In this document: one piece after another, positions 1-64,000 of the stretch
Layout of the letters: each line of letters opens with the position of its first letter
Numbering within the stretch: the first letter of the stretch is position 1
Assembly: GCA_965644495.1 (NCBI GenBank)
Contig: CBFFSA010000006.1
Location: forward strand, 620,001-684,000
Reading direction: 5' to 3'
DNA from: Perkinsela sp. CCAP 1560/9
Taxonomy: Eukaryota > Protista > Euglenozoa: Kinetoplastea
DNA length: 64,000 bases
The notes under the pieces: model-generated
The model's database searches: none
Told to the model about the DNA's origin: nothing
What the model saw: the letters and a program-made list of their open reading frames with translations, nothing else
Translations under genes and position numbers: made by a program

Positions 1-369
1 CCTTTGGATCTCAAGCAAAATCCGTTATGGGGTGTTACAGACTCCCTACGTAAAGTGATATCTGTCCATCAGGATGCACACATGCGCAATCCTTTTTCAG
101 AAGAAAATATGCCGCGCAGCGAAGATATCTCAGCAGTAGCATCTCTTTTGATGAACAACGAGAATGCAGCTTTAGATAGCGAGATAATCGATCACACAAA
201 TTCCTCCGTATTTTGGCTAGAGATGCGGAACGCACCATCCCGTTTTTGTGACATATGGTATAGTGTAATTGGTATCAAGAACGCGGTACTGGAATTCGTG
301 CGGGGCTGTTTCGTCCATGCGGGTCGCTTTGTGACCTACTTACGATCCAATAGGTACTATCATCGATAG
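1..369 (+). CDS. 3' end of an unidentified protein-coding gene (truncated by window edge)
   Basis: Open frame from the window start to TAG at 369, same strand as all host genes; no recognisable motif. Confidence 0.5.
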   Translation, partial: PLDLKQNPLWGVTDSLRKVISVHQDAHMRNPFSEENMPRSEDISAVASLLMNNENAALDSEIIDHTNSSVFWLEMRNAPSRFCDIWYSVIGIKNAVLEFVRGCFVHAGRFVTYLRSNRYYHR

Positions 370-577
370 ATAGCAGATACCCCTATAATTCTCACCCCTT
401 TTGTCTTCAGTTCTTCCCGTTTTGTTAGTCGTCGTGTTTCACTTTACCTCAGAAGTAAATTGTAGAAGCAAACAACTTCATGTGCATTTATCTTGCTTCT
501 TCTTTGTCCTTAACTTACACTTTCTTAGTTCTCAATTGATACTCACAAGAGCATCACGTACATGTATTTCTTACCCA

Positions 578-1915
578 ATGCTTACCAGTACGTCCCATAC
601 AAGAATCTCCGTCGCCTCTCCTATCCTTCATCCACGAGATGCACAAGTTAGTGACCGTAACTCCGGGAAGATATCGTCTTACACAACTCCGGTCCCATCG
701 GATGCGCAGCTTATTCGCAAAGAGGAGGAAGGTGGGATGGAGGTAATCATGTATCTACAGTACGTGGGCGGACGCGCGAACGTTTCAGATGTAGAGCAAA
801 ATGTTCGTTGGATTGAGAAGTTCGACTCTTCATGCGGGACACTCTTAAAATTTCTGGAGCAACGTCCTCACATATTTGCGCTCTCTGCTGACAACGAAAT
901 GGTTACGGCCATTAGTCGCAGCATAAATCCAGAGACAACGAAACGTGCCCCGCTTCCCCGAGACAAATCACGACAAAGACAGACTCCTGCAGCTCACGGA
1001 AAAGTGGGATCGATGTGTGTTGCCGCATCGATTGATTTGGAAGAACTTCAACGGAGGTTCAAGCGCCTGGATTATTCTAGTGTTCTTGCAACCAAAGTGC
1101 TACATGTTACAAACAGAGGTCCGACCTCGAACAGTGTTGACTTGCAAGGAAATCAAGACAAGTTTGATCTGTTCGTTTTCTCGTACGGGTCGCTTGTGTG
1201 GTGGGGTACTGATATAAGCTCCTTTCGTATGATTGAAAATGATTTTTTACGGCGAGGTACCGCACTAGAACATGTAATAAAGGATCGATATAGGCAGTCC
1301 TGTCTAGAAGATTTGTTTCCTTTCTGGTGTACATTTGCTGTTGCTTCTGAGGATGATATCATGCAAAACGGGAGATTTCTTGAGGCGCTTCAGCGTGATC
1401 ACATACTCCTGACGTCCGACAGTCCTCCTTATAAGCAGGCAATTAGTCATGCACTCGCTCAAAGCGCCAAATTAGATGTCGTCGAACCCATGATACTGGA
1501 ACTTTTGCGAATATGTAAACCTCTTCCATTGCAAATTCGTGATCAAGGCCATGCCAATATTTCGCATACACGTGTTAATCAATTAAAAGGGGAGCTTTTC
1601 TTATATCGCATGGAGCTAAGAAGTGATAGCGAGCTGCTGGAAGAACCAGAATTTTTTTGGGAACTTCCATGGTTTAAGCCTGGATTCAAAATGGTGCGTG
1701 ATGACTATGGTATTGACAGTCGCGTAATGCAACTAGATGAGAAACTCTCTGCCGCTCAATTGACGCTTTCAATGATTGGAGAGCAATTTGATGAAGAGCA
1801 CGGCCGTCGCTTGGAATGGATTATCATCGTACTTATTCTTATTGAAGTAGTGATTGCTGTCATTGAACTTCTTTTGGAGGTCGGACTTGGATTTTCGCTA
1901 CCTTATTCAGCCTAG
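578..1915 (+). CDS. RMND1/Rmd1/DUF155 family protein with N-terminal winged-helix/LOTUS-like segment
   Basis: DLFVFSYGSLVWWG, AISHALAQSAKL, LEEPEFFWE and RLEWIIIVLILIEV motifs typical of DUF155; first ATG at 578. Confidence 0.85.
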   Translation: MLTSTSHTRISVASPILHPRDAQVSDRNSGKISSYTTPVPSDAQLIRKEEEGGMEVIMYLQYVGGRANVSDVEQNVRWIEKFDSSCGTLLKFLEQRPHIFALSADNEMVTAISRSINPETTKRAPLPRDKSRQRQTPAAHGKVGSMCVAASIDLEELQRRFKRLDYSSVLATKVLHVTNRGPTSNSVDLQGNQDKFDLFVFSYGSLVWWGTDISSFRMIENDFLRRGTALEHVIKDRYRQSCLEDLFPFWCTFAVASEDDIMQNGRFLEALQRDHILLTSDSPPYKQAISHALAQSAKLDVVEPMILELLRICKPLPLQIRDQGHANISHTRVNQLKGELFLYRMELRSDSELLEEPEFFWELPWFKPGFKMVRDDYGIDSRVMQLDEKLSAAQLTLSMIGEQFDEEHGRRLEWIIIVLILIEVVIAVIELLLEVGLGFSLPYSA

Positions 1916-2115
1916 TTTTTGCACTCAATAAGCTTCAAGATTCATCGGTATGTACTTTTGATTAATCGTAGGTTTGGACTCACGATCCTGATTTAAGTTT
2001 CTGATTCGAATTCATTAAGAGATTTTTTTTCTCGTAAAATTTGCAAGCAATGTAAGGTACATGTAGGTAAATATTAACAGCATTTTCGTTTCAAGTCATA
2101 ATTTTATTTTATTAA

Positions 2116-3813
2116 ATGAAAGGTAAGAAACGAAAAGTACAGGATTTTTCTATTAAAAGGCGTGACGTTGCTCGACGCAAAGCGCAGCGTAGTGTACAGT
2201 GCTTCGACGAAAGATCTCAACGCCAGGCACCTCGAAGATCAGAAATGCTCAATAAATGGAGCAACACTAGTACCCGCTCTTCGCGTTTTCGGTTAAACTC
2301 GGCTTCTTTTGAAACAACTGATCATTCTGAGGGCAGCCTTCTTGGGCAAAGTTCAGAGCTACAAGACATGCTCCATATTGCGACGGGTCAGAAGCCTCTT
2401 GATGAAAATGTCAAAGATGTTCGAAGCGTACAAGACTATCAAAATAGACGAAAGAAAAAGCAACAAGATCGAAAGCGAGTAGAGCGAGAAATACACTCCC
2501 TTGATCAAGAATGGGAGCAACTAGCTCCTCTGATGATGCGCAATGAAGAAAAGCACTCGGCTAAACAAACAACATCGGAACATGACAGTGTAGTGCGTAA
2601 TTTATCCATCGGATCATCTAACTTGCCTATTAAGAAGAAAGCGATTTACAGTACATCATACAAAAAACCAACTTCCGCTCAGCAACAATGCCCGCAAAAT
2701 GAATTACGCGAACAATTATTCTGCAAAAACAAGATTCCATCTGAGGAAACTTGCATAGCATATCACACTTTTGTCTCTGGCGTTTTGCAAAGTGCTGCTA
2801 GAGTCGAAAAAGACAGCATCTCTGAGTCTTACTTTAAAAATGGGGCAAAACTTTTGTCGGAATTTTCTTCTGATGCAGACCTTGCACTACAGCAGCGTAG
2901 CGTAGTTATTATACGCGTATTAGCAAGAGATTGTTTCCCTTTGCGTGCAGCTTGTGTCATAGTTAGTCTAAACATGCTGAATCAAATAAATCAACGTTTT
3001 CTACCTTATTCCGCTTCAATGTGTTCAAATGGCGCCCTGTGCGAGCGCTGTTTCAAGTTGGTTGTATGTAGCCCACAGTACCTAGAATATATGAGAGTTG
3101 GACTTCTTTATTGCTCTCTCTTGCGTCATCTCTATGTGATAGCACTCCAAGAATTTGACGCATTGCTTCCTTTAACACATCATGATGCACTGAGCCATAC
3201 ATCTCCGCTTTGGTCATCTCAAAGCATTTCGGAGCCCCTGGTATTCTTGCGCACGTTCTTCATGGCAACTCAATTGTGTGAACAAGCAGAAGGAGGGTAT
3301 TACAAGAATCAAGAGTGTGACTTACAATTTCTCTCGCACAAAGGTATTTTTTTGTCTTTTCGTACCTTGGGGCACTCCTTAAATGAGTTCTTTCTTGGAA
3401 AAACTGCTTCAGTCTCGGAAAATCTTTCGAATGCACAGATCGATATGACTTCACACTTACCACATGTATGTACGTCGATTGAAGGAGAGTCCAATTTAAG
3501 CTTCATGATCCAACGCCCCCAAGCACTGGTACAGTATGCTCCTCGCACACAATTCTGTGAAGAATTTGGTTTGAATGAGTCCTGCGAAAAGAGTAAGAAA
3601 AAGAGGCTGCGTAAAGGTATGAAACGGTATCGTCAGGAGCATCGCGTATTAGCGCACCTTACACGAACGACCTACGAGGAGAAACGTCAAATCGAGGAGG
3701 ATAACCGAGATAAAAAATACAAGGAGATTCTTTCTGAGCTTCAACAACAGCAGCATGTACTAAAAACTATCGACTTGCACAAAGCTCTGGCCAAAAAGAA
3801 AAAGAATAAATAG
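2116..3813 (+). CDS. NOP14: Nop14-like SSU processome protein (divergent)
   Basis: Basic N-terminus, SRFRL, C-terminal RPQALVQYAPR and KKYKEILSELQQQQ resemble the Nop14 termini. Confidence 0.65.
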   Translation: MKGKKRKVQDFSIKRRDVARRKAQRSVQCFDERSQRQAPRRSEMLNKWSNTSTRSSRFRLNSASFETTDHSEGSLLGQSSELQDMLHIATGQKPLDENVKDVRSVQDYQNRRKKKQQDRKRVEREIHSLDQEWEQLAPLMMRNEEKHSAKQTTSEHDSVVRNLSIGSSNLPIKKKAIYSTSYKKPTSAQQQCPQNELREQLFCKNKIPSEETCIAYHTFVSGVLQSAARVEKDSISESYFKNGAKLLSEFSSDADLALQQRSVVIIRVLARDCFPLRAACVIVSLNMLNQINQRFLPYSASMCSNGALCERCFKLVVCSPQYLEYMRVGLLYCSLLRHLYVIALQEFDALLPLTHHDALSHTSPLWSSQSISEPLVFLRTFFMATQLCEQAEGGYYKNQECDLQFLSHKGIFLSFRTLGHSLNEFFLGKTASVSENLSNAQIDMTSHLPHVCTSIEGESNLSFMIQRPQALVQYAPRTQFCEEFGLNESCEKSKKKRLRKGMKRYRQEHRVLAHLTRTTYEEKRQIEEDNRDKKYKEILSELQQQQHVLKTIDLHKALAKKKKNK

Positions 3814-4143
3814 TAATTCGGTTTTTTTTCTTTGAGACTAGTGATGCGGATTCAAATGGTCGGCGAATGCATCGATCGCCTGGGCTCATGAAGAGGGAAA
3901 TGTGACATTTCAAATGTCTTTCATGCAATTTTATGGCTATAATGGCGAAACTAATTTTCTTGTTGGGGGTATCTAAGGCTTGTGAATGCCGTCGAATGTA
4001 CTCACAAAAAATCACCCTATAAATTAACATGTAAGCTGCTCGGTTCCTCTTTATATCACAATTGAAATTACCGCTATGGCTTCTTACTGATCCCTCTATT
4101 TTTTTACTGGCCTTCCTATAAGAATTTTGAAATACTGCTATCA

Positions 4144-7100
4144 ATGGTTTCCGTTCATTCATACAATGAGACTGAAAAGTCACACTTTGAGGAACTTGAA
4201 GCAGCCACACAATTGTGTGAGTGCTATGACTCATATGCGGAAGATTGCAATCCCACTTCTGACAATTGGAAAGAGGCTGTGTCTAGTGCAATACGCCTTC
4301 ACAATATTCTTGATTCCTATCTAGAGTTTCCTACCTTAATTATTCCTCATTTGGACTCTTTGTTAAACCCTTTAATTAGTTCTTTAGAAAAAACTTGCTT
4401 ATTTCGGGAAACATTGAGTTCGTCCGTGCAATTTACGCAAAACGATGTCCTTGATCTTCATGAAATGCCGGAGGTTCAGCGCCCTGTAAGTACTGGAATT
4501 CATTGTCAAAGTATTGTTTCAGGATTTGATGTAGATCGGATTCGATCCATGGAACATCTAATTTCCTACCTGTTATATTCTCATGTACGAATCGTGGGAC
4601 TTAAACACGTAATTACACGCTTCCCACACTCTACAGCAAATCTTTTACCCGTGTACTCGGCCTTACAAAGGTGGACAAGGACAACTCAAAACTGGTCAGA
4701 TTGGGAAATTTCATTCGTTCTTCTTTTGTGGCTTTCTAATGTAATAACCACGCCTTTCCCTCTTGAAAGCTTTCAAGATAATATAGTTCATCATTTGGTT
4801 CATATTGGCGAAACATTTCTTGCTCAACCCGGTCGACTTCAAGAGGCTGCTGTGTGTTTTTTATCAGCCATAACATGTAGACCAGATGCAATAACTGAGT
4901 GTGGTTCTGTAGTAAACTCTTTATGCACTCAAATTCTTCGAATGGATGAACCTAGTGCGAATTTGCTTGTATATCAAACAGGCGCTTTGCGCTTACTCAG
5001 TTCTTTGTGTAAGAAATTATGTCGCAATGGCATTGCCCGGCATATTCCACTGCTTTGGAAAACTATATCATGCATTATTGAACAGAGGGGAGTCAAGTTT
5101 TCGTTTTACAAAGGAGAAGTAAAGCTGGTTCAACGCGTTGTTCTCTTACATAGACCGGAAAATTCACTCACACACAACGATTGCTACATGAACACACAAA
5201 ACGAAATCACTGAGTTCGGGAAAACCTCTGGAAATTCTAATACCTTTCGCAACATTCTCGATCAAGATGTTGAGAAGGGTGTTAACTATCTTATACGTGC
5301 ACTTTGCTGTCGAGATACTGCAATCAGATGGAGCGCAGCCAAGGGCTTATCGTCGATTGCTTGTAGATTTTCAACTTTAATCTCGCGAGAAATACTAAGA
5401 GCTTGCACTGATTTATTAGAAGACAAAGAAAATGATGTTGCTTGGCATGGCGTTTTCTTAGCCTTATCTGAATGTATCAGAAAGGGTTGCTTTGAGCCCG
5501 GAGACATTAAGGAACTCCTTTCTTATTTCCGTTTTGCGTTGTCATATGACATTCCTCGTGGCGCTCATAGCGTAGGAACTCATGTTCGTGATGCCGCATG
5601 CTACTGGTTTTGGTGTGTAAGTCGTACAATATCGTCTTCTGCTCTACACCAAATTCTCGCCAGCGTTGCTCCTGACATATTGTTCCGGTCCTGCTATGAC
5701 AGAGAGGTTAAAGTCCGACGCGCAGCAGCAGCCGCGTTTCAGGAAGCTGTAGGTCGCACTACGGAGTTTCCACTTGGAATAGAAATGATAACTATGTCTA
5801 ATTTTTTCACAGTGGCCCGTCGCAGTGATGCTTTTCTTGATGTTGCACCAAAGCTGGCCTCATTGTCCGCAGAACTGGGCCTTCATTTCTTGTCCCAATT
5901 GATTCAAAAGAGCATTGGTCACTGGGATATAGAGTTTCGAGAACTTGCTGCCAAAGGTATAGGGGTACTCGGAAACATTTACAGGGAAATGATCACAGCA
6001 CAGTTTCCGCTACTATTGGAAAAATGTAGTAATCCGAATGCCTCTACTAAACATGGTGCACTCATGGCTCTTAGCTGTGTCATATCTTCGGAAGTCTTTT
6101 CAGAAGCAGCACTCAATGAAGTAGCGTACTCCTCTAATAAAATAACTGAGCCGGTTCTTGGTCATTTAAATATTTCTGATACCCTTACTATGCAAATTGG
6201 ACATTTAGTACCACAGTTACAGAAAAGTCATTCGTTTCGCAGTCGCCACGGCGAGCTGGTACGTATTGCCTCATGTGAGCTCGTAAAAAGTATCGCCTGT
6301 TCTAAATTACTCTTAACTCACATAGCATTTCTTAGGCCTCACTCAGGAACGAACCTGACCCTAGAAGTTCAAATTACGAAATCTTATCTGAATTTTCTGG
6401 AGGATTGTGCAACCCACCTGCTGGAAAGTGTCCGAAGTGCAGGAGCAGTCGCATTATACAACTTTCTTATGATATACTGTCCATACATTAACTTAAAAGA
6501 ATTAGTAGCTTGGGTGGATCGAATATTGGAGAAAAAGATCGCACAGTTACCAGTAAATGAGAGACGTGGTGTTTGTCATATTGTGGGCTCTCTCCCTTAT
6601 GCCATGTTGCAGATTGAAAATACAGTTGAAAAAATTATTAGTTCTCTTTGTATTGCGGCGAAAATAGAACGCGATATTGCACTTCGCGATCCAGAAACAA
6701 GACAAGCAGGCATACAGGCCTTAGGTAATATTGCTAAAAGTAGCTTCTCTCTCGTCCTGAAAGGCGGACTATTAGAACCGATTTTTACGACCCTAACGGC
6801 GTCTATTCAAGACTATTCAGTGGATCGCCGTGGAGACATCGGTTCCAATATACGTCGAGCTTCAATAAAATCAGGTGGTAAAATCTTAAGTGCGCTTCTT
6901 TATCAGGAAAAGGTATCTGATCAGGTTTACCGCGAGACTTCAAAAGTGTTTTTATGGTATACACAAAGTTGTTTACTCATGTGTCACGAAAAATTGGATC
7001 GGCTTCGAGAATTTGCAGCGAACTCCTTTTTTACTTTGTTAGAAGACCTTTCAAAGCGATACCAAATCAGATATCTTTCACTTTTTAAAGAAAACGATCT

Positions 7101-7926
7101 TCGCGTGACTTCCGTAGATACAATGCGTCGAGATATACTACAGCATTCTTTGTGTAATGGAAGCGCTGATTGGTCTTCACCAAAGCTTTTCGACATATTT
7201 CTTTCACAATCACTTCCAGAGGATAAATGGCGCATTCACGTTCTGCGAGGCCTAGTGACTAGCCTCAACACCTGTGACATGCACGTGTCTCAGCCAGCAA
7301 GAGAAGCTCTCATGCAGTACATAAATACCTCTGCATCTCACACCTTTCAAGTGTGCGACTCTCTCATGCAGATTTTAAATGACGAATCGGCACCATGGCG
7401 CATCATACTACCTTTATGCAGAACTTTTGCGTTCCTTCTGGAAAATGGAAAACTGCCAGAACAATATTTCTTATCTCTAGCGCATTGGATACGAGACAAT
7501 ATGAACTTAATTAGCTCCAATTATCACCGCCTAAATTCGTTCGTGGAGTTGGTTTCAGAACTCTCCGTTGTTCAAGAGAATGAAGTGACCCAGTTGTCAT
7601 TGGCTATTGCTACATGTTGGATTACTCAAAGTAAATATCCGAAAATTCGTGGGAAGATGGCAGTCCATTTATTTAATTCTATTGTGGCGCAGAATGGCTT
7701 TGCAACACCTGACAGCACGCTAGGCACATCGAGCAAAAATCACTCTAAGTTGGTTTCAATATTGACCTCTGAGTCATGGGATGATTCATTGTCCGAAATA
7801 TATCTTTTGGATACGCGAAAACAGATGCAGATTTTACTGGGCACATCCCTTGAATGCACTAACGATATTTACGAGAGTTTTGGAAGGCTTGAAACGGATC
7901 AAAATCCTAGCAGAATGAGTATCTAA
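4144..7926 (+). CDS. TBCD: Tubulin-specific chaperone D
   Basis: LLLWLS..PFPL, RDTAIRWSAAKG, GTHVRDAACY, YDREVKVRRAAAAAFQEAVGR, DYSVDRRGDIGS, EKLDRLR. Confidence 0.97.
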   Translation: MVSVHSYNETEKSHFEELEAATQLCECYDSYAEDCNPTSDNWKEAVSSAIRLHNILDSYLEFPTLIIPHLDSLLNPLISSLEKTCLFRETLSSSVQFTQNDVLDLHEMPEVQRPVSTGIHCQSIVSGFDVDRIRSMEHLISYLLYSHVRIVGLKHVITRFPHSTANLLPVYSALQRWTRTTQNWSDWEISFVLLLWLSNVITTPFPLESFQDNIVHHLVHIGETFLAQPGRLQEAAVCFLSAITCRPDAITECGSVVNSLCTQILRMDEPSANLLVYQTGALRLLSSLCKKLCRNGIARHIPLLWKTISCIIEQRGVKFSFYKGEVKLVQRVVLLHRPENSLTHNDCYMNTQNEITEFGKTSGNSNTFRNILDQDVEKGVNYLIRALCCRDTAIRWSAAKGLSSIACRFSTLISREILRACTDLLEDKENDVAWHGVFLALSECIRKGCFEPGDIKELLSYFRFALSYDIPRGAHSVGTHVRDAACYWFWCVSRTISSSALHQILASVAPDILFRSCYDREVKVRRAAAAAFQEAVGRTTEFPLGIEMITMSNFFTVARRSDAFLDVAPKLASLSAELGLHFLSQLIQKSIGHWDIEFRELAAKGIGVLGNIYREMITAQFPLLLEKCSNPNASTKHGALMALSCVISSEVFSEAALNEVAYSSNKITEPVLGHLNISDTLTMQIGHLVPQLQKSHSFRSRHGELVRIASCELVKSIACSKLLLTHIAFLRPHSGTNLTLEVQITKSYLNFLEDCATHLLESVRSAGAVALYNFLMIYCPYINLKELVAWVDRILEKKIAQLPVNERRGVCHIVGSLPYAMLQIENTVEKIISSLCIAAKIERDIALRDPETRQAGIQALGNIAKSSFSLVLKGGLLEPIFTTLTASIQDYSVDRRGDIGSNIRRASIKSGGKILSALLYQEKVSDQVYRETSKVFLWYTQSCLLMCHEKLDRLREFAANSFFTLLEDLSKRYQIRYLSLFKENDLRVTSVDTMRRDILQHSLCNGSADWSSPKLFDIFLSQSLPEDKWRIHVLRGLVTSLNTCDMHVSQPAREALMQYINTSASHTFQVCDSLMQILNDESAPWRIILPLCRTFAFLLENGKLPEQYFLSLAHWIRDNMNLISSNYHRLNSFVELVSELSVVQENEVTQLSLAIATCWITQSKYPKIRGKMAVHLFNSIVAQNGFATPDSTLGTSSKNHSKLVSILTSESWDDSLSEIYLLDTRKQMQILLGTSLECTNDIYESFGRLETDQNPSRMSI

Positions 7927-8276
7927 ATGCGTGCTGCACGGCGGCAAACGTTGATCAATACCATGTTACATGATCATGTATCTAGAAATCGTAATAACCT
8001 TAAATCCTCTTGCCGAACTTGCTCGACCAAGGCATGCGCTGGGTGTGGATTCCTATAAAATGTTGGCATGGGCTGTATCAAATCTATAAGGGTCTGCGGT
8101 TGGGTGTGGACCGAAGCCACACTAAAATTTTACCCGTAACCCCTCACATGCAGTAATGAAAATCATTATGTTGAACTAAAACTTGGTACACTTGTACTTG
8201 TATGTTCTCTATTACTTTCTGGGATCTAATTTATAAGAATGTGTCAGATTTTCTATTTTACGCGTCTTATTTATAC

Positions 8277-9248
8277 ATGTACGAAGACACAGACCTTGAT
8301 CTGCTTGATCCAGTTCTTGGCTTTCCATCACAAAGCTCATTGTCCAGAGAGACACCTCGAATCCCTACTCGACCTTTTGAGGATGCCACATCTTACAGTT
8401 CATCATGTGCCTCACCTCCGGTCTCGGCTCGCACCTCCCGTAAAAGGGTTCAAACCTCAGAAGTTCTCAGTGCGAGCAGTGATTGGATACGGCAACGCAA
8501 ACCAACCCCTGAGCTTTCCCTGCGAGCAGGCTACCTGAAACTCCTTCCCGAGGACCAATCTTCACCTCCACACCCGGAGGACTCGCTTACGCAAGTATCG
8601 GATTCCTGTGACCGAGTGGACTCCGAGACGGGGACAGTGCCAGACGAGCCTTCGCGCACTCCTTTTCACATCCTCGATTACCTCCCACAGTGTCCCAATC
8701 CCCACGCCACCCCTGTGATCTACAACTCGATATGCTTTGCTCGGCTCCCGTGCAGCATTGACCTGAAGACACTTTGCTGCCGGTGTCGTAACGTGGACTA
8801 CAACCCGACGGTGAGCTCCACCGCAGAGATGACACTCAGTGAGCCCCGTGCCAGTGTGTTTTGTCACGCCAACGGGACGCTGCGGGTTATGGGATGCCGC
8901 ACCTCCGTGGCCGCCCGACTCGCGGCAAAGCGAGCGGCTAAGATTATTCGTGAAGTCTTTCAGATCGAATTTCACGAATTCTCCTTTTCCCCCAGTAATT
9001 TAATGGCACAGGCGGATATTGGGGTCCCGATACGACTTGCGGAGCTCGCAGAGGCGCATCCCACTGCATGTATGTATGAGCCACTTATTTATTCAGGATG
9101 CGTTATGAAATTTGAGAATGGGGTTAGGATATTATTGTATGTGACGGGAAAGATGGTGCTTACAGGGGCACGGGATATGGAGGAATTACGGCGCGCGTTT
9201 CGTGCATTCGTAACTTATGTAGCTCCTTATGCAAAGAAGCTGTCCTGA
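8277..9248 (+). CDS. TBP: TATA-binding protein / TBP-related factor (TRF4-like)
   Basis: Two TBP repeats (NVDYNP..EPRASVFCHANGTLRVMG; YEPLIYSG..LLYVTGKMVLTGAR) after an S/P-rich N-terminus; start may be 8202 or 8277. Confidence 0.9.
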   Translation: MYEDTDLDLLDPVLGFPSQSSLSRETPRIPTRPFEDATSYSSSCASPPVSARTSRKRVQTSEVLSASSDWIRQRKPTPELSLRAGYLKLLPEDQSSPPHPEDSLTQVSDSCDRVDSETGTVPDEPSRTPFHILDYLPQCPNPHATPVIYNSICFARLPCSIDLKTLCCRCRNVDYNPTVSSTAEMTLSEPRASVFCHANGTLRVMGCRTSVAARLAAKRAAKIIREVFQIEFHEFSFSPSNLMAQADIGVPIRLAELAEAHPTACMYEPLIYSGCVMKFENGVRILLYVTGKMVLTGARDMEELRRAFRAFVTYVAPYAKKLS

Positions 9249-9521
9249 CATAATTCTAAGTTGCGCAAGATTCCCCGATTTACTACTTTTTAATAAGCAA
9301 CGGCTGCTTTTTTCGCTCCAAAACATATGGCTAAAGCGCGGAGTAGCCACTAGAAAAAAAAGAAAGAATATTTTACGTGAAGCAAGAAGATAGTGGATAA
9401 AACATTCTTAGACGATGGAATTTAATCTGTATCTCAGATTGAGATTCTCGATAATCATATACCTGAGATTTACAGTGTATGTGGGCGTGTGTGTGTATGT
9501 GTAGACTACACAGTTCGTTCC

Positions 9522-9666
9522 ATTACACGATAAAGATACACTTTATGTACCTTGTTGGTACTTTTTACTAGCTCTTCTTTCTCCCCGGAAACGGGTATGT
9601 ATACTTTGCTCACACATGCCCGTTTCCGGAACCCGCCTTCGCCGCCAAAGCTGTCCCTCTTTTTTT
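9522..9666 (+). ncRNA. Spliced-leader RNA-like gene or variant (SL-like exon 9522-9557, GT donor, hairpin, T-tract)
   Basis: ACGATAAAGATACACTTTATGTACCTTGTTG|GTAC resembles the kinetoplastid SL exon core (…AAGATACAGTTTCTGTACTTTATTG|GTA); 16-bp stem at 9585-9629; T7 at 9660-9666. Confidence 0.5.
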
Positions 9667-10530
9667 CGTTGGAGTAGGGGCCGCCTACTCGCACTCCCTG
9701 TGCAGCCGGTCATTCCCGGCCGAACACGCCCGCTAGGACGACGCCAGGAAGCTTAACCCCTTTCTGCAGTGAACTCCTGGTGCTCCGCCTTCCGGCTTTT
9801 CTCCCTTTCCGCCTCGCCTCTCCGGAAGGATACGCGCCTTGGGCCCTTAATACAGTAAGCTCGGGGCGTCGCCTGTCGCACTGCGCGCTTTCCCTCTTGA
9901 CGGAACGTTCCTCTCTCTGCGGTCTGCGCCGATGACGGGTTTAACCGCCAAATTGTCGGATCCCCGCGAGCTCTGCGGGTATGCTGAACGGTTGGGGTCC
10001 GTTCCCTCTCCTTCCCCTACAGAGCGGCAGGCGAAACCCCCCGTCCGAACAACGACCCGTTAGTTTCGGGTCCCTAATGGCATTCCTCCATGGGATGTGG
10101 CCAGACGGTGTCTCTCTCCACGTTGTTTGGGTCTGCGTGTAGGCCCCCCGTAAGAAGACGCCGGTTTTTCTCTAGTCGTACGCCAAGCCAGGACGGCGTA
10201 TTCCTGTCAAGTAGTAAAACCTCGCAAGGTAACCTAAAACGTCAGGATGATTAAATGACACAGTGTAAAGGAATGAAGTCTTCAAAACAATTTGGTGGAA
10301 TGTTCTGGTGGAATTTGTCTTAGAATTCTCTATTAGGTGAAAAAAGCTTCGTCCAGGGGCTTTTAAATGCTCTTTAATTAATTGCATTCATAATCTTTAC
10401 ATGCACATACATACATGTATGTATGTGTTATAATTACATAGATTTTAATATTTACGTAGATTTTTTTTGAAAATACTCATCAATACTCTGTACTCTACTG
10501 CTTTGACACTACTGTCTTAACTATGTTTCA

Positions 10531-13500
10531 ATGGATCCGGGTAACTTAATCTGCGAAGCAACCAGGACGTACGCAGCATGTGACGCGGCTGAAACGCAGC
10601 CTCCACCTTCTCAGGCTTATTCGGGTGTGGAATACACTGCTTCTAGGAATTGCAACTTATCACTTTCCTCCTCTGTTGATGAAGCGTCGCAGCAAGGGGG
10701 CAGAGCGTATTCTGGAGAATCTCACCCCAAGACATACACAATACCTGTGAATAAAATAAAGTCTTTTCTACTGCCTACACATGATCGTAAGCACAGTCAT
10801 GTACTCACGTGCGGCACGATATCACAGGAGCATTCTCTTTTCTGTTTGGACTGTGTTCAAGATATATTCTCATCTAGCAGCGCGAAGCATGATAAATATC
10901 GCTCTTATAAAAACAAGAATCTGGAATACGATCAGTCACTTCACCCGACTAATACTGAAGGAAGTATTATTTCATTGACTTACTTTGATCGCATTCTGCC
11001 TCGGCTTGATATTATCGCACAGCTACGAAGATTGCAGTCCTGTTTCATGGTATTTCAAAATGAAGCAGAATGGTTGCGAAGTTTTTGTCGGACATTTTTT
11101 TGGAGCTCTCCCGTCGAACAATTTGACGACTATTATTATTCACAGCTTGCAGCATTTCTGGTGACTTTAGTTTCGGAAAACCCTTGTCTCACGATCTCTG
11201 ATCTATTAAACCCCATATCAAATCCTATTGCTGGAGAAACAAAAGATACAGTTCGAGTTTTATTGACAACCTCGCAGTTATTCCTGCTGCGGCACATGCT
11301 ACAGAATACAAAAGAGTGGCTCTTGGAAGTGAAAAGTCATATCTTCTGCACTTATTCGATCTCTGGACTATGGAATTGTCTTCCTGACTGCCTATTGGGA
11401 CAACGTTTATCTTCAAAATATTTCTCAAATTTACCAGAACAATCAAAGTCTGCACCTCTGGTGCGAGTAGAATTCAGCAATGCTATTAGTAGCAAAGTTA
11501 ATGAAGATTCGTGTAATCGAATCGTACCAGAAGCGTTCATCATTTTAGAATTTTTACACTATTTGTTCGTTCGTGAGACCTCCCCTGGAGCACAAACATT
11601 ATCTCTTGACCTTCGCCTTGCGCTGCGAAATGCTGGCTCAAATTTATGCTTTATACTACTTCAATCTCCTCAAAATGAGAAAACAGTGCAATGCTGCATT
11701 GACCTTATGCATTTTTTCCTGGAAATACTTACGAAGACTCGCGAAAATATGGAGCTCGAAATGACTCCATGCCACGAACAACTAAAATCACGTACTAGCG
11801 AACCACCAGAAAACGTTAACGCTGGTGCGCCTGAATGCCTCAATGAATCAAATCTTATTATGTTGGAGAGTAATGGAAAATGGCTTTTGAATTTGCTGCA
11901 AAACTATTTTGTAGACTTGCCTAAGTTGGTAGAAATGTTTTGTCTTACGTTGTTAGCTTCCAAGCTTGAAATACGTCGCGGTGCTCTGATTTTATTGTAT
12001 CGTACGTGGAGTATCGCTGTTGATGCCTTTGAGTCGCAAAGTCGCAAAAATCCAGAAAATAGTTGCATGGTTTCGTCCATAAAATGGTACCATGATCTTA
12101 AGAAGACACTTTGTCACGGTGCCTTGGGGGACTACTTGCTTGAAAGCTTGAGGCTTGTACCATCACTAACAAAGTGGGGCTGTAACCTTGATGCTCAAAC
12201 ATATGTATCTCATACATGGTGCTATACACTGAATTCCATTATCGCATATCATCCTGAGGCGTTCTGTTCATATTACGGAATGAAAACTGTAGTTCTTAAA
12301 GCAGCGAATTCTATGCGCGATGGATTGCAGCATTCTTTTTCTGCCAATTATGTGCCTGTATTTCGTACATTGATAGATATTTTTTCTTTGCATCGAGTGA
12401 TACCAGACTCAGCTACAGGCGTTCAATTCTCCTTACCTCAGAGCACTTGTCCATTAGAGGCATCTGTGTCGCACCTTTTGCCGGAAGTCGTACAACTAAT
12501 GAAACCCCTGGTCGAGCATGGTATCATATCCGGCCATGGTTCTGAATTTTTTATCTCTGTCTTTGAGCTTCTGCACGCAATATTATACTGTGTTCAAAAA
12601 CAAGATGAAGCCGAATTATTCTCCCAGATTCTCACACGCTTTCTAGAGTCAGCCACCTACGACTTTAAAAGTATAACAGAAAAGAATGAGATGCAAGCCA
12701 TCTCCTTGCATAAGTACGAAATTATAACTTTCCTCCTCCACGATTGTATTACACATCCGTGTATGTATGCTTTTCTAGAGCATTGCCTTCTCTGCAAGGC
12801 ATTTTCAATAATACTTAACGTGTTTTTGAATTTTGGGAAATTTTGGAGCGTTTGCAAAGAAGGCTTTCTTTCCAGCATACTGAGGCTTATTAGTTGGCAT
12901 ATTATGCCTCGTGCAAGAGGCCAGAAACTAACTTGTGTATGGCCATCAGACGACTATTATTTAAAAATGGACACATTTTGTTCAAAAATTCAGAACACTC
13001 CAGGTGTCCACAGCATGATACTTAAAAGTCTTTTAGATCTACCTGGTTGCGCTATCCCTTCTCCGCATTGCGGAATTTGTGAGGATAATGCATGCGGCAA
13101 AAACTTTCTTCAACAACTTATAGTGGAGATTCTGATCTTTTGCAAGTTTATTCTTCCGTGTGATGCAGATCAATACTTGTGCTTGCTTTGCTCACTCCCT
13201 TCGAAAGGAGGTGACATCATGCTGCTTCTAAAAGCTCATTCCATATCGCCAAAGACTCAATATTTAATTCTCTGTCTTCTCTACGAGATCATGTGTGTAG
13301 ATAGTTCTCCTTTCTGCCGCTCGCAAGCCATTCTTGAAACCAATCTACCGTGGGGATTGGAACATAAGCTCCTCTTTCGTGTCCTCGTACAATTAATGGA
13401 AGATCGTCATGAATCTCTAGAAAACGGAAGTTTTTTTCTACTGTCAAGTTGCATCCTAATTTTCCGCGATCTTGGATCTGATGAATCTTTTCATATTCCA

Positions 13501-15657
13501 TTGATAGATGTACAGCTTGTACGCCAAATAATTGCTCGAAGACTTTATTCAGTGAACTATGAACGCAAGGCAAGATCTCGTGAAAGTTTTTCTGTAATAG
13601 ATACAGGTGTACCCTCACATCCGCCACGTTTTTTCGTAGCGTGGATGGCGAGAATGTCAGAAGAGCACACATCATTCGTGCCAGCAGTATTTCAAGCATT
13701 CGTAGAGTTTTCCATTCTACATTCCAATTTAGTTATGTCTTTTCAGGGGGCTTTCCATCTTCTCTTTCGGAGAGTCTCACATTCTACGAATTCAGAGCCT
13801 TGGCTAATAAATCAGACGGAGAGTGCTCCTTGCATGAATAACAGTAAATATGAACATGCCCATTTTATACTTTTATTGTGGAAATCATTAACTACGCAAT
13901 GGAGGATGACACAATCTCTTATAGATGAGACACTAGGTTTCGACAATCTTTGCTGCCAAATGCTTTGTTCAATTACCTTGGTTTTGGAGTTGTTATTGCT
14001 ACAACAAATCCACGATACGCAATACTTTATCGAATTAACGAAGGTTGTCCATAAGTATTTTATTTCGCACGGCCCACGTATTCCTCGATGCGCTCTTCAA
14101 CACTTGTTTTGCGTTCAATGCCTTCTGATGCACTTGGAGCAAACAACAGTTGAACGTGCTTCAGTATCGGATGCCTACGACACATCTCTAACTAAGGCTC
14201 TGTGCAGTATTTTGCTAGAGAAATCTGAAACTTTGACTGCTAAAAAAGAAACGAATCTTGATGGGAGTACGATGGGTTTTAAATCATTCGATGTGACGCT
14301 TAAAATGTGTAATTTCTGCCTAAGAAATCAAACCCAAAGCTATCATTTACAGGATAGTACAATTCTTTTGTCGTGTCTTTGCCTATTATTCCTACGTCCT
14401 CGATTCCGTGACTGTATCAAGATTTTCTTTTCGCTAGCCAATGTTCCGTTCAATTCGGAGGTTATCCACAGAAACTGTGACAGCTCTTCATGCATACTCC
14501 TCTTTGGTCGCATACAATTGAGAGACGCTTCGATTTTGTACTCAGCTGGTGATCTGGTTCTTGCTCTCAGGCACCGTGGCATACTGTTTACTGACGAGCG
14601 TGTTGGCGTAACAATCAACGATGTCATTGGTCTGTGTTTTCCCTCATTACAAGTTGCAAAGACTTTTCAATATCCGGACTTCGTCCGGGAAAAGTGGTTA
14701 CAAGTGTTAACCGTCAGCATATTCGATGCCAATTTTGTGTCCCTGTGTAAAGATGAATATCTCACTCATCCGAAGCACTCCTGTCAGCTACCTCAACATA
14801 TGTGGAGAAGTCTGTCTGGTTCTTTTATTGAAACACTAACGGCTTGTTTGTATCAATCCTACCCTCTCTGCATTTCTTACGTTTGTTTTATGCGCTCCTG
14901 GCTGCAAGCTTTTCATGGAGCCCTAATCGAACATGCTGCACTTTGCTTTATTTTTAAATTAATTCTAAGCGAGTGGGACAGCACTTTGTTGCGCAACTCT
15001 CCAACTGATTCTGATTTCGGTAAGATGTTGAAACATGATTCTGAGTTGTCGGACGTAGAATCATATTCTGTTACAGGATGTCAGATGTTTTTTATTTGGA
15101 TCTGTCTTAAACATCGGCCGCGCTGGATGACACCACAGTTAAGGAAGAAAACTATATTCAGTGTTTCTCGGATCATTGATTGGCTTGCAAATTCATATAC
15201 TCCAATACACTGCTCTACCGATCCTGCAAATGGCCCTTGCAATCTCTGCGATATAATACACATTGTTTCGTATTTTATCGTCACGTCTTGTCAACTCTTA
15301 CTTGAGTTGATATGTCAGAGTCATAACCTTGATGAACTTGACACAAAATGTCAAAAAGAAGTATGTGATAAAGCAATACACTCAGTAAGTGACCTCCTTG
15401 AAAAATTGAAGCATTCAAGCTATTTAAATGACGAAAACAAGACTGTCACAGTAAAACACAAGGATGAAACAACGAAGCACTTTATTTATTTGCAGCAATA
15501 TAGCGTAGATCTTCTTGGGTACTATGATTTGTGTGAGATATGGCGTGATCTTGATCCTTGGATGTGGGCTAAATATCGGTCGAAAGACGCAATTCGTTTT
15601 TCTTCTCTTTTACTACAACAACTTAACGTTTTATCTAGTGATCAGTACAATAATTGA
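10531..15657 (+). CDS. Large Cys/Leu-rich helical (ARM-like) hypothetical protein, 1708 aa
   Basis: 5.1-kb uninterrupted ORF; no firmly recognised domain (weak MEI1/PRD1-like N-terminal CxxC). Confidence 0.85.
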   Translation: MDPGNLICEATRTYAACDAAETQPPPSQAYSGVEYTASRNCNLSLSSSVDEASQQGGRAYSGESHPKTYTIPVNKIKSFLLPTHDRKHSHVLTCGTISQEHSLFCLDCVQDIFSSSSAKHDKYRSYKNKNLEYDQSLHPTNTEGSIISLTYFDRILPRLDIIAQLRRLQSCFMVFQNEAEWLRSFCRTFFWSSPVEQFDDYYYSQLAAFLVTLVSENPCLTISDLLNPISNPIAGETKDTVRVLLTTSQLFLLRHMLQNTKEWLLEVKSHIFCTYSISGLWNCLPDCLLGQRLSSKYFSNLPEQSKSAPLVRVEFSNAISSKVNEDSCNRIVPEAFIILEFLHYLFVRETSPGAQTLSLDLRLALRNAGSNLCFILLQSPQNEKTVQCCIDLMHFFLEILTKTRENMELEMTPCHEQLKSRTSEPPENVNAGAPECLNESNLIMLESNGKWLLNLLQNYFVDLPKLVEMFCLTLLASKLEIRRGALILLYRTWSIAVDAFESQSRKNPENSCMVSSIKWYHDLKKTLCHGALGDYLLESLRLVPSLTKWGCNLDAQTYVSHTWCYTLNSIIAYHPEAFCSYYGMKTVVLKAANSMRDGLQHSFSANYVPVFRTLIDIFSLHRVIPDSATGVQFSLPQSTCPLEASVSHLLPEVVQLMKPLVEHGIISGHGSEFFISVFELLHAILYCVQKQDEAELFSQILTRFLESATYDFKSITEKNEMQAISLHKYEIITFLLHDCITHPCMYAFLEHCLLCKAFSIILNVFLNFGKFWSVCKEGFLSSILRLISWHIMPRARGQKLTCVWPSDDYYLKMDTFCSKIQNTPGVHSMILKSLLDLPGCAIPSPHCGICEDNACGKNFLQQLIVEILIFCKFILPCDADQYLCLLCSLPSKGGDIMLLLKAHSISPKTQYLILCLLYEIMCVDSSPFCRSQAILETNLPWGLEHKLLFRVLVQLMEDRHESLENGSFFLLSSCILIFRDLGSDESFHIPLIDVQLVRQIIARRLYSVNYERKARSRESFSVIDTGVPSHPPRFFVAWMARMSEEHTSFVPAVFQAFVEFSILHSNLVMSFQGAFHLLFRRVSHSTNSEPWLINQTESAPCMNNSKYEHAHFILLLWKSLTTQWRMTQSLIDETLGFDNLCCQMLCSITLVLELLLLQQIHDTQYFIELTKVVHKYFISHGPRIPRCALQHLFCVQCLLMHLEQTTVERASVSDAYDTSLTKALCSILLEKSETLTAKKETNLDGSTMGFKSFDVTLKMCNFCLRNQTQSYHLQDSTILLSCLCLLFLRPRFRDCIKIFFSLANVPFNSEVIHRNCDSSSCILLFGRIQLRDASILYSAGDLVLALRHRGILFTDERVGVTINDVIGLCFPSLQVAKTFQYPDFVREKWLQVLTVSIFDANFVSLCKDEYLTHPKHSCQLPQHMWRSLSGSFIETLTACLYQSYPLCISYVCFMRSWLQAFHGALIEHAALCFIFKLILSEWDSTLLRNSPTDSDFGKMLKHDSELSDVESYSVTGCQMFFIWICLKHRPRWMTPQLRKKTIFSVSRIIDWLANSYTPIHCSTDPANGPCNLCDIIHIVSYFIVTSCQLLLELICQSHNLDELDTKCQKEVCDKAIHSVSDLLEKLKHSSYLNDENKTVTVKHKDETTKHFIYLQQYSVDLLGYYDLCEIWRDLDPWMWAKYRSKDAIRFSSLLLQQLNVLSSDQYNN

Positions 15658-15705
15658 GAGTTATTTTCGAATGGGTTATTAATACCTTCATTATTGCAAA
15701 CATAA

Positions 15706-15817
15706 TTCAATGAACCTTCGTCTTTAACAAGGTTTAACTTTGTTTGCGGTTTTCTTGCAGTTCAATGAAACTTCGTCTTTAACGAGGTTTAACTTCACTT
15801 TCGGTTTTCTTGCTGTT
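15706..15817. repeat. Two-copy ~55-bp tandem duplication
   Basis: ttcaatgaa.cttcgtctttaac.aggtttaactt…cggttttcttgc occurs twice. Confidence 0.7.
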
Positions 15818-16369
15818 CTTCTTTATTAAAATTAATTTTTCTTGTAAATAGAATGTACACTACATTTATTTTCTTTTTTACTTTGTGTTTTAGGTTTGTC
15901 TTAGCTATTGTAAGCTTTGCGTGAGTAATTTGAATTCTGTATGTAATTGGAAATACATAAATAATACAAAACTTATTTTTTATGTGTAGTATATTTCTTG
16001 TTTTTTATCCGCTATATGACTTTTCAATTTATACTAAACCAACCATAAAACATTACAGCTATGGTTCGATGCGTTTATGGTTTTCATGTAAATCTGTCTT
16101 GTGAATCCTAGTAGTCTTTATATAGTGTAGCATCACTTTTCATTCAAGGAATCTGTGTCTTTCTGATTATTACTTTGATACAGCATTGGTGTTTCAGGTC
16201 AATAGTCGGCTCTTTATTTATAGTAACGTCTTTATGTACATTCTTCTGCTAGGGTTTTACTAAAAGAACTAATTTTGGGTGACCCAATTTATTTGAGTTT
16301 TACTTTCGTGGACAATCCACACAGCAAAAGTTGTACAGATAAAAAACTCGATGATATCATAATGATAAA

Positions 16370-17533
16370 ATGCCTATAGACACTCATTATTACCAAGCGC
16401 TGGGTGTTACACATACCGCCACTGAAAATGAGATTCGTACTGCATACAAACGACTAGCACTTCTCTATCACCCGGACCGAAACCAAGACGATTCCGATGC
16501 TGGAGAAAAATTCAAGAAAATAGGGGAGGCCTATGAAATATTAAAAGATACACAAAAAAGAACACTTTACGACACGCACGGAAAACAGGGTCTCGATCAG
16601 TCAAACAACGAGAAGACGTCTGCTGAAGATGTTTTTTCTGCGTTCTTTGGGGGAGGATTCTCTAAAGAGCCAAAGCCGCGTGACACTGTTATAGACTTAA
16701 ATCTTTCGTTGGAACAGGCGTACAATGGGTGCACAACTCGCCTCCGTGTGCCTCTGGACCGAAAATGTCATTCATGTTCGAGTACAGGTCTCCGGCCTGG
16801 ATCTCGACTCCGTACGTGTTGGCAGTGCGACGGCCTTGGCTTTACGTCCCATCTGCGCGACGGTTTCGAAGCTACTTTCATAGGAAATTTTCTTTCCCAA
16901 CCCTCTCACCGAAAACGCGTTCGTCAGACTTGCGACGTCTGCGCGGGAGCAGGTAAAGTGTTTCCTCCCGATCATATCTGCCGTACATGTGACGGTTGTC
17001 GTGTGGTCCGTGAGACGAAAACGCAATCTATTGATGTTCCCGTTGGATGCCAAGATGGCGATTACATTCGTATCCGCGGCATGGGACATTCTCTTCCTGA
17101 AATGGCACAAGACGGAGATGTACTAGTATTCTTTCGAATTTCTACGCATGCCGTATTTCGTCGTCTTGGGAACCATCTGGAGTACACACACCGTATTACG
17201 CTACGTCAAGCGCTGTGTGGGTTTGACCTTTCTTTAAGACATCTCGACGGCAAAATACGCCGTATTGCTATAGGTTCCGGAGAAGTAGTTGACATGAACG
17301 CTCCATGTTACGTGTATCAGCAAGGGATGCCACTCCCTTCCTCCAACGAGAAGGGGCATCTCATAATTCATTTTCAAATTATATTTCCTCCTTTATTTAA
17401 CGGAAAGTGTCGCGAGACCATTGCGCAGGCTCTATCGTATGCTCCACCTTCTGATTATGAAACGTGCACCGCTAAAGTAATTAAACTTACCCCAACATCG
17501 AATATGCTTCAGACTGGAAGGAAACGAAAGTAA
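16370..17533 (+). CDS. Type I DnaJ/Hsp40 (DNAJA-like)
   Basis: J domain with HPD, short G/F region, four CxxCxGxG repeats, C-terminal substrate-binding domain. Confidence 0.96.
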   Translation: MPIDTHYYQALGVTHTATENEIRTAYKRLALLYHPDRNQDDSDAGEKFKKIGEAYEILKDTQKRTLYDTHGKQGLDQSNNEKTSAEDVFSAFFGGGFSKEPKPRDTVIDLNLSLEQAYNGCTTRLRVPLDRKCHSCSSTGLRPGSRLRTCWQCDGLGFTSHLRDGFEATFIGNFLSQPSHRKRVRQTCDVCAGAGKVFPPDHICRTCDGCRVVRETKTQSIDVPVGCQDGDYIRIRGMGHSLPEMAQDGDVLVFFRISTHAVFRRLGNHLEYTHRITLRQALCGFDLSLRHLDGKIRRIAIGSGEVVDMNAPCYVYQQGMPLPSSNEKGHLIIHFQIIFPPLFNGKCRETIAQALSYAPPSDYETCTAKVIKLTPTSNMLQTGRKRK

Positions 17534-17911
17534 AGAAACTTGAGCCTTCTTTATATCTTCCCTCTTACGCGGTAGTCTGCTGATGAGCGCATCGAATGTG
17601 CCGAATGGGCTTCTGTATAGTAAGGTTCAACGGACTTCTGACAGACGCTATGATAAGATAATGCGAGATCCCGCCGATGGCCTTCTATCGTATGTAGGCA
17701 GACACAGTACAAAGTTACTATCTCTAATATTTCTGTTAACGACATAACTATTGGTGACTACGTATTTATAACGTTATGTAAGTTTTTTATTTATAAGCAT
17801 TGAATTACATATAAACATTGAATTATAAGCATTGAATTACGCAAGAGCGTATATTCATACAAGATTCTTTATTCCTTTTTTCTTTATTCCTTTTTTCTTG
17901 CTTTCTTTATC

Positions 17912-19672
17912 ATGCAACGATTGTTTGAAGTAGGTTTCGCAGGAGCTGAAAAACGACTCATCAAGATTTTGTACAAATCTCTTCCTCGACAAGTTAGCTT
18001 TCTTTCGAGTGCCTACACATGGAAAGCGAACGGTGATGAAATTGCCCCTTATCCTGTACAATTCGCTTCGAAAGATGAGGAAGAAAGCGTAGTTTCTGCC
18101 ATTAGTGCAATAGAACAAAATTGCGAAGTGAAAAGATGGGCCAACAGCTCTGGAACTGCTCGTGAGCCTCTTTCAAAGAAAGTACGAAGCTTTTTGTCAG
18201 AAATAGGCTTGTTTGGAGCGAATTTACCTTTTGAGAACGGCGGTCTTGGATTCTCAAACACGAGTCAAGTTTTTTTGTGGGATAGAATGGCACAATTATC
18301 TCCGTCACTCGCGCTATCCCTTCGACACTTACAATCCCTGGGATCGAGCTCCGTAGTTCATTTTGGAACTAAGGAGCAGCGCGGTAAATACTATCAAAAT
18401 TTTGTAAATGGGTCCTACATCGCGACATTGGCATATTATGAAAATAACAACTTGGATCTGTACGGCAACTTGAATATGGTTGCGAAAGCGCAACCTGATG
18501 GCACCTATGCTTTGGAGGGACGGAAAACTGGAGTAAAACATGGCGACACAGCCACTCACTTCATAGTGTTTGCCAACACTGAAACACAAACGCTTCACGA
18601 GACGGAAGGTACCGCAAGCACTGCTCATCGATTAAGCATGTTTATAGTGGAGAAGAGCAATCATACTATTGTCACTCCAAGCTCTATTTACTCGGAATTG
18701 TTCGACGTTGAGTTTCGCTCCGTTCCGGCGAAGCTTTCTCACATGCTCGGAGCAGCCGGAGAAGGACGTGCCGCGATGCTTGTGCTCACGCATTGTGGGC
18801 ACATTACGCAGGCGGCATCAGTGCTTGGGGCTACACGTAGTGTCCTGAAGCGAACTGCAAACGTGGATCGCGACATCTGTTCACTATTTTATGCAGCTGA
18901 ATCAGTGGTCTATTTAGTTGCCTCCAACATGGATCGGCAGGTGGAGGATCACATGATGGAGGATATGGCAATGAAGCTTTTTGTTAATAAAATGGCCCAA
19001 CAAGTCGCATGTAATCTATTAGAGTCGACGTCGATATCTACTGAAGCAAGCGGTATGTTCAAAGCTGACATTGAAGATCTCTTGCAATTATCGTGTACTG
19101 CCTCTCAAGATGAAGGTAATGACATATCTCTGGAGCAACTTCTGGCTTGTTTAGGTTGCGAAGAAGCTGCAGAACGTACCGCACACGTATCTACTTTGAT
19201 TCTTATGCAAGAACGTGCGCTTCGGAGCATTGGTTTGCGTGAGAATCTCCGGCCCGCACTGGGTGTGTCAGCGCTGGAACACCACATCAATGAAGTGGAG
19301 AAAGATATTATTGCACTTTCAGATCGTGCTGAAAATTTGGTACTTCGCTATGGTACCAAATTACCAAAGCACACTCAACAGTTGAAATCACTGGCAGTTG
19401 TGACATGTGGCCTTTATGCGCGTGTTGCAGCTCTCGCTCGGGCAGCTCATGCTTATAGAAAAAAGGTCCCTACTGCAGGAGGAGAAATCAATCTAGCGTG
19501 CATGTGGTGTGCACATGATCATGCATCCGCAGTCTTCTCTTTAAAAGAGATTGAATCATCTGGTTTACTGATTGCATCTACCAGTGATCGTATTTATCAC
19601 GAGCTTTTGCTAAGACAGAAAAATGTGGCTGGAAGTCAAGTCCAAAGTCAACACGGTGCAGACAAGGCTTGA
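17912..19672 (+). CDS. Acyl-CoA dehydrogenase family protein (ACAD9/VLCAD-like, divergent)
   Basis: GLFGANLPFENGGLG, FGTKEQRGKY, YALEGRK, AAESVVYLVASNMD, plus a VLCAD-like C-terminal extension. Confidence 0.85.
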   Translation: MQRLFEVGFAGAEKRLIKILYKSLPRQVSFLSSAYTWKANGDEIAPYPVQFASKDEEESVVSAISAIEQNCEVKRWANSSGTAREPLSKKVRSFLSEIGLFGANLPFENGGLGFSNTSQVFLWDRMAQLSPSLALSLRHLQSLGSSSVVHFGTKEQRGKYYQNFVNGSYIATLAYYENNNLDLYGNLNMVAKAQPDGTYALEGRKTGVKHGDTATHFIVFANTETQTLHETEGTASTAHRLSMFIVEKSNHTIVTPSSIYSELFDVEFRSVPAKLSHMLGAAGEGRAAMLVLTHCGHITQAASVLGATRSVLKRTANVDRDICSLFYAAESVVYLVASNMDRQVEDHMMEDMAMKLFVNKMAQQVACNLLESTSISTEASGMFKADIEDLLQLSCTASQDEGNDISLEQLLACLGCEEAAERTAHVSTLILMQERALRSIGLRENLRPALGVSALEHHINEVEKDIIALSDRAENLVLRYGTKLPKHTQQLKSLAVVTCGLYARVAALARAAHAYRKKVPTAGGEINLACMWCAHDHASAVFSLKEIESSGLLIASTSDRIYHELLLRQKNVAGSQVQSQHGADKA

Positions 19673-19849
19673 TATTAAGCTTGATGTATGTAGGAGGCAT
19701 CTTTTTTGTGCGTAAAAATTGTTAAACTTATTGGTTCACCGGCACTATAAATGTAGGTTGAAAACAAGTAAAATTTGTTTGAACAATCATGCCCAAAAGG
19801 ACTCAGGCAAAAGTTTTTGATCTTTCGTTGATCTCTTTTCTTATTTATT

Positions 19850-20071
19850 TTTTTGGCTTACTTACCAGACCACACGTTTTTTCGATCAGATGTGCCCCCT
19901 ACCTCTAATGGTAAGACCCCAAAAAACGTCCGAAATATGGGGAGAATACGAAATATGGGGAGAATCGGGTATTTGTACCAAAAGTTGGATTATTCTGGAT
20001 CGTTTCGCAATTTTTTCCTTTTTAGTCTCTTCATTAAACGCGGAAGCAGTTCTCAACGCGAAACGGGTAGC
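19850..20071 (-). repeat. Partial copy of the terminal-hairpin repeat family
   Basis: ttttagtctcttcattaaacgcggaagcagttctcaacgcgaa matches one hairpin arm plus the adjacent body of the 33275-33863 copy. Confidence 0.6.
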
Positions 20072-20437
20072 CGTGGTGGCTTCCAAGAGGGTTCAAACTG
20101 GATGGGAGTGTCTGGGAGCGCCTGGGAGCGCACCTTATCCTTTTTACAGGTCACCAATACGAAGTAGACCAATGTAGTATATCCTGGGCGGTCCATTGAG
20201 TATTCCAAGCATTGAAATATAAGTTGGAACGTCATGAGTATGAGTGGAAACGTTTTAAAAAGTCACGTAAAAGTTTTTTCGAGCGGAAAAAAATCATCAG
20301 AAAAAAATGGATTTTAACCTACATTTATAGTGCCGATTACCCAACTTATTTTATGTGACTTACTCTATTGATTATTCAGCACGCACTTCGCGTTACATAT
20401 TCGTCCACTGTATGTAATGTCATAGGCACATGAATTA

Positions 20438-20964
20438 CACCCCCGCCAAAAAGTATTGTTCACAAAAATGGCCGACACAAAAAGTATTGTATTTATTAGT
20501 ATCAACCACTTTTTTGACTTTTGACCAGAAACGCAGGAACCTGAGGCGCGTAGGAAAGCCATTGAAAGATCAGAAACTCGCCGTAAAGAATCATTTGGAA
20601 TGTCGCGGAAAGCTAAGGCAAGATTTGAGCAGGCTCGGAATATGGTTCCTCTCGCGCACTATTTTAGCGTTGAGTAGTTAAAATAATTAAATCACAGTGC
20701 CAGTGCTACAAGAAGTGCCAGTGCTACACTTTTTCCTCGCAAAACCAGTTATTTAGATCTCGTGATAGTTACTAGTATTTTAGTTCTTATGATTCGACCT
20801 GTTTTTTTGCTTCACAGTACTTTACACAGATCCGATATGATAAGTGCAACTTTTTGGAGGTCAGTAGCAGCTCGTGGAAATCAACAAAAAGTATTCTATT
20901 TATTAGTATCGACCAAAACTTCGTGGTCGATACTAATAAATTACAGTACTTTTTGGCGGGGGGG
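20438..20964. mobile_element. TA-flanked MITE (Tc1/mariner-type)
   Basis: TA|CACCCCCGCCAAAAAGTATTGT … ACAGTACTTTTTGGCGGGGGGG|TA; internal repeats of caaaaagtatt.tatttattagtatc. Confidence 0.75.
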
Positions 20965-21089
20965 TATGTTAGTTGTACCATTCTGCCATTGAAATCTTGG
21001 AAAATTTAGTATGTTGGCAAAACATTGCGGACTTCATTTACCGGGTAAAACTAAAATGATCTGATTTCATATTCCATTTTTCGACTACT

Positions 21090-21590
21090 ATGTTCTTTCA
21101 AAGTAAGCAACGTTTAGCTCGTAACTTTGGACGAGATTGGAGCAAAAGGCGGCTCTATTGGACACTTCGAAACAAACTCGAAATTGAAAAATCCTTCAGA
21201 GATTCGTGGATTCGATGGACCTCTCGTGCCGTACAGCGCTGCGATGAGCCTTTGTGCCACAACATGAGTCAAGCGGAGACCTTGGCTTTTCAGAAGAAAA
21301 TGACATGCTACATGTACAATTTAGAAGGGGTGAGTCACCTCGATTATCTTACTATGCCATGGAGAGACTATGGTCACGGTATATCAGGGGTTCCAGGAAC
21401 AGGAGACTGGGTAAGTATGATAAATCTTAATCACTTTACATGGTATCAAATGGTACGCAAGGGCTTCGTATTGGTATATCGTTGTCATGTAAGAGGCCTG
21501 GGGTCCGACCCATACTTACTTAAAGGGGGCTACGAGTACCGATGGAAAAAGTGTATAGATCGAGACGTCGGTCATTACACAAGGGCGTAG
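21090..21590 (+). CDS. Small basic, aromatic-rich protein, possibly mitochondrial
   Basis: ATG-initiated 166-aa ORF with an Arg-rich presequence-like N-terminus. Confidence 0.7.
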   Translation: MFFQSKQRLARNFGRDWSKRRLYWTLRNKLEIEKSFRDSWIRWTSRAVQRCDEPLCHNMSQAETLAFQKKMTCYMYNLEGVSHLDYLTMPWRDYGHGISGVPGTGDWVSMINLNHFTWYQMVRKGFVLVYRCHVRGLGSDPYLLKGGYEYRWKKCIDRDVGHYTRA

Positions 21591-21780
21591 CAAAATAGAA
21601 ACATATCATAAATTTATTATAATTTATAATAAATTTAAAAAAAAAATAGTATTTTTCACTGTGGCACACATATTTTTAGTTTTCAAAAAACGCTTTCTGA
21701 CACGTAATATCATGTACATCGCGTAATATCATAGCACAATAGTTAGAATAGTCTATTATTGATCTGCGTATCTCTCGTTA

Positions 21781-23754
21781 ATGTTTCTGTCATCTCGTTG
21801 TCTCCCGAGCTTGATTTCATCGTTGCCACTTCACGTAATATATGAAATGGAATCGTGTAGTCAGATCATTCCGGAAATAATAAAACTTCCGAAAAGTACA
21901 GACACGAACCATTCGAGTTCTAGATTGCAGTTATCAGATTCTCTCCCAGACTTTACATCCATTCCTCATCTTTTTCGTTGGCTTCGTGAGCAATTTCTCA
22001 AAAAAGATTTTGAAGCCCCATGGCAAGCTGTCATGCAGAGTATATTCCGCCAGATAAGAAGATATGGTTGTGGAAATAGCTTGAAACACGTCAAGACTCT
22101 TCAAGATGGCAGACACATGTTGCGAACCGCAAATGAATTACAGAAAACCACTTTTTTGGGTCCTGCTGAGGTATTGACATACTCTTTGTCACAACTGCAC
22201 CGTCTGAATATGCCGAAATATGTGTTGTCGAACTTTGCCGAGCATATTCAACATTTTTTTTGGGAACATCCAACGTACCGAACGTACCTTCCTCTCTTGC
22301 GAGAGATACTAAAATTTGAATTTTCTCAACAAGATAATCACGTGCTTTGGGGAGATATAATCGATGACGTATGCAAAACCGTTTCTAGCTCCGCAGAGTC
22401 TACATGTCTAACTTTTTCCGAGGTACTTGAATATGCACAAGTTCTTGCTCGAATGGACATCAGGAATGATCTTCTTTGCTCTATCACCCAAAGGTTTGAA
22501 AATCTCTTGCCAAGGAACTCAATTTCTAACTCAAACATAAGACTATGCAAGGCTGATTTTGGCTGCTCAAATTATTTGTCGTCTTTGGGAGCAATAACAT
22601 CCGACCAAGTATGCGTTTCCACTGCAGAATTTATGATATTACTTCGAATTATTGACAATACTCCCGTCACTACTGAAAAACTCCCTATTTCTCCAGGAAA
22701 TTTGCGTGTGTTGCAAAGTTGTCGCCTTCGACTAACGTCCTATATCTACACATTTCTTCGCACAAGATTTCGAACAGAAACTTGGGCGTTACACAATATG
22801 ATGGAATTAGTGGTTTTAATGGCCAAGGTTCGGAGCCGCGCTTATTTTTCCCCACATGAAACACTGTTGTATTCTGTTATGCAGCGCATACGGCAAAAAA
22901 TATGCAACCCGGTACACACCTCACAATTTTCGGATGAACAGGTAAGTTATATTACTCCTGAAGTTTGGGCTCAAACTTATAGTGCAGCACAAGAATTTCA
23001 TCAGGTTGATATAGCGGATCATATTATTTCTTGTCGAATTTCGGAACACACATCTCGACTAGTGAATAACCGTGTGCTTGAAACGGTTCTTCGGTCACAT
23101 CTACAGGCATTGTATGAGTACAATCATAGCCCTAGTCGTACTTTACGTCTGCCTTCCACTTTCATAAATGACATACGTAAGACGTTGCAACACTGGGTGG
23201 ATTATGATCAACTGTGCGAATTAGCTTTCGACAGTTCAGAAAGTGATGTAAGGTGCAATGAAAAGTGGGCGGTGACATCGTTGGTTCTACCCCTACTATT
23301 ACAAAGCGGGAATCTTAATCGAACCTTATACAGCGATATTACGAGGCGGTTGCACTCTTTGTTAACATATGTAAGTTGTCATTCCGGTTGTGAAAAAGGC
23401 TCTTCAAATTCCGATAAATTTGCTTCCAAGACAATAGAAGAAAATATACTTACGAATTCTAGGCTTCTCTTATCGAACGAGGAGCTTGCTTTTTTTCTGC
23501 ACACAATTTTGCACTTTAATGAAGGAACAACTCCTGTTTTTTTGCATCAAAAACGAGAAGTTGTTTTGTCTTATCCTCAGCGTATGCTAGTGTCTCTTGT
23601 GTGCGATAAGCTCATAGAAAATAAATCTGAACGGCTTTCCAGCATGGCGAAAAGTGTATTGGTTAAATGCACAGAATCTTCTTGTCTCATTAACAAAAGA
23701 TTGGAAGCCTTGTTTATGAAACCCATTCGTCGCGCACTGAGAGTTAGTACATAA
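21781..23754 (+). CDS. Hypothetical helical protein, 657 aa
   Basis: Long + strand ORF; no motif recognised. Confidence 0.8.
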   Translation: MFLSSRCLPSLISSLPLHVIYEMESCSQIIPEIIKLPKSTDTNHSSSRLQLSDSLPDFTSIPHLFRWLREQFLKKDFEAPWQAVMQSIFRQIRRYGCGNSLKHVKTLQDGRHMLRTANELQKTTFLGPAEVLTYSLSQLHRLNMPKYVLSNFAEHIQHFFWEHPTYRTYLPLLREILKFEFSQQDNHVLWGDIIDDVCKTVSSSAESTCLTFSEVLEYAQVLARMDIRNDLLCSITQRFENLLPRNSISNSNIRLCKADFGCSNYLSSLGAITSDQVCVSTAEFMILLRIIDNTPVTTEKLPISPGNLRVLQSCRLRLTSYIYTFLRTRFRTETWALHNMMELVVLMAKVRSRAYFSPHETLLYSVMQRIRQKICNPVHTSQFSDEQVSYITPEVWAQTYSAAQEFHQVDIADHIISCRISEHTSRLVNNRVLETVLRSHLQALYEYNHSPSRTLRLPSTFINDIRKTLQHWVDYDQLCELAFDSSESDVRCNEKWAVTSLVLPLLLQSGNLNRTLYSDITRRLHSLLTYVSCHSGCEKGSSNSDKFASKTIEENILTNSRLLLSNEELAFFLHTILHFNEGTTPVFLHQKREVVLSYPQRMLVSLVCDKLIENKSERLSSMAKSVLVKCTESSCLINKRLEALFMKPIRRALRVST

Positions 23755-23999
23755 AAGTTATTTATGTGTACTTATGGGAGGGAGAGTATTTATTTTTTAT
23801 GCAAGGTCGGTTTAAGCCCGTTAAGTTGTAATTTCAATTTATTTTGTATTGGAAGAGGGACAAAGTGAGTACCTACAGGTGCTTAGAAGCATTCTGGTCT
23901 CACATTATACTATCGATATTGCGCATTTTTGATGCAAATGTGCATCTTATTGATGTATTTATATTGAGCATATTATTATTTTTTTGTGGAGTGAGTAAA

Positions 24000-26900
24000 A
24001 TGTCTGGAATTGGTGAACGCACTGAACTTCATCATGTTTATAAACAATGGAGTAACAGGCAGGAAGAACTTAACAATTATTTGACGTGTTTCGTTTCCGA
24101 CTTGCTACAAGAGGTAGCTTCGAACGCAGAAAATGAACTAGTTAATATAAAGTCTTGTGAAAAGAGAATAGAAGCCTCTGCAAGTGAGGTTTCAGAAATA
24201 ATTGAGTGGGCATTAGCTTCCGTTAAGGAAAAAAGAGCTGATCTAAAACCTGATAAAAGTCTTTCACCTATTGAGTCGCCCAGTAAGTCCAAACTACTAG
24301 AATCCGAAAATCCACAAGTACACTTTCTTGAGGCTCAATTGAACGCTTCGTCTAAACAGGCACATCTCGCTGAAAATCGTGTCAAGGAATTAAGTAAAAA
24401 AAATCAGAAAACAGAGGATTTTGCTCGTGCAGCTCTTCGTTTTATTTCTAGGCATTACCTTCCTCACCAAACAGCATCAGAACACACTGTCACTGACTCC
24501 GCTACTGATGTCGATTGTCTTGCCGATTCCTGGAATAAAGATTTGGACCTTGATTTTTTCAAACTTCCTGTTTCTGATGAACAGTTTGAATCTGATTCGA
24601 ACGTTGTATACGAGACACCATTTGACGTCGTGATGAGATTACTTGAGTTGCAGACAGAAAATGAAGGCGCTTATCGTGACTTGCGAAAGCTACGGGATGA
24701 ACTTGATGCCTCCAAATCGAAAAGCAACATGAAATCATCACCTGTTCAGTGTGAAATTGTCTCGACTAAAACAACTCCTTGTCTCGACTCAAAGCAAAAT
24801 CAATTGGTTGATTCGGGCCACTCAAGCCTTTCATTAAACGTGACGCATTTTGAAGCTCTGAAAAATGATGTACATGCTCTAACTTTTGAGAACCAAATAT
24901 TGCGTCAAGAAATAGCTATTCTGTTGAAGCCCAAAGACTCAATATTCGCAGAAGCTGCATTCTTGAAAGGGGGTACCCCTTCTTCTGAATGCATAAATGA
25001 CAACAATCTTGATGAGTCCTTATTGCGCCCGGCTCTCTCCGATAATATATCACATAGGGGTGGCCCTGATATTGATTCACTTGAGCCCTTTATTTATGAA
25101 AACATCAAGTCACTGGTCGATAAAAATGTCCACCTTTGTAAACAGGTTCGCATTTTGCTACAACAAAACGAAGCTTTGAATATGAAAACGGGAAAACATT
25201 TGGCATCAAATGTAGCAGTAGAGAGGGATGAATGTGCTGACGTAACCAATCACAAGGACATTGCCACTTTCTCATCAGCATTCATTTCGGTTCCTATTCA
25301 AGAAAAAAGTACTATCCAGCCAACCTGTGATTTTCCGAACGATTTGGTAACTTCGCCACTTGTCTTTTACAATGCGGACAAATGTACGCCTTCCGCTGAC
25401 AGAAATAATACAGCCTTGGAATTAAGTGAGCAAGCCTTGGGCACAAACAGAAAAACTTACTCTAATGATAGCGCAGTACAATGTAACATTGATCATGAAC
25501 AGCTTGAAAACAGCATTTGTGTTCTAAATCAAATTGTTGACACTATCCGCAGCTGTGAACGTCCCGAAATCAAGACTGCAAGTGGCATTATACCTATTAA
25601 TTTTTCAGAAGAATGCGAAGCAAGAAATCCATATCTCGTGCATCAGGACAAAGTAACATCATTTTACATGTACGTTAAGGATGGCTTTTTCGAAATACTT
25701 AACAAGTACGAACAAGAAGCTGCTCGCCATGTTGAATCAAGAAAGCAGTTAAACTCTTTGCAGCGAGAATTACATGCTCTGAGAACTTGCGACACAGAAT
25801 TTGGCTCTTTGTTTCAGTCTATTGAAAATGCCGGGAGAGTAATAAGATTCATCGAAACAACAATACATCAGATAAAAGAAACCTTTAGCGAACTGCAAGG
25901 AATGAATAATAATCTGATCGAGTCCAAACAACAAGCTCGAGGTACCTGTGCTCTTCTTGATCAGTTTTCGAAATTATGTTCGGAATGGAATGGTGTTAAT
26001 AAAGCTTTATGTTCCTACGAAAAGGTCTTGTTGCAGAACCTAGGTGATGCCGAAGAGGCGTCACACATATGGAAAGAACAATATGAATTGCTACTTCGAG
26101 ACCAAAACACTATCAGGGAAGAAAAGCAAGAGTTGCAGCAAATTCTTTTTCGGGAGAGGAAGAAATTTATAGATACAATGGAATCTGCATGGCAGGCAGA
26201 AGAAACGGCCCAGCGGCTATCGCGGGCAAACGCTGTGTTGCAGAGTACTATAGGAGATCACGTTTCTCGTGCAAACTACGAAGCTACTTTGAGCGAACTT
26301 CAAGCATACGAAAGTCGATTCATAACTCTTCAAAATTCTCATAATGAGCTGAAAAAGGAGTTTGAATCAATTGAATGCGAGCGAACTGAAGTATTAACTA
26401 TGGTTGCTGTTGCAGAAAAGAAAGAAGAAATACATATTGCTTTTCAAAGGAAATTTCATGAACTAAGTTACGAACTTCGAACACAGAAAAGAAAATTCTT
26501 AAAAGCTGAAAGGCGCTTGTGGGGTACGCATCGCCGTCTTTGTGCTCTCAAACAAGTCTTGTTAGATCGCGAAAACGCTAGCGTGGGTTCCCAAGCTAAA
26601 ATCGAAGAGTTAACAAATATCATTGTTGACAGACAAGTTGAAAAAGGAATATTTGCATTTACCTCCGATGATATTGTGCAAAAACTTAAATCTCGCATTC
26701 AGTTATTAGCTAGTACCAGAGAAGAGTGTATTCGCGATCGTGATTCGCTTCAGCTTCAGCTAAATGAATATCGATCCAAATTTATAGAGATCATCACAGT
26801 TTTACAAGAAGAAAAGTCGAAATCTCTACTCATGCATCTCAGCCATCTAGTTGATAATGAAATTAGCGCTTCACCCTTACGTGATCAGGGAGGCGTAGAA

Positions 26901-27572
26901 AATTCAGGTAAATTGCTCCCTAGTGTAGATCAGACAGAGGCACAAAAAAAATTCGAAGCACTGGAACACGAACTTATGAACGCCAAGCACTTGAATGAAA
27001 CGTATGAAACCAAGCTTCAAATTCTTTCTAAAGCTGACGATACAGTAGAAGCCCGCGCATGCGGTCTTTCACTTGTCGATTATTTGAGAGGCGAAGTGAG
27101 ACATGTTCGAGAAACTTGCGACGTCCTCATTAAAGAAAAGAACTCCATAATAGAAGAGTTACATACCGCACAAAGTAGGCTTAATGAGGAAAGTCTGAAA
27201 CTTGCAGCAATCAAAAATAAATACGAGTATAAGGATCGTGCATTCGCAGATGCTTTTGATCTGAGAAAGGGGGAATTAGCTTCAAAAGACACGATAATCA
27301 TGAAACTTGAGATTCGCATAAAAGATTTGGAAAATTCTGTTAAAGAACTTGGCATGGAAAAATTGGACACAAAAGCGTTATGTGAACGTCAACGATGTGA
27401 ATTAGTAGCGAGCGAATCCGACAAAGCACAACTCAGCGTTTCGTATGATGCACTTCAAAAAGAAAACTACCTTTTGAGAACTACGAATGACGATATTGCT
27501 TTCAAGTTAAAGTCGCTAGAGGAACAACCCATTCTAGTTGCATCCAACGCATTTGGTGCTGGTGGACTATAA
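24000..27572 (+). CDS. Long coiled-coil protein, TPR/MLP1 (Nup110-like) nuclear basket candidate
   Basis: Extensive heptads; FIYENIKSLVDKNVHLCKQVRIL resembles the TPR/Mlp motif F.NI.EL..QN..LL..VR.L; ATG at 24000. Confidence 0.6.
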   Translation: MSGIGERTELHHVYKQWSNRQEELNNYLTCFVSDLLQEVASNAENELVNIKSCEKRIEASASEVSEIIEWALASVKEKRADLKPDKSLSPIESPSKSKLLESENPQVHFLEAQLNASSKQAHLAENRVKELSKKNQKTEDFARAALRFISRHYLPHQTASEHTVTDSATDVDCLADSWNKDLDLDFFKLPVSDEQFESDSNVVYETPFDVVMRLLELQTENEGAYRDLRKLRDELDASKSKSNMKSSPVQCEIVSTKTTPCLDSKQNQLVDSGHSSLSLNVTHFEALKNDVHALTFENQILRQEIAILLKPKDSIFAEAAFLKGGTPSSECINDNNLDESLLRPALSDNISHRGGPDIDSLEPFIYENIKSLVDKNVHLCKQVRILLQQNEALNMKTGKHLASNVAVERDECADVTNHKDIATFSSAFISVPIQEKSTIQPTCDFPNDLVTSPLVFYNADKCTPSADRNNTALELSEQALGTNRKTYSNDSAVQCNIDHEQLENSICVLNQIVDTIRSCERPEIKTASGIIPINFSEECEARNPYLVHQDKVTSFYMYVKDGFFEILNKYEQEAARHVESRKQLNSLQRELHALRTCDTEFGSLFQSIENAGRVIRFIETTIHQIKETFSELQGMNNNLIESKQQARGTCALLDQFSKLCSEWNGVNKALCSYEKVLLQNLGDAEEASHIWKEQYELLLRDQNTIREEKQELQQILFRERKKFIDTMESAWQAEETAQRLSRANAVLQSTIGDHVSRANYEATLSELQAYESRFITLQNSHNELKKEFESIECERTEVLTMVAVAEKKEEIHIAFQRKFHELSYELRTQKRKFLKAERRLWGTHRRLCALKQVLLDRENASVGSQAKIEELTNIIVDRQVEKGIFAFTSDDIVQKLKSRIQLLASTREECIRDRDSLQLQLNEYRSKFIEIITVLQEEKSKSLLMHLSHLVDNEISASPLRDQGGVENSGKLLPSVDQTEAQKKFEALEHELMNAKHLNETYETKLQILSKADDTVEARACGLSLVDYLRGEVRHVRETCDVLIKEKNSIIEELHTAQSRLNEESLKLAAIKNKYEYKDRAFADAFDLRKGELASKDTIIMKLEIRIKDLENSVKELGMEKLDTKALCERQRCELVASESDKAQLSVSYDALQKENYLLRTTNDDIAFKLKSLEEQPILVASNAFGAGGL

Positions 27573-29069
27573 ATTGTCGGTCAAAATTCGCCGTTAAATC
27601 TTTCTAAACTACCCCCCGCACCCTTTAGTTACGTAGAATTGTGGTAACTGCTAATTTTGGTTATACAAGGTGTAAGTGTCACTTAGTCAGTCACACAGTA
27701 AGGTGAATAACAGAAAGGTGAGTCACACAGTGAGGTATCACTTAGTGATACCAATTCTTCCGACTGACTTAAAACGATTTTTATAATATTTGAATAAATC
27801 CTAACAATTTGTTGAAGTCCTCTATATGGAGGAACTGTTACAAAAAGAAAGGAATTAATATCATTCTTGAGGATTATCACTATCATTATTAATGACAGGG
27901 GGAGTACAGTGCGCCCAATTGGTAGAGTCCCAAAAAACGGTTTTTCCAAATGGTAAATTTAATATATATATTTTATATTTAATGGTAAAAGTCTTTTTAG
28001 TAGTTACCTAAAATCGGTGGTAACTACTAAAAAACAACTTTACTATCTAGGCGCACTGTACCTCAAAATCGATTTTGTCTTTTTTTTCTTCACCCCAGCT
28101 TCATATTCGGTATCTTTGCAACGTTTTTTCACCCATTTTTGAGTGCTTTTGTTTACCTAGTTTATCCTCAACACCAAAGGTCCGATTTCTTAAAAGTCTC
28201 TTTTTTCGAAATTTGGGCAAAGTATTCGTTGTCATGAATCTGACCCTCGAAAGATCCACTCTAGACCAAAGGGCAACCGTCCATCATTAGAAGAATTTGG
28301 AACGTCCAATTCTTTGCGGCTTCTTTCGCGTTATGTAATTCACTGGACCCGCGGCGGTACATAGGCTGAACAAATGTTTTTCCATATGGAGTAGTTGTAT
28401 ATGGAGTGATGAATAATGCCCCCCCCACATAAGAAATGTGAACAGTTGCTTCTTGCTCATGGGTCAGATTCAGATGGAGCATCGCCAGAGCACAGAACAC
28501 GTCAAGTGTTAAGCCTTTTAAAGAAATGCCCAGCTTGATAACCTCATCAGAAGAATACCCGGTCAACGCGTGTGAAACGTCTTTCGAGGGAGAAGTATCA
28601 TGGCGAGAAGTTGAAAATGGGAAAAGTAGGTTTGTTGTCATGCAAAAGTTGTAGCGCCTTGATTACTACTAAAAGACTTAGGGGGCCGAACCTGAGTAAA
28701 GCAAATTCAGGCAACTTCTGTGGCGCCTTATTGGGTACTGGTGAGGAATACACTCGGTGAATTTTAGGTGCTTCCTATCTACTCGAGAACTCGGGAATCA
28801 CTTTCACTCAGCTCTTTGATAGAGTCCATGTAAAATTGGGGGCGATATAATATTGGGGGTCAGCTCATACACTCAGCGTTCCACAGCAGACCAAAGAAGT
28901 AACGTACTACTTCTTTTGTCAGTATTCCGGCACCCTAAAATTCAACAAGTGGTAATTTTTTGTCATTTATTTTTTTTCATTTTTGAAGAGAATATACAGG
29001 GGGGATCACAAATATCGGGACCCGCCATTTTTGTGCGATGTGCCCGTTTCACCTGATTTTTGTTGCAAA

Positions 29070-29651
29070 GGACCCCCTGCAACTTGGCGTCCTTTTTGGG
29101 TCCACTCGGGGTCACGGTGGGTCACTAGGGGCCATGGTTGGGCACTGCTACTGGTCCTTGTTGATCATTTTGTATGTATGTAATTATTATGATGGGAAAA
29201 ATGTATTGTCCTCGCTGCAAGGTGGACCGCCACAAGTCTTTGGGGAACCTATAAGGTGTGTAATGTGTGCATGCACCATTGAAAGTGATGCAAAAGATCC
29301 TTGCATCCAATGTCAAAGGGTCTCTGTAATCATAGGTACGAACTTCTGTCCTCTATGTAATGCTCCACGGGACTCTGAACAACTTCTGCCCAGTACCATC
29401 GACCATCTTCACGCTCGTGAGCTTCGAGGGAAGCACAATTTACTCTCTTTTACACTTTCATAGCTTTTACACTTTCATAGTTTTTTAGGTCATGTTTTCA
29501 TAAAATCCTTCATGAATTCCTTAGTGTGGTATTATCAATGCCTAGCATCTGTCCCTCGCCGGAGGCATTTCTCGCCGGTTTTTGGGGCCACTTGGGGCCA
29601 CCAAGGCCCACTAGGGGCCACACTGGGCCACTCGGGCCCTGCATTGGGTCC
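29070..29651. mobile_element. Nested ~580-bp MITE inside the left TIR of the Tc1 element
   Basis: AAA|GGACCCCCTGCA…TGCATTGGGTCC|AAA (10/12 TIR, 3-bp duplication); subterminal ggggccac-type repeats at both ends; removing it restores the TIR. Confidence 0.75.
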
Positions 29652-29899
29652 AAAGGAGAGATCTCGACGCGAATATGATCGGAACGATATTTTGCGCCTA
29701 TTTAAACACACCTAAAAAGTAGGGTGTGCACGACGATTTTTTTCAAAAATTGCACATTTGAAAATGTGGATAAAAAAGTCTTAAAAAGCAATAAAAAAGT
29801 TATTTAGTACGAAATAACCCCCCGTTCGTAACTCTTCTAACCGTTTTGGGAGGCCCTTCAGAGTCTTTTCTAGGATATCCCGCTTTTCGGTTAGGAGAT

Positions 29900-30802
29900 A
29901 TTCAATAGCCTTGGTATGGCTTCTCGCAATTCATGCCTATTCTTCGGACACAAAGAACTATGAATGTAGTCATCCATGATAGACCACAAGTTTTCTATCA
30001 AGTTTAAGTCAGGTTACTTTGAGTGTCAATCAATTATGTTTAGGCCTGCTTGCAATCCCGCACGACGGGCTTGCCCATGACCCGGTGCATTGTCAAGAAC
30101 AATGATGGAACATGGTCGGCGCCGAACCCAATTAAAAAAGCCGCTCCTTTTACTCATGACCTTGAAAAAAGAGTCATTACTTACGGTGTCGTGCTCCCCA
30201 AACTCGTGAAAACAATGAGGTTGTGGTATACCCCATTTAAGGCTGACACCCATCCATACAAGGACACCCTTCCCCCCATACCAACGATCAGTTTGGGGTG
30301 GTGGTTCACGATCGGGATCGTCCTTATGGGCGAGGTAGGTAATTTTCTTACAGTGTGTACTGCAACGAAAAAGTTTTTCGTCTGTCCAGATGACATTCTG
30401 AAGCTGACTCTCTGCCAGTCCTTCAAAATATTCTGCAAGACGCAGACGGTTTTCCTTATGTAAAAGCTTTCGAACCATCGTCTTCATGATGTACCCCATC
30501 TTTTTCAAGGCTCGTTTCACAGTCATGAGACTGCAGGGGTAGAGGTTTCGATCAAGTCTTTTGTAAACCCATTTAAATCCCGGACACCCATACGGGTTAC
30601 TACGTTCACTCTCTACAAGAGTAACAAGCGTTTGCTTAAACTCGTCTGTGATAACCGTTGGACTACGTACGTAGTTTTTCCGTGGCACATCACCTGTTTT
30701 GGCAATTCGCTCAACATAGCGATGAGCACTGCTCTTTCCGCAATTCATCATACATGCTGTTTCCCTCATAGATTTTCCCTGATGCACTTCGTGCGCGCTC
30801 AC
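29900..30802 (-). pseudogene. Tc1-like DDE transposase (premature stops near C-terminus)
   Basis: N-terminal HTH, VIWTDEKLF, VLVWMGVS, VLDNAPGH, then *HSK*PDLNLIENLWS. Confidence 0.9.
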
Positions 30803-31375
30803 AATCCGTGTGCCGTAGGATGCATGCTCGGGGGATACATGACGGAAGTTTAATCTACAATGATTTATAAAAATTTAATAAAATGATTTATGTCATTTTC
30901 CCATTTGGAACTTAATAAAAGAGAATTATATCCTTTAATAGACAATTTTAACGGGATTTGCACAATTTTTACATACATTTGCATATTTTTTGGAGGTTTT
31001 TTTATATTTTTTTACCATTTTTTACAAGTGTGTTTAACTAGGCGCAAAGTGTCGTTCCGATCATATTCGCGTCGAGATCTCCCTTTTGCAACAAAAATCA
31101 GGTGAAACGGACCCACGGCCCAAAAATGGGAGGTGTCCCGATATTGGTGATCCCCCCTGTATAGTTTCAACATTTCTAAAACACATTTCAACACATTTCT
31201 AGAACAATAGGCAGTTACCACGTTCACAAATGTCATGCACATGCATTGTTTCATAACACTTTAGAGTATCTATTGAAAGTTCCCGTGCAGTGAATTCAGA
31301 TTTCAAGACAACCGGATGTTTTTCATCAACATGAAGTTCATCAAAACAAAATAAATGTGCTAGCATCTGTTTCCT

Positions 31376-31707
31376 CTACGGTCGTCTGGGCACGTACATT
31401 GGGTTCCCCCAGTGCCAATATACACTGTAACGGCGATCTGTGTCTCGCAATGAGAAGCCAGATACGGATTTCATCAACGATACCGCTTTTGGTGACAAAA
31501 AGGGACCAAATTCTGGCACTTTTAAACGACACTTAGGCGCGTCCTCAAGTTCTTTGAAACAAGTTCGTTTCCGAAGTCGCTCTCCACAGCGAAAACAAGG
31601 AGTGTACGCCTCGAAGAATGATTTTTCATCCATAGAACAACATTTTCAGTAGTTTTCAGCAGGATCGAAGTCACCAATATTATTCAGGCTAATGGTGTGC
31701 ACCCTAG
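31376..31707 (-). pseudogene. Decayed copy 1 of an unidentified Cys-motif ORF family
   Basis: Translates LGCTPLA*IILVTSILLKTTENVVLWMKNH / PCFRCGERLRK…KVPEFGP; homologous to 48740-49067 and 49740-50020. Confidence 0.6.
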
Positions 31708-31964
31708 ATAGCCCATATAGACGAAATCAATGCGGAAATACAACAGGAGCGTACCAGATGTACGCATAATTACGAAAAACAATTATAAACAAAATCTCAA
31801 AAAAAATAGGGTCAATTTAGAGTACATTTTTGCCGGATAATAGCCCTTCCTCTTTTATGCCGTATTACTTCTTTTTTTATTACGCTGAAAGAATTGTTGC
31901 ATCAATTGGGTAATGAAGCGTTCCTCTCTGTCTCTAATTCGACGAAATTTCATATCAAAATGCT

Positions 31965-32050
31965 ACTTTGCGCAAAAATACTTTACTTTGTGCAGAAGTG
32001 CTTTACTTTGTGCAGAAGTTCTTTACTTTGTGCAGAAGTGCTTAACTTTC
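31965..32050. repeat. 20-bp tandem minisatellite (~4 copies)
   Basis: ctttactttgtgcagaagt(g/t) repeated. Confidence 0.85.
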
Positions 32051-32258
32051 CCTCATGCTATTCCTCAGCATATAGGGGTACAAACTGCGTTATCAAATTC
32101 AAAAAATGAACCTGAATATTGAATTTTAGACCTTCAACCGGCTTTGAAAAACAAACCGCTGTTTCGCGGTGTTTCGCGCTGTTTCACAAACTTAACCCGC
32201 AGCCCCTCACATGTATCAACATCAAAGTACGTCCTTATGTCATAAGGACTCATAATTT

Positions 32259-32948
32259 AGGCTCTTCGTTAAACGCGGCGGTTGTTTTCAACTTAGAAGT
32301 CACTCATGCTGCGCGCTTCGCGTTGAAAACTACAACCGCGTTTAACGAAGAGCTTAAAAAAGAAAAATCTCCGAAAGATCATGAATAATCTCCTTTTTCG
32401 GGGGTAAATGCTCGATTTTTCGGCAACAATTGCGAAATTTTACACCGAATTTGGGCTGTTTTGGATGACTTACCAGTAGGGGCAGGAGTCGAATCTGTCG
32501 ACAAAAACGTCGTAGAATCGTAGCTGAGGTCCGAAACTCCTAAAACACGTTTTAGGAGTCGATTTTGGAAAAATAAGATTTTTACTTTTTTTTGGGTCTA
32601 AAAAAAGAATTTTTTTGGTCACCCCAAAAATTTCGGAAATTTTGACCTTGTCGGACCCCTCCCGCGCGTACCAGGGGGGGGTGGAAAATTATCGCCGCGG
32701 TATACTCTACCACTTCCCTACGCTCGATTTTGAAAAGCAAAAAATTCGAAAAAAAAATCGCGACGTATGCCCCTCCCCCCTGGATCCCCCATTTTTTCGA
32801 ATTTTTTTTTCTGTTTTGGACCACCGGGGCCCCCTTTTATATTTTTTTCTTCTATTATATTACTGTGTTCCTCTTTATTTTTTCACTGTTTTTGATCACT
32901 TTTTTTTCAATAATCGAGGGTAGAGAGGTAGTTATAGAACCACCGCAA
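32259..32948 (+). repeat. Terminal-hairpin repeat family, copy A (left arm of the 1.6-kb foldback)
   Basis: ~95-bp hairpin at 32259-32354, then body ending …aaccaccgcaa; homologous to 45525-46432 and 62681-63157. Confidence 0.85.
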
Positions 32949-32956
32949 TAAGCATA

Positions 32957-33274
32957 CCGTATACCCCCCCCAGTAAGGTACCCCCCCAGTAAGAGAGATT
33001 TGGCCCTTCTTGGGCTGACCCCCAGTAAGAGAGATTTGGCTTGGGAGCCCAACAGGGGGCGTATAGGGGGTAGGGGGTGAGCGTCTGCATGTTGAGGGCC
33101 TCGGGGATAACCCAAAGAAGCGTTTTAACACGTTTTCAGAAGCAAAAAATAGAAAAAATTGTCAAAGAAGTTGGGAGAAAAGAGGAAACTGGCCAAAAAA
33201 GCATACCCCCCCCAATAAGAGAGATTTGGCCATTTCGACCCAAGACCCATTCTCCTCCTGGGGGGCGTATACGG
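32957..33274. mobile_element. TA-flanked MITE with CCGTATA termini (Tc2/pogo-like)
   Basis: TA|CCGTATACCCCCCCCAG … CTGGGGGGCGTATACGG|TA; internal cccca.taagagagatttggc repeats. Confidence 0.8.
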
Positions 33275-33863
33275 TAATAGAAGAAAAAAATATAAAAAGG
33301 GGCTCCGGTGGTCCAAAACTGAAAAAACAAAATTGAAAAAAATGGGGGATTTAGGGGGGGGGTCCAGGGGGGCATACGTCGCGAAATTTTTTTTCGATTT
33401 TTTTACTTTTCGAAATCGAGCGCAGGGAAGTGGTAGAGTAGGCCGCGGCGATAATTTTCCATCCCCCCCGGTACGCGCAGGAGGGGTCCAACAAGGTCAA
33501 AATTTCCGAAATTTTGGGGGTGACCCAAAAAAAAGTAAAAATATTCTTTTTCCAAAATCGACTCCTAAAACGCGTTTTAAGAGTTTTAGACCTCAGCTAC
33601 CATTCTGCGACATTTTTTTCGCCAGATTCGCCTCCTACGTCTATTGGTAAGGCATCAAAAACGGCCCAAATCTGGGGTAAATTTTCGCAATTTTCGCCTA
33701 AAAATCGAGCTGTTTCACCCAAAAAAATAGTTATTCAAGATCCTTTTTTGGCGATTTTTCTTTTTTAGGCTCTTCGTTAAACGCGGTGGTAGTTTTCAAC
33801 GCGAAGCGCACAGCATGAGTGAGTTCTAAGTTGAAAACAACCGCCGCGTTAAACGAAGAGCCT
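33275..33863 (-). repeat. Terminal-hairpin repeat family, copy B (inverted, right arm of the foldback)
   Basis: Reverse complement of 32259-32856; hairpin at 33767-33863. Confidence 0.85.
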
Positions 33864-34259
33864 GTGTTATTGTTGTTGTTGTTGTTGGTAACAAGAGCGC
33901 CTGCAATCCCCACATGCAAGCGCCGCAAGTACCACTCCAGCTCTCGGGCTCGACCCGAGTACGGGGACGCAAGGCTATCTTAGGTCGCTTCACCAGTGAC
34001 AATGAACACTCCGTAGTTAGCCTACCATGTGTCACTCCCACTGGGAGGGTTCCTGTTCGAGCACGAACGCCGCGTTTTGGAAATGCTGTGTATCATGGGA
34101 TACATACCACATATTACATGTCTGAAGATTCTGATTCGCGAAACCCTATCGTCCTACTGACGAACGTCGTACCAAATTCTTTATACCTATTCCACGCGTA
34201 CTGCAAACGGGTCCACGTGTTTAATCTCCTAGACTCAAGATCCGCTTGTGTGTAGTTTA

Positions 34260-36991
34260 TATTTGGTCGCGTACCGACATCTGCCAAATTTTACTGGCTT
34301 GGAATATCACATATTATGAGTCTGCCGAAGAAGGTGGTATGGGGAGCTACTATCTCATCCAACTTTTGAATCGGCGAGTATCCTTTTATAAAAGCTCGTG
34401 ATGCAGGCACGCTGTCACTGGCTATGATAACGTTCGAGAGACCTCGACGCAATGCTACTTGAATTGCGCGCGAGATGGCAGTTGCTTCGGCCAAAACTAC
34501 TTCAAGTTGACATTTTTCTTCTACAACGTATTCAGACAGAATGATTCCATTTTCTAGTGGCCAGACAGCCCATCGTGTGGTAGTGGCATCTACCGCGGCA
34601 TAAAAGACTCTTTTATTGCTTGCACCTTTTCGATGCATCTTCCAATCACATAGTTTTAAGTTCTTGTGATAAATTCGTTCGGAGAGAGATAATATTTGAT
34701 GTCTTACTTCAAGTGGAATGTTTTCTGTGTCCCAATTTTCCACTGTTCCGAGATCACTTTGATGTTTTGTTAATCTACCTAGCATTCGTTGAGGTATTCC
34801 CAGGATGGTAGAGGCGTGCCGAAAATAACCGCAGTATTGAAATAATGTGCGCGGTGTTAGAGTGGACAGGGCCTGTGCTGCGCTGTGCCAACATTGGACC
34901 CTATTAGGATCGACCTTCCATGAGAGATTTCCACTATTTTGTATTATTTGAATTCCGCAGTACGTGAATATGAATGAACTAGGTTCAAGGGTGATGTATT
35001 TTGCTACGACATTGCACGCCTGGAAGTTGTGTACCAGATGCCGGTACCATTCTCTAAGTTGATTATCTGATGATACAATTAGGAAGGAATCGTACATTAG
35101 GGCTATAAAGCCGAATCCATCTAGGCGCATGATTCCAGGTACATCAATGCTGTTAGAAGCGTTTTCGAGACATCCTGAATTAAGTGTACTGTCTTGGCGA
35201 TATAATATGATGCTCCACATCAGACTTTGGGCTATGCTGCATGCGTGCTTATAGCCCATGGGTAAGACGGTTGGTCGGAGAAACGTATTATCTTGCCGTA
35301 AACAGCACGCTTTCCCGAGCGTCGAAGAGATTGGTATTTGATAATACCAATTTCGGATGTCGCCATGCAGAAATCTGAGTTGCTTTGCGGCACAGTCTAC
35401 AAGACTAATCAGCGATTGAACAAGATCTTGCGTGCTGGGAATATTAAAATCAATGCCAGCAATTGTAGTTTTTTCATTGCACCATCGCAGGTCAAATATG
35501 GCGCGTGAATAGGTTTCGTCTTTGAAAACGGCCACACAAATATTTATTTACCCATAAATATTTATTTGCCCACACCTCGAACGACATCGGGTGCAACGGG
35601 TCTTAAAACACCGACGTCTGAAAGTGTTTGCAAATGGTTTCGATAGTGAACAGAGTTCGGCGCGTCAAGCTCATTATGAACATCTTCGAATGGCCTAGTC
35701 GAGAGTAATTCTACAGCTTGGCGCCCATAGGGGGTTTTTGTGAATAAAGCATGATGGACTTTCATTCCCCCAACATTTATCAATGGACATAGTGGGTCCC
35801 TATCGCTCGCGAATCCTCCGCGAGAAGCATTCTCGTATAGCATTACGTCTTCGTAGCATTCTACATAGTGCTGCACAGTGGACACCACTCTATTCACCAG
35901 TTAGATCTGAACTGGTGGGTAATACAGGCTATTACACAGTGGAGTCTAAAAACATTGTCATATCTAAAAGACATATTCTATATCCAAGCATATTTTTTTT
36001 TGAATTAAAAGACTTGTTTGTAATGCGTTGCATTAGGGCATAGAGTATTGCGTTACGGAATATTCAGACATCCACCGTCCACGACGAAGTCTAATTGATA
36101 AATCAACTCCTTGTCTTTTCAGATGGCCTTCTCCATCATGGCGAAGACTGTGAAAGCTCCATTTTTGATGCGGGTTCCACTTTAGTTCCGATGCGACCGT
36201 ATTGATTAATTTGTTTGCCTTAACTTTGTTCCAATTAGAGAATAACAATATACATTGTATATACTATTGTTGTTTTGTAGGAGGTGCCGCAATAGAAGCT
36301 TGACCTCTGGCGCTTCTACAGTATCGACTTCATGGCGTTGACGAGCCTTTCCACCACGAATACGAATTATCGCCTCGTCCGCTATTTCAACATCGTCTCT
36401 ACGGAGAGCATGTAACTGACTGTGCCGTAAGAGAGCGTAGAACGCAATCGCATACCCTTGAGCGTAAAAAAGTTCACCCATGTTGCTGTATGCGCGTGTT
36501 AATTCTCGAAGCTGTTCGTAAGTTATCGAGCCTCGGGGTTGGGGGTCCAAGCAGAGACGGCAGGCGCCTTTAAATCGCCTGCGAAAACGGAAAGATTGAG
36601 TACAACAGTTAAGATTGAGTCCAACAGTACAAATGGGCATATCCTCCAATTGACGCCACACCAGTGCCGCCCGAAATGATTCGAGGGTGGGGGCGCGGTA
36701 AAAACGAGAAACACTGACACAAAATGCAAGAAATGTTTCCTCAGTAATATTTGAAACACCTTGCACATCGAGTAACTCCTCCAGGCGCGAAAAGTAAAAT
36801 ATTCGCTTTTGCGCGGTCCTTGGGGCTACAGAAAGTTGCGCAAGTCGAAGATGATCTTGATTATACAATGAGCGTTGGATTCCCGACCTAATTTGGGAAT
36901 CGTTAACACGGCGTCGCCTATGAACAACCATCTGCTCCAAAAGCAAAAATAGGGACGAGAAAACTAAAATATATGAAATAAAGGAAAGCAC
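34260..36991 (-). mobile_element. Decayed tyrosine-recombinase retroelement (VIPER/TATE-like DIRS group): YR followed by RT-RNase H
   Basis: YR: FYALLRHSQL, GGKAR, FHSLRH, GRWMS…Y (36033-36991, frameshifted); RT: GDIRNWYYQIP, LPMGY, MYDSFL; RNase H: VDAT, EATA, ASDS, NLAD. Confidence 0.88.
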
Positions 36992-37478
36992 GTCGCGAAT
37001 ATGACGTCTAATGCGACGCTCCTATTTTTTAAATTTCTATGCTCATTTTTATGAGCAGAAACTAGATAGTGCTCAAGATAAATCTAAAATGAGCTATAGT
37101 GTGAGCTTGCCGACTGAGAGTATATGGGGATGTATTGTGCTGAATGCTTCATTCATAAAAAAATCGCTGTACGGATAACTTGAGTATGCTTATAGCACAA
37201 GTGTTTATAATGATATGGCGTATAGCACTCTATATTGCGTATATTAATGAAATTTTTGCTCTTATATTTAAAAATACTTTTCCGTTATAAAGTATAATGC
37301 ATAGAAATATTCGATGGAGTTCAACAAGTATTCGATGGTGTTCAACTCATGCTACTGATGTGTACTAGGTGAATGTATTCCGATAGTTTTTATTCCGAGT
37401 TGTTGTATAAATCCGATTACTAATATTTCTACAAAAGAAAAATATTAAAAATATTAAAAAAAAAGAAAAACAGATTAA

Positions 37479-37514
37479 AATTAACGATAAAGATACAGTT
37501 TCTGTACCTTGTTG
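37479..37514 (+). other. Spliced-leader exon-like sequence at the 5' end of the CRE element (no GT donor)
   Basis: AATTAACGATAAAGATACAGTTTCTGTACCTTGTTG contains the conserved kinetoplastid ACAGTTTCTGTAC core and ends in TTG; 29/31 identical to 9527-9557. Confidence 0.8.
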
Positions 37515-40500
37515 CTTTTCTTTCCTACTGACTTACAATACACCAATGAAAGACCCTCGGTCAGGGGGGAAACTGTGGTGTTGTCACTGTGGCACACGTT
37601 TTGTCCCACAGAGCCCCTCCCATCGCTTTCGCGGGAATTGCTCATCCAAATTCGTGTCTCCTCCCACACAACCTGCTATCAGGTCGTATCCGCCGCGCAA
37701 GGCTTTCGCACCGAAATCACTTCCCTCCCGACGCCCGCAAGAAATCCTGTGTGGGCTGCTCCGCCCCTTTTTACCCAGCGAGACCGTACTTTCGGTGGTG
37801 CGAGCCTTGCTCGGTATCACAATCGAACGCTTAGTCAGAATCCAAAACATGCGAAGTCCGCTCCTCCTCCTTTACCCCCGCGCGCCATTACTTTAGACGC
37901 TGCGATGAGTGTGACTTGCTACCCCCGCAGAAACGCACCATTGCTTCATCGTCGAAGCCCCCTCGTATCACCGCCTCCGCGAATCACATCCGTAGTGTGA
38001 CCTCAAAACTTTCGCCGCAGTCCACCGCCCCCTCCAAGAGAACTTATCGGTGCACATATGCTCAAGCACTCGAGTCACATTTTGGCGAACGTCCGAAGCC
38101 CTCTTTCGCTCCAATGGGCTGAAATACAAGCGCGCCCAAAGTGGTGCGACACCGCGCACTTACTCTCGATGAGCGCTTCTCATTAATTGAAAAGGCTCAG
38201 AAGGAGTCTCGGCCCCAGGTTATGAAAAGAACTCGGACGCCTAATGATGGATTCCTGGCCTATATAGAAGCATGCTCGGAAGCACACGAGTTCTCCTCAG
38301 CCGTGGCACAGCTGCTTGTCCAGGAGGAATTGTCCCGACACAAGATTTACGTCGCCAATTTACAGGTCATAAAACAGTACCACATCGCCTTGACCCGTAA
38401 ACTATCCATCACGAAAAAGCTGGGGCACGTATGCTCCACATGCAGCAAGCAATTCATGGACGCTTCACTCCTCCACGAACACCAACGAACCCATCTTGAA
38501 CATGACATTAAAAAGGCCTTCCGATTAGCTTTGGAAAGAGAGAAGACCCTCCTAGAATAAAGTAAAGCCTTTGAGACCGTCCTGTTGCCCATGGCCCGGT
38601 ACTCGGGCCTGCCTCACGACAGCCCCGATTCCCCTCTCGAGAAATTTCCGATATCCCCATAGAGGAGTGGATGTACGACGACGACAACGAGCGGGAACCG
38701 GGAGACACTAGTATAGATGTACGCCTGTGCTTTTCCCCGGACTCCGCTGCAAGTATACAGATAAAACAAATATCTCCCAGCCATTCCCTACAATTCGTCC
38801 GCGACAGGGTCTTTGAACACCGGTCTGCGCAACGAACTCGTGACCCTCTGCGAAACTCACTCCGGAAACAGCTTTGACCTAGACTGTGCCATTGGACAAC
38901 TTCCCGCCGGTACCTCTGTGAGCGCAGCGCTTCAATGCGCTTCCCAACCTAGCACGATCCCTCGCCACAGGACCGCAGTCTTTAGCTATCCCACGGGACG
39001 CACCCTTATCGTCATCCCCAAGATCACACCCCCCGACCGGTATCACTTTGCCCTTTGCAACCAAATCGGGATCGACACGGAATTTGCCTCTGCCTGGAGA
39101 GAGATTCCCTCCCAGGACGGACCGCTTTGGTGTTACGCCCCAGCCGAAGGCCTGATTGCCAAATCTGGATGGAGTAAAACGCAGATAGATATCGGTCTTA
39201 TGCGAGGGGGGGTGGAGGGGAACCCGGGCCCTCGAAACCCTTGTCCACACTTGTTCAGATTTAAATTTTCTCCGAAAACACAGAACACGTTGCTCCCCCA
39301 AGCATTACGCAACCCAATTTCCTTTTTTCCCTCCTCGTCGCTCTCCTCCGAAACGGGATGGAGCCGAATGTGCATGAAAACTGAACTTTTTCGGGGCGGG
39401 GTGGAACAAAACCAGGACCCAACACCTCGTACTCGGCTAAACGATCACTTCTCCTTCAATCTAACGACCGTTCTGCAACCCCCTTTTCCAGCTGGCATCA
39501 AGATGAAACCCGGGAATGTCCTGCCGAAGGCTGTTCCTGGAAAACGACTTCTCACGGCGGCCATTGGAAGGCCTTTTTCAAGCACGTAGCGACTCGACAC
39601 GGAGAAACCATCCCGGAGGATTGGTGGACCCTGCAGGGACGCTTCCTTTGCACCTCATGCGGACGAAACTATGATCTGGGAAAAAAAGACTCCCACCCAG
39701 GTACGTGCAGAGTGATCGATCTCGGCTCCCGCCCTATCATACATCCCCCTGGTACACCATCGGACACTTCCAGTTTCGCCGACGAAAATGCGGTTCCCAT
39801 CCCGGCGCAGGAAATAGAAGTCTCGGCCGTGCTGCCCTCCCTCGCTGAAATATGCTCTATCCCCATCAACACCTCCAAAAATGTCCCAGCCCGATGCCGC
39901 CAGCAATGGGCAGTTGTTCTCACCGGGGCTCTGTACGAGGTTGTGAATGACAACACAACCACTTCCTGGACGCTACTTGCAATGCTGCCAAAACGCGTGC
40001 TCCCCGCTCCCTATCGAGGAGGGCGGAAAGGGTTTACATCCTACACTAACTTCGTCAAACAGCGTTTACAACTTTGGCAAGCTCGTGATTTTTCCACCCT
40101 CTGGAGAGGTGCTGTCAATGGCCTCCAAAAGAAGCGCTCGATGCGCACCCGGGAAGGAATCGACGAAGAGACCCGGTCAGCCGTCCGTGCGGAACTCCTG
40201 GCACGATAAAGCGAATTTTCCAGAGCCATGACTGCGCTAACTGCATCACCTTTAGCACCGAATTCGCCCGAAACACTGTCCAAGCTGCAGGACAAGCACC
40301 CCAGTCGTCTCCCGCCGCCTACTTTCACCCAAACTTTCACTCCAGAGAAATCACATAGCCCCCTACAGCTCTCAGAAAAAGAAGTCGAGATGGCGATTAA
40401 AGCTTTTCACCGAGGTTCGTCGGGAGGTGCCATGGGACTTCGACCAGAACATCTCCGGGAGGCCTTTCTGGTGAATGCCGACTCTAGAGCTAAACCCTTA

Positions 40501-42600
40501 GCAGCCATTACTGAACTCGTAAATCTTCTTCTAGCTGGGAAAGCAAATCCCGCTTGTCAACAGTTTTTCGCAGGTGCCCGCCTGTGCGCGCTCCAGAAAG
40601 GCGCACACGACGTTCGCCCCATAGCCGTCGGGGAAACGATCCGCCGCCTCGCCAGCAAAGGGGCCTGTGCCGCGGTAAAATCTAAAGCACGCTCTCTTTT
40701 CCAGGGACAACAGTTCGGAGTAGTCACCGCAGCGGGCTCAGAAATAATCATACACCTCTGTAGGCGAACAATAGCTGCACACGCCGACGAGCCCTATTTT
40801 GCTCTAGGGAAGATAGACTTATCCAACGCCTTCAACAACGTATCTGGAACTGCTTTTCTTTCCTTGACACTCCAGCACTTTCCTGACCTGTACAAGTGGG
40901 TCGAATGGTGCCATGAAACCGAAAGCTGCCTTACATACGGATCGCAGACCATCCCTTCTGCAGAAGGGGTACAACAGGGGGACCCCCTTGGACCTCTTTT
41001 ATTCTCCCTGGCTATACAATACTTGGCGACATCAGTCATTAATGAGCTCCCTGAAGAACTCCCCCTCCACGTCTGGTACCTCGACGACGGGGTACTGGCC
41101 GGCAAAGCTTCGCTGATCCGGCATGCCCTCGACGTTATAGCGCACGAAGGAAAATAGTTTGGTCTCTTCCTAAACTCAACGAAATGCGAAATAGTGTTGA
41201 GCTCCTCCTCTGCGAGCTCCGCCACTTTATTTCCGGACATCCCCAGTTCAAGGATCCACCTCGACGGCAACTTCGACATCCTTGGGAGCCCAGTAGGATC
41301 AGAGCCGCATTGTTATGAGTTCCTCTCCAAGCAAGCGCTGGAACCCGCACAAGCCTCCCTGAGGGCTATAAAGAAAGTCACGGACCCCCAAGTCGCCCTG
41401 TCCCTGATACGGCAATGTTCCGGTTTCTGCCAGTTAGTCTTCTCCCTTCGTACTGCACCTCCACTATTCCTTTCAGAGCTTTGTTCGCGACTCGAAGCCT
41501 CGGTCCTCTAAGCTCTCGAAGACGCCATATGCACGCTAAACCCTTGTAGTCGAGCTCAAGCTCAGCGTAAAAAACGACACGGAGGTTTTGGGTTACACTC
41601 AACTTCCCTCCATGCATGCGCCGCTTACGTTACCTCTGTAGCCTTCGCCGCGCAACAAGACTACTGGGACCCGGCAGAAGCAGATGGCTTCTGCGAGGCT
41701 GCGTCACGCGTTAACTTCTTAGCGGGTTCACCCATCATCAACTCCGTCACGGTCCAGCTCCTACAGTCCTCGGACCCCGACCTTCCCTCTATTGGCCCCA
41801 AGTCAACATGACCTCACCAAAGCTATCGCGGCCCATGAATTTCACCTCGCATACAACGTCGCTGACGCACACAAACGAGTAAGATGGATTTCGCAGTCCG
41901 GAGAGGGTGCATCAAACTGGCTGTTTGCCTTACCGTCGAAGGAGATGGGGTACGCCTTTACGCCCACGGAGTTTCGTGCACTGGCCCGCTGGTGGTTGGG
42001 GGCCGACGTGTACCACGAATCCCGGCCATGCCCCATAGACAAATGTCCTCAGCCCCTGGGAACGGATGGGAGTCACGCCCTTGTCTGCAAGAGCGGTTAC
42101 GGGTTAATTTCCCGTCACAACGCGCTTGCGGAACATTTCTGCGACGTGTGCAGCAAGGCACACCTCGCCCCACAACGAGAAAAAAGCCTGGGGAACTACA
42201 GCCCGGGTGGCGGCCTTACCAGGCCCGCGGACATTTTCCTGCCGAACTTTGGCTTGGCGACCTCTCTGGTGTTAGACTTCTGTGTGATACACGTTAGACC
42301 AATTATACGGACGTGGTGCGAGGTGCTAACGTGGGAAAAGCAGGATGTTTCGCCGAGAGGTACGCCTCCGAGCACAAAAGTTCGGAGCGTCTGGAGGCGG
42401 AGTCCGCGGGGCACAAATTCACCGCAATAGCGGTGGAGTCCTTCGGATCCTGGTCCGACAGTGCCATGGGCATCTTGCGCCAGGTGGTCGAACGTCGCTC
42501 TGCAGCATCCCAGGGTACCCTCTCTCCATTACGCACGTAATGGCGAGGAAAGTAGGGAAAGTTCGAAGTTGAAAGTTGTAATACTCTAAAAAAAAACAAG
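37515..42600 (+). mobile_element. Decayed CRE/SLACS/CZAR-clade non-LTR retrotransposon (C2H2, 2A-like motifs, Zn finger, RT, restriction-like endonuclease)
   Basis: CSTCSKQF…HQRTH; CPAEGC…H…H; GLRPEHL, RPIAVGE..RRL, QFGV, DLSNAFN, GVQQGDPLGP, WYLDDG, GGFGL; HALVC…RHN…RPADI…LDF…VESFG; stops and frameshifts. Confidence 0.92.
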
Positions 42601-42639
42601 CACACGTGCAAGATGGATATCAGAGTCCTGAAAAGGTGC

Positions 42640-43360
42640 CGGGAGCTGGGCTTTCGTGACTCCTTCGCGGACCAAGGGATACGTTTTCACTCCCACAGAG
42701 TTCCGTACCTTATCCCGCTGGTGGTTGGGCATGGATGTCTATCCAGAGGATCGACCTTGTCCAGCAAAAGGATGTGACTTACCACTCCTAAAAAATGGGG
42801 AACACGCTCTGATTTGTAAGAACGGGCACGGTCTCATCACCCGCCACAATGCGGTCTGCCAACAGTTCACCTCCCTCTGCAGCAAGGCCAATATGGCTCC
42901 GCAAAGGGAAAAAAGTCTCGGAAATCGGGGACCCGGAGGAGGTCTCACCAGACCAGGCGATGTTTTTCTTCCCAACTATGAACCGGGAGGTGGCGTGGTT
43001 CTAGACTTCGCAGTCACTCACGCACAGCAATTGAAGTATTTGGACTCAGTCCGTAATGCTAGCTGGGTGGCTGCGGGGCCTTTTGCTGAACACTTCTCTG
43101 AAACGAAAGGGAAACAGCGCCAGGAAGCGGAAGCGGAAGCGGAAGCGGCTCAGTTACTGTTCACAGCCATGGTTGTTGAGTCCTTCGGCTCATGGAGCAG
43201 AAGTACCTTGACGGTCCTGTGGAAGGTGGGAGCGTTACGTGCCAACGCGTCGAACGGTCTTTTGACACACTCAGGCACGAAACATCCTCTTGCAAGAGCT
43301 TAATATCACGTTGATGCGTTCCCAGGCTTGGATGATGGTCTCCAGGATAGTTGTCAGTGA
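42640..43360 (+). mobile_element. Second, 5'-truncated CRE-like fragment (endonuclease module only)
   Basis: FTPTEFRTLSRWWLG, CPAKGC, HALIC, RHN, RPGDVFLP, VLDFAVTH, VESFGSWS; divergent paralogue of 41792-42500. Confidence 0.88.
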
Positions 43361-44283
43361 CCCTAACGCCCCCCTTGAAGGCGCTTAGGGGCATGGCGAA
43401 GGCGCCATGCGCAGGGCCACACACCGCTGGCCCGGATGCTGGTCGAGTCGACAGAGTCTATTCTCACGCCTAGTCGGTCAGGGCTAGGTACCCCAAGTGA
43501 GGTAGTACACTGGTAGTGAATCTCCTCCCCGTCGGCCAGCATCCTGTTTCGCGACCGTGTCGCTGTCGACACAGGCCCGCGCCTGCGCCCTCCCATATAA
43601 CAAGGGAAGGGTTCCCAAGTCAGGCCGTGGAGAGGTCGAAATAGCAAGCAACACCACGGAATAGCAAGCACACCACGCGCTGTAGATCCAGGCGCGGCAC
43701 TTGCAGCCGCGATTTCCAAGAGCGGTTCGGTCGCTATTTATGTTTTTACAAACTCCGTGGCTTGCGGGAGTAGCTGGAGAAGGTCCTCCCGAACAGTCAC
43801 TCCCAAGCGCTTTAGGGTGCATACTCCGCGAAAAGCAGATCAAGAGATGCAGCTGTGCTGCCTGGCATAAGTTCTGGAAGAGCTTCGCTCATAAGATAAG
43901 GTTAACAGATGATATATACGTATTAGAAGCTACGGATAAGTGCAAGTCTCGCTTTTGTAGACGCATATAGAAGTCGAGATGCTCATGTGATTACTGTGTA
44001 ACAGTATGAAAAGTTTTGTTAACGTTCTAAAATAGAATAACGCATATTAGTTTACATAAACCATCCGCAACTTTTCGCTATTCGTCAATCATTTCAGTGG
44101 AGCACATACATGTATACATCTATGTACTGTAGGCTCTCTCACTGTGGTTTGTTAGGTCACGATAGACCATACGGCAAAGGGAAGTGACAGTGAGTACATT
44201 TTTCTTCTGAACCTGCAGGTTTCTGAAACGGTTTTCTAACATTGCATACCAGTATCTAGTTTGGACCTTTTAACATTCCGTTT

Positions 44284-44495
44284 TAAGGAGTCTTTTCTCC
44301 ACTCGCCCCGTGGTCACACCTTCTTCACTCGTATTCAGTGAGAGGCATATTCTAAGGAGTCTGTGCTCCACGCGCTCCGTGGCGCATCTTCTTCACTCGT
44401 ATTCAGTGAGAGGCATATTCTAAGGAGTCTGTGCTCCACGCGCTCCGTGGCGCACCTTCTTCACTCGTATTCACTGAGAGGCATATTCTAATAAG
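44284..44495. repeat. 68-bp tandem repeat, ~3 copies
   Basis: cttcactc at 44323, 44391 and 44459; unit taaggagtctgtgctccacgcgctccgtggcgca.cttcttcactcgtattcagtgagaggcatattc. Confidence 0.9.
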
Positions 44496-44771
44496 TCTCC
44501 GCTGTACACGCCCGGTATAAATTCAACGTATAGAAAAAAAGGAAGACGTATCGCGCATGCGCTGCGTCCCCAGGGCTCACGTCCGACCTTTGCCCGTTGC
44601 AGGAAGTGCGCGTGACTGCCCGGAGTCGGTACTAGTCAAGCATTACTTCCCTGGAACTGCTATCTTATCGATAGTACGCCGACCTTCATTAGACAAAAAT
44701 AGAGAAAAAAATAGAGAGAAAAAACAGAGACAGAAAAGGAACCGGTCGTATTGAAATTTTATGAAAAAATA

Positions 44772-44878
44772 CTGATCCCCCACTTAAGAGTCCGGACAAT
44801 TGTGAGCCCCCGCTTAAGAGTCCAAATGCCCAAAATCGGCGAAAATGCCCAAAATCGACTCTTAAGTAAGGGGGACAG
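44772..44878. mobile_element. ~107-bp TA-flanked MITE
   Basis: TA|CTGATCCCCCACTTAAGAGTC … GACTCTTAAGTAAGGGGGACAG|TA. Confidence 0.65.
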
Positions 44879-45524
44879 TACCAGAATTTAAGGTAATATA
44901 CCCCAATTCATGCCATATTGTTACAGTTTTGGACGTATGAAGTGCGCTAAAGAGGAAATAATGTCTGTTTTGAAGAGATCTCGGCAGGGGCTCCCGCGGA
45001 AAAATATTGCAAGCAACTGAAATATCGCATTGTGGAATCTTGTGTCGACCTAAAAAGTCAATTTTGACTGAAATTGTGGAACCTTCTGTCGGCCTAAAAA
45101 GTCAGTTTTGACGGAAACTTTTGTTGGAGAAGACGGAAAGGATGGGTCAGAAGAAGAGAATATTAGTAATATTCTAATATTATATTACTACAACTTCTAC
45201 AATCTATTAAGATTAGACGGTCAGCGCCAGTACTACCGGAAAGATGGCTGTTTCAGAGAAGACCACAAGGAGGTCCCGACCATTCTTTCTCATGCTGAGT
45301 GTGTCCGGCATCAGTGAAATTTACTTAGTAATTTACTTATCAAATTACTTAGTAATTTGATTATAAAAATAATCAAATCTTTCTTAAATACAGGTCTTAC
45401 TATCATACCAAAGTAGATACTATAATCTATCCAATTATCTTTATCTCACGAAGAAAATACCAAAAGGGATTGTATCCTTTTCCCCCTTTACATAATGCCC
45501 ATGCACTGTGCTAATTTCTTTTTT

Positions 45525-46432
45525 AGGCTCTTCGTTAAACGCGGTGGTTGCTTTCAACTTAGAAGTCACTCATGCTGCCCGCTTCGCGTTGAAAACTACC
45601 GCCGCGTTTAACGAAGAGCCTAAAAAAGAAAATTTAGCCTGGAAAACGGAAAGATTATAGCCAAAAATAGCCGAATTTCGGGTAGAAATGGGGTGATTTT
45701 CGCGTATTTTTGCTCTCAGAGCACTAAATCCGACATTTGCGCGTGGGAAATCACTCGCAGGCATGAATGAAAGCCTACCGAACTTCTATTGGGTAGAGAA
45801 TGCGACTCCAACCATACCATTCTTTCGACACAAAAATGCCCCTTTAGGTCCGAAAAATACTTTTTCACCTTTTTTAGTCAAAAATGGGTCATTTTGGGGG
45901 GCGCACCACAGTTCGAAGAAGTGATACCTTGCGAAAACAACTGCGTAGAAAGCTAGTGTAGGTCCCAAACTATCAAAATACAATAGGGGAAACGATTTTG
46001 GAAAAATATTTTTTTTGTCATTTTTTTCGCCAAGTTGAAATTTTTTTCAAAAAAAAATTTCCGAAAAAATCCGAACTTGGCGGACCCGTCCTGCGGATAC
46101 GCGGGGGGGTCACCCCCGGGTAGGGGGGTGGAAAATGCGCGCCAAGACCCCGGCTACCCTTTCTGCGGTTTTTTTTCGAAAACTAATTTTTTCGAAAAAA
46201 TTTGCTCGACCATGCCCCCCCCCCTGGACCCCCCCCCTGGACCCCTCCCATGGACCCCCCCCATGGACCCCCCATTTTTTTCAAAAATTTTTTTCAGTTT
46301 TGGACCACCGGAGCCCCCTTTTATATTTTTTTCTTCTATTATATTACTGTGTTCCTCTTTATATTTTCACTGTTTTTGTTCACTTTTTTTTCAATAATCG
46401 AGTGTAGAGCGGTAGTTTTACAACCGCCGCAA
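45525..46432 (+). repeat. Terminal-hairpin repeat family, copy C
   Basis: Hairpin at 45525-45621 (palindrome extends to ~45510-45638); 3' part nearly matches 32760-32948 and ends …aaccgccgcaa. Confidence 0.85.
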
Positions 46433-46499
46433 TGTTAAGAAGTTAATAATTCACCCGATTTTCACCATTTGCTACACACTCTTGCATCCCTCTTTAAAA

Positions 46500-47176
46500 G
46501 GAGTCAACTACTGTTTGAGCCAGCTCACGCGCTTTTGGACTCCTCAAAAATTCTTCAGATACTACCTGGATAATCTCGGATTGCGTATTCGGTCACTTTT
46601 TATTCTTCTCCTGTATTAAAAAAGACCAAAACTTTTCAGAGGGAGAAAGGTCAGGAGAGTCAGCCAGCCATTTTGGGAGAATAGTTCCATCGGAACTTTT
46701 GTAGGTGCGCAAACTTTGAGTACCTAATTCATCCCTCGTCCTCCACCACATCATTGTCTTCTTCGCCGTATGTGGCGGTGCTCCGCCATCCTGAAAAATC
46801 ATGTCAGGATGAGATGCATGGTAAGGAATCCACTGTTTCATCAAGATGTCCTTTCGGTAGTAGTAATTTCCTAATTTGCGACCACGAGGGGGATCTCACG
46901 ACTTTCACCGGGATACAAAGAACGTATGGCCTCGTGTGCGCAAAACTCTGTAAAGTTGTTACACCAATGCCGAGGGATTTTACCTTGAATGTCTATGCCC
47001 CCCCAGAGCATGACTTTAGTCGGATGATGTACCCGCGCATCAGTTATAAGGAGTTTCTTTAAAAAGAGTCCTCCTGTGAGTTGTTGCTCTTTCAACAAAG
47101 CCTGACGAAACAGCACACAATGTTCTTCTAGAAAGTTGTTCATCCTTGTATGCATAAGACAAATTGGATGCTGCAT
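46500..47176 (-). pseudogene. Second Tc1/mariner-like transposase remnant
   Basis: ITDA, KVMLWGGI, MIFQDGGAPPH, WLADSPDLSPSEKFWS; broken frames. Confidence 0.8.
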
Positions 47177-47306
47177 CTTGCAGCAAGATGGGGGGATTTA
47201 AGGTATTTTACTTTGCAGTTATTTTTTTATTTTTTTCAATCACCATGAACCTAGACAGGTATTTCAGCTTCAAATCACTAGAAGTTCAAGGTACAGTATA
47301 GCGGAA

Positions 47307-48449
47307 ATGTCCAAGCGAGCTTTGTTTGGTCTTGGATTTATTACTGGTGGTACATTCGCATCACTGGGAACACTAATGATATTTGAATGGCGCTTAGACA
47401 AGGAAAATAATACTCTACAGACTGATCCGAATGATCTAGTGTCCAAGGTCAACGAAAAAAACTACTTTGCTAATGACGTTTATGAGCATTTGGGATTACC
47501 TATCGAAGTGGATTCTTATCAAACGCGCTCGTACATCTCTGGATTCAGTCCTAGACTTCGAACTCCTGAGTGGGTTTTCGAATACTTTTGCTCCAATGAA
47601 ACGGCAGAGCGACTGTCCGAAGGGAAACGCAGTAATTCAAAATTTTTTGAGGAAAGAAGCATTCCTCTAAACTTCCGTTCTACCAATGCTGATTATGCAT
47701 GGGGATCGGAGCTGGGGTTGAGCCGCGGGCACCTAGCCGCAGCTCAGTTTCATAAAGAATCGCAGTCAGCAATTGACGACACTTTTAATCTCTCGTTTAA
47801 TATTGTTCCTCAACAAATGACTATGAACGGCTGTGACTGGTTTCGCCTGGAACAAATGGTGAAGCGTATGTCAAAGATCTATAATGAAACATGGGTAATC
47901 ACAGGACCTGCTTTTGTGCCAACTAAAGGAAAGCACCCTGGAGTGTGGGAAATGACATATTCGCTTGTAGGGGAAAGACGAGTCGCCGTTCCGACGCATC
48001 TTTACAAGATTATTCTGGGGAAATCTTCGGAAGGGGAATATCATATGGCATCATTTCTTATGCCCAACGAACCTTTACCCGTGGAATATCCTTTAACGCA
48101 TTATCAAGTCCCTCTTGAACAAATTGAATCTCACACAGGATTGCGCTTCTTTCCTAATTTGCGGAGGTCCTCTCCTCGCTTGCCTAACATGTGCAATCAC
48201 CAGACCTGTGAAGGTACATATGGAAGCTTCAGTGCGCGTTATCGTTTGCTTGCTCGTATGCAAACTGCTTCCTCTATAGAAACCTTAGAATCTCTTTGGA
48301 AACAAGCAATGGAAAAACGATACACCGATACGTACATGAAATCTCAATACAACATATTGAAAGAAAGATGGAAAGCTACGCATGTACTGCAAAGCAAGAC
48401 TCACGTGAAATTTGACAAGCTTTTAAATGAAAATAAAAAGCATGAATAA
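47307..48449 (+). CDS. ENDOG: Endonuclease G (DNA/RNA non-specific endonuclease)
   Basis: RTPEWVFE, SRGHLAAA (S for D as in trypanosomatid EndoG), NIVPQ, VITGP, VAVPTHLYKII, IESHTGLRFF. Confidence 0.95.
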   Translation: MSKRALFGLGFITGGTFASLGTLMIFEWRLDKENNTLQTDPNDLVSKVNEKNYFANDVYEHLGLPIEVDSYQTRSYISGFSPRLRTPEWVFEYFCSNETAERLSEGKRSNSKFFEERSIPLNFRSTNADYAWGSELGLSRGHLAAAQFHKESQSAIDDTFNLSFNIVPQQMTMNGCDWFRLEQMVKRMSKIYNETWVITGPAFVPTKGKHPGVWEMTYSLVGERRVAVPTHLYKIILGKSSEGEYHMASFLMPNEPLPVEYPLTHYQVPLEQIESHTGLRFFPNLRRSSPRLPNMCNHQTCEGTYGSFSARYRLLARMQTASSIETLESLWKQAMEKRYTDTYMKSQYNILKERWKATHVLQSKTHVKFDKLLNENKKHE

Positions 48450-48739
48450 AATTTTGACTAGAACTTCAAAACAAGTCTCCATTGGTTGATTTTTTCTGAG
48501 GGAAAGGCATACTAGTACCCCTGTTCAGACTCACTTACACCCCTACAGGTCGCATTTTCTGTACTATTTCGGAAGAATAACAGGATGTTTTTCGCCCCAA
48601 TCATTGCAATAATTTTTCGGGTCAAAGTGATCATAAATGTATCAAAAAATCGTTTTTCTTTTTTCAGAAACCATTCTACGTCCAAAAATGACTTCGTAGA
48701 GCGCTCTAGCTTCGTTTTTCTTATGTTTTTTGACTTAAG

Positions 48740-49067
48740 TCGATTAAAATCAGTATCTAATGTTCTGTCTGGTGGTATTTTTCCCACCTACCTTTTGGCC
48801 TTTTGGTACCTTTTGGCCACCTGCCTTGGGCCAAACTCCGGAATATTATTCCGGTTATTCAATAACCTTTCGCCATTGCGTTCCATTTCCAAATCTCATA
48901 CAGCATTGCCGTTTTGTGTTTGTTGGACTAACACGGCAGCGTCCACGAACGGTTCCAGCTCCGAATCGGTGGTTGCGTAGCCAATTTACTACGCTGTCCT
49001 CCGGAATGTCAGGAATTGAGGTTGCTACGAGCAAACAAGAAAAAGTAGGACAACCGGAACAGTCCAT
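48740..49067 (-). pseudogene. Decayed copy 2 of the Cys-motif ORF family
   Basis: DCSGCPTFSCLLVATSIPDIPEDSVVNWLRNHRFGAG … IPEFGP. Confidence 0.6.
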
Positions 49068-49234
49068 TCAATAAGTATTCCTCCGGCAAAATATGCTTGT
49101 AAATGATAGAAATGCATTAAAAACGAATTATTTTGAGAAAATACTTGAAAACACAAATACATTAAAAATATATATATTTCAACTTTTTTTCTGATTTTTT
49201 GATACATTTATGGTCATAATTATTTTTCTTTTTT

Positions 49235-49560
49235 AGTCTCCTCGTTAAACGCGGTGGTTGTTTTCAGCATATAAGTCACTCGTGCTGCGAGCTTCGCGTT
49301 GAAAACTACCTTCGCGTTTAGCGAAGCGACTAAAAAAGACAATCTGGTCGGGAAAGCCGAAGAAACCAGAAGGATTTAAGCTAAAAATAACTTAAAGTTT
49401 CGTGTTTTGCTCTTAGAGCACGAAGAGTTGCGGGAAATTACTTGTAGGCGTGAATAAAAGCCTATAGAACGTAACTGGTCCATACCGTTCTTCCGACGGA
49501 AACAGACCCCTTTGGGTCCGAAAATTGCTCTTTCGCATTTTTTAGCTAAAAATTGCACGC
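49235..49560 (+). repeat. Terminal-hairpin repeat family, copy D (partial)
   Basis: Hairpin at 49235-49331, then body homologous to 45620-45890. Confidence 0.8.
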
Positions 49561-49739
49561 AAATATCGGATTTGGTGCTCTGAAAAATTACCTTATTTTT
49601 AGTCGAGTATTTTTGGTTCAAATTAAGGGTCAACTGCAGTCAAAATGTACCCTAAAAAAATATTTTTTCAAAAATGCATATTTGCATCAGAGACGACTTC
49701 GTTTCTTGTTTTTAGGTTCTTACAAGGTGTAATTCGACA

Positions 49740-50020
49740 TAAATAAGACAATTTGCCGATGGTTTCCACCTCGTTAACAAGTTAGATAGGCCTTCTGAAG
49801 AGAAAGGCCGAGCTCCGGAATTTTAGGGCGGTACTTCGAACCGCCTTCGAGCATTTCGAAACGTTGTTTACTTCTAGGTTTCTCTCCGCAGCTAGGTTAT
49901 GGCGCATCGGCTCCGAAAGAGTGGTTCGTTAGACAGACGGCAAGGTTCTCCGACTCTATTTGCAAAATTGACATCACTATCGTCAAACATGCAAAAGTAC
50001 TGCACCCTGAGATGTCGATA
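49740..50020 (-). pseudogene. Decayed copy 3 of the Cys-motif ORF family
   Basis: DISGCSTFACLTIVMSILQIESENLAVCLTNHSFGADAP*PSCGEKPRSKQRFEMLEGGSKYRPKIPELG. Confidence 0.6.
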
Positions 50021-50555
50021 ATAACAAACGTAAATGCATAAGACGTAAACAAAACCAAAAGTGCGTGTAAATGACTCAAAGCTATCAACAAAATCCTTTT
50101 TTGTTTAAATTTTCTTGTCAAAAAAAATTGGAAAAAAAATGAATTTTTTGCTAAAATTTGAAATTTAGGGTACAGTTTGACTGCATATTACTCCAAATTA
50201 ATTAGCAAAGGTGTATACTACGATGATATGATTTTTTTCCTGAATCACCCTACTCAACCAGGTTTCCATTGCACTGATTTGCGTCCCGTTGATGGACTGC
50301 TCTTTAGTCTTAATATCTATGGAATCCCAAATAACATAGGAAGATACTTCGTGTATTTACACACGTTGCAGCTACATGACCACAAAAGAAACAAGTTGAC
50401 TATTTTGGCCCAAACCCGATTCTCTTACCGGGGGGGTCTATGGTATTGCAAGTTGAATTTGCAATTATGCACTCCTTCAGTGTTTTTTTCATCAATCTGT
50501 AGCGTTTTTTTGAATTACATGTAAGATCATTGTTGTCTTTTTTGGCGTTTACGAA

Positions 50556-51068
50556 ATGAACACAGATGTATCTCCCCTATTTTCCCTTAAAGACGCTCAT
50601 CGCGCGCTAAATGTTTATCGTGAAAAACAAGAGCGTTCTTTTATATGGCTTGAAACGCATTTAAAAAATATTCGCAATATTCTTGTAGGAATATATCTAA
50701 TAAAGTGCAGTCTAGGAAAAACCAGTTCTAGAAGCTCGAGTCGACTCGGTATTACTAATACTGGGTCTCCAGGAAAAGCACCATGCTTTGACGTGGAAAA
50801 CATATTGTTTTCTCTTATGCAACCTCATATTACCAGTATGCTTCAGTCATCAAAGCCATCCTTTTTTGCAGCGGTAACCTATCTAAGCAATTTGCTTTGT
50901 TCGAATAGTGGATCTTTGAAGGATGAGCCCCACCTGACCGAAAACATGCTAACTCAGTCGTTCAAGGATACAGTTGTCACGGCACTACGTCACTCACTAC
51001 GTGACCCTCTTTACAAAACCTACTGGGGAGAGGTAAAATCTCTTCTTTATACTCTTCAATCACTCTGA
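50556..51068 (+). CDS. Hypothetical protein, 170 aa
   Basis: ATG ORF on the cluster strand after a pyrimidine-rich tract. Confidence 0.5.
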   Translation: MNTDVSPLFSLKDAHRALNVYREKQERSFIWLETHLKNIRNILVGIYLIKCSLGKTSSRSSSRLGITNTGSPGKAPCFDVENILFSLMQPHITSMLQSSKPSFFAAVTYLSNLLCSNSGSLKDEPHLTENMLTQSFKDTVVTALRHSLRDPLYKTYWGEVKSLLYTLQSL

Positions 51069-51115
51069 AAAGTTTGAGCTGTTCTCAATCGCACTCGAAA
51101 TTCCACTAAAATATA

Positions 51116-51153
51116 CAGGGGTGTCAACTTCCATCTGGGACTTGACACCCCTG
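51116..51153. repeat. 38-bp palindrome with Tc1-like CAGGGGTG termini
   Basis: TA|CAGGGGTGTCAACTTCCA-TC-TGGGACTTGACACCCCTG. Confidence 0.6.
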
Positions 51154-51505
51154 CATATATTTTTCATTAAAATTATTTATATTTTTCTTGCAAAAAAGCA
51201 TTTCGACAAAACATAAACTTTTTTTATAAGTTTTTCATGTTTGATACTTCTTGCCCTAAAATTGTTTGCCGCAGCTTTGTATTTCAGAAACATCTAGGCT
51301 TCCTTATGGCCATCTAACATACCCCTCCTGGAATTTTGAAGAACATTTGAACAATCTCGTTTCCGTTTACTTTTGCTTAATAAATACACTGTATGCACTG
51401 CATAAACTACACTGTATTTGGGGATATGGTGGTAGTTACGTTCACAGCAATATCGTATCTTATAGTTCTATAGCTTTTAATTTCGTTCAATCTAACTTTC
51501 AAAAA

Positions 51506-52201
51506 ATGAAAGTTGTCCTACGCCGTCGGCTTACTGAGCTAGTTGAGGTTCCTGTGGAGCCTGTTCGCACGAATCCAGTAATGTATTTTGATGTAACTAT
51601 TGACAAGGAAAACTGTGGTCGCATAGTAATGGAATTGTTTCGTGATGCAGTTCCTCAGACAGTAGAAAATTTTAGGTCCTTGTGCACTGGAGAGCGTGGT
51701 TTGCTCAAATACGTTTGGCGAATGGGAACTGGGACATGCCCTCTGCACTACAAGGGAATTCAATTCCACCGCATCATTCCTAATTTTGTTGTACAGGGGG
51801 GTGACATTTTACGTCAAAATGGTAGAGGAAATGAAAGCATCTTTGGCTACAAGTTTCCGAATGAATCTTTTGAGGGGAAAGCAGGAAAAAATCTTGCTGG
51901 AACTCTGGCTATGGCCCATAGTGGGCCGAATCAACATGGGTCTCAATTCTTTTTCAACCTTAAAACGAATACTTACTTGAATGGAAGATACGTAGTGTTC
52001 GGTCAGGTTTTGAAGGGCATTGAAGTATTGCACGAATTAAATCAATTAGGAACATTATGTGGTGTACCGCGCCAAAGAGCCTGGATTTCTGAATGTGGTC
52101 AAGCAGGTCCTGTTGAGGTCCCATCCCAAGATTTTGATCGTCAGAATTGGCATTCGAGTCCTCCTCCACACTACACTTCAAACGTAGGGCCAAGACCATA
52201 A
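51506..52201 (+). CDS. Cyclophilin-type peptidyl-prolyl isomerase
   Basis: NPVMYFDV, VPQTVENFRSLCTGE, FHRIIPNFVVQGGD, MAHSGPNQHGSQFF, VVFGQV. Confidence 0.96.
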   Translation: MKVVLRRRLTELVEVPVEPVRTNPVMYFDVTIDKENCGRIVMELFRDAVPQTVENFRSLCTGERGLLKYVWRMGTGTCPLHYKGIQFHRIIPNFVVQGGDILRQNGRGNESIFGYKFPNESFEGKAGKNLAGTLAMAHSGPNQHGSQFFFNLKTNTYLNGRYVVFGQVLKGIEVLHELNQLGTLCGVPRQRAWISECGQAGPVEVPSQDFDRQNWHSSPPPHYTSNVGPRP

Positions 52202-53687
52202 GAACGATTTTCTGTGCATTGAATTTCATATGATCTCCATAATTTGTACGAATGCTTAACATACATCAATATATATCTATTAAGAAGCTTTGGTCTTGGG
52301 AAATGCTTGAAGTTTCAATCATACGTACAGGGGGTGGCACGAAAATATAGGGGGGTCAAAATTTTTATAACTTGTCCAATTATGGAAAGTAGCATCGCAT
52401 TCGAGAGCTCTCGCAGAGTTACGTGTCACCTGATAATGCGTTTCCCGTATCCAGGGGGTAGTTCTCTATGCCAAAGGGGCTGAAAACAGCAATAGCAAGT
52501 TTGAAAAATATCTCATTTAATATCCACAATGTCCTCCATTTTTTGGTAATGTAATCGTAATACGGCTTGGAATTGTCCTCAAAGTGTCTAAAAGTGTCTG
52601 TTCTCCTTTCAACAATTCAATCCCAGATGCGATCGCCGATCACAACTCTGACCGATTTGCGGGGCATAATGAACTTTTGTAGGCATCAATTATCCCACAA
52701 ATGTTTTCTCCATACTTCCTTAATAAAAGCGGTGGGTGACTTTAAGCTATCCTCGAGGACTGTAACAATGCCGATCACGATGATGTACACCCTTGTTATT
52801 GGAATCATCCCGTTTCTGTGGGGTAACGAGGCGGAAAGGTAAAAAAATAGAAGGAAAATACCTAAAATATCGAAAATATCGATGAAACTGAAGAACCTTG
52901 CAAGTTCCAAACCTATTATTCGAGGTGAACCTTTGTCGCTAGTTTCTATTACCTTCCTCCTGGAATCCCGTGAGTCTTCCACAGTGCGAATGGATTTCTT
53001 AGGTCTGACGTCGCTAGTTTGCGCTTGTTTTCTGTTTGAGAGTGCGGACACCGCCGTTGTGGAAGGGCCTTTCCTACCTGGAAGGGTTGCTTACGCCGGT
53101 GGAACTGAACCAATATTCGCATTTTTCTCAGTTCTGGTAAAAAACGTTTACCTGAACTTTTTTCCGCCCCTTTTTTATGATGAATTGTGTTTCTGTACAT
53201 TAATTTTATATTAACGGTGTGTTTTTTGAATTCGTTTGTACTTATTTATCAACCTTTTCACCTTTTAATGACGCGCACTGGATGCGTTAAGGTTCTCGTG
53301 TCGTTCAAGAAGTTTCATTGGAAAAAAGTCCTCCAGGAGTGAGAATCAATGTCTTAAATGGATGCGAAAGCACTCTCCAGTGGCGCAGAAAGTGATTTGG
53401 TACAAGCATCATCGAGAGAATAGAAGAACCGCAAATTATCTGTATCTGACTCTGTTCCGAATAGAACGTTCCAGAATCCTTTTCTCCAAACTTTGCTTCA
53501 GGAAGTCGCATAAAAATGCATTCTATCTGACACCCGTCACGATCCATCACGACTCACGGAAATTCATTCAAATTTCCGCGGGGGGGTATATCATCGTGTG
53601 TAATGCTTGCGGAACAGTGTTTAACTACGATTTAGTCATTACATGATATTGATAGATATTAGACGCGTGTAATATTGCTTTTTTTAC

Positions 53688-55976
53688 ATGGGGTTTCCGG
53701 GGCTATGGTCATGGTTTGAACGCACTTTTAGTTGTTCAAGGTCGCTGCCTCGGCAGGTTGACGATCTTTATATTGAAGTGAACCACCTTTTGCACCGTGC
53801 CTTGGAGAGTTCCGAAACCGAAGATCTGTTCTACAGTATTGTACTGGAACGTATCGATCACATTGTAAACACGGTTATGCCAAGTCGTATGGTGTACCTT
53901 ACTGTAGATGGAGTTGCCCCGTTTGCAAAGATGAAAACGCAACGCGCGAGGCGATTTCGGCGGGGACCAACCCCGCATCTTGATGCAAATTCTATCACCC
54001 CAGGAACGCGTTTGATGGAGGGCTTACTAAAAACTCTGCGGTGGTACGCTGTTTCAAAATTAAATGGAACCCGGTTTGGTCAGACAGTTTGTATAGTAGT
54101 GGATGGTCCTGACGTACCTGGCGAGGGCGAAGCAAAGGTTTGTAGGGTTATTGAACATCAACCAGAGGTGCAAGGTCGACAAATTACATCTTTAATAGTA
54201 TCTCCCGATGCCGATTTAATTCTTTATGCACTTCTCTCAAAGCACAACGAGATTTACATTTGTAAGGATATTCAAAAAAATAACTGTCTCTCTACTGGCG
54301 TGCTCCGTGAACGTATCGTATTACGCGCAACTCAGGGTATCGAGAAGAGCGACGCTTCATTTCATAGGGAGCGTATAGTTTGCGACATAGCAGTTTTGTT
54401 TTCCTTGGTTCAAAATGATTTTCTTCCTACTCTTGACGGTATTGATTCCCGAAAATCACAAACTTTGACCGAATTATTCACCATGTACATAGAAGGCTTT
54501 ATCGGGCATTGGGTCGACCCTCAGGAAAACATCCTACATATTGAGCGCATGTTGCCTTTCTTTCAGTATTGCGCCAGAAATGCGACTGCTGTACTGCCTT
54601 TAAAGCGACTTGCAGAAAGTGAAGACTCCGAGGACTTTATTTCTCTTGTTAATCCAGCACCGAAACTTTCCACAAAATTTCACATACGCTCTCATGCAAC
54701 TGAGGCAACCGTACTTGAGTATTTACGAGGGTGCACTTGGGTTGTTGGGCTTATCTTACATCGCACCCCGCCGAGTTGGACGTGGACATATTCTTATGAA
54801 AGCGCTCCTCCAGCAGCACAACTTGCGGATACTAGTTTACTTAAACGTTTGGCATTGACCGTGTCATATCAAGGATTTTCACCTTCAGAGCCTCCAAGTC
54901 CTTTTCTACAGCTCCTCCTGGTGCTTCCTCGACATTCTCTTACTTGCTTACCTGATACGTATAGGAAGCTAGTATCTGATTCTCCTACTTGGATAGCTCA
55001 GTGCGAAAGACCAGAATGGGGAAACCCAAAACCACTTCAAGAACTTGCCTCAAGTATGCAACAGAATTTGTCACTGAATGAGCGAACATTTAGTCAGGAA
55101 GGAATTGCCGTGCTTTTTTCTTCTGATGAAAACAGTTTTTCTCAAGAAATAAGAGAAATTTCATCCTTAAGAGGGTCCAGTTCGAAAGATGACAGAAAAT
55201 ATAATGCTTCATCAAACTTTTCAACCGTCGAAGAATTTATAAAAATTAAATCTACGATGCATGTGCTCCGTGAAGAAATTTGTTGTTTTGAAGACGCGAA
55301 GAGAATGAAACCGACTGAGCTTCCTGGTTTAGATGACCTATCGAAGGAGGACGTTTCTCTCCTTCGAAGCGGAGCAAGGAAAAACGTCCTACATGACCAA
55401 GCTAAAACTCCAAGGTCACGTCTATATTTTTCACGTGCAAATCCAAAAGCAATGGTAAACTATCGTATTGTATTAACCGATGTAGACCAGGTACCATCAT
55501 TGGGGGAAACTTCGTTGAATAACACCAGACCTGAAGTGCAAAAGGTGAAGAATCAGACAGCTACTTTTCCCATCGTGCCAATCGATCAGGCTATGAGACA
55601 CTGGGTGCTTTTCGAAGGTCCTCCCAGAGGGCTTATTTGCCCTTCATTTATTGAATACTTGCCTTGGCATGGACGAGCTAAGTGCGAAGACTTTGTTCTT
55701 CCTTCCTTTGTACATCCTGTGATAGAGGTTTGTCGTGTCGTTCACGTGGGGCTGCAGATGCCAAAAGAGGCACCTATCCTGAACTCGAGCGTACCCCGTA
55801 CTTCGAAAGATGAAACCGAAACTTTGGACCGCAGCACACTCGGAAATCCACGTACCGCGCCATACCATTTAAACGATTCTTTTTTGCTAGTGCCGCCTGA
55901 GGCAAGCGATAAAGTGAAACATCAAGCTACAGACTTGCTTCGTCGATTACAAGGTCGTAAGAAGGTCGAATCTTAA
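53688..55976 (+). CDS. XRN-family 5'-3' exoribonuclease
   Basis: MGFPG, DGVAPFAKMKTQRARRF, NSITPGT, PGEGEAK, DADL, NDFLP, WTWTY…APP, PFLQLLLVLP. Confidence 0.93.
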   Translation: MGFPGLWSWFERTFSCSRSLPRQVDDLYIEVNHLLHRALESSETEDLFYSIVLERIDHIVNTVMPSRMVYLTVDGVAPFAKMKTQRARRFRRGPTPHLDANSITPGTRLMEGLLKTLRWYAVSKLNGTRFGQTVCIVVDGPDVPGEGEAKVCRVIEHQPEVQGRQITSLIVSPDADLILYALLSKHNEIYICKDIQKNNCLSTGVLRERIVLRATQGIEKSDASFHRERIVCDIAVLFSLVQNDFLPTLDGIDSRKSQTLTELFTMYIEGFIGHWVDPQENILHIERMLPFFQYCARNATAVLPLKRLAESEDSEDFISLVNPAPKLSTKFHIRSHATEATVLEYLRGCTWVVGLILHRTPPSWTWTYSYESAPPAAQLADTSLLKRLALTVSYQGFSPSEPPSPFLQLLLVLPRHSLTCLPDTYRKLVSDSPTWIAQCERPEWGNPKPLQELASSMQQNLSLNERTFSQEGIAVLFSSDENSFSQEIREISSLRGSSSKDDRKYNASSNFSTVEEFIKIKSTMHVLREEICCFEDAKRMKPTELPGLDDLSKEDVSLLRSGARKNVLHDQAKTPRSRLYFSRANPKAMVNYRIVLTDVDQVPSLGETSLNNTRPEVQKVKNQTATFPIVPIDQAMRHWVLFEGPPRGLICPSFIEYLPWHGRAKCEDFVLPSFVHPVIEVCRVVHVGLQMPKEAPILNSSVPRTSKDETETLDRSTLGNPRTAPYHLNDSFLLVPPEASDKVKHQATDLLRRLQGRKKVES

Positions 55977-56331
55977 GGTTTGCTTTTGCTTAGGTGTTTT
56001 GCTGGGGTGGCATGGAAATCGAGCAGTCAAAATCGGGTTCCAAGACGACGACGCATCGTACTAAGAATCTCACTACCCGCCGGAAAGATACAATGTAGGT
56101 ACAAATCATTTTACAGGGCCAGTTTGGTTTGTACGAATATGGCTTCTCGCACAAATTTTTGAGACGTTCTATTATTTTCTTCTTATTATTATTCTTATTA
56201 TTTCTTATTATTTCTTATTATTTTCTTCTCATGCATTAGCATTATTTTGTATATTTAACAAGTTCAAATTAGCAATCTCCATTATATTCTATATTATTTA
56301 TATTTGTTTTTTTCTTACCAAAGTAGACCAG

Positions 56332-56805
56332 ATGATTCGTCGCATATCCTGCTCGGGAGTGTTTTCTTCTGTTCATTTCACTCGCTCTTTACACTGGCCG
56401 CTCTCACCACCCCCTATACAAGTGAAATATCTGGACGAAGATCCCTTGGAATTTGCTCTTCGGCAGGAAGCACGTCATTACGGTTTAGATGACTTTGATT
56501 TTAGTCGGGAGCTTGCATTCGTTCGCATCAATGACAACCCAACCGTTGGGGAGTTTCGTTATATGACCTCTGAAGGGAGAGCCAACATGTTTTACGGTAG
56601 CAATCGTCAAGATTTCTATCGCTATTTTACGTGGAAAGTATTAGGGGATCCCGAACATCTCTATCACTTTCGAACATATAACTCCGACCGCAACGGCCCT
56701 GTCTTTGTAAAGCCTTCGACAAAGAGACAGAATTTGTTCGTTCAGATCATCGATAAAGTCAAACAATGGGGTGGCATAAAGGCTAAAACGAATACCACTG
56801 CATAG
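56332..56805 (+). CDS. Small probable mitochondrial protein
   Basis: MIRR-type presequence followed by an ordered 130-aa domain; family not recognised with certainty. Confidence 0.75.
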   Translation: MIRRISCSGVFSSVHFTRSLHWPLSPPPIQVKYLDEDPLEFALRQEARHYGLDDFDFSRELAFVRINDNPTVGEFRYMTSEGRANMFYGSNRQDFYRYFTWKVLGDPEHLYHFRTYNSDRNGPVFVKPSTKRQNLFVQIIDKVKQWGGIKAKTNTTA

Positions 56806-57275
56806 CGCAAGAAACGTATGAAACGAACAATTTTCGTACAACTTTATTTTTTTAGTTTTCTTAAATGTTTTTATAATCGCATTCAATGTCGCTTTGTCCC
56901 AAATCGGGACAAAGTTGGGACATGCATTCTATGTGAATAGGCGCAGTTTATACATTGCAGGTATTACAGTTTATACATTGTAGGTACATGCGTGTCGTCC
57001 CATTTTTAAATACTGAATTTCCTTTGATTATTACCGACAGTTTCCAATTTTGGTTACCTTTATTTAAGATGATCCCCTTCACGTTGTCTTCTCAAGTATT
57101 TTGTAATCATGTACACGTTTTTTAAGTGACATGGCTTCCATTTATTTTTGCTATCCAGATCTTATCCGGAAAGATTACGCGGCATTGCGCATGTCACATG
57201 TATTTTTTAGACGCGATTACAAAAACTTTATTTTATTTTCCTGTTAAGCTATTCCTCCTACTCTTTTAGACCCCC

Positions 57276-58097
57276 ATGCAGAATCACGGTATACCTCGAC
57301 ACGTAAAGCTTCACTTCCAGCGCAAGTACGGCCAGCGAAATAAGGCACACGGAGCCTCCACTCCCTGGTGGAAAGGGCCGTGGTACATGCGGCCCATCCT
57401 GGATATCCATCGCTACACCGAGACGCCCCGCGTGCTGTTGGATCGCGATCTCTTCCGCAACAAATGGCTCGCGAGTGTGAATCTCCCGGACAGCAGCCGG
57501 TGGGAGCGCGTGGTTAACGGCGAACGTGTCTCGGAGGACCGCTATTTTCTGGTCGAGGAGGACGGCGAGCGTTTCCCGGTGAACTGGAAAGTGTATGGAG
57601 AACGAGTACAGCGAGAACTTGAGGAGTCCATGGACGCGCTCCCGCAGTACACTCAGCTGCTTTGCGGGTGTCCTGTGAGTTGGCGAAAACTTGACATAGG
57701 GTGTGCGATTCCAAGGGGTATGTCCGTCCGCGAAGCTAAAGTTCAGCTAAAGCTCAAAGCAGGCAAAACGCATCAAATCATTCATCGCTGTTTAGAGCTT
57801 GCTGAGACAAATGCGATTAATCAAAAAGGTCTGGATCGTGATCGGTTACGTGTGGCACGCATTACGTGTTATCGGAGCAAACAAGATGTACAAATTGATA
57901 TCCGTTCAAAGGGATTTTTCGCTTGGAAGACTAAGAAGACGTCGAGTCTTCTCATCACGGTCGCAGAGGACCCGAATATGACGCTACCGGATCGTACCAA
58001 GCTTCCTTGGTGGGTGGAAGATCGACTGGCTCGCAACCAAATTTCCACACAAGCTGTTACTTTGGATGTCCCGGCTCTTACTTCAGAAGGTATTTAA
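57276..58097 (+). CDS. Mitochondrial ribosomal protein uL22m
   Basis: RGMSVREAKVQL…AETNA…GLDRDRLRV…IDIRSKG…SLLITV is an L22 core; polypyrimidine tract and AG immediately upstream. Confidence 0.8.
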   Translation: MQNHGIPRHVKLHFQRKYGQRNKAHGASTPWWKGPWYMRPILDIHRYTETPRVLLDRDLFRNKWLASVNLPDSSRWERVVNGERVSEDRYFLVEEDGERFPVNWKVYGERVQRELEESMDALPQYTQLLCGCPVSWRKLDIGCAIPRGMSVREAKVQLKLKAGKTHQIIHRCLELAETNAINQKGLDRDRLRVARITCYRSKQDVQIDIRSKGFFAWKTKKTSSLLITVAEDPNMTLPDRTKLPWWVEDRLARNQISTQAVTLDVPALTSEGI

Positions 58098-58452
58098 TAA
58101 ACTATGAATGTTTTTCGATTGTAGTAGGCCTGTATATCTATCGCACTTGATATCTTCTTTCACTTTCTAATTCCGAAAACCTTCAAAAGAAATTTCGAGA
58201 AAGAGTATTTCGCATGGAAGTTTTAATACCTTTTACATCTATTCGATGCTTACACACATTTGTGAACTTTATTTAGCTATCTAAGTCGACATATCATATC
58301 CATGGTTAGAATGCTAATAGAACGTGTCATAAGATAAAAGTTGGTTAATTCGTTCATATATATTTTTCGGCTTGCTCTTCTGCATGCATGCATGCATGCA
58401 TTTACGTTTTTGAAATGATCGTCTCCCTTCCTATTATATTAAAAATTCGTTA

Positions 58453-58764
58453 ATGATTCTCCGCAAGATAGCATTCTCACCGTATCGTCGATCTCTTACA
58501 TCTACTCGTACACTACAACATTCAGCTAAACGGTTCTTGTTAATTACAGAAGGTCTTCCGCAAGGCAAGGTTATACCCCGCAAGTTTGACCACCCGCGAC
58601 CTAAGTATGATCCGCCTTCCTGGTTTCAATGTTTTCGAGTGCTCACCGCTTGGTTTCAACTAAATTATTTTCCAAGTTTTTTTCTCGGTCTTGTCTTTAT
58701 TGCATCATGTAATGGGGCATTTTCAACTCCATTTCCACCCGATCCTCATGATTTGTATAAATAG
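58453..58764 (+). CDS. Small single-TM mitochondrial protein (possible respiratory complex subunit)
   Basis: MILRK presequence, one hydrophobic helix, C-terminal PPDPH. Confidence 0.7.
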   Translation: MILRKIAFSPYRRSLTSTRTLQHSAKRFLLITEGLPQGKVIPRKFDHPRPKYDPPSWFQCFRVLTAWFQLNYFPSFFLGLVFIASCNGAFSTPFPPDPHDLYK

Positions 58765-59181
58765 TGCTAAATTTATGTTCAAATGTGCAGTTTTGTTTCC
58801 CGTTCCGGCAGTTGAGGAGATGTGTGCGTATGTTTGTGAATATGTACGAAAGTGTAGTGGTATTTTTAAACTCTTATTATGATTTTCTCCATACGATTGT
58901 TATTTTTAATTGCACTTTTGGAAATTGGTCTGATGGAATCAACAAAATATTTTTTTGTATCACAAAGTACATTTTGCTTTTGAGCACCCCAAATTTTATT
59001 GGAGATAAGGAAAGCTGCGTTTGGTGCCACTATACCCTGCTATGAATAGTATGGCATCTTTTTCTCACAACTTTTATTTGAGTCCCTGAACTAGTTCTGT
59101 TATTTCCTGTTGAAAGCAATTTAAGTCCTTTACATCGATTTTGGTGTCTTTTAAACCTTAATACAGAAATTTTTGTCCAAG

Positions 59182-61059
59182 ATGGATATAACAGCAGAGT
59201 TGCTTCACGGAGCTAGTGTTTCTCGGGATAGACTTGCAGAGTGGCATCACAAATTTAGAGGAAAGCTATTCAATCTGGTTCCCGGTTTCTACGTGCGTTG
59301 CCGCCAAGAGGATTCTACCGAGGGACAATCCGTCTACAAAGTGGCGCGAATTAAATCTATTCGATCCGATTGGAGCATGGAACTAGACCCATTGACCGAA
59401 GAAGATAAGCGACATTTTAGCAAGACGCAAAGTTATACAACAAACTATGATTGCGTGTCAAATTCCAAGATAACTGAAGGAGAGTACGAAGCTTTTCTCT
59501 CACAACTATCTGTTCCACGTACGGATATTCTAACCAGTTGTCTCCGAATGGCAGAAAAGATGTCGCTCATACAAAATATTTTGCTTAAGGATGCAGATTT
59601 TGTCGCAAAACGAAAGGATAAAGACGCGACGCAAGCAAAAGTTTCCGACTCCTCCATTCGAAATGGTTCGAAGCAAGAGGAAAAACTGATATTCAGTACC
59701 AACGTATTACTTCTGAACGAGGAAGGGCAATATGGGACTACAGTTTCCCTCAGTACTCTTCTTCGTCATTCGGCTACTAATCGAAACACGTATTTTGAGC
59801 CTGACACACCGCGTATCAATGCCCTCCCAGTGTTATCTCCGTATATTCCTACTGGAGCAGAAGATCGGATGGCGTCTCATACCACCGGAGTGCTACTGTC
59901 GGAATTGGAAAGCATTGTTGGCTCTCCGACAATACCAATGCCAGATCCCTTCAAACTGACACAGACTATTATGCACGCTGGTAGATCTTCCGCGTACACC
60001 TCTTTTGACTACGGCACGGAGCGCTCTTCGATTGCACAAACAATGAAAACCGTGATGGGTCTCTCAAAAGATTTGCTTTCGAAGGAGCCTCTGTTCTGCA
60101 ATATCACGTCTCCCGTATATGTTTTCGGAGACATTCATGGAAACTTTGCAGATCTGCGCTCTTTTCTTGGTGGTCTTCTTACATTTAACGACTTAATGAT
60201 GCGGTACAGCGAACACTCATTTTTGTTCTTAGGCGATTATGTAGATCGCGGATCATGCTCTTTGGAGTGTATTCTCTACCTCCTTTGTCTGAAACTTCTC
60301 AATCCGAAAAAGGTTTTTCTTCTGCGAGGCAATCACGAGTCACCAGAGGTCAATGGAGATACAGACTGCTACGGATGCACTTCCTTCAAGTTTCAATGCC
60401 AAGAACATTTTGGGCAAGAAGTCGGGTTTGAGCTCTGGGCATTGTGTAATGAGGTGTTCACTCATCTTCCCTTGTGCGCTACGATCGATCAAAAAATATT
60501 CTGTGTTCACGGTGGCATTCCTCAATATAGTGGAGGAAAAGATGATCGTATGGAGATACTCCGCGATTCCAATTTTCCGCGTTTTCCGTTGGTACAGTGT
60601 GACAGTGCAGATAACCGCAAACTTCGAGCTCTGGTGAATGACCTTTTGTGGTCGGACCCTGCCACTTCCCACATAGCGCTCGATGAGCACGGCTTTGGTC
60701 CCAATCCTCGAGGAGCAGATATTCATTCTTTCGGGCCCCAAGCTGTGGACGAGTTCTGCACCCGGTTTGGTTTCCAGTATATCTTTCGGGCGCACCAAGA
60801 AAAGGCTGATGGGCTGAGACTTTCTGATAGCGCTCGTGTGATTACTATTTTTTCTACATCTGATTATGCGGGGCATAGAAACGGGGCAGGGTGCATTTAT
60901 GTAAGTCAGAAGAAGATCCGACTTGTTATAAAGAAACCGCGCCCCGCACGAGCATACTACGCGAATGCTCGTTCTGATCCTTCCAGTGATTCCTATGAGG
61001 ATGAATCAGCACCAAATGGATACAGCGTTCCTGGATCTCCTTCCGTTGGGTCTTTTTGA
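59182..61059 (+). CDS. PPP-family Ser/Thr phosphatase with N-terminal Plus3-like domain
   Basis: GDIHG, GDYVDRG, LRGNHE, HGG, LWSDP, RAHQ, FSTSDY; N-terminal GFYVR…YKVARI…VSNSKITEGEY. Confidence 0.92.
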   Translation: MDITAELLHGASVSRDRLAEWHHKFRGKLFNLVPGFYVRCRQEDSTEGQSVYKVARIKSIRSDWSMELDPLTEEDKRHFSKTQSYTTNYDCVSNSKITEGEYEAFLSQLSVPRTDILTSCLRMAEKMSLIQNILLKDADFVAKRKDKDATQAKVSDSSIRNGSKQEEKLIFSTNVLLLNEEGQYGTTVSLSTLLRHSATNRNTYFEPDTPRINALPVLSPYIPTGAEDRMASHTTGVLLSELESIVGSPTIPMPDPFKLTQTIMHAGRSSAYTSFDYGTERSSIAQTMKTVMGLSKDLLSKEPLFCNITSPVYVFGDIHGNFADLRSFLGGLLTFNDLMMRYSEHSFLFLGDYVDRGSCSLECILYLLCLKLLNPKKVFLLRGNHESPEVNGDTDCYGCTSFKFQCQEHFGQEVGFELWALCNEVFTHLPLCATIDQKIFCVHGGIPQYSGGKDDRMEILRDSNFPRFPLVQCDSADNRKLRALVNDLLWSDPATSHIALDEHGFGPNPRGADIHSFGPQAVDEFCTRFGFQYIFRAHQEKADGLRLSDSARVITIFSTSDYAGHRNGAGCIYVSQKKIRLVIKKPRPARAYYANARSDPSSDSYEDESAPNGYSVPGSPSVGSF

Positions 61060-61422
61060 CGGTATAGATTTTTTTCTTTTAGCATAGCGTAGAAACTTTG
61101 GGGTAATTCGCGATAATAATTGATTCGTACATGTATATAGGACAACCGTTCTTAATATTTTGTGGGGATGCATAAGCAATCAATTCATAGAGTGTTGGGT
61201 TAGAATGAAGAGGTAGAGTGAGCGCATCACGTTTCTTTGGTTTAGTTGTTTGCTCTATTTTCTCCATAAATAAATTTAGAATTATCTAGCGCTCCAGCAA
61301 CGAGCAATGTTCTAACAATGTACCTCGAAATAAAGGCTTTTCTTTACTTTTCCAATAATTCGTCAGTTCTTAGTTCGTAACAGCTTGTTTTTTCTGATAT
61401 ATCAAGTCAAACGTGTTCAACA

Positions 61423-62406
61423 ATGATGCAACGTTCCGCTCGTCTGCTGCATGTGATGCCCCGTCCATTGAGTCCGAAGTTTTATACCATGCTTGATTCG
61501 AACAATTGGATTGGAGCCCTCGAGGTTTATGCTGAGCATCCGTGGCGTGCACCCCCTGCTGATACCTATGAACTCCTTAAACTCATCATGAACCAAACGG
61601 GTATTCGGGCAGAAGACTTGTGCTCACGCTTCGAAGGGCGTATGAAGCATAAGCTAAGACAGAAGCGAAATGCGCACGAGGAAGTAGAATGGGTACGATT
61701 CTGGGAATTGATTAGAGATGGAGAAATAACTGAGGCAATGCGAGGATTAGTGATGGGGAACTCGAGTGCTTCGAAAGGTGACGCGTCTGAAGTAATCTAT
61801 CCCGCTAGGAAACATGACAAAACTAACTTAGTTCTTCTTTGTGGGAAATTTTTGGAGGATGTTGGGATTGAAACTGTTACCCGAATGCCTTACAGTTTTG
61901 TTTCAAGGGCCAATATTGTTAGCGCCGCTTTGGAGTGCGGCCGATTGGAATTAGCCATACGTATGTTAGAATATACTAAACTTACCAAGCGCGAATGTGC
62001 CACAATATGGCCCCTAGTGGGTCAGTTTTCTTGGGTTGGAGGTTTGAAATTTATTGAGGCGAGTCCTCGAAGCTCAATCGATACCTCTGTGGCGCTCCCA
62101 AGCTTGCTTGAAAAAGGTTGTCCAATGCACATCCTAGTGGTGTATTTGGAATTCACTGGAGGTCTTCGAGATCGCATTGTCGTGAATACTCTACTCGAGC
62201 ACGCTGTACGCAAATCTGATTGGGAGTTCGTTCGTCAGGGAATAGCTCACCTGGAAGATATTGACGCTCTTTCTCCACAGGCTCACCGTTGCTTTACACA
62301 GCACGTGGAACTACGTGGAATGGAGGCCATATGTCTTGCTGTCATGCGGGCTGGATTACGCTTTTCGGACCTCACCGTCCAACGCATCGAAAAACTATGT
62401 TCATAA
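61423..62406 (+). CDS. Helical-repeat hypothetical protein, probably mitochondrial
   Basis: 327-aa ORF with a presequence-like N-terminus. Confidence 0.75.
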   Translation: MMQRSARLLHVMPRPLSPKFYTMLDSNNWIGALEVYAEHPWRAPPADTYELLKLIMNQTGIRAEDLCSRFEGRMKHKLRQKRNAHEEVEWVRFWELIRDGEITEAMRGLVMGNSSASKGDASEVIYPARKHDKTNLVLLCGKFLEDVGIETVTRMPYSFVSRANIVSAALECGRLELAIRMLEYTKLTKRECATIWPLVGQFSWVGGLKFIEASPRSSIDTSVALPSLLEKGCPMHILVVYLEFTGGLRDRIVVNTLLEHAVRKSDWEFVRQGIAHLEDIDALSPQAHRCFTQHVELRGMEAICLAVMRAGLRFSDLTVQRIEKLCS

Positions 62407-62680
62407 TTCATGGGTCGGTTTGTTTGTTTTTCACACCGAATGGTCTTGGTATTTTAGTTAAGTAGTTTTCGTATCGCTGGACACTCTTATTCTTTCTGTT
62501 TATTTCTCGGCAAATAAGTTGACTAATTTTCTGTAGACAAAACATGAATCGAGAAATGCCACATCAATTTCTAATTTTTTATTCGATTTGTGAAGGTATC
62601 ACACAGCATTAATTTCTCGACATACATATCCTATTGTTACAATTCGATACAATATGTATGTATAGAATTTTTCTTTTTTT

Positions 62681-63157
62681 GTCTCTTCGTTAAAAGCAGT
62701 GGTTTTTTTCAACTTATAAGTCACTTCGCATTGAAAACTACCTCCGCATTTAATGAAGAGACGAAAACAGATAAATTGTCCAGGCAAGAGAAAGAAACCG
62801 CAGGGATTTGTGCCAAAAAGTAGTCACTTTTTCGCTGAAACTCGGGTTATTTTTCTGTATTTCGCGCGACCATGCCCCCCTTGCTCGGAAAATTGCTCGA
62901 CCATGCCCCCTCTGGCCTCCCTAGACCCCATTTTTTCGAATAGTTTTTTTTCAATTCTCAACTCACCCTGCTGGATCCACCCTACCCCGGACTCCATAAA
63001 GAAGGGAGAGGCAGAGGTTGTAAACAACCCCCGCAATAACGCGTCATTTATGAGCCTAGGTCATAAATTATACTTTGTTTCGTTTTATTTTTTAACTGAT
63101 TTTGTTCATTTTTCTTTAATAATCGAGGGTAAAGTGGTAGTTATACAACCACCGCAA
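62681..63157 (+). repeat. Terminal-hairpin repeat family, copy E (internally deleted)
   Basis: Degenerate hairpin at 62681-62762 and the same 3' end (aatcgagggta…gtagttatacaaccaccgcaa). Confidence 0.8.
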
Positions 63158-63264
63158 CATCGGTAATAAATGTTCTGTCTTTTGAACAATTATACAAAAT
63201 ATTGAACACTACTTTGAACCGCTGATCTGATAGTGTCACAACTATATTTTTTTAGGTACGATTC

Positions 63265-63816
63265 ATGGAATATCCTTCTGGCTCATTTCCAATTGGCCCA
63301 AACGTGTCGGGAGTGTCAAACATGAGTCAACATTGGTCTGCTCGGCGTCAACGAATCCTTGACCAGCTTGTGCCCTGGTGTGCCTCGCGCTGGACTTCCC
63401 TGTCTTTCCTCATCTTGTACTATCTTCGTCGTGTCTACTGGCTTGGAGGGTACTATGTTATCACTTATGGATTAGGAATTTATCTTCTGAATGTTGCACT
63501 AATTTTTCTGACTCCTTTGAATGATCCAGAAGATGAAGATGATGGAAGCTCATCTCTGCCAACCTCAAACGACGAATTTCGTCCATTTGTTCGCCGCCTT
63601 CCCGAGTTCAAGTGTTGGCACATGGCTTTTTCTGCTACCCTTGTAGCTCTTTTCCTCACGCACTTTGAAATGTTTGACATTCCGGTGTTTTGGCCGATTC
63701 TTCTCCTTTATTTTATTGTCCTACTGTTTTTGACCATGAGACAACGCATTCAACACATGCTGCGTTACCGCTACGTACCGTGGACAGCCAATAAAAATTA
63801 TTATGTTTCAACCTAG
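63265..63816 (+). CDS. RER1: Rer1 ER-retrieval receptor
   Basis: GYYVITYGLGIYLLN, DEFRPFVRRLPEFKCW, FDIPVFWPILL, MRQRIQHMLRYRYVPW. Confidence 0.97.
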   Translation: MEYPSGSFPIGPNVSGVSNMSQHWSARRQRILDQLVPWCASRWTSLSFLILYYLRRVYWLGGYYVITYGLGIYLLNVALIFLTPLNDPEDEDDGSSSLPTSNDEFRPFVRRLPEFKCWHMAFSATLVALFLTHFEMFDIPVFWPILLLYFIVLLFLTMRQRIQHMLRYRYVPWTANKNYYVST

Positions 63817-64000
63817 TGAATACTTAATTAATAGGTACACCACTTACTTTGGGATATTAGTATATTTCTCGTGGGGCAGATCGCGCGATAGATCCGCATG
63901 ATTCTCCTTGAAGTGTGCTATTGTTTTCTGTAGTTTTGGTCTCGAAATTATTAGGCACCGATAGAAGCGAACCTGTTCGTTCTCCTCGTCATACTTTCGA

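Follow-up and report, generated by a model that had tools for sequence, protein, structure and literature searches.

The 64-kb stretch of DNA analysed here (the window) contains long intron-free ORFs, mostly on one strand, and at 37480-37516, next to a retroelement, a spliced-leader-type exon with a conserved CAGTTTCTGTAC core, which we take to match the kinetoplastid spliced-leader pattern and which is the one feature through which the host group was judged here. The window also carries a hairpin-bearing repeat whose 20-nt arm motif is found eight times (chance expectation, zero), at the sites where an earlier sequence-only reading had placed its copies, as self-comparison confirmed. The full copy, 693 bp long and a member of what we call the '695' subfamily, lies at 32256-32948 on the minus strand, as delimited by self-comparison, genome-wide copy ends and boundary divergence. 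In the orientation of the Rep gene described below, which we use throughout, this copy runs from 32948 (5′) to 32256 (3′). The 3′-terminal palindrome (32259-32355, minus strand) consists of a 29-nt loop between 34-nt arms that have a single conserved A-A mismatch, and is flanked by a short A-rich tail (TAAA; 32256-32259, minus strand) on its outer side and by an internal run that extends its stem (32356-32367, minus strand) on the other. At the 5′ terminus (32925-32948, minus strand), TTGCGG is followed by a 22-nt mini-hairpin, and the adjoining flank base is A. The hairpin had been correctly recognised at 32259 but not the left end of the element, which runs 3 nt further to 32256 and includes the short run there.

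The remaining window copies differ in completeness. A second '695' copy (33275-33864, plus strand), inverted with respect to the first and 84% identical to it, is without element positions 1-94 and has its terminal palindrome at 33767-33863. The member of a 912-bp subfamily at 45515-46433 (minus strand) agrees with the 695 family in the 180 bp at its 5′ end and in its terminal palindrome, and its interior matches non-coding sequence from the 5′ and 3′ regions of the autonomous element. Self-comparison further revealed a diverged member of a 481-bp subfamily with both termini present (62666-63157, minus strand) and a palindrome-bearing fragment with a full 13-nt tail (49223-49389, minus strand), for which a matching 5′ end was not found nearby; together with the arm motif, it also revealed a half-palindrome remnant (20020-20062, plus strand). 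Three copies do end at one point, the mini-palindrome, as had been noticed (32948, 46433 and 63157). An ORF scan of the 693-bp copy gave only short ORFs with alternative start codons, none of note, and Rfam produced zero matches in the window at gathering thresholds. A known RNA gene was rejected as an explanation of the hairpin, permissive Rfam scans returning generic long-hairpin miRNA-precursor models far below threshold.

Between the two '695' copies lies an unrelated 320-bp TIR MITE (32955-33274, no strand assigned) that is not of the Helitron-like family, has at least 40 genomic copies with identical ends and sits at element position 94/95 of the second copy. This position is a TA-rich site (TAATA|TAATAG) and an insertion hot spot within another transposon: three different TIR elements have inserted there independently, namely the 320-bp MITE, a AACCCCCGCTCACG-ended element and a CAGTGG-ended Tc1-like element with a TA duplication (window 32955-33274; L010 2104-2821; L021 740-1500; L024 569-1500).

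Copies, ends and insertion site

The hairpin repeat is real and not a chance pattern. In the 21-Mb assembly, at least 40 near-full copies have the same start and stop, bearing out the expectation that both ends are conserved genome-wide, and the terminal hairpin alone gave 687 first-look candidates, of which 40 were scored and all proved 98-100% identical. Contigs from public sequencing runs that derive from other copies part from the window sequence exactly at 32256 and 32950. These runs are short unitigs that yield boundaries and rough relative depth and showed no circular junction, excision product or presence/absence polymorphism, and the summed depth of both termini, ~1000x that of unique flanks, is only a rough guide to abundance. 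Interiors within the 695-bp family have pairwise column identities of ~81-89%, and the 695-, 912- and 481-bp families have their first ~90-220 bp and last ~50-190 bp in common with the autonomous element.

Element ends were analysed on 350 kb of sequence. The 5′ boundary is sharp in 46 independent flanks, with the junction reading A|TTGCGG in 43 of them. The 3′ tail varies from 3 to 13 nt, reproducing an A-rich 13-mer from its first base onwards, and is followed by T in 43 of 46 copies. The tail is always complementary to the T-run across the palindrome in the same copy, even in two copies with a variant run, and hence the full palindrome reaches up to ~125 nt (97 nt without this extension). 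Across subfamilies its column identity is 96%, and 95% of its cells are paired; compensatory cells are in modest excess (5, against 1.2 expected from shuffling), in a sequence too conserved for a strong covariation test. Folded as single-stranded DNA, the hairpin has an energy of -38.9 kcal/mol (z = -9.1).

Hairpins are present at both ends of the element, and the mini-hairpin at the 5′ end resembles a collapsed inner part of the large palindrome. The two having the same bases, both ends probably present the same Rep-binding module. These shared bases form an 11-nt asymmetric inverted repeat, one copy of which occupies element positions 3-13 while the other lies inside the palindrome's 3′ arm, the arm nearest the 3′ end. 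The sequence-only reading had seen neither a TIR pair nor a target-site duplication (TSD). It was right about the second and wrong about the first, the mini-palindrome that it had related to the arm being this 11-nt asymmetric terminal inverted repeat.

No TSD was apparent in 14 full copies, whose flank words (k = 2-6) matched with no excess over shuffled pairs. Consistent with this, one element (L022 572-1466) splits a repeat of which paralogues without the insertion have ...TAA|TTCG..., against ...TAA[element]TTCG... at the filled site, with nothing duplicated; this is the single clean empty site, and its paralogues differ by one base at the junction. The TT at the start of the element and the A at its end leave the boundary ambiguous by 1-2 nt, A|T being the simplest reading of the insertion site. 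Bases upstream of the A|T site are W-rich, and the base following the first flank T is again T in only about half of the copies. The T|T (or T|C) insertion published for HLE2 is not what the junctions display, nor is the TT insertion without TSD that had been expected from the window, the site reading A|T and being TSD-free at the one empty site. A flank paralogue of the C51 cluster (window 20596-20676) has an A|TT context on the 5′ side, its 3′ side being unpaired. Two other candidates for empty sites were discarded: the repeat to which the left flank of the window copy belongs breaks off 43 nt before the insertion, and the paralogue of the 3′ flank of the autonomous copy on contig C8 is 100% identical but has different upstream sequence, so that it offers no simple empty site. 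An uncharacterised dispersed repeat (around ...CGCTACCGTAGGTTAA..., with GTGCCCGATTT-type short tandem motifs), found in L022, L046, L057 and L012, has been the target of at least two independent insertions of the Helitron-like family.

Head-to-tail arrays occur on several contigs, and the tail-to-head junctions present in the assembly carry spacers of 0-8 nt that have T first and A last and differ between junctions. Frequent insertion only a few bases away from the end of an existing copy, in the same orientation, gives rise to such arrays. At one locus (L050 741-1062, G000:C51), three tandem 105-bp units consist of only the first ~105 nt of the element, each with a terminal purine run before T that resembles a normal 3′ tail. 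Solo 35-38-nt fragments of the 5′ end stand directly ahead of full 5′ ends at three loci (L050/L058/L023/L061 junctions). The orthologous ENA contig L061 and contig C60 have the same junctions, with no presence/absence difference for the Helitron-like family.

The autonomous Rep-helicase element

A search for long copies encoding an HUH Rep and helicase, suggested by the sequence-only reading, led to a 12.9-kb element with both ends of the repeat. Helitron_like_N matched the genome 17 times, 15 of them above the cut-off, with one match inside an open frame of 2975 aa on contig C8. This ORF combines DUF6570 (E = 2.7e-11), Helitron_like_N and a PIF1 helicase, with an HUH motif (LHFHS) at residue 1826, the two-tyrosine YxxKY motif (YLIKY) at 2041 and a Walker A motif (GGPGTGKS) at 2549. 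For an endonuclease domain, Pfam gave no match in the 2975-aa ORF or in the ORFs downstream, and a PDB sequence search with the Rep region gave no match.

Over 10 kb, the autonomous copies of contigs C8 and C4 have 99.76% identity, whereas their flanks are unrelated. The sequence they share begins precisely with TTGCGG and runs precisely to the TAAAA that follows the palindrome, which defines a mobile unit of 12,861 bp. This unit and the window repeat, which runs antisense to the gene, have both ends in common. In its first 1.7 kb, the autonomous element consists of ~1.8 tandem units of the 912-bp family with halved palindromes, and the 912-bp family in turn appears to be essentially the autonomous element without its genes, that is, the 5′ plus 3′ non-coding parts. 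The master copies are full-length and apparently intact, and with at least one open Rep-helicase gene and two copies 99.8% identical, the family has probably been active recently.

Several further features of the autonomous element were observed. The N-terminus of the Rep-helicase (residues ~180-580; L048 ~5430-6610) contains five tandem Cys/His-rich units of 89 aa, encoded by 267-bp DNA repeats, and the number of units varies among the C8, C4 and C51 copies. Downstream of the Rep-helicase, a 259-aa ORF (L054 3865-4641) has an RRM_1 domain (27.6 bits, above the cut-off) and is possibly a cargo or accessory gene of the element. A weak match to the twister-P1 ribozyme (24.4 bits, E = 0.03, far below the gathering score of 67.2) begins 42 nt past the Rep-helicase stop codon (L054 3852-3922; G000:C8:161851-161921).

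Classification and polarity

Helitron-like elements of the HLE1 group have TC...CTRR termini and insert at A|T, whereas HLE2 elements have short asymmetric inverted repeats, end hairpins, T|T or T|C insertion and the DUF6570 marker, Helentrons adding an endonuclease (PMC11417382, PMC5148889, PMC13085455); DUF6570 itself has been proposed as the HLE2 marker (PMC11417382). The Rep-helicase described here is ~30% identical to its nearest relatives, and the closest 24 full-length relatives among 1.84 billion representatives contain DUF6570 in 20 cases and an endonuclease in none. The contig of one distant relative (P0002) breaks off inside the element. With DUF6570, an asymmetric repeat (11 nt, HLE2 repeats being ~11-18 nt long) and hairpins at both ends, and no endonuclease, the family is best filed as Helitron2-type HLE2, a placement that rests on the domain marker and a nearest-neighbour proxy. 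We conclude that the window repeat is very probably a non-autonomous member of this type, presumably mobilised in trans by the Rep-helicase of the 12.9-kb autonomous elements with the same ends. The sequence-only reading, which had proposed a non-autonomous element resembling Helentrons or DINEs, thus had the rolling-circle nature right, given a Rep-helicase element with the same termini, but not the Helentron affiliation, since a partner without endonuclease makes the repeat Helitron2-type. Three features set the family apart from the HLE2 type: the dinucleotide it targets, the very large size of its palindrome and a ragged 3′ tail, whose variability is unlike what strictly site-specific cleavage predicts.

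The closest described architecture is that of the Helitron2-type FoHeli1 and FoHeli2 of Fusarium oxysporum (PMC5148889), in which the bases of the 5′ hairpin recur inverted inside the 3′ hairpin, 38-51 nt (~40-50) from the end (PMC5148889). In common with these, our family has a Rep-helicase without endonuclease, DUF6570, a hairpin at each terminus, no TSD and abundant non-autonomous derivatives (PMC5148889, PMC11417382), as well as an asymmetric terminal inverted repeat, ~12 nt in FoHeli1/2, whose 3′ copy is part of the 3′ hairpin and is located 20-40 nt from the end (PMC5148889). It differs in having a palindrome of 97 nt (to ~125 nt) with a conserved 29-nt loop instead of a short stem-loop, a TTGCGG start and variable A-rich tail instead of TCAG...ATTTT, an A|T site instead of TNAT|T or T|T, and a kinetoplastid-type protist as host. 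Like DINE-1/HINE, the Helentron derivatives of Drosophila, the repeats are short, very abundant and non-coding, with subterminal inverted repeats and a 3′ stem-loop, and are often tandem or nested, but the Helentron partners of DINE-1/HINE encode an AP endonuclease and insert in TT, whereas here there is no endonuclease and the site is A|T (PMC4067079). Canonical Helitrons (HLE1, such as Helraiser) likewise have a Rep-helicase, A-T insertion, no TSD and a hairpin marking the 3′ end; that hairpin is short and 10-12 nt from the 3′ end, whereas the palindrome here is ~5x longer, 5′-TC and CTRR-3′ are replaced by TTGCGG... and ...GAGCC plus an A-rich tail, and terminal inverted repeats and DUF6570 are present. 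The bacterial HUH single-strand transposons IS200/IS605 have subterminal hairpins at both ends that are recognised by the HUH enzyme, no TSD and insertion beside a short specific sequence, and our element appears to resemble them in these respects; they are prokaryotic and much smaller, with a one-tyrosine enzyme and no helicase.

In the mechanism that we propose, the HUH/two-tyrosine Rep would nick one strand at the A|TTGCGG junction, and the fused Pif1-type helicase would peel the nicked strand away in the 5′-to-3′ direction. Once single-stranded, the ~100-nt terminal palindrome would fold and mark the end, acting as terminator; a cut in the A-rich tail just past it would release the strand, presumably by way of a circular intermediate, which would then be inserted at another A|T site without duplication of the target. 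For the non-autonomous copies, these steps would be carried out in trans. We lean towards transfer of the gene-sense strand.

The main competing view retains the same rolling-circle family and reverses the polarity, in a manner like 'HLE2-reverse', and we consider it a serious though less likely possibility. The antisense strand would then move, with the big palindrome and variable T-run as the initiation end, and the mini-hairpin, separated by AA from the T of the flank, as the termination end. The 3′ end would in that case be classically Helitron-like, with a short hairpin rich in GC close to a sharply fixed terminus, a few bases on, that adjoins T, and the ragged end would be the 5′ end, published Helitron left ends varying more than right ones (PMC11417382). 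Reverse ORF orientation and 5′ stem-loops are, moreover, documented in FoHeli3-5 and the proto-Helentron (PMC5148889, PMC11417382), and the solo 35-38-nt end fragments can be read as tandem right ends from end bypass. Against this, the gene is in sense in most Helitron-like elements, and canonical HLE2 has a terminal repeat at the very 5′ end and a subterminal repeat with a stem-loop at the 3′ end, which matches the gene-sense model. Every structure examined, namely the composite 5′ region of the autonomous element, the solo fragments and the 105-bp tandem units, fits both polarities.

That the repeat is primarily a satellite or tandem repeat spreading by recombination, as the head-to-tail arrays with their 940-960-bp period on several contigs and the 105-bp tandem units might imply, is improbable: most copies stand alone at scattered sites, sharply bounded and between unique flanks, the differing 0-8-nt spacers at array junctions point to repeated adjacent insertion rather than to amplification of one junction, and tandem arrays are a known by-product of Helitron-like elements.

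We hold it very improbable that a DDE transposase moves the repeat as a foldback or MITE-type element, with the hairpin as one long TIR whose other half was lost or has diverged. The same genome does have many TIR MITEs and Tc1/IS30-type elements, and the window contains a 1.6-kb inverted copy pair (32256-33864), but this apparent foldback is two separate copies, 84% identical, with the unrelated MITE between them. The element ends have only the 11-nt asymmetric repeat in common, a TSD is absent, and both termini are shared with the Rep-helicase element and not with a DDE gene.

Scarcely credible, too, is the idea, also raised from the window, of a self-priming linear replicon (rolling-hairpin or protein-primed) whose hairpin ends have been integrated into the chromosome or lie there as fragments, for despite the long terminal palindrome with its loop and a tail that complements the run across the hairpin as fold-back synthesis would yield, a check of flip/flop orientation found that 45 of 46 hairpins have the loop facing the same way with respect to the element body (flip-flop predicts about half each), the big palindrome is at one end only, copies are chromosomal insertions dispersed over many contigs with unrelated flanks, the coding partner is a Rep-helicase, and the suggested search for PolB found no protein-primed enzyme (DNA_pol_B_2) above threshold in the genome. 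The sole copy with a flipped loop (L025 1501-2225; G000:C11:317171-317895) is flanked by an imperfect ~28-nt direct repeat and may be a recombination or repair product and not a normal insertion.

To return to the Helitron2-type reading, its peculiar ends invite a more specific proposal, which we advance as speculative and rather doubtful: a deep-branching Helitron2-like lineage in an early-branching kinetoplastid might use one hairpin module at both ends (22 nt at the start and 100-125 nt at the end), with a 3′ boundary determined not by one cleavage site but by how much of the A-rich tail pairs with, or is refilled from, the T-run across the palindrome. If true, such definition of an end by tail pairing would be a mode undescribed for Helitron-like elements and nearer to the hairpin-guided logic of bacterial IS200/IS605.

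Occurrence in kinetoplastids and assembly-related features

In the literature searched, Helitrons are stated to be absent from kinetoplastids. A survey of 57 trypanosomatid genomes found no DNA transposons (PMC12278014), only Merlin elements have been reported from Bodo and Perkinsela (PMC8101967), and Helitron-like ORFs were mentioned for Diplonema without analysis (PMC10161547). Our literature search found no description of this Perkinsela Helitron-like family. New here are the group to which the host belongs, the giant size of the palindrome and the use of A|T as target. The claim of an undescribed element made from the window consequently holds for the family and not for its kind, the element being of a known type and classifiable. 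The family accounts for a visible share of a 21-Mb kinetoplastid-type genome and extends the host range of rolling-circle transposons, and its presence supports the loss of class II elements by trypanosomatids rather than their never having had them. With its large conserved palindrome and matching mini-hairpin, it offers a clean natural system for the study of end recognition and termination by Rep-helicases, which are poorly understood in HLE2.

The family also explains many repeats and tandem arrays in the assembly and probably some of its contig breaks. Terminal palindromes form arrays with a 940-960-bp period and recur within a few kb of contig ends (array and contig-end palindromes at G000:C8:133276-135309, C14:1248-4822, C4:1116881-1129515, C49:25-130 and C18:1299-1404). 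The family is possibly a marker of subtelomeric regions or a source of breaks in the assembly.
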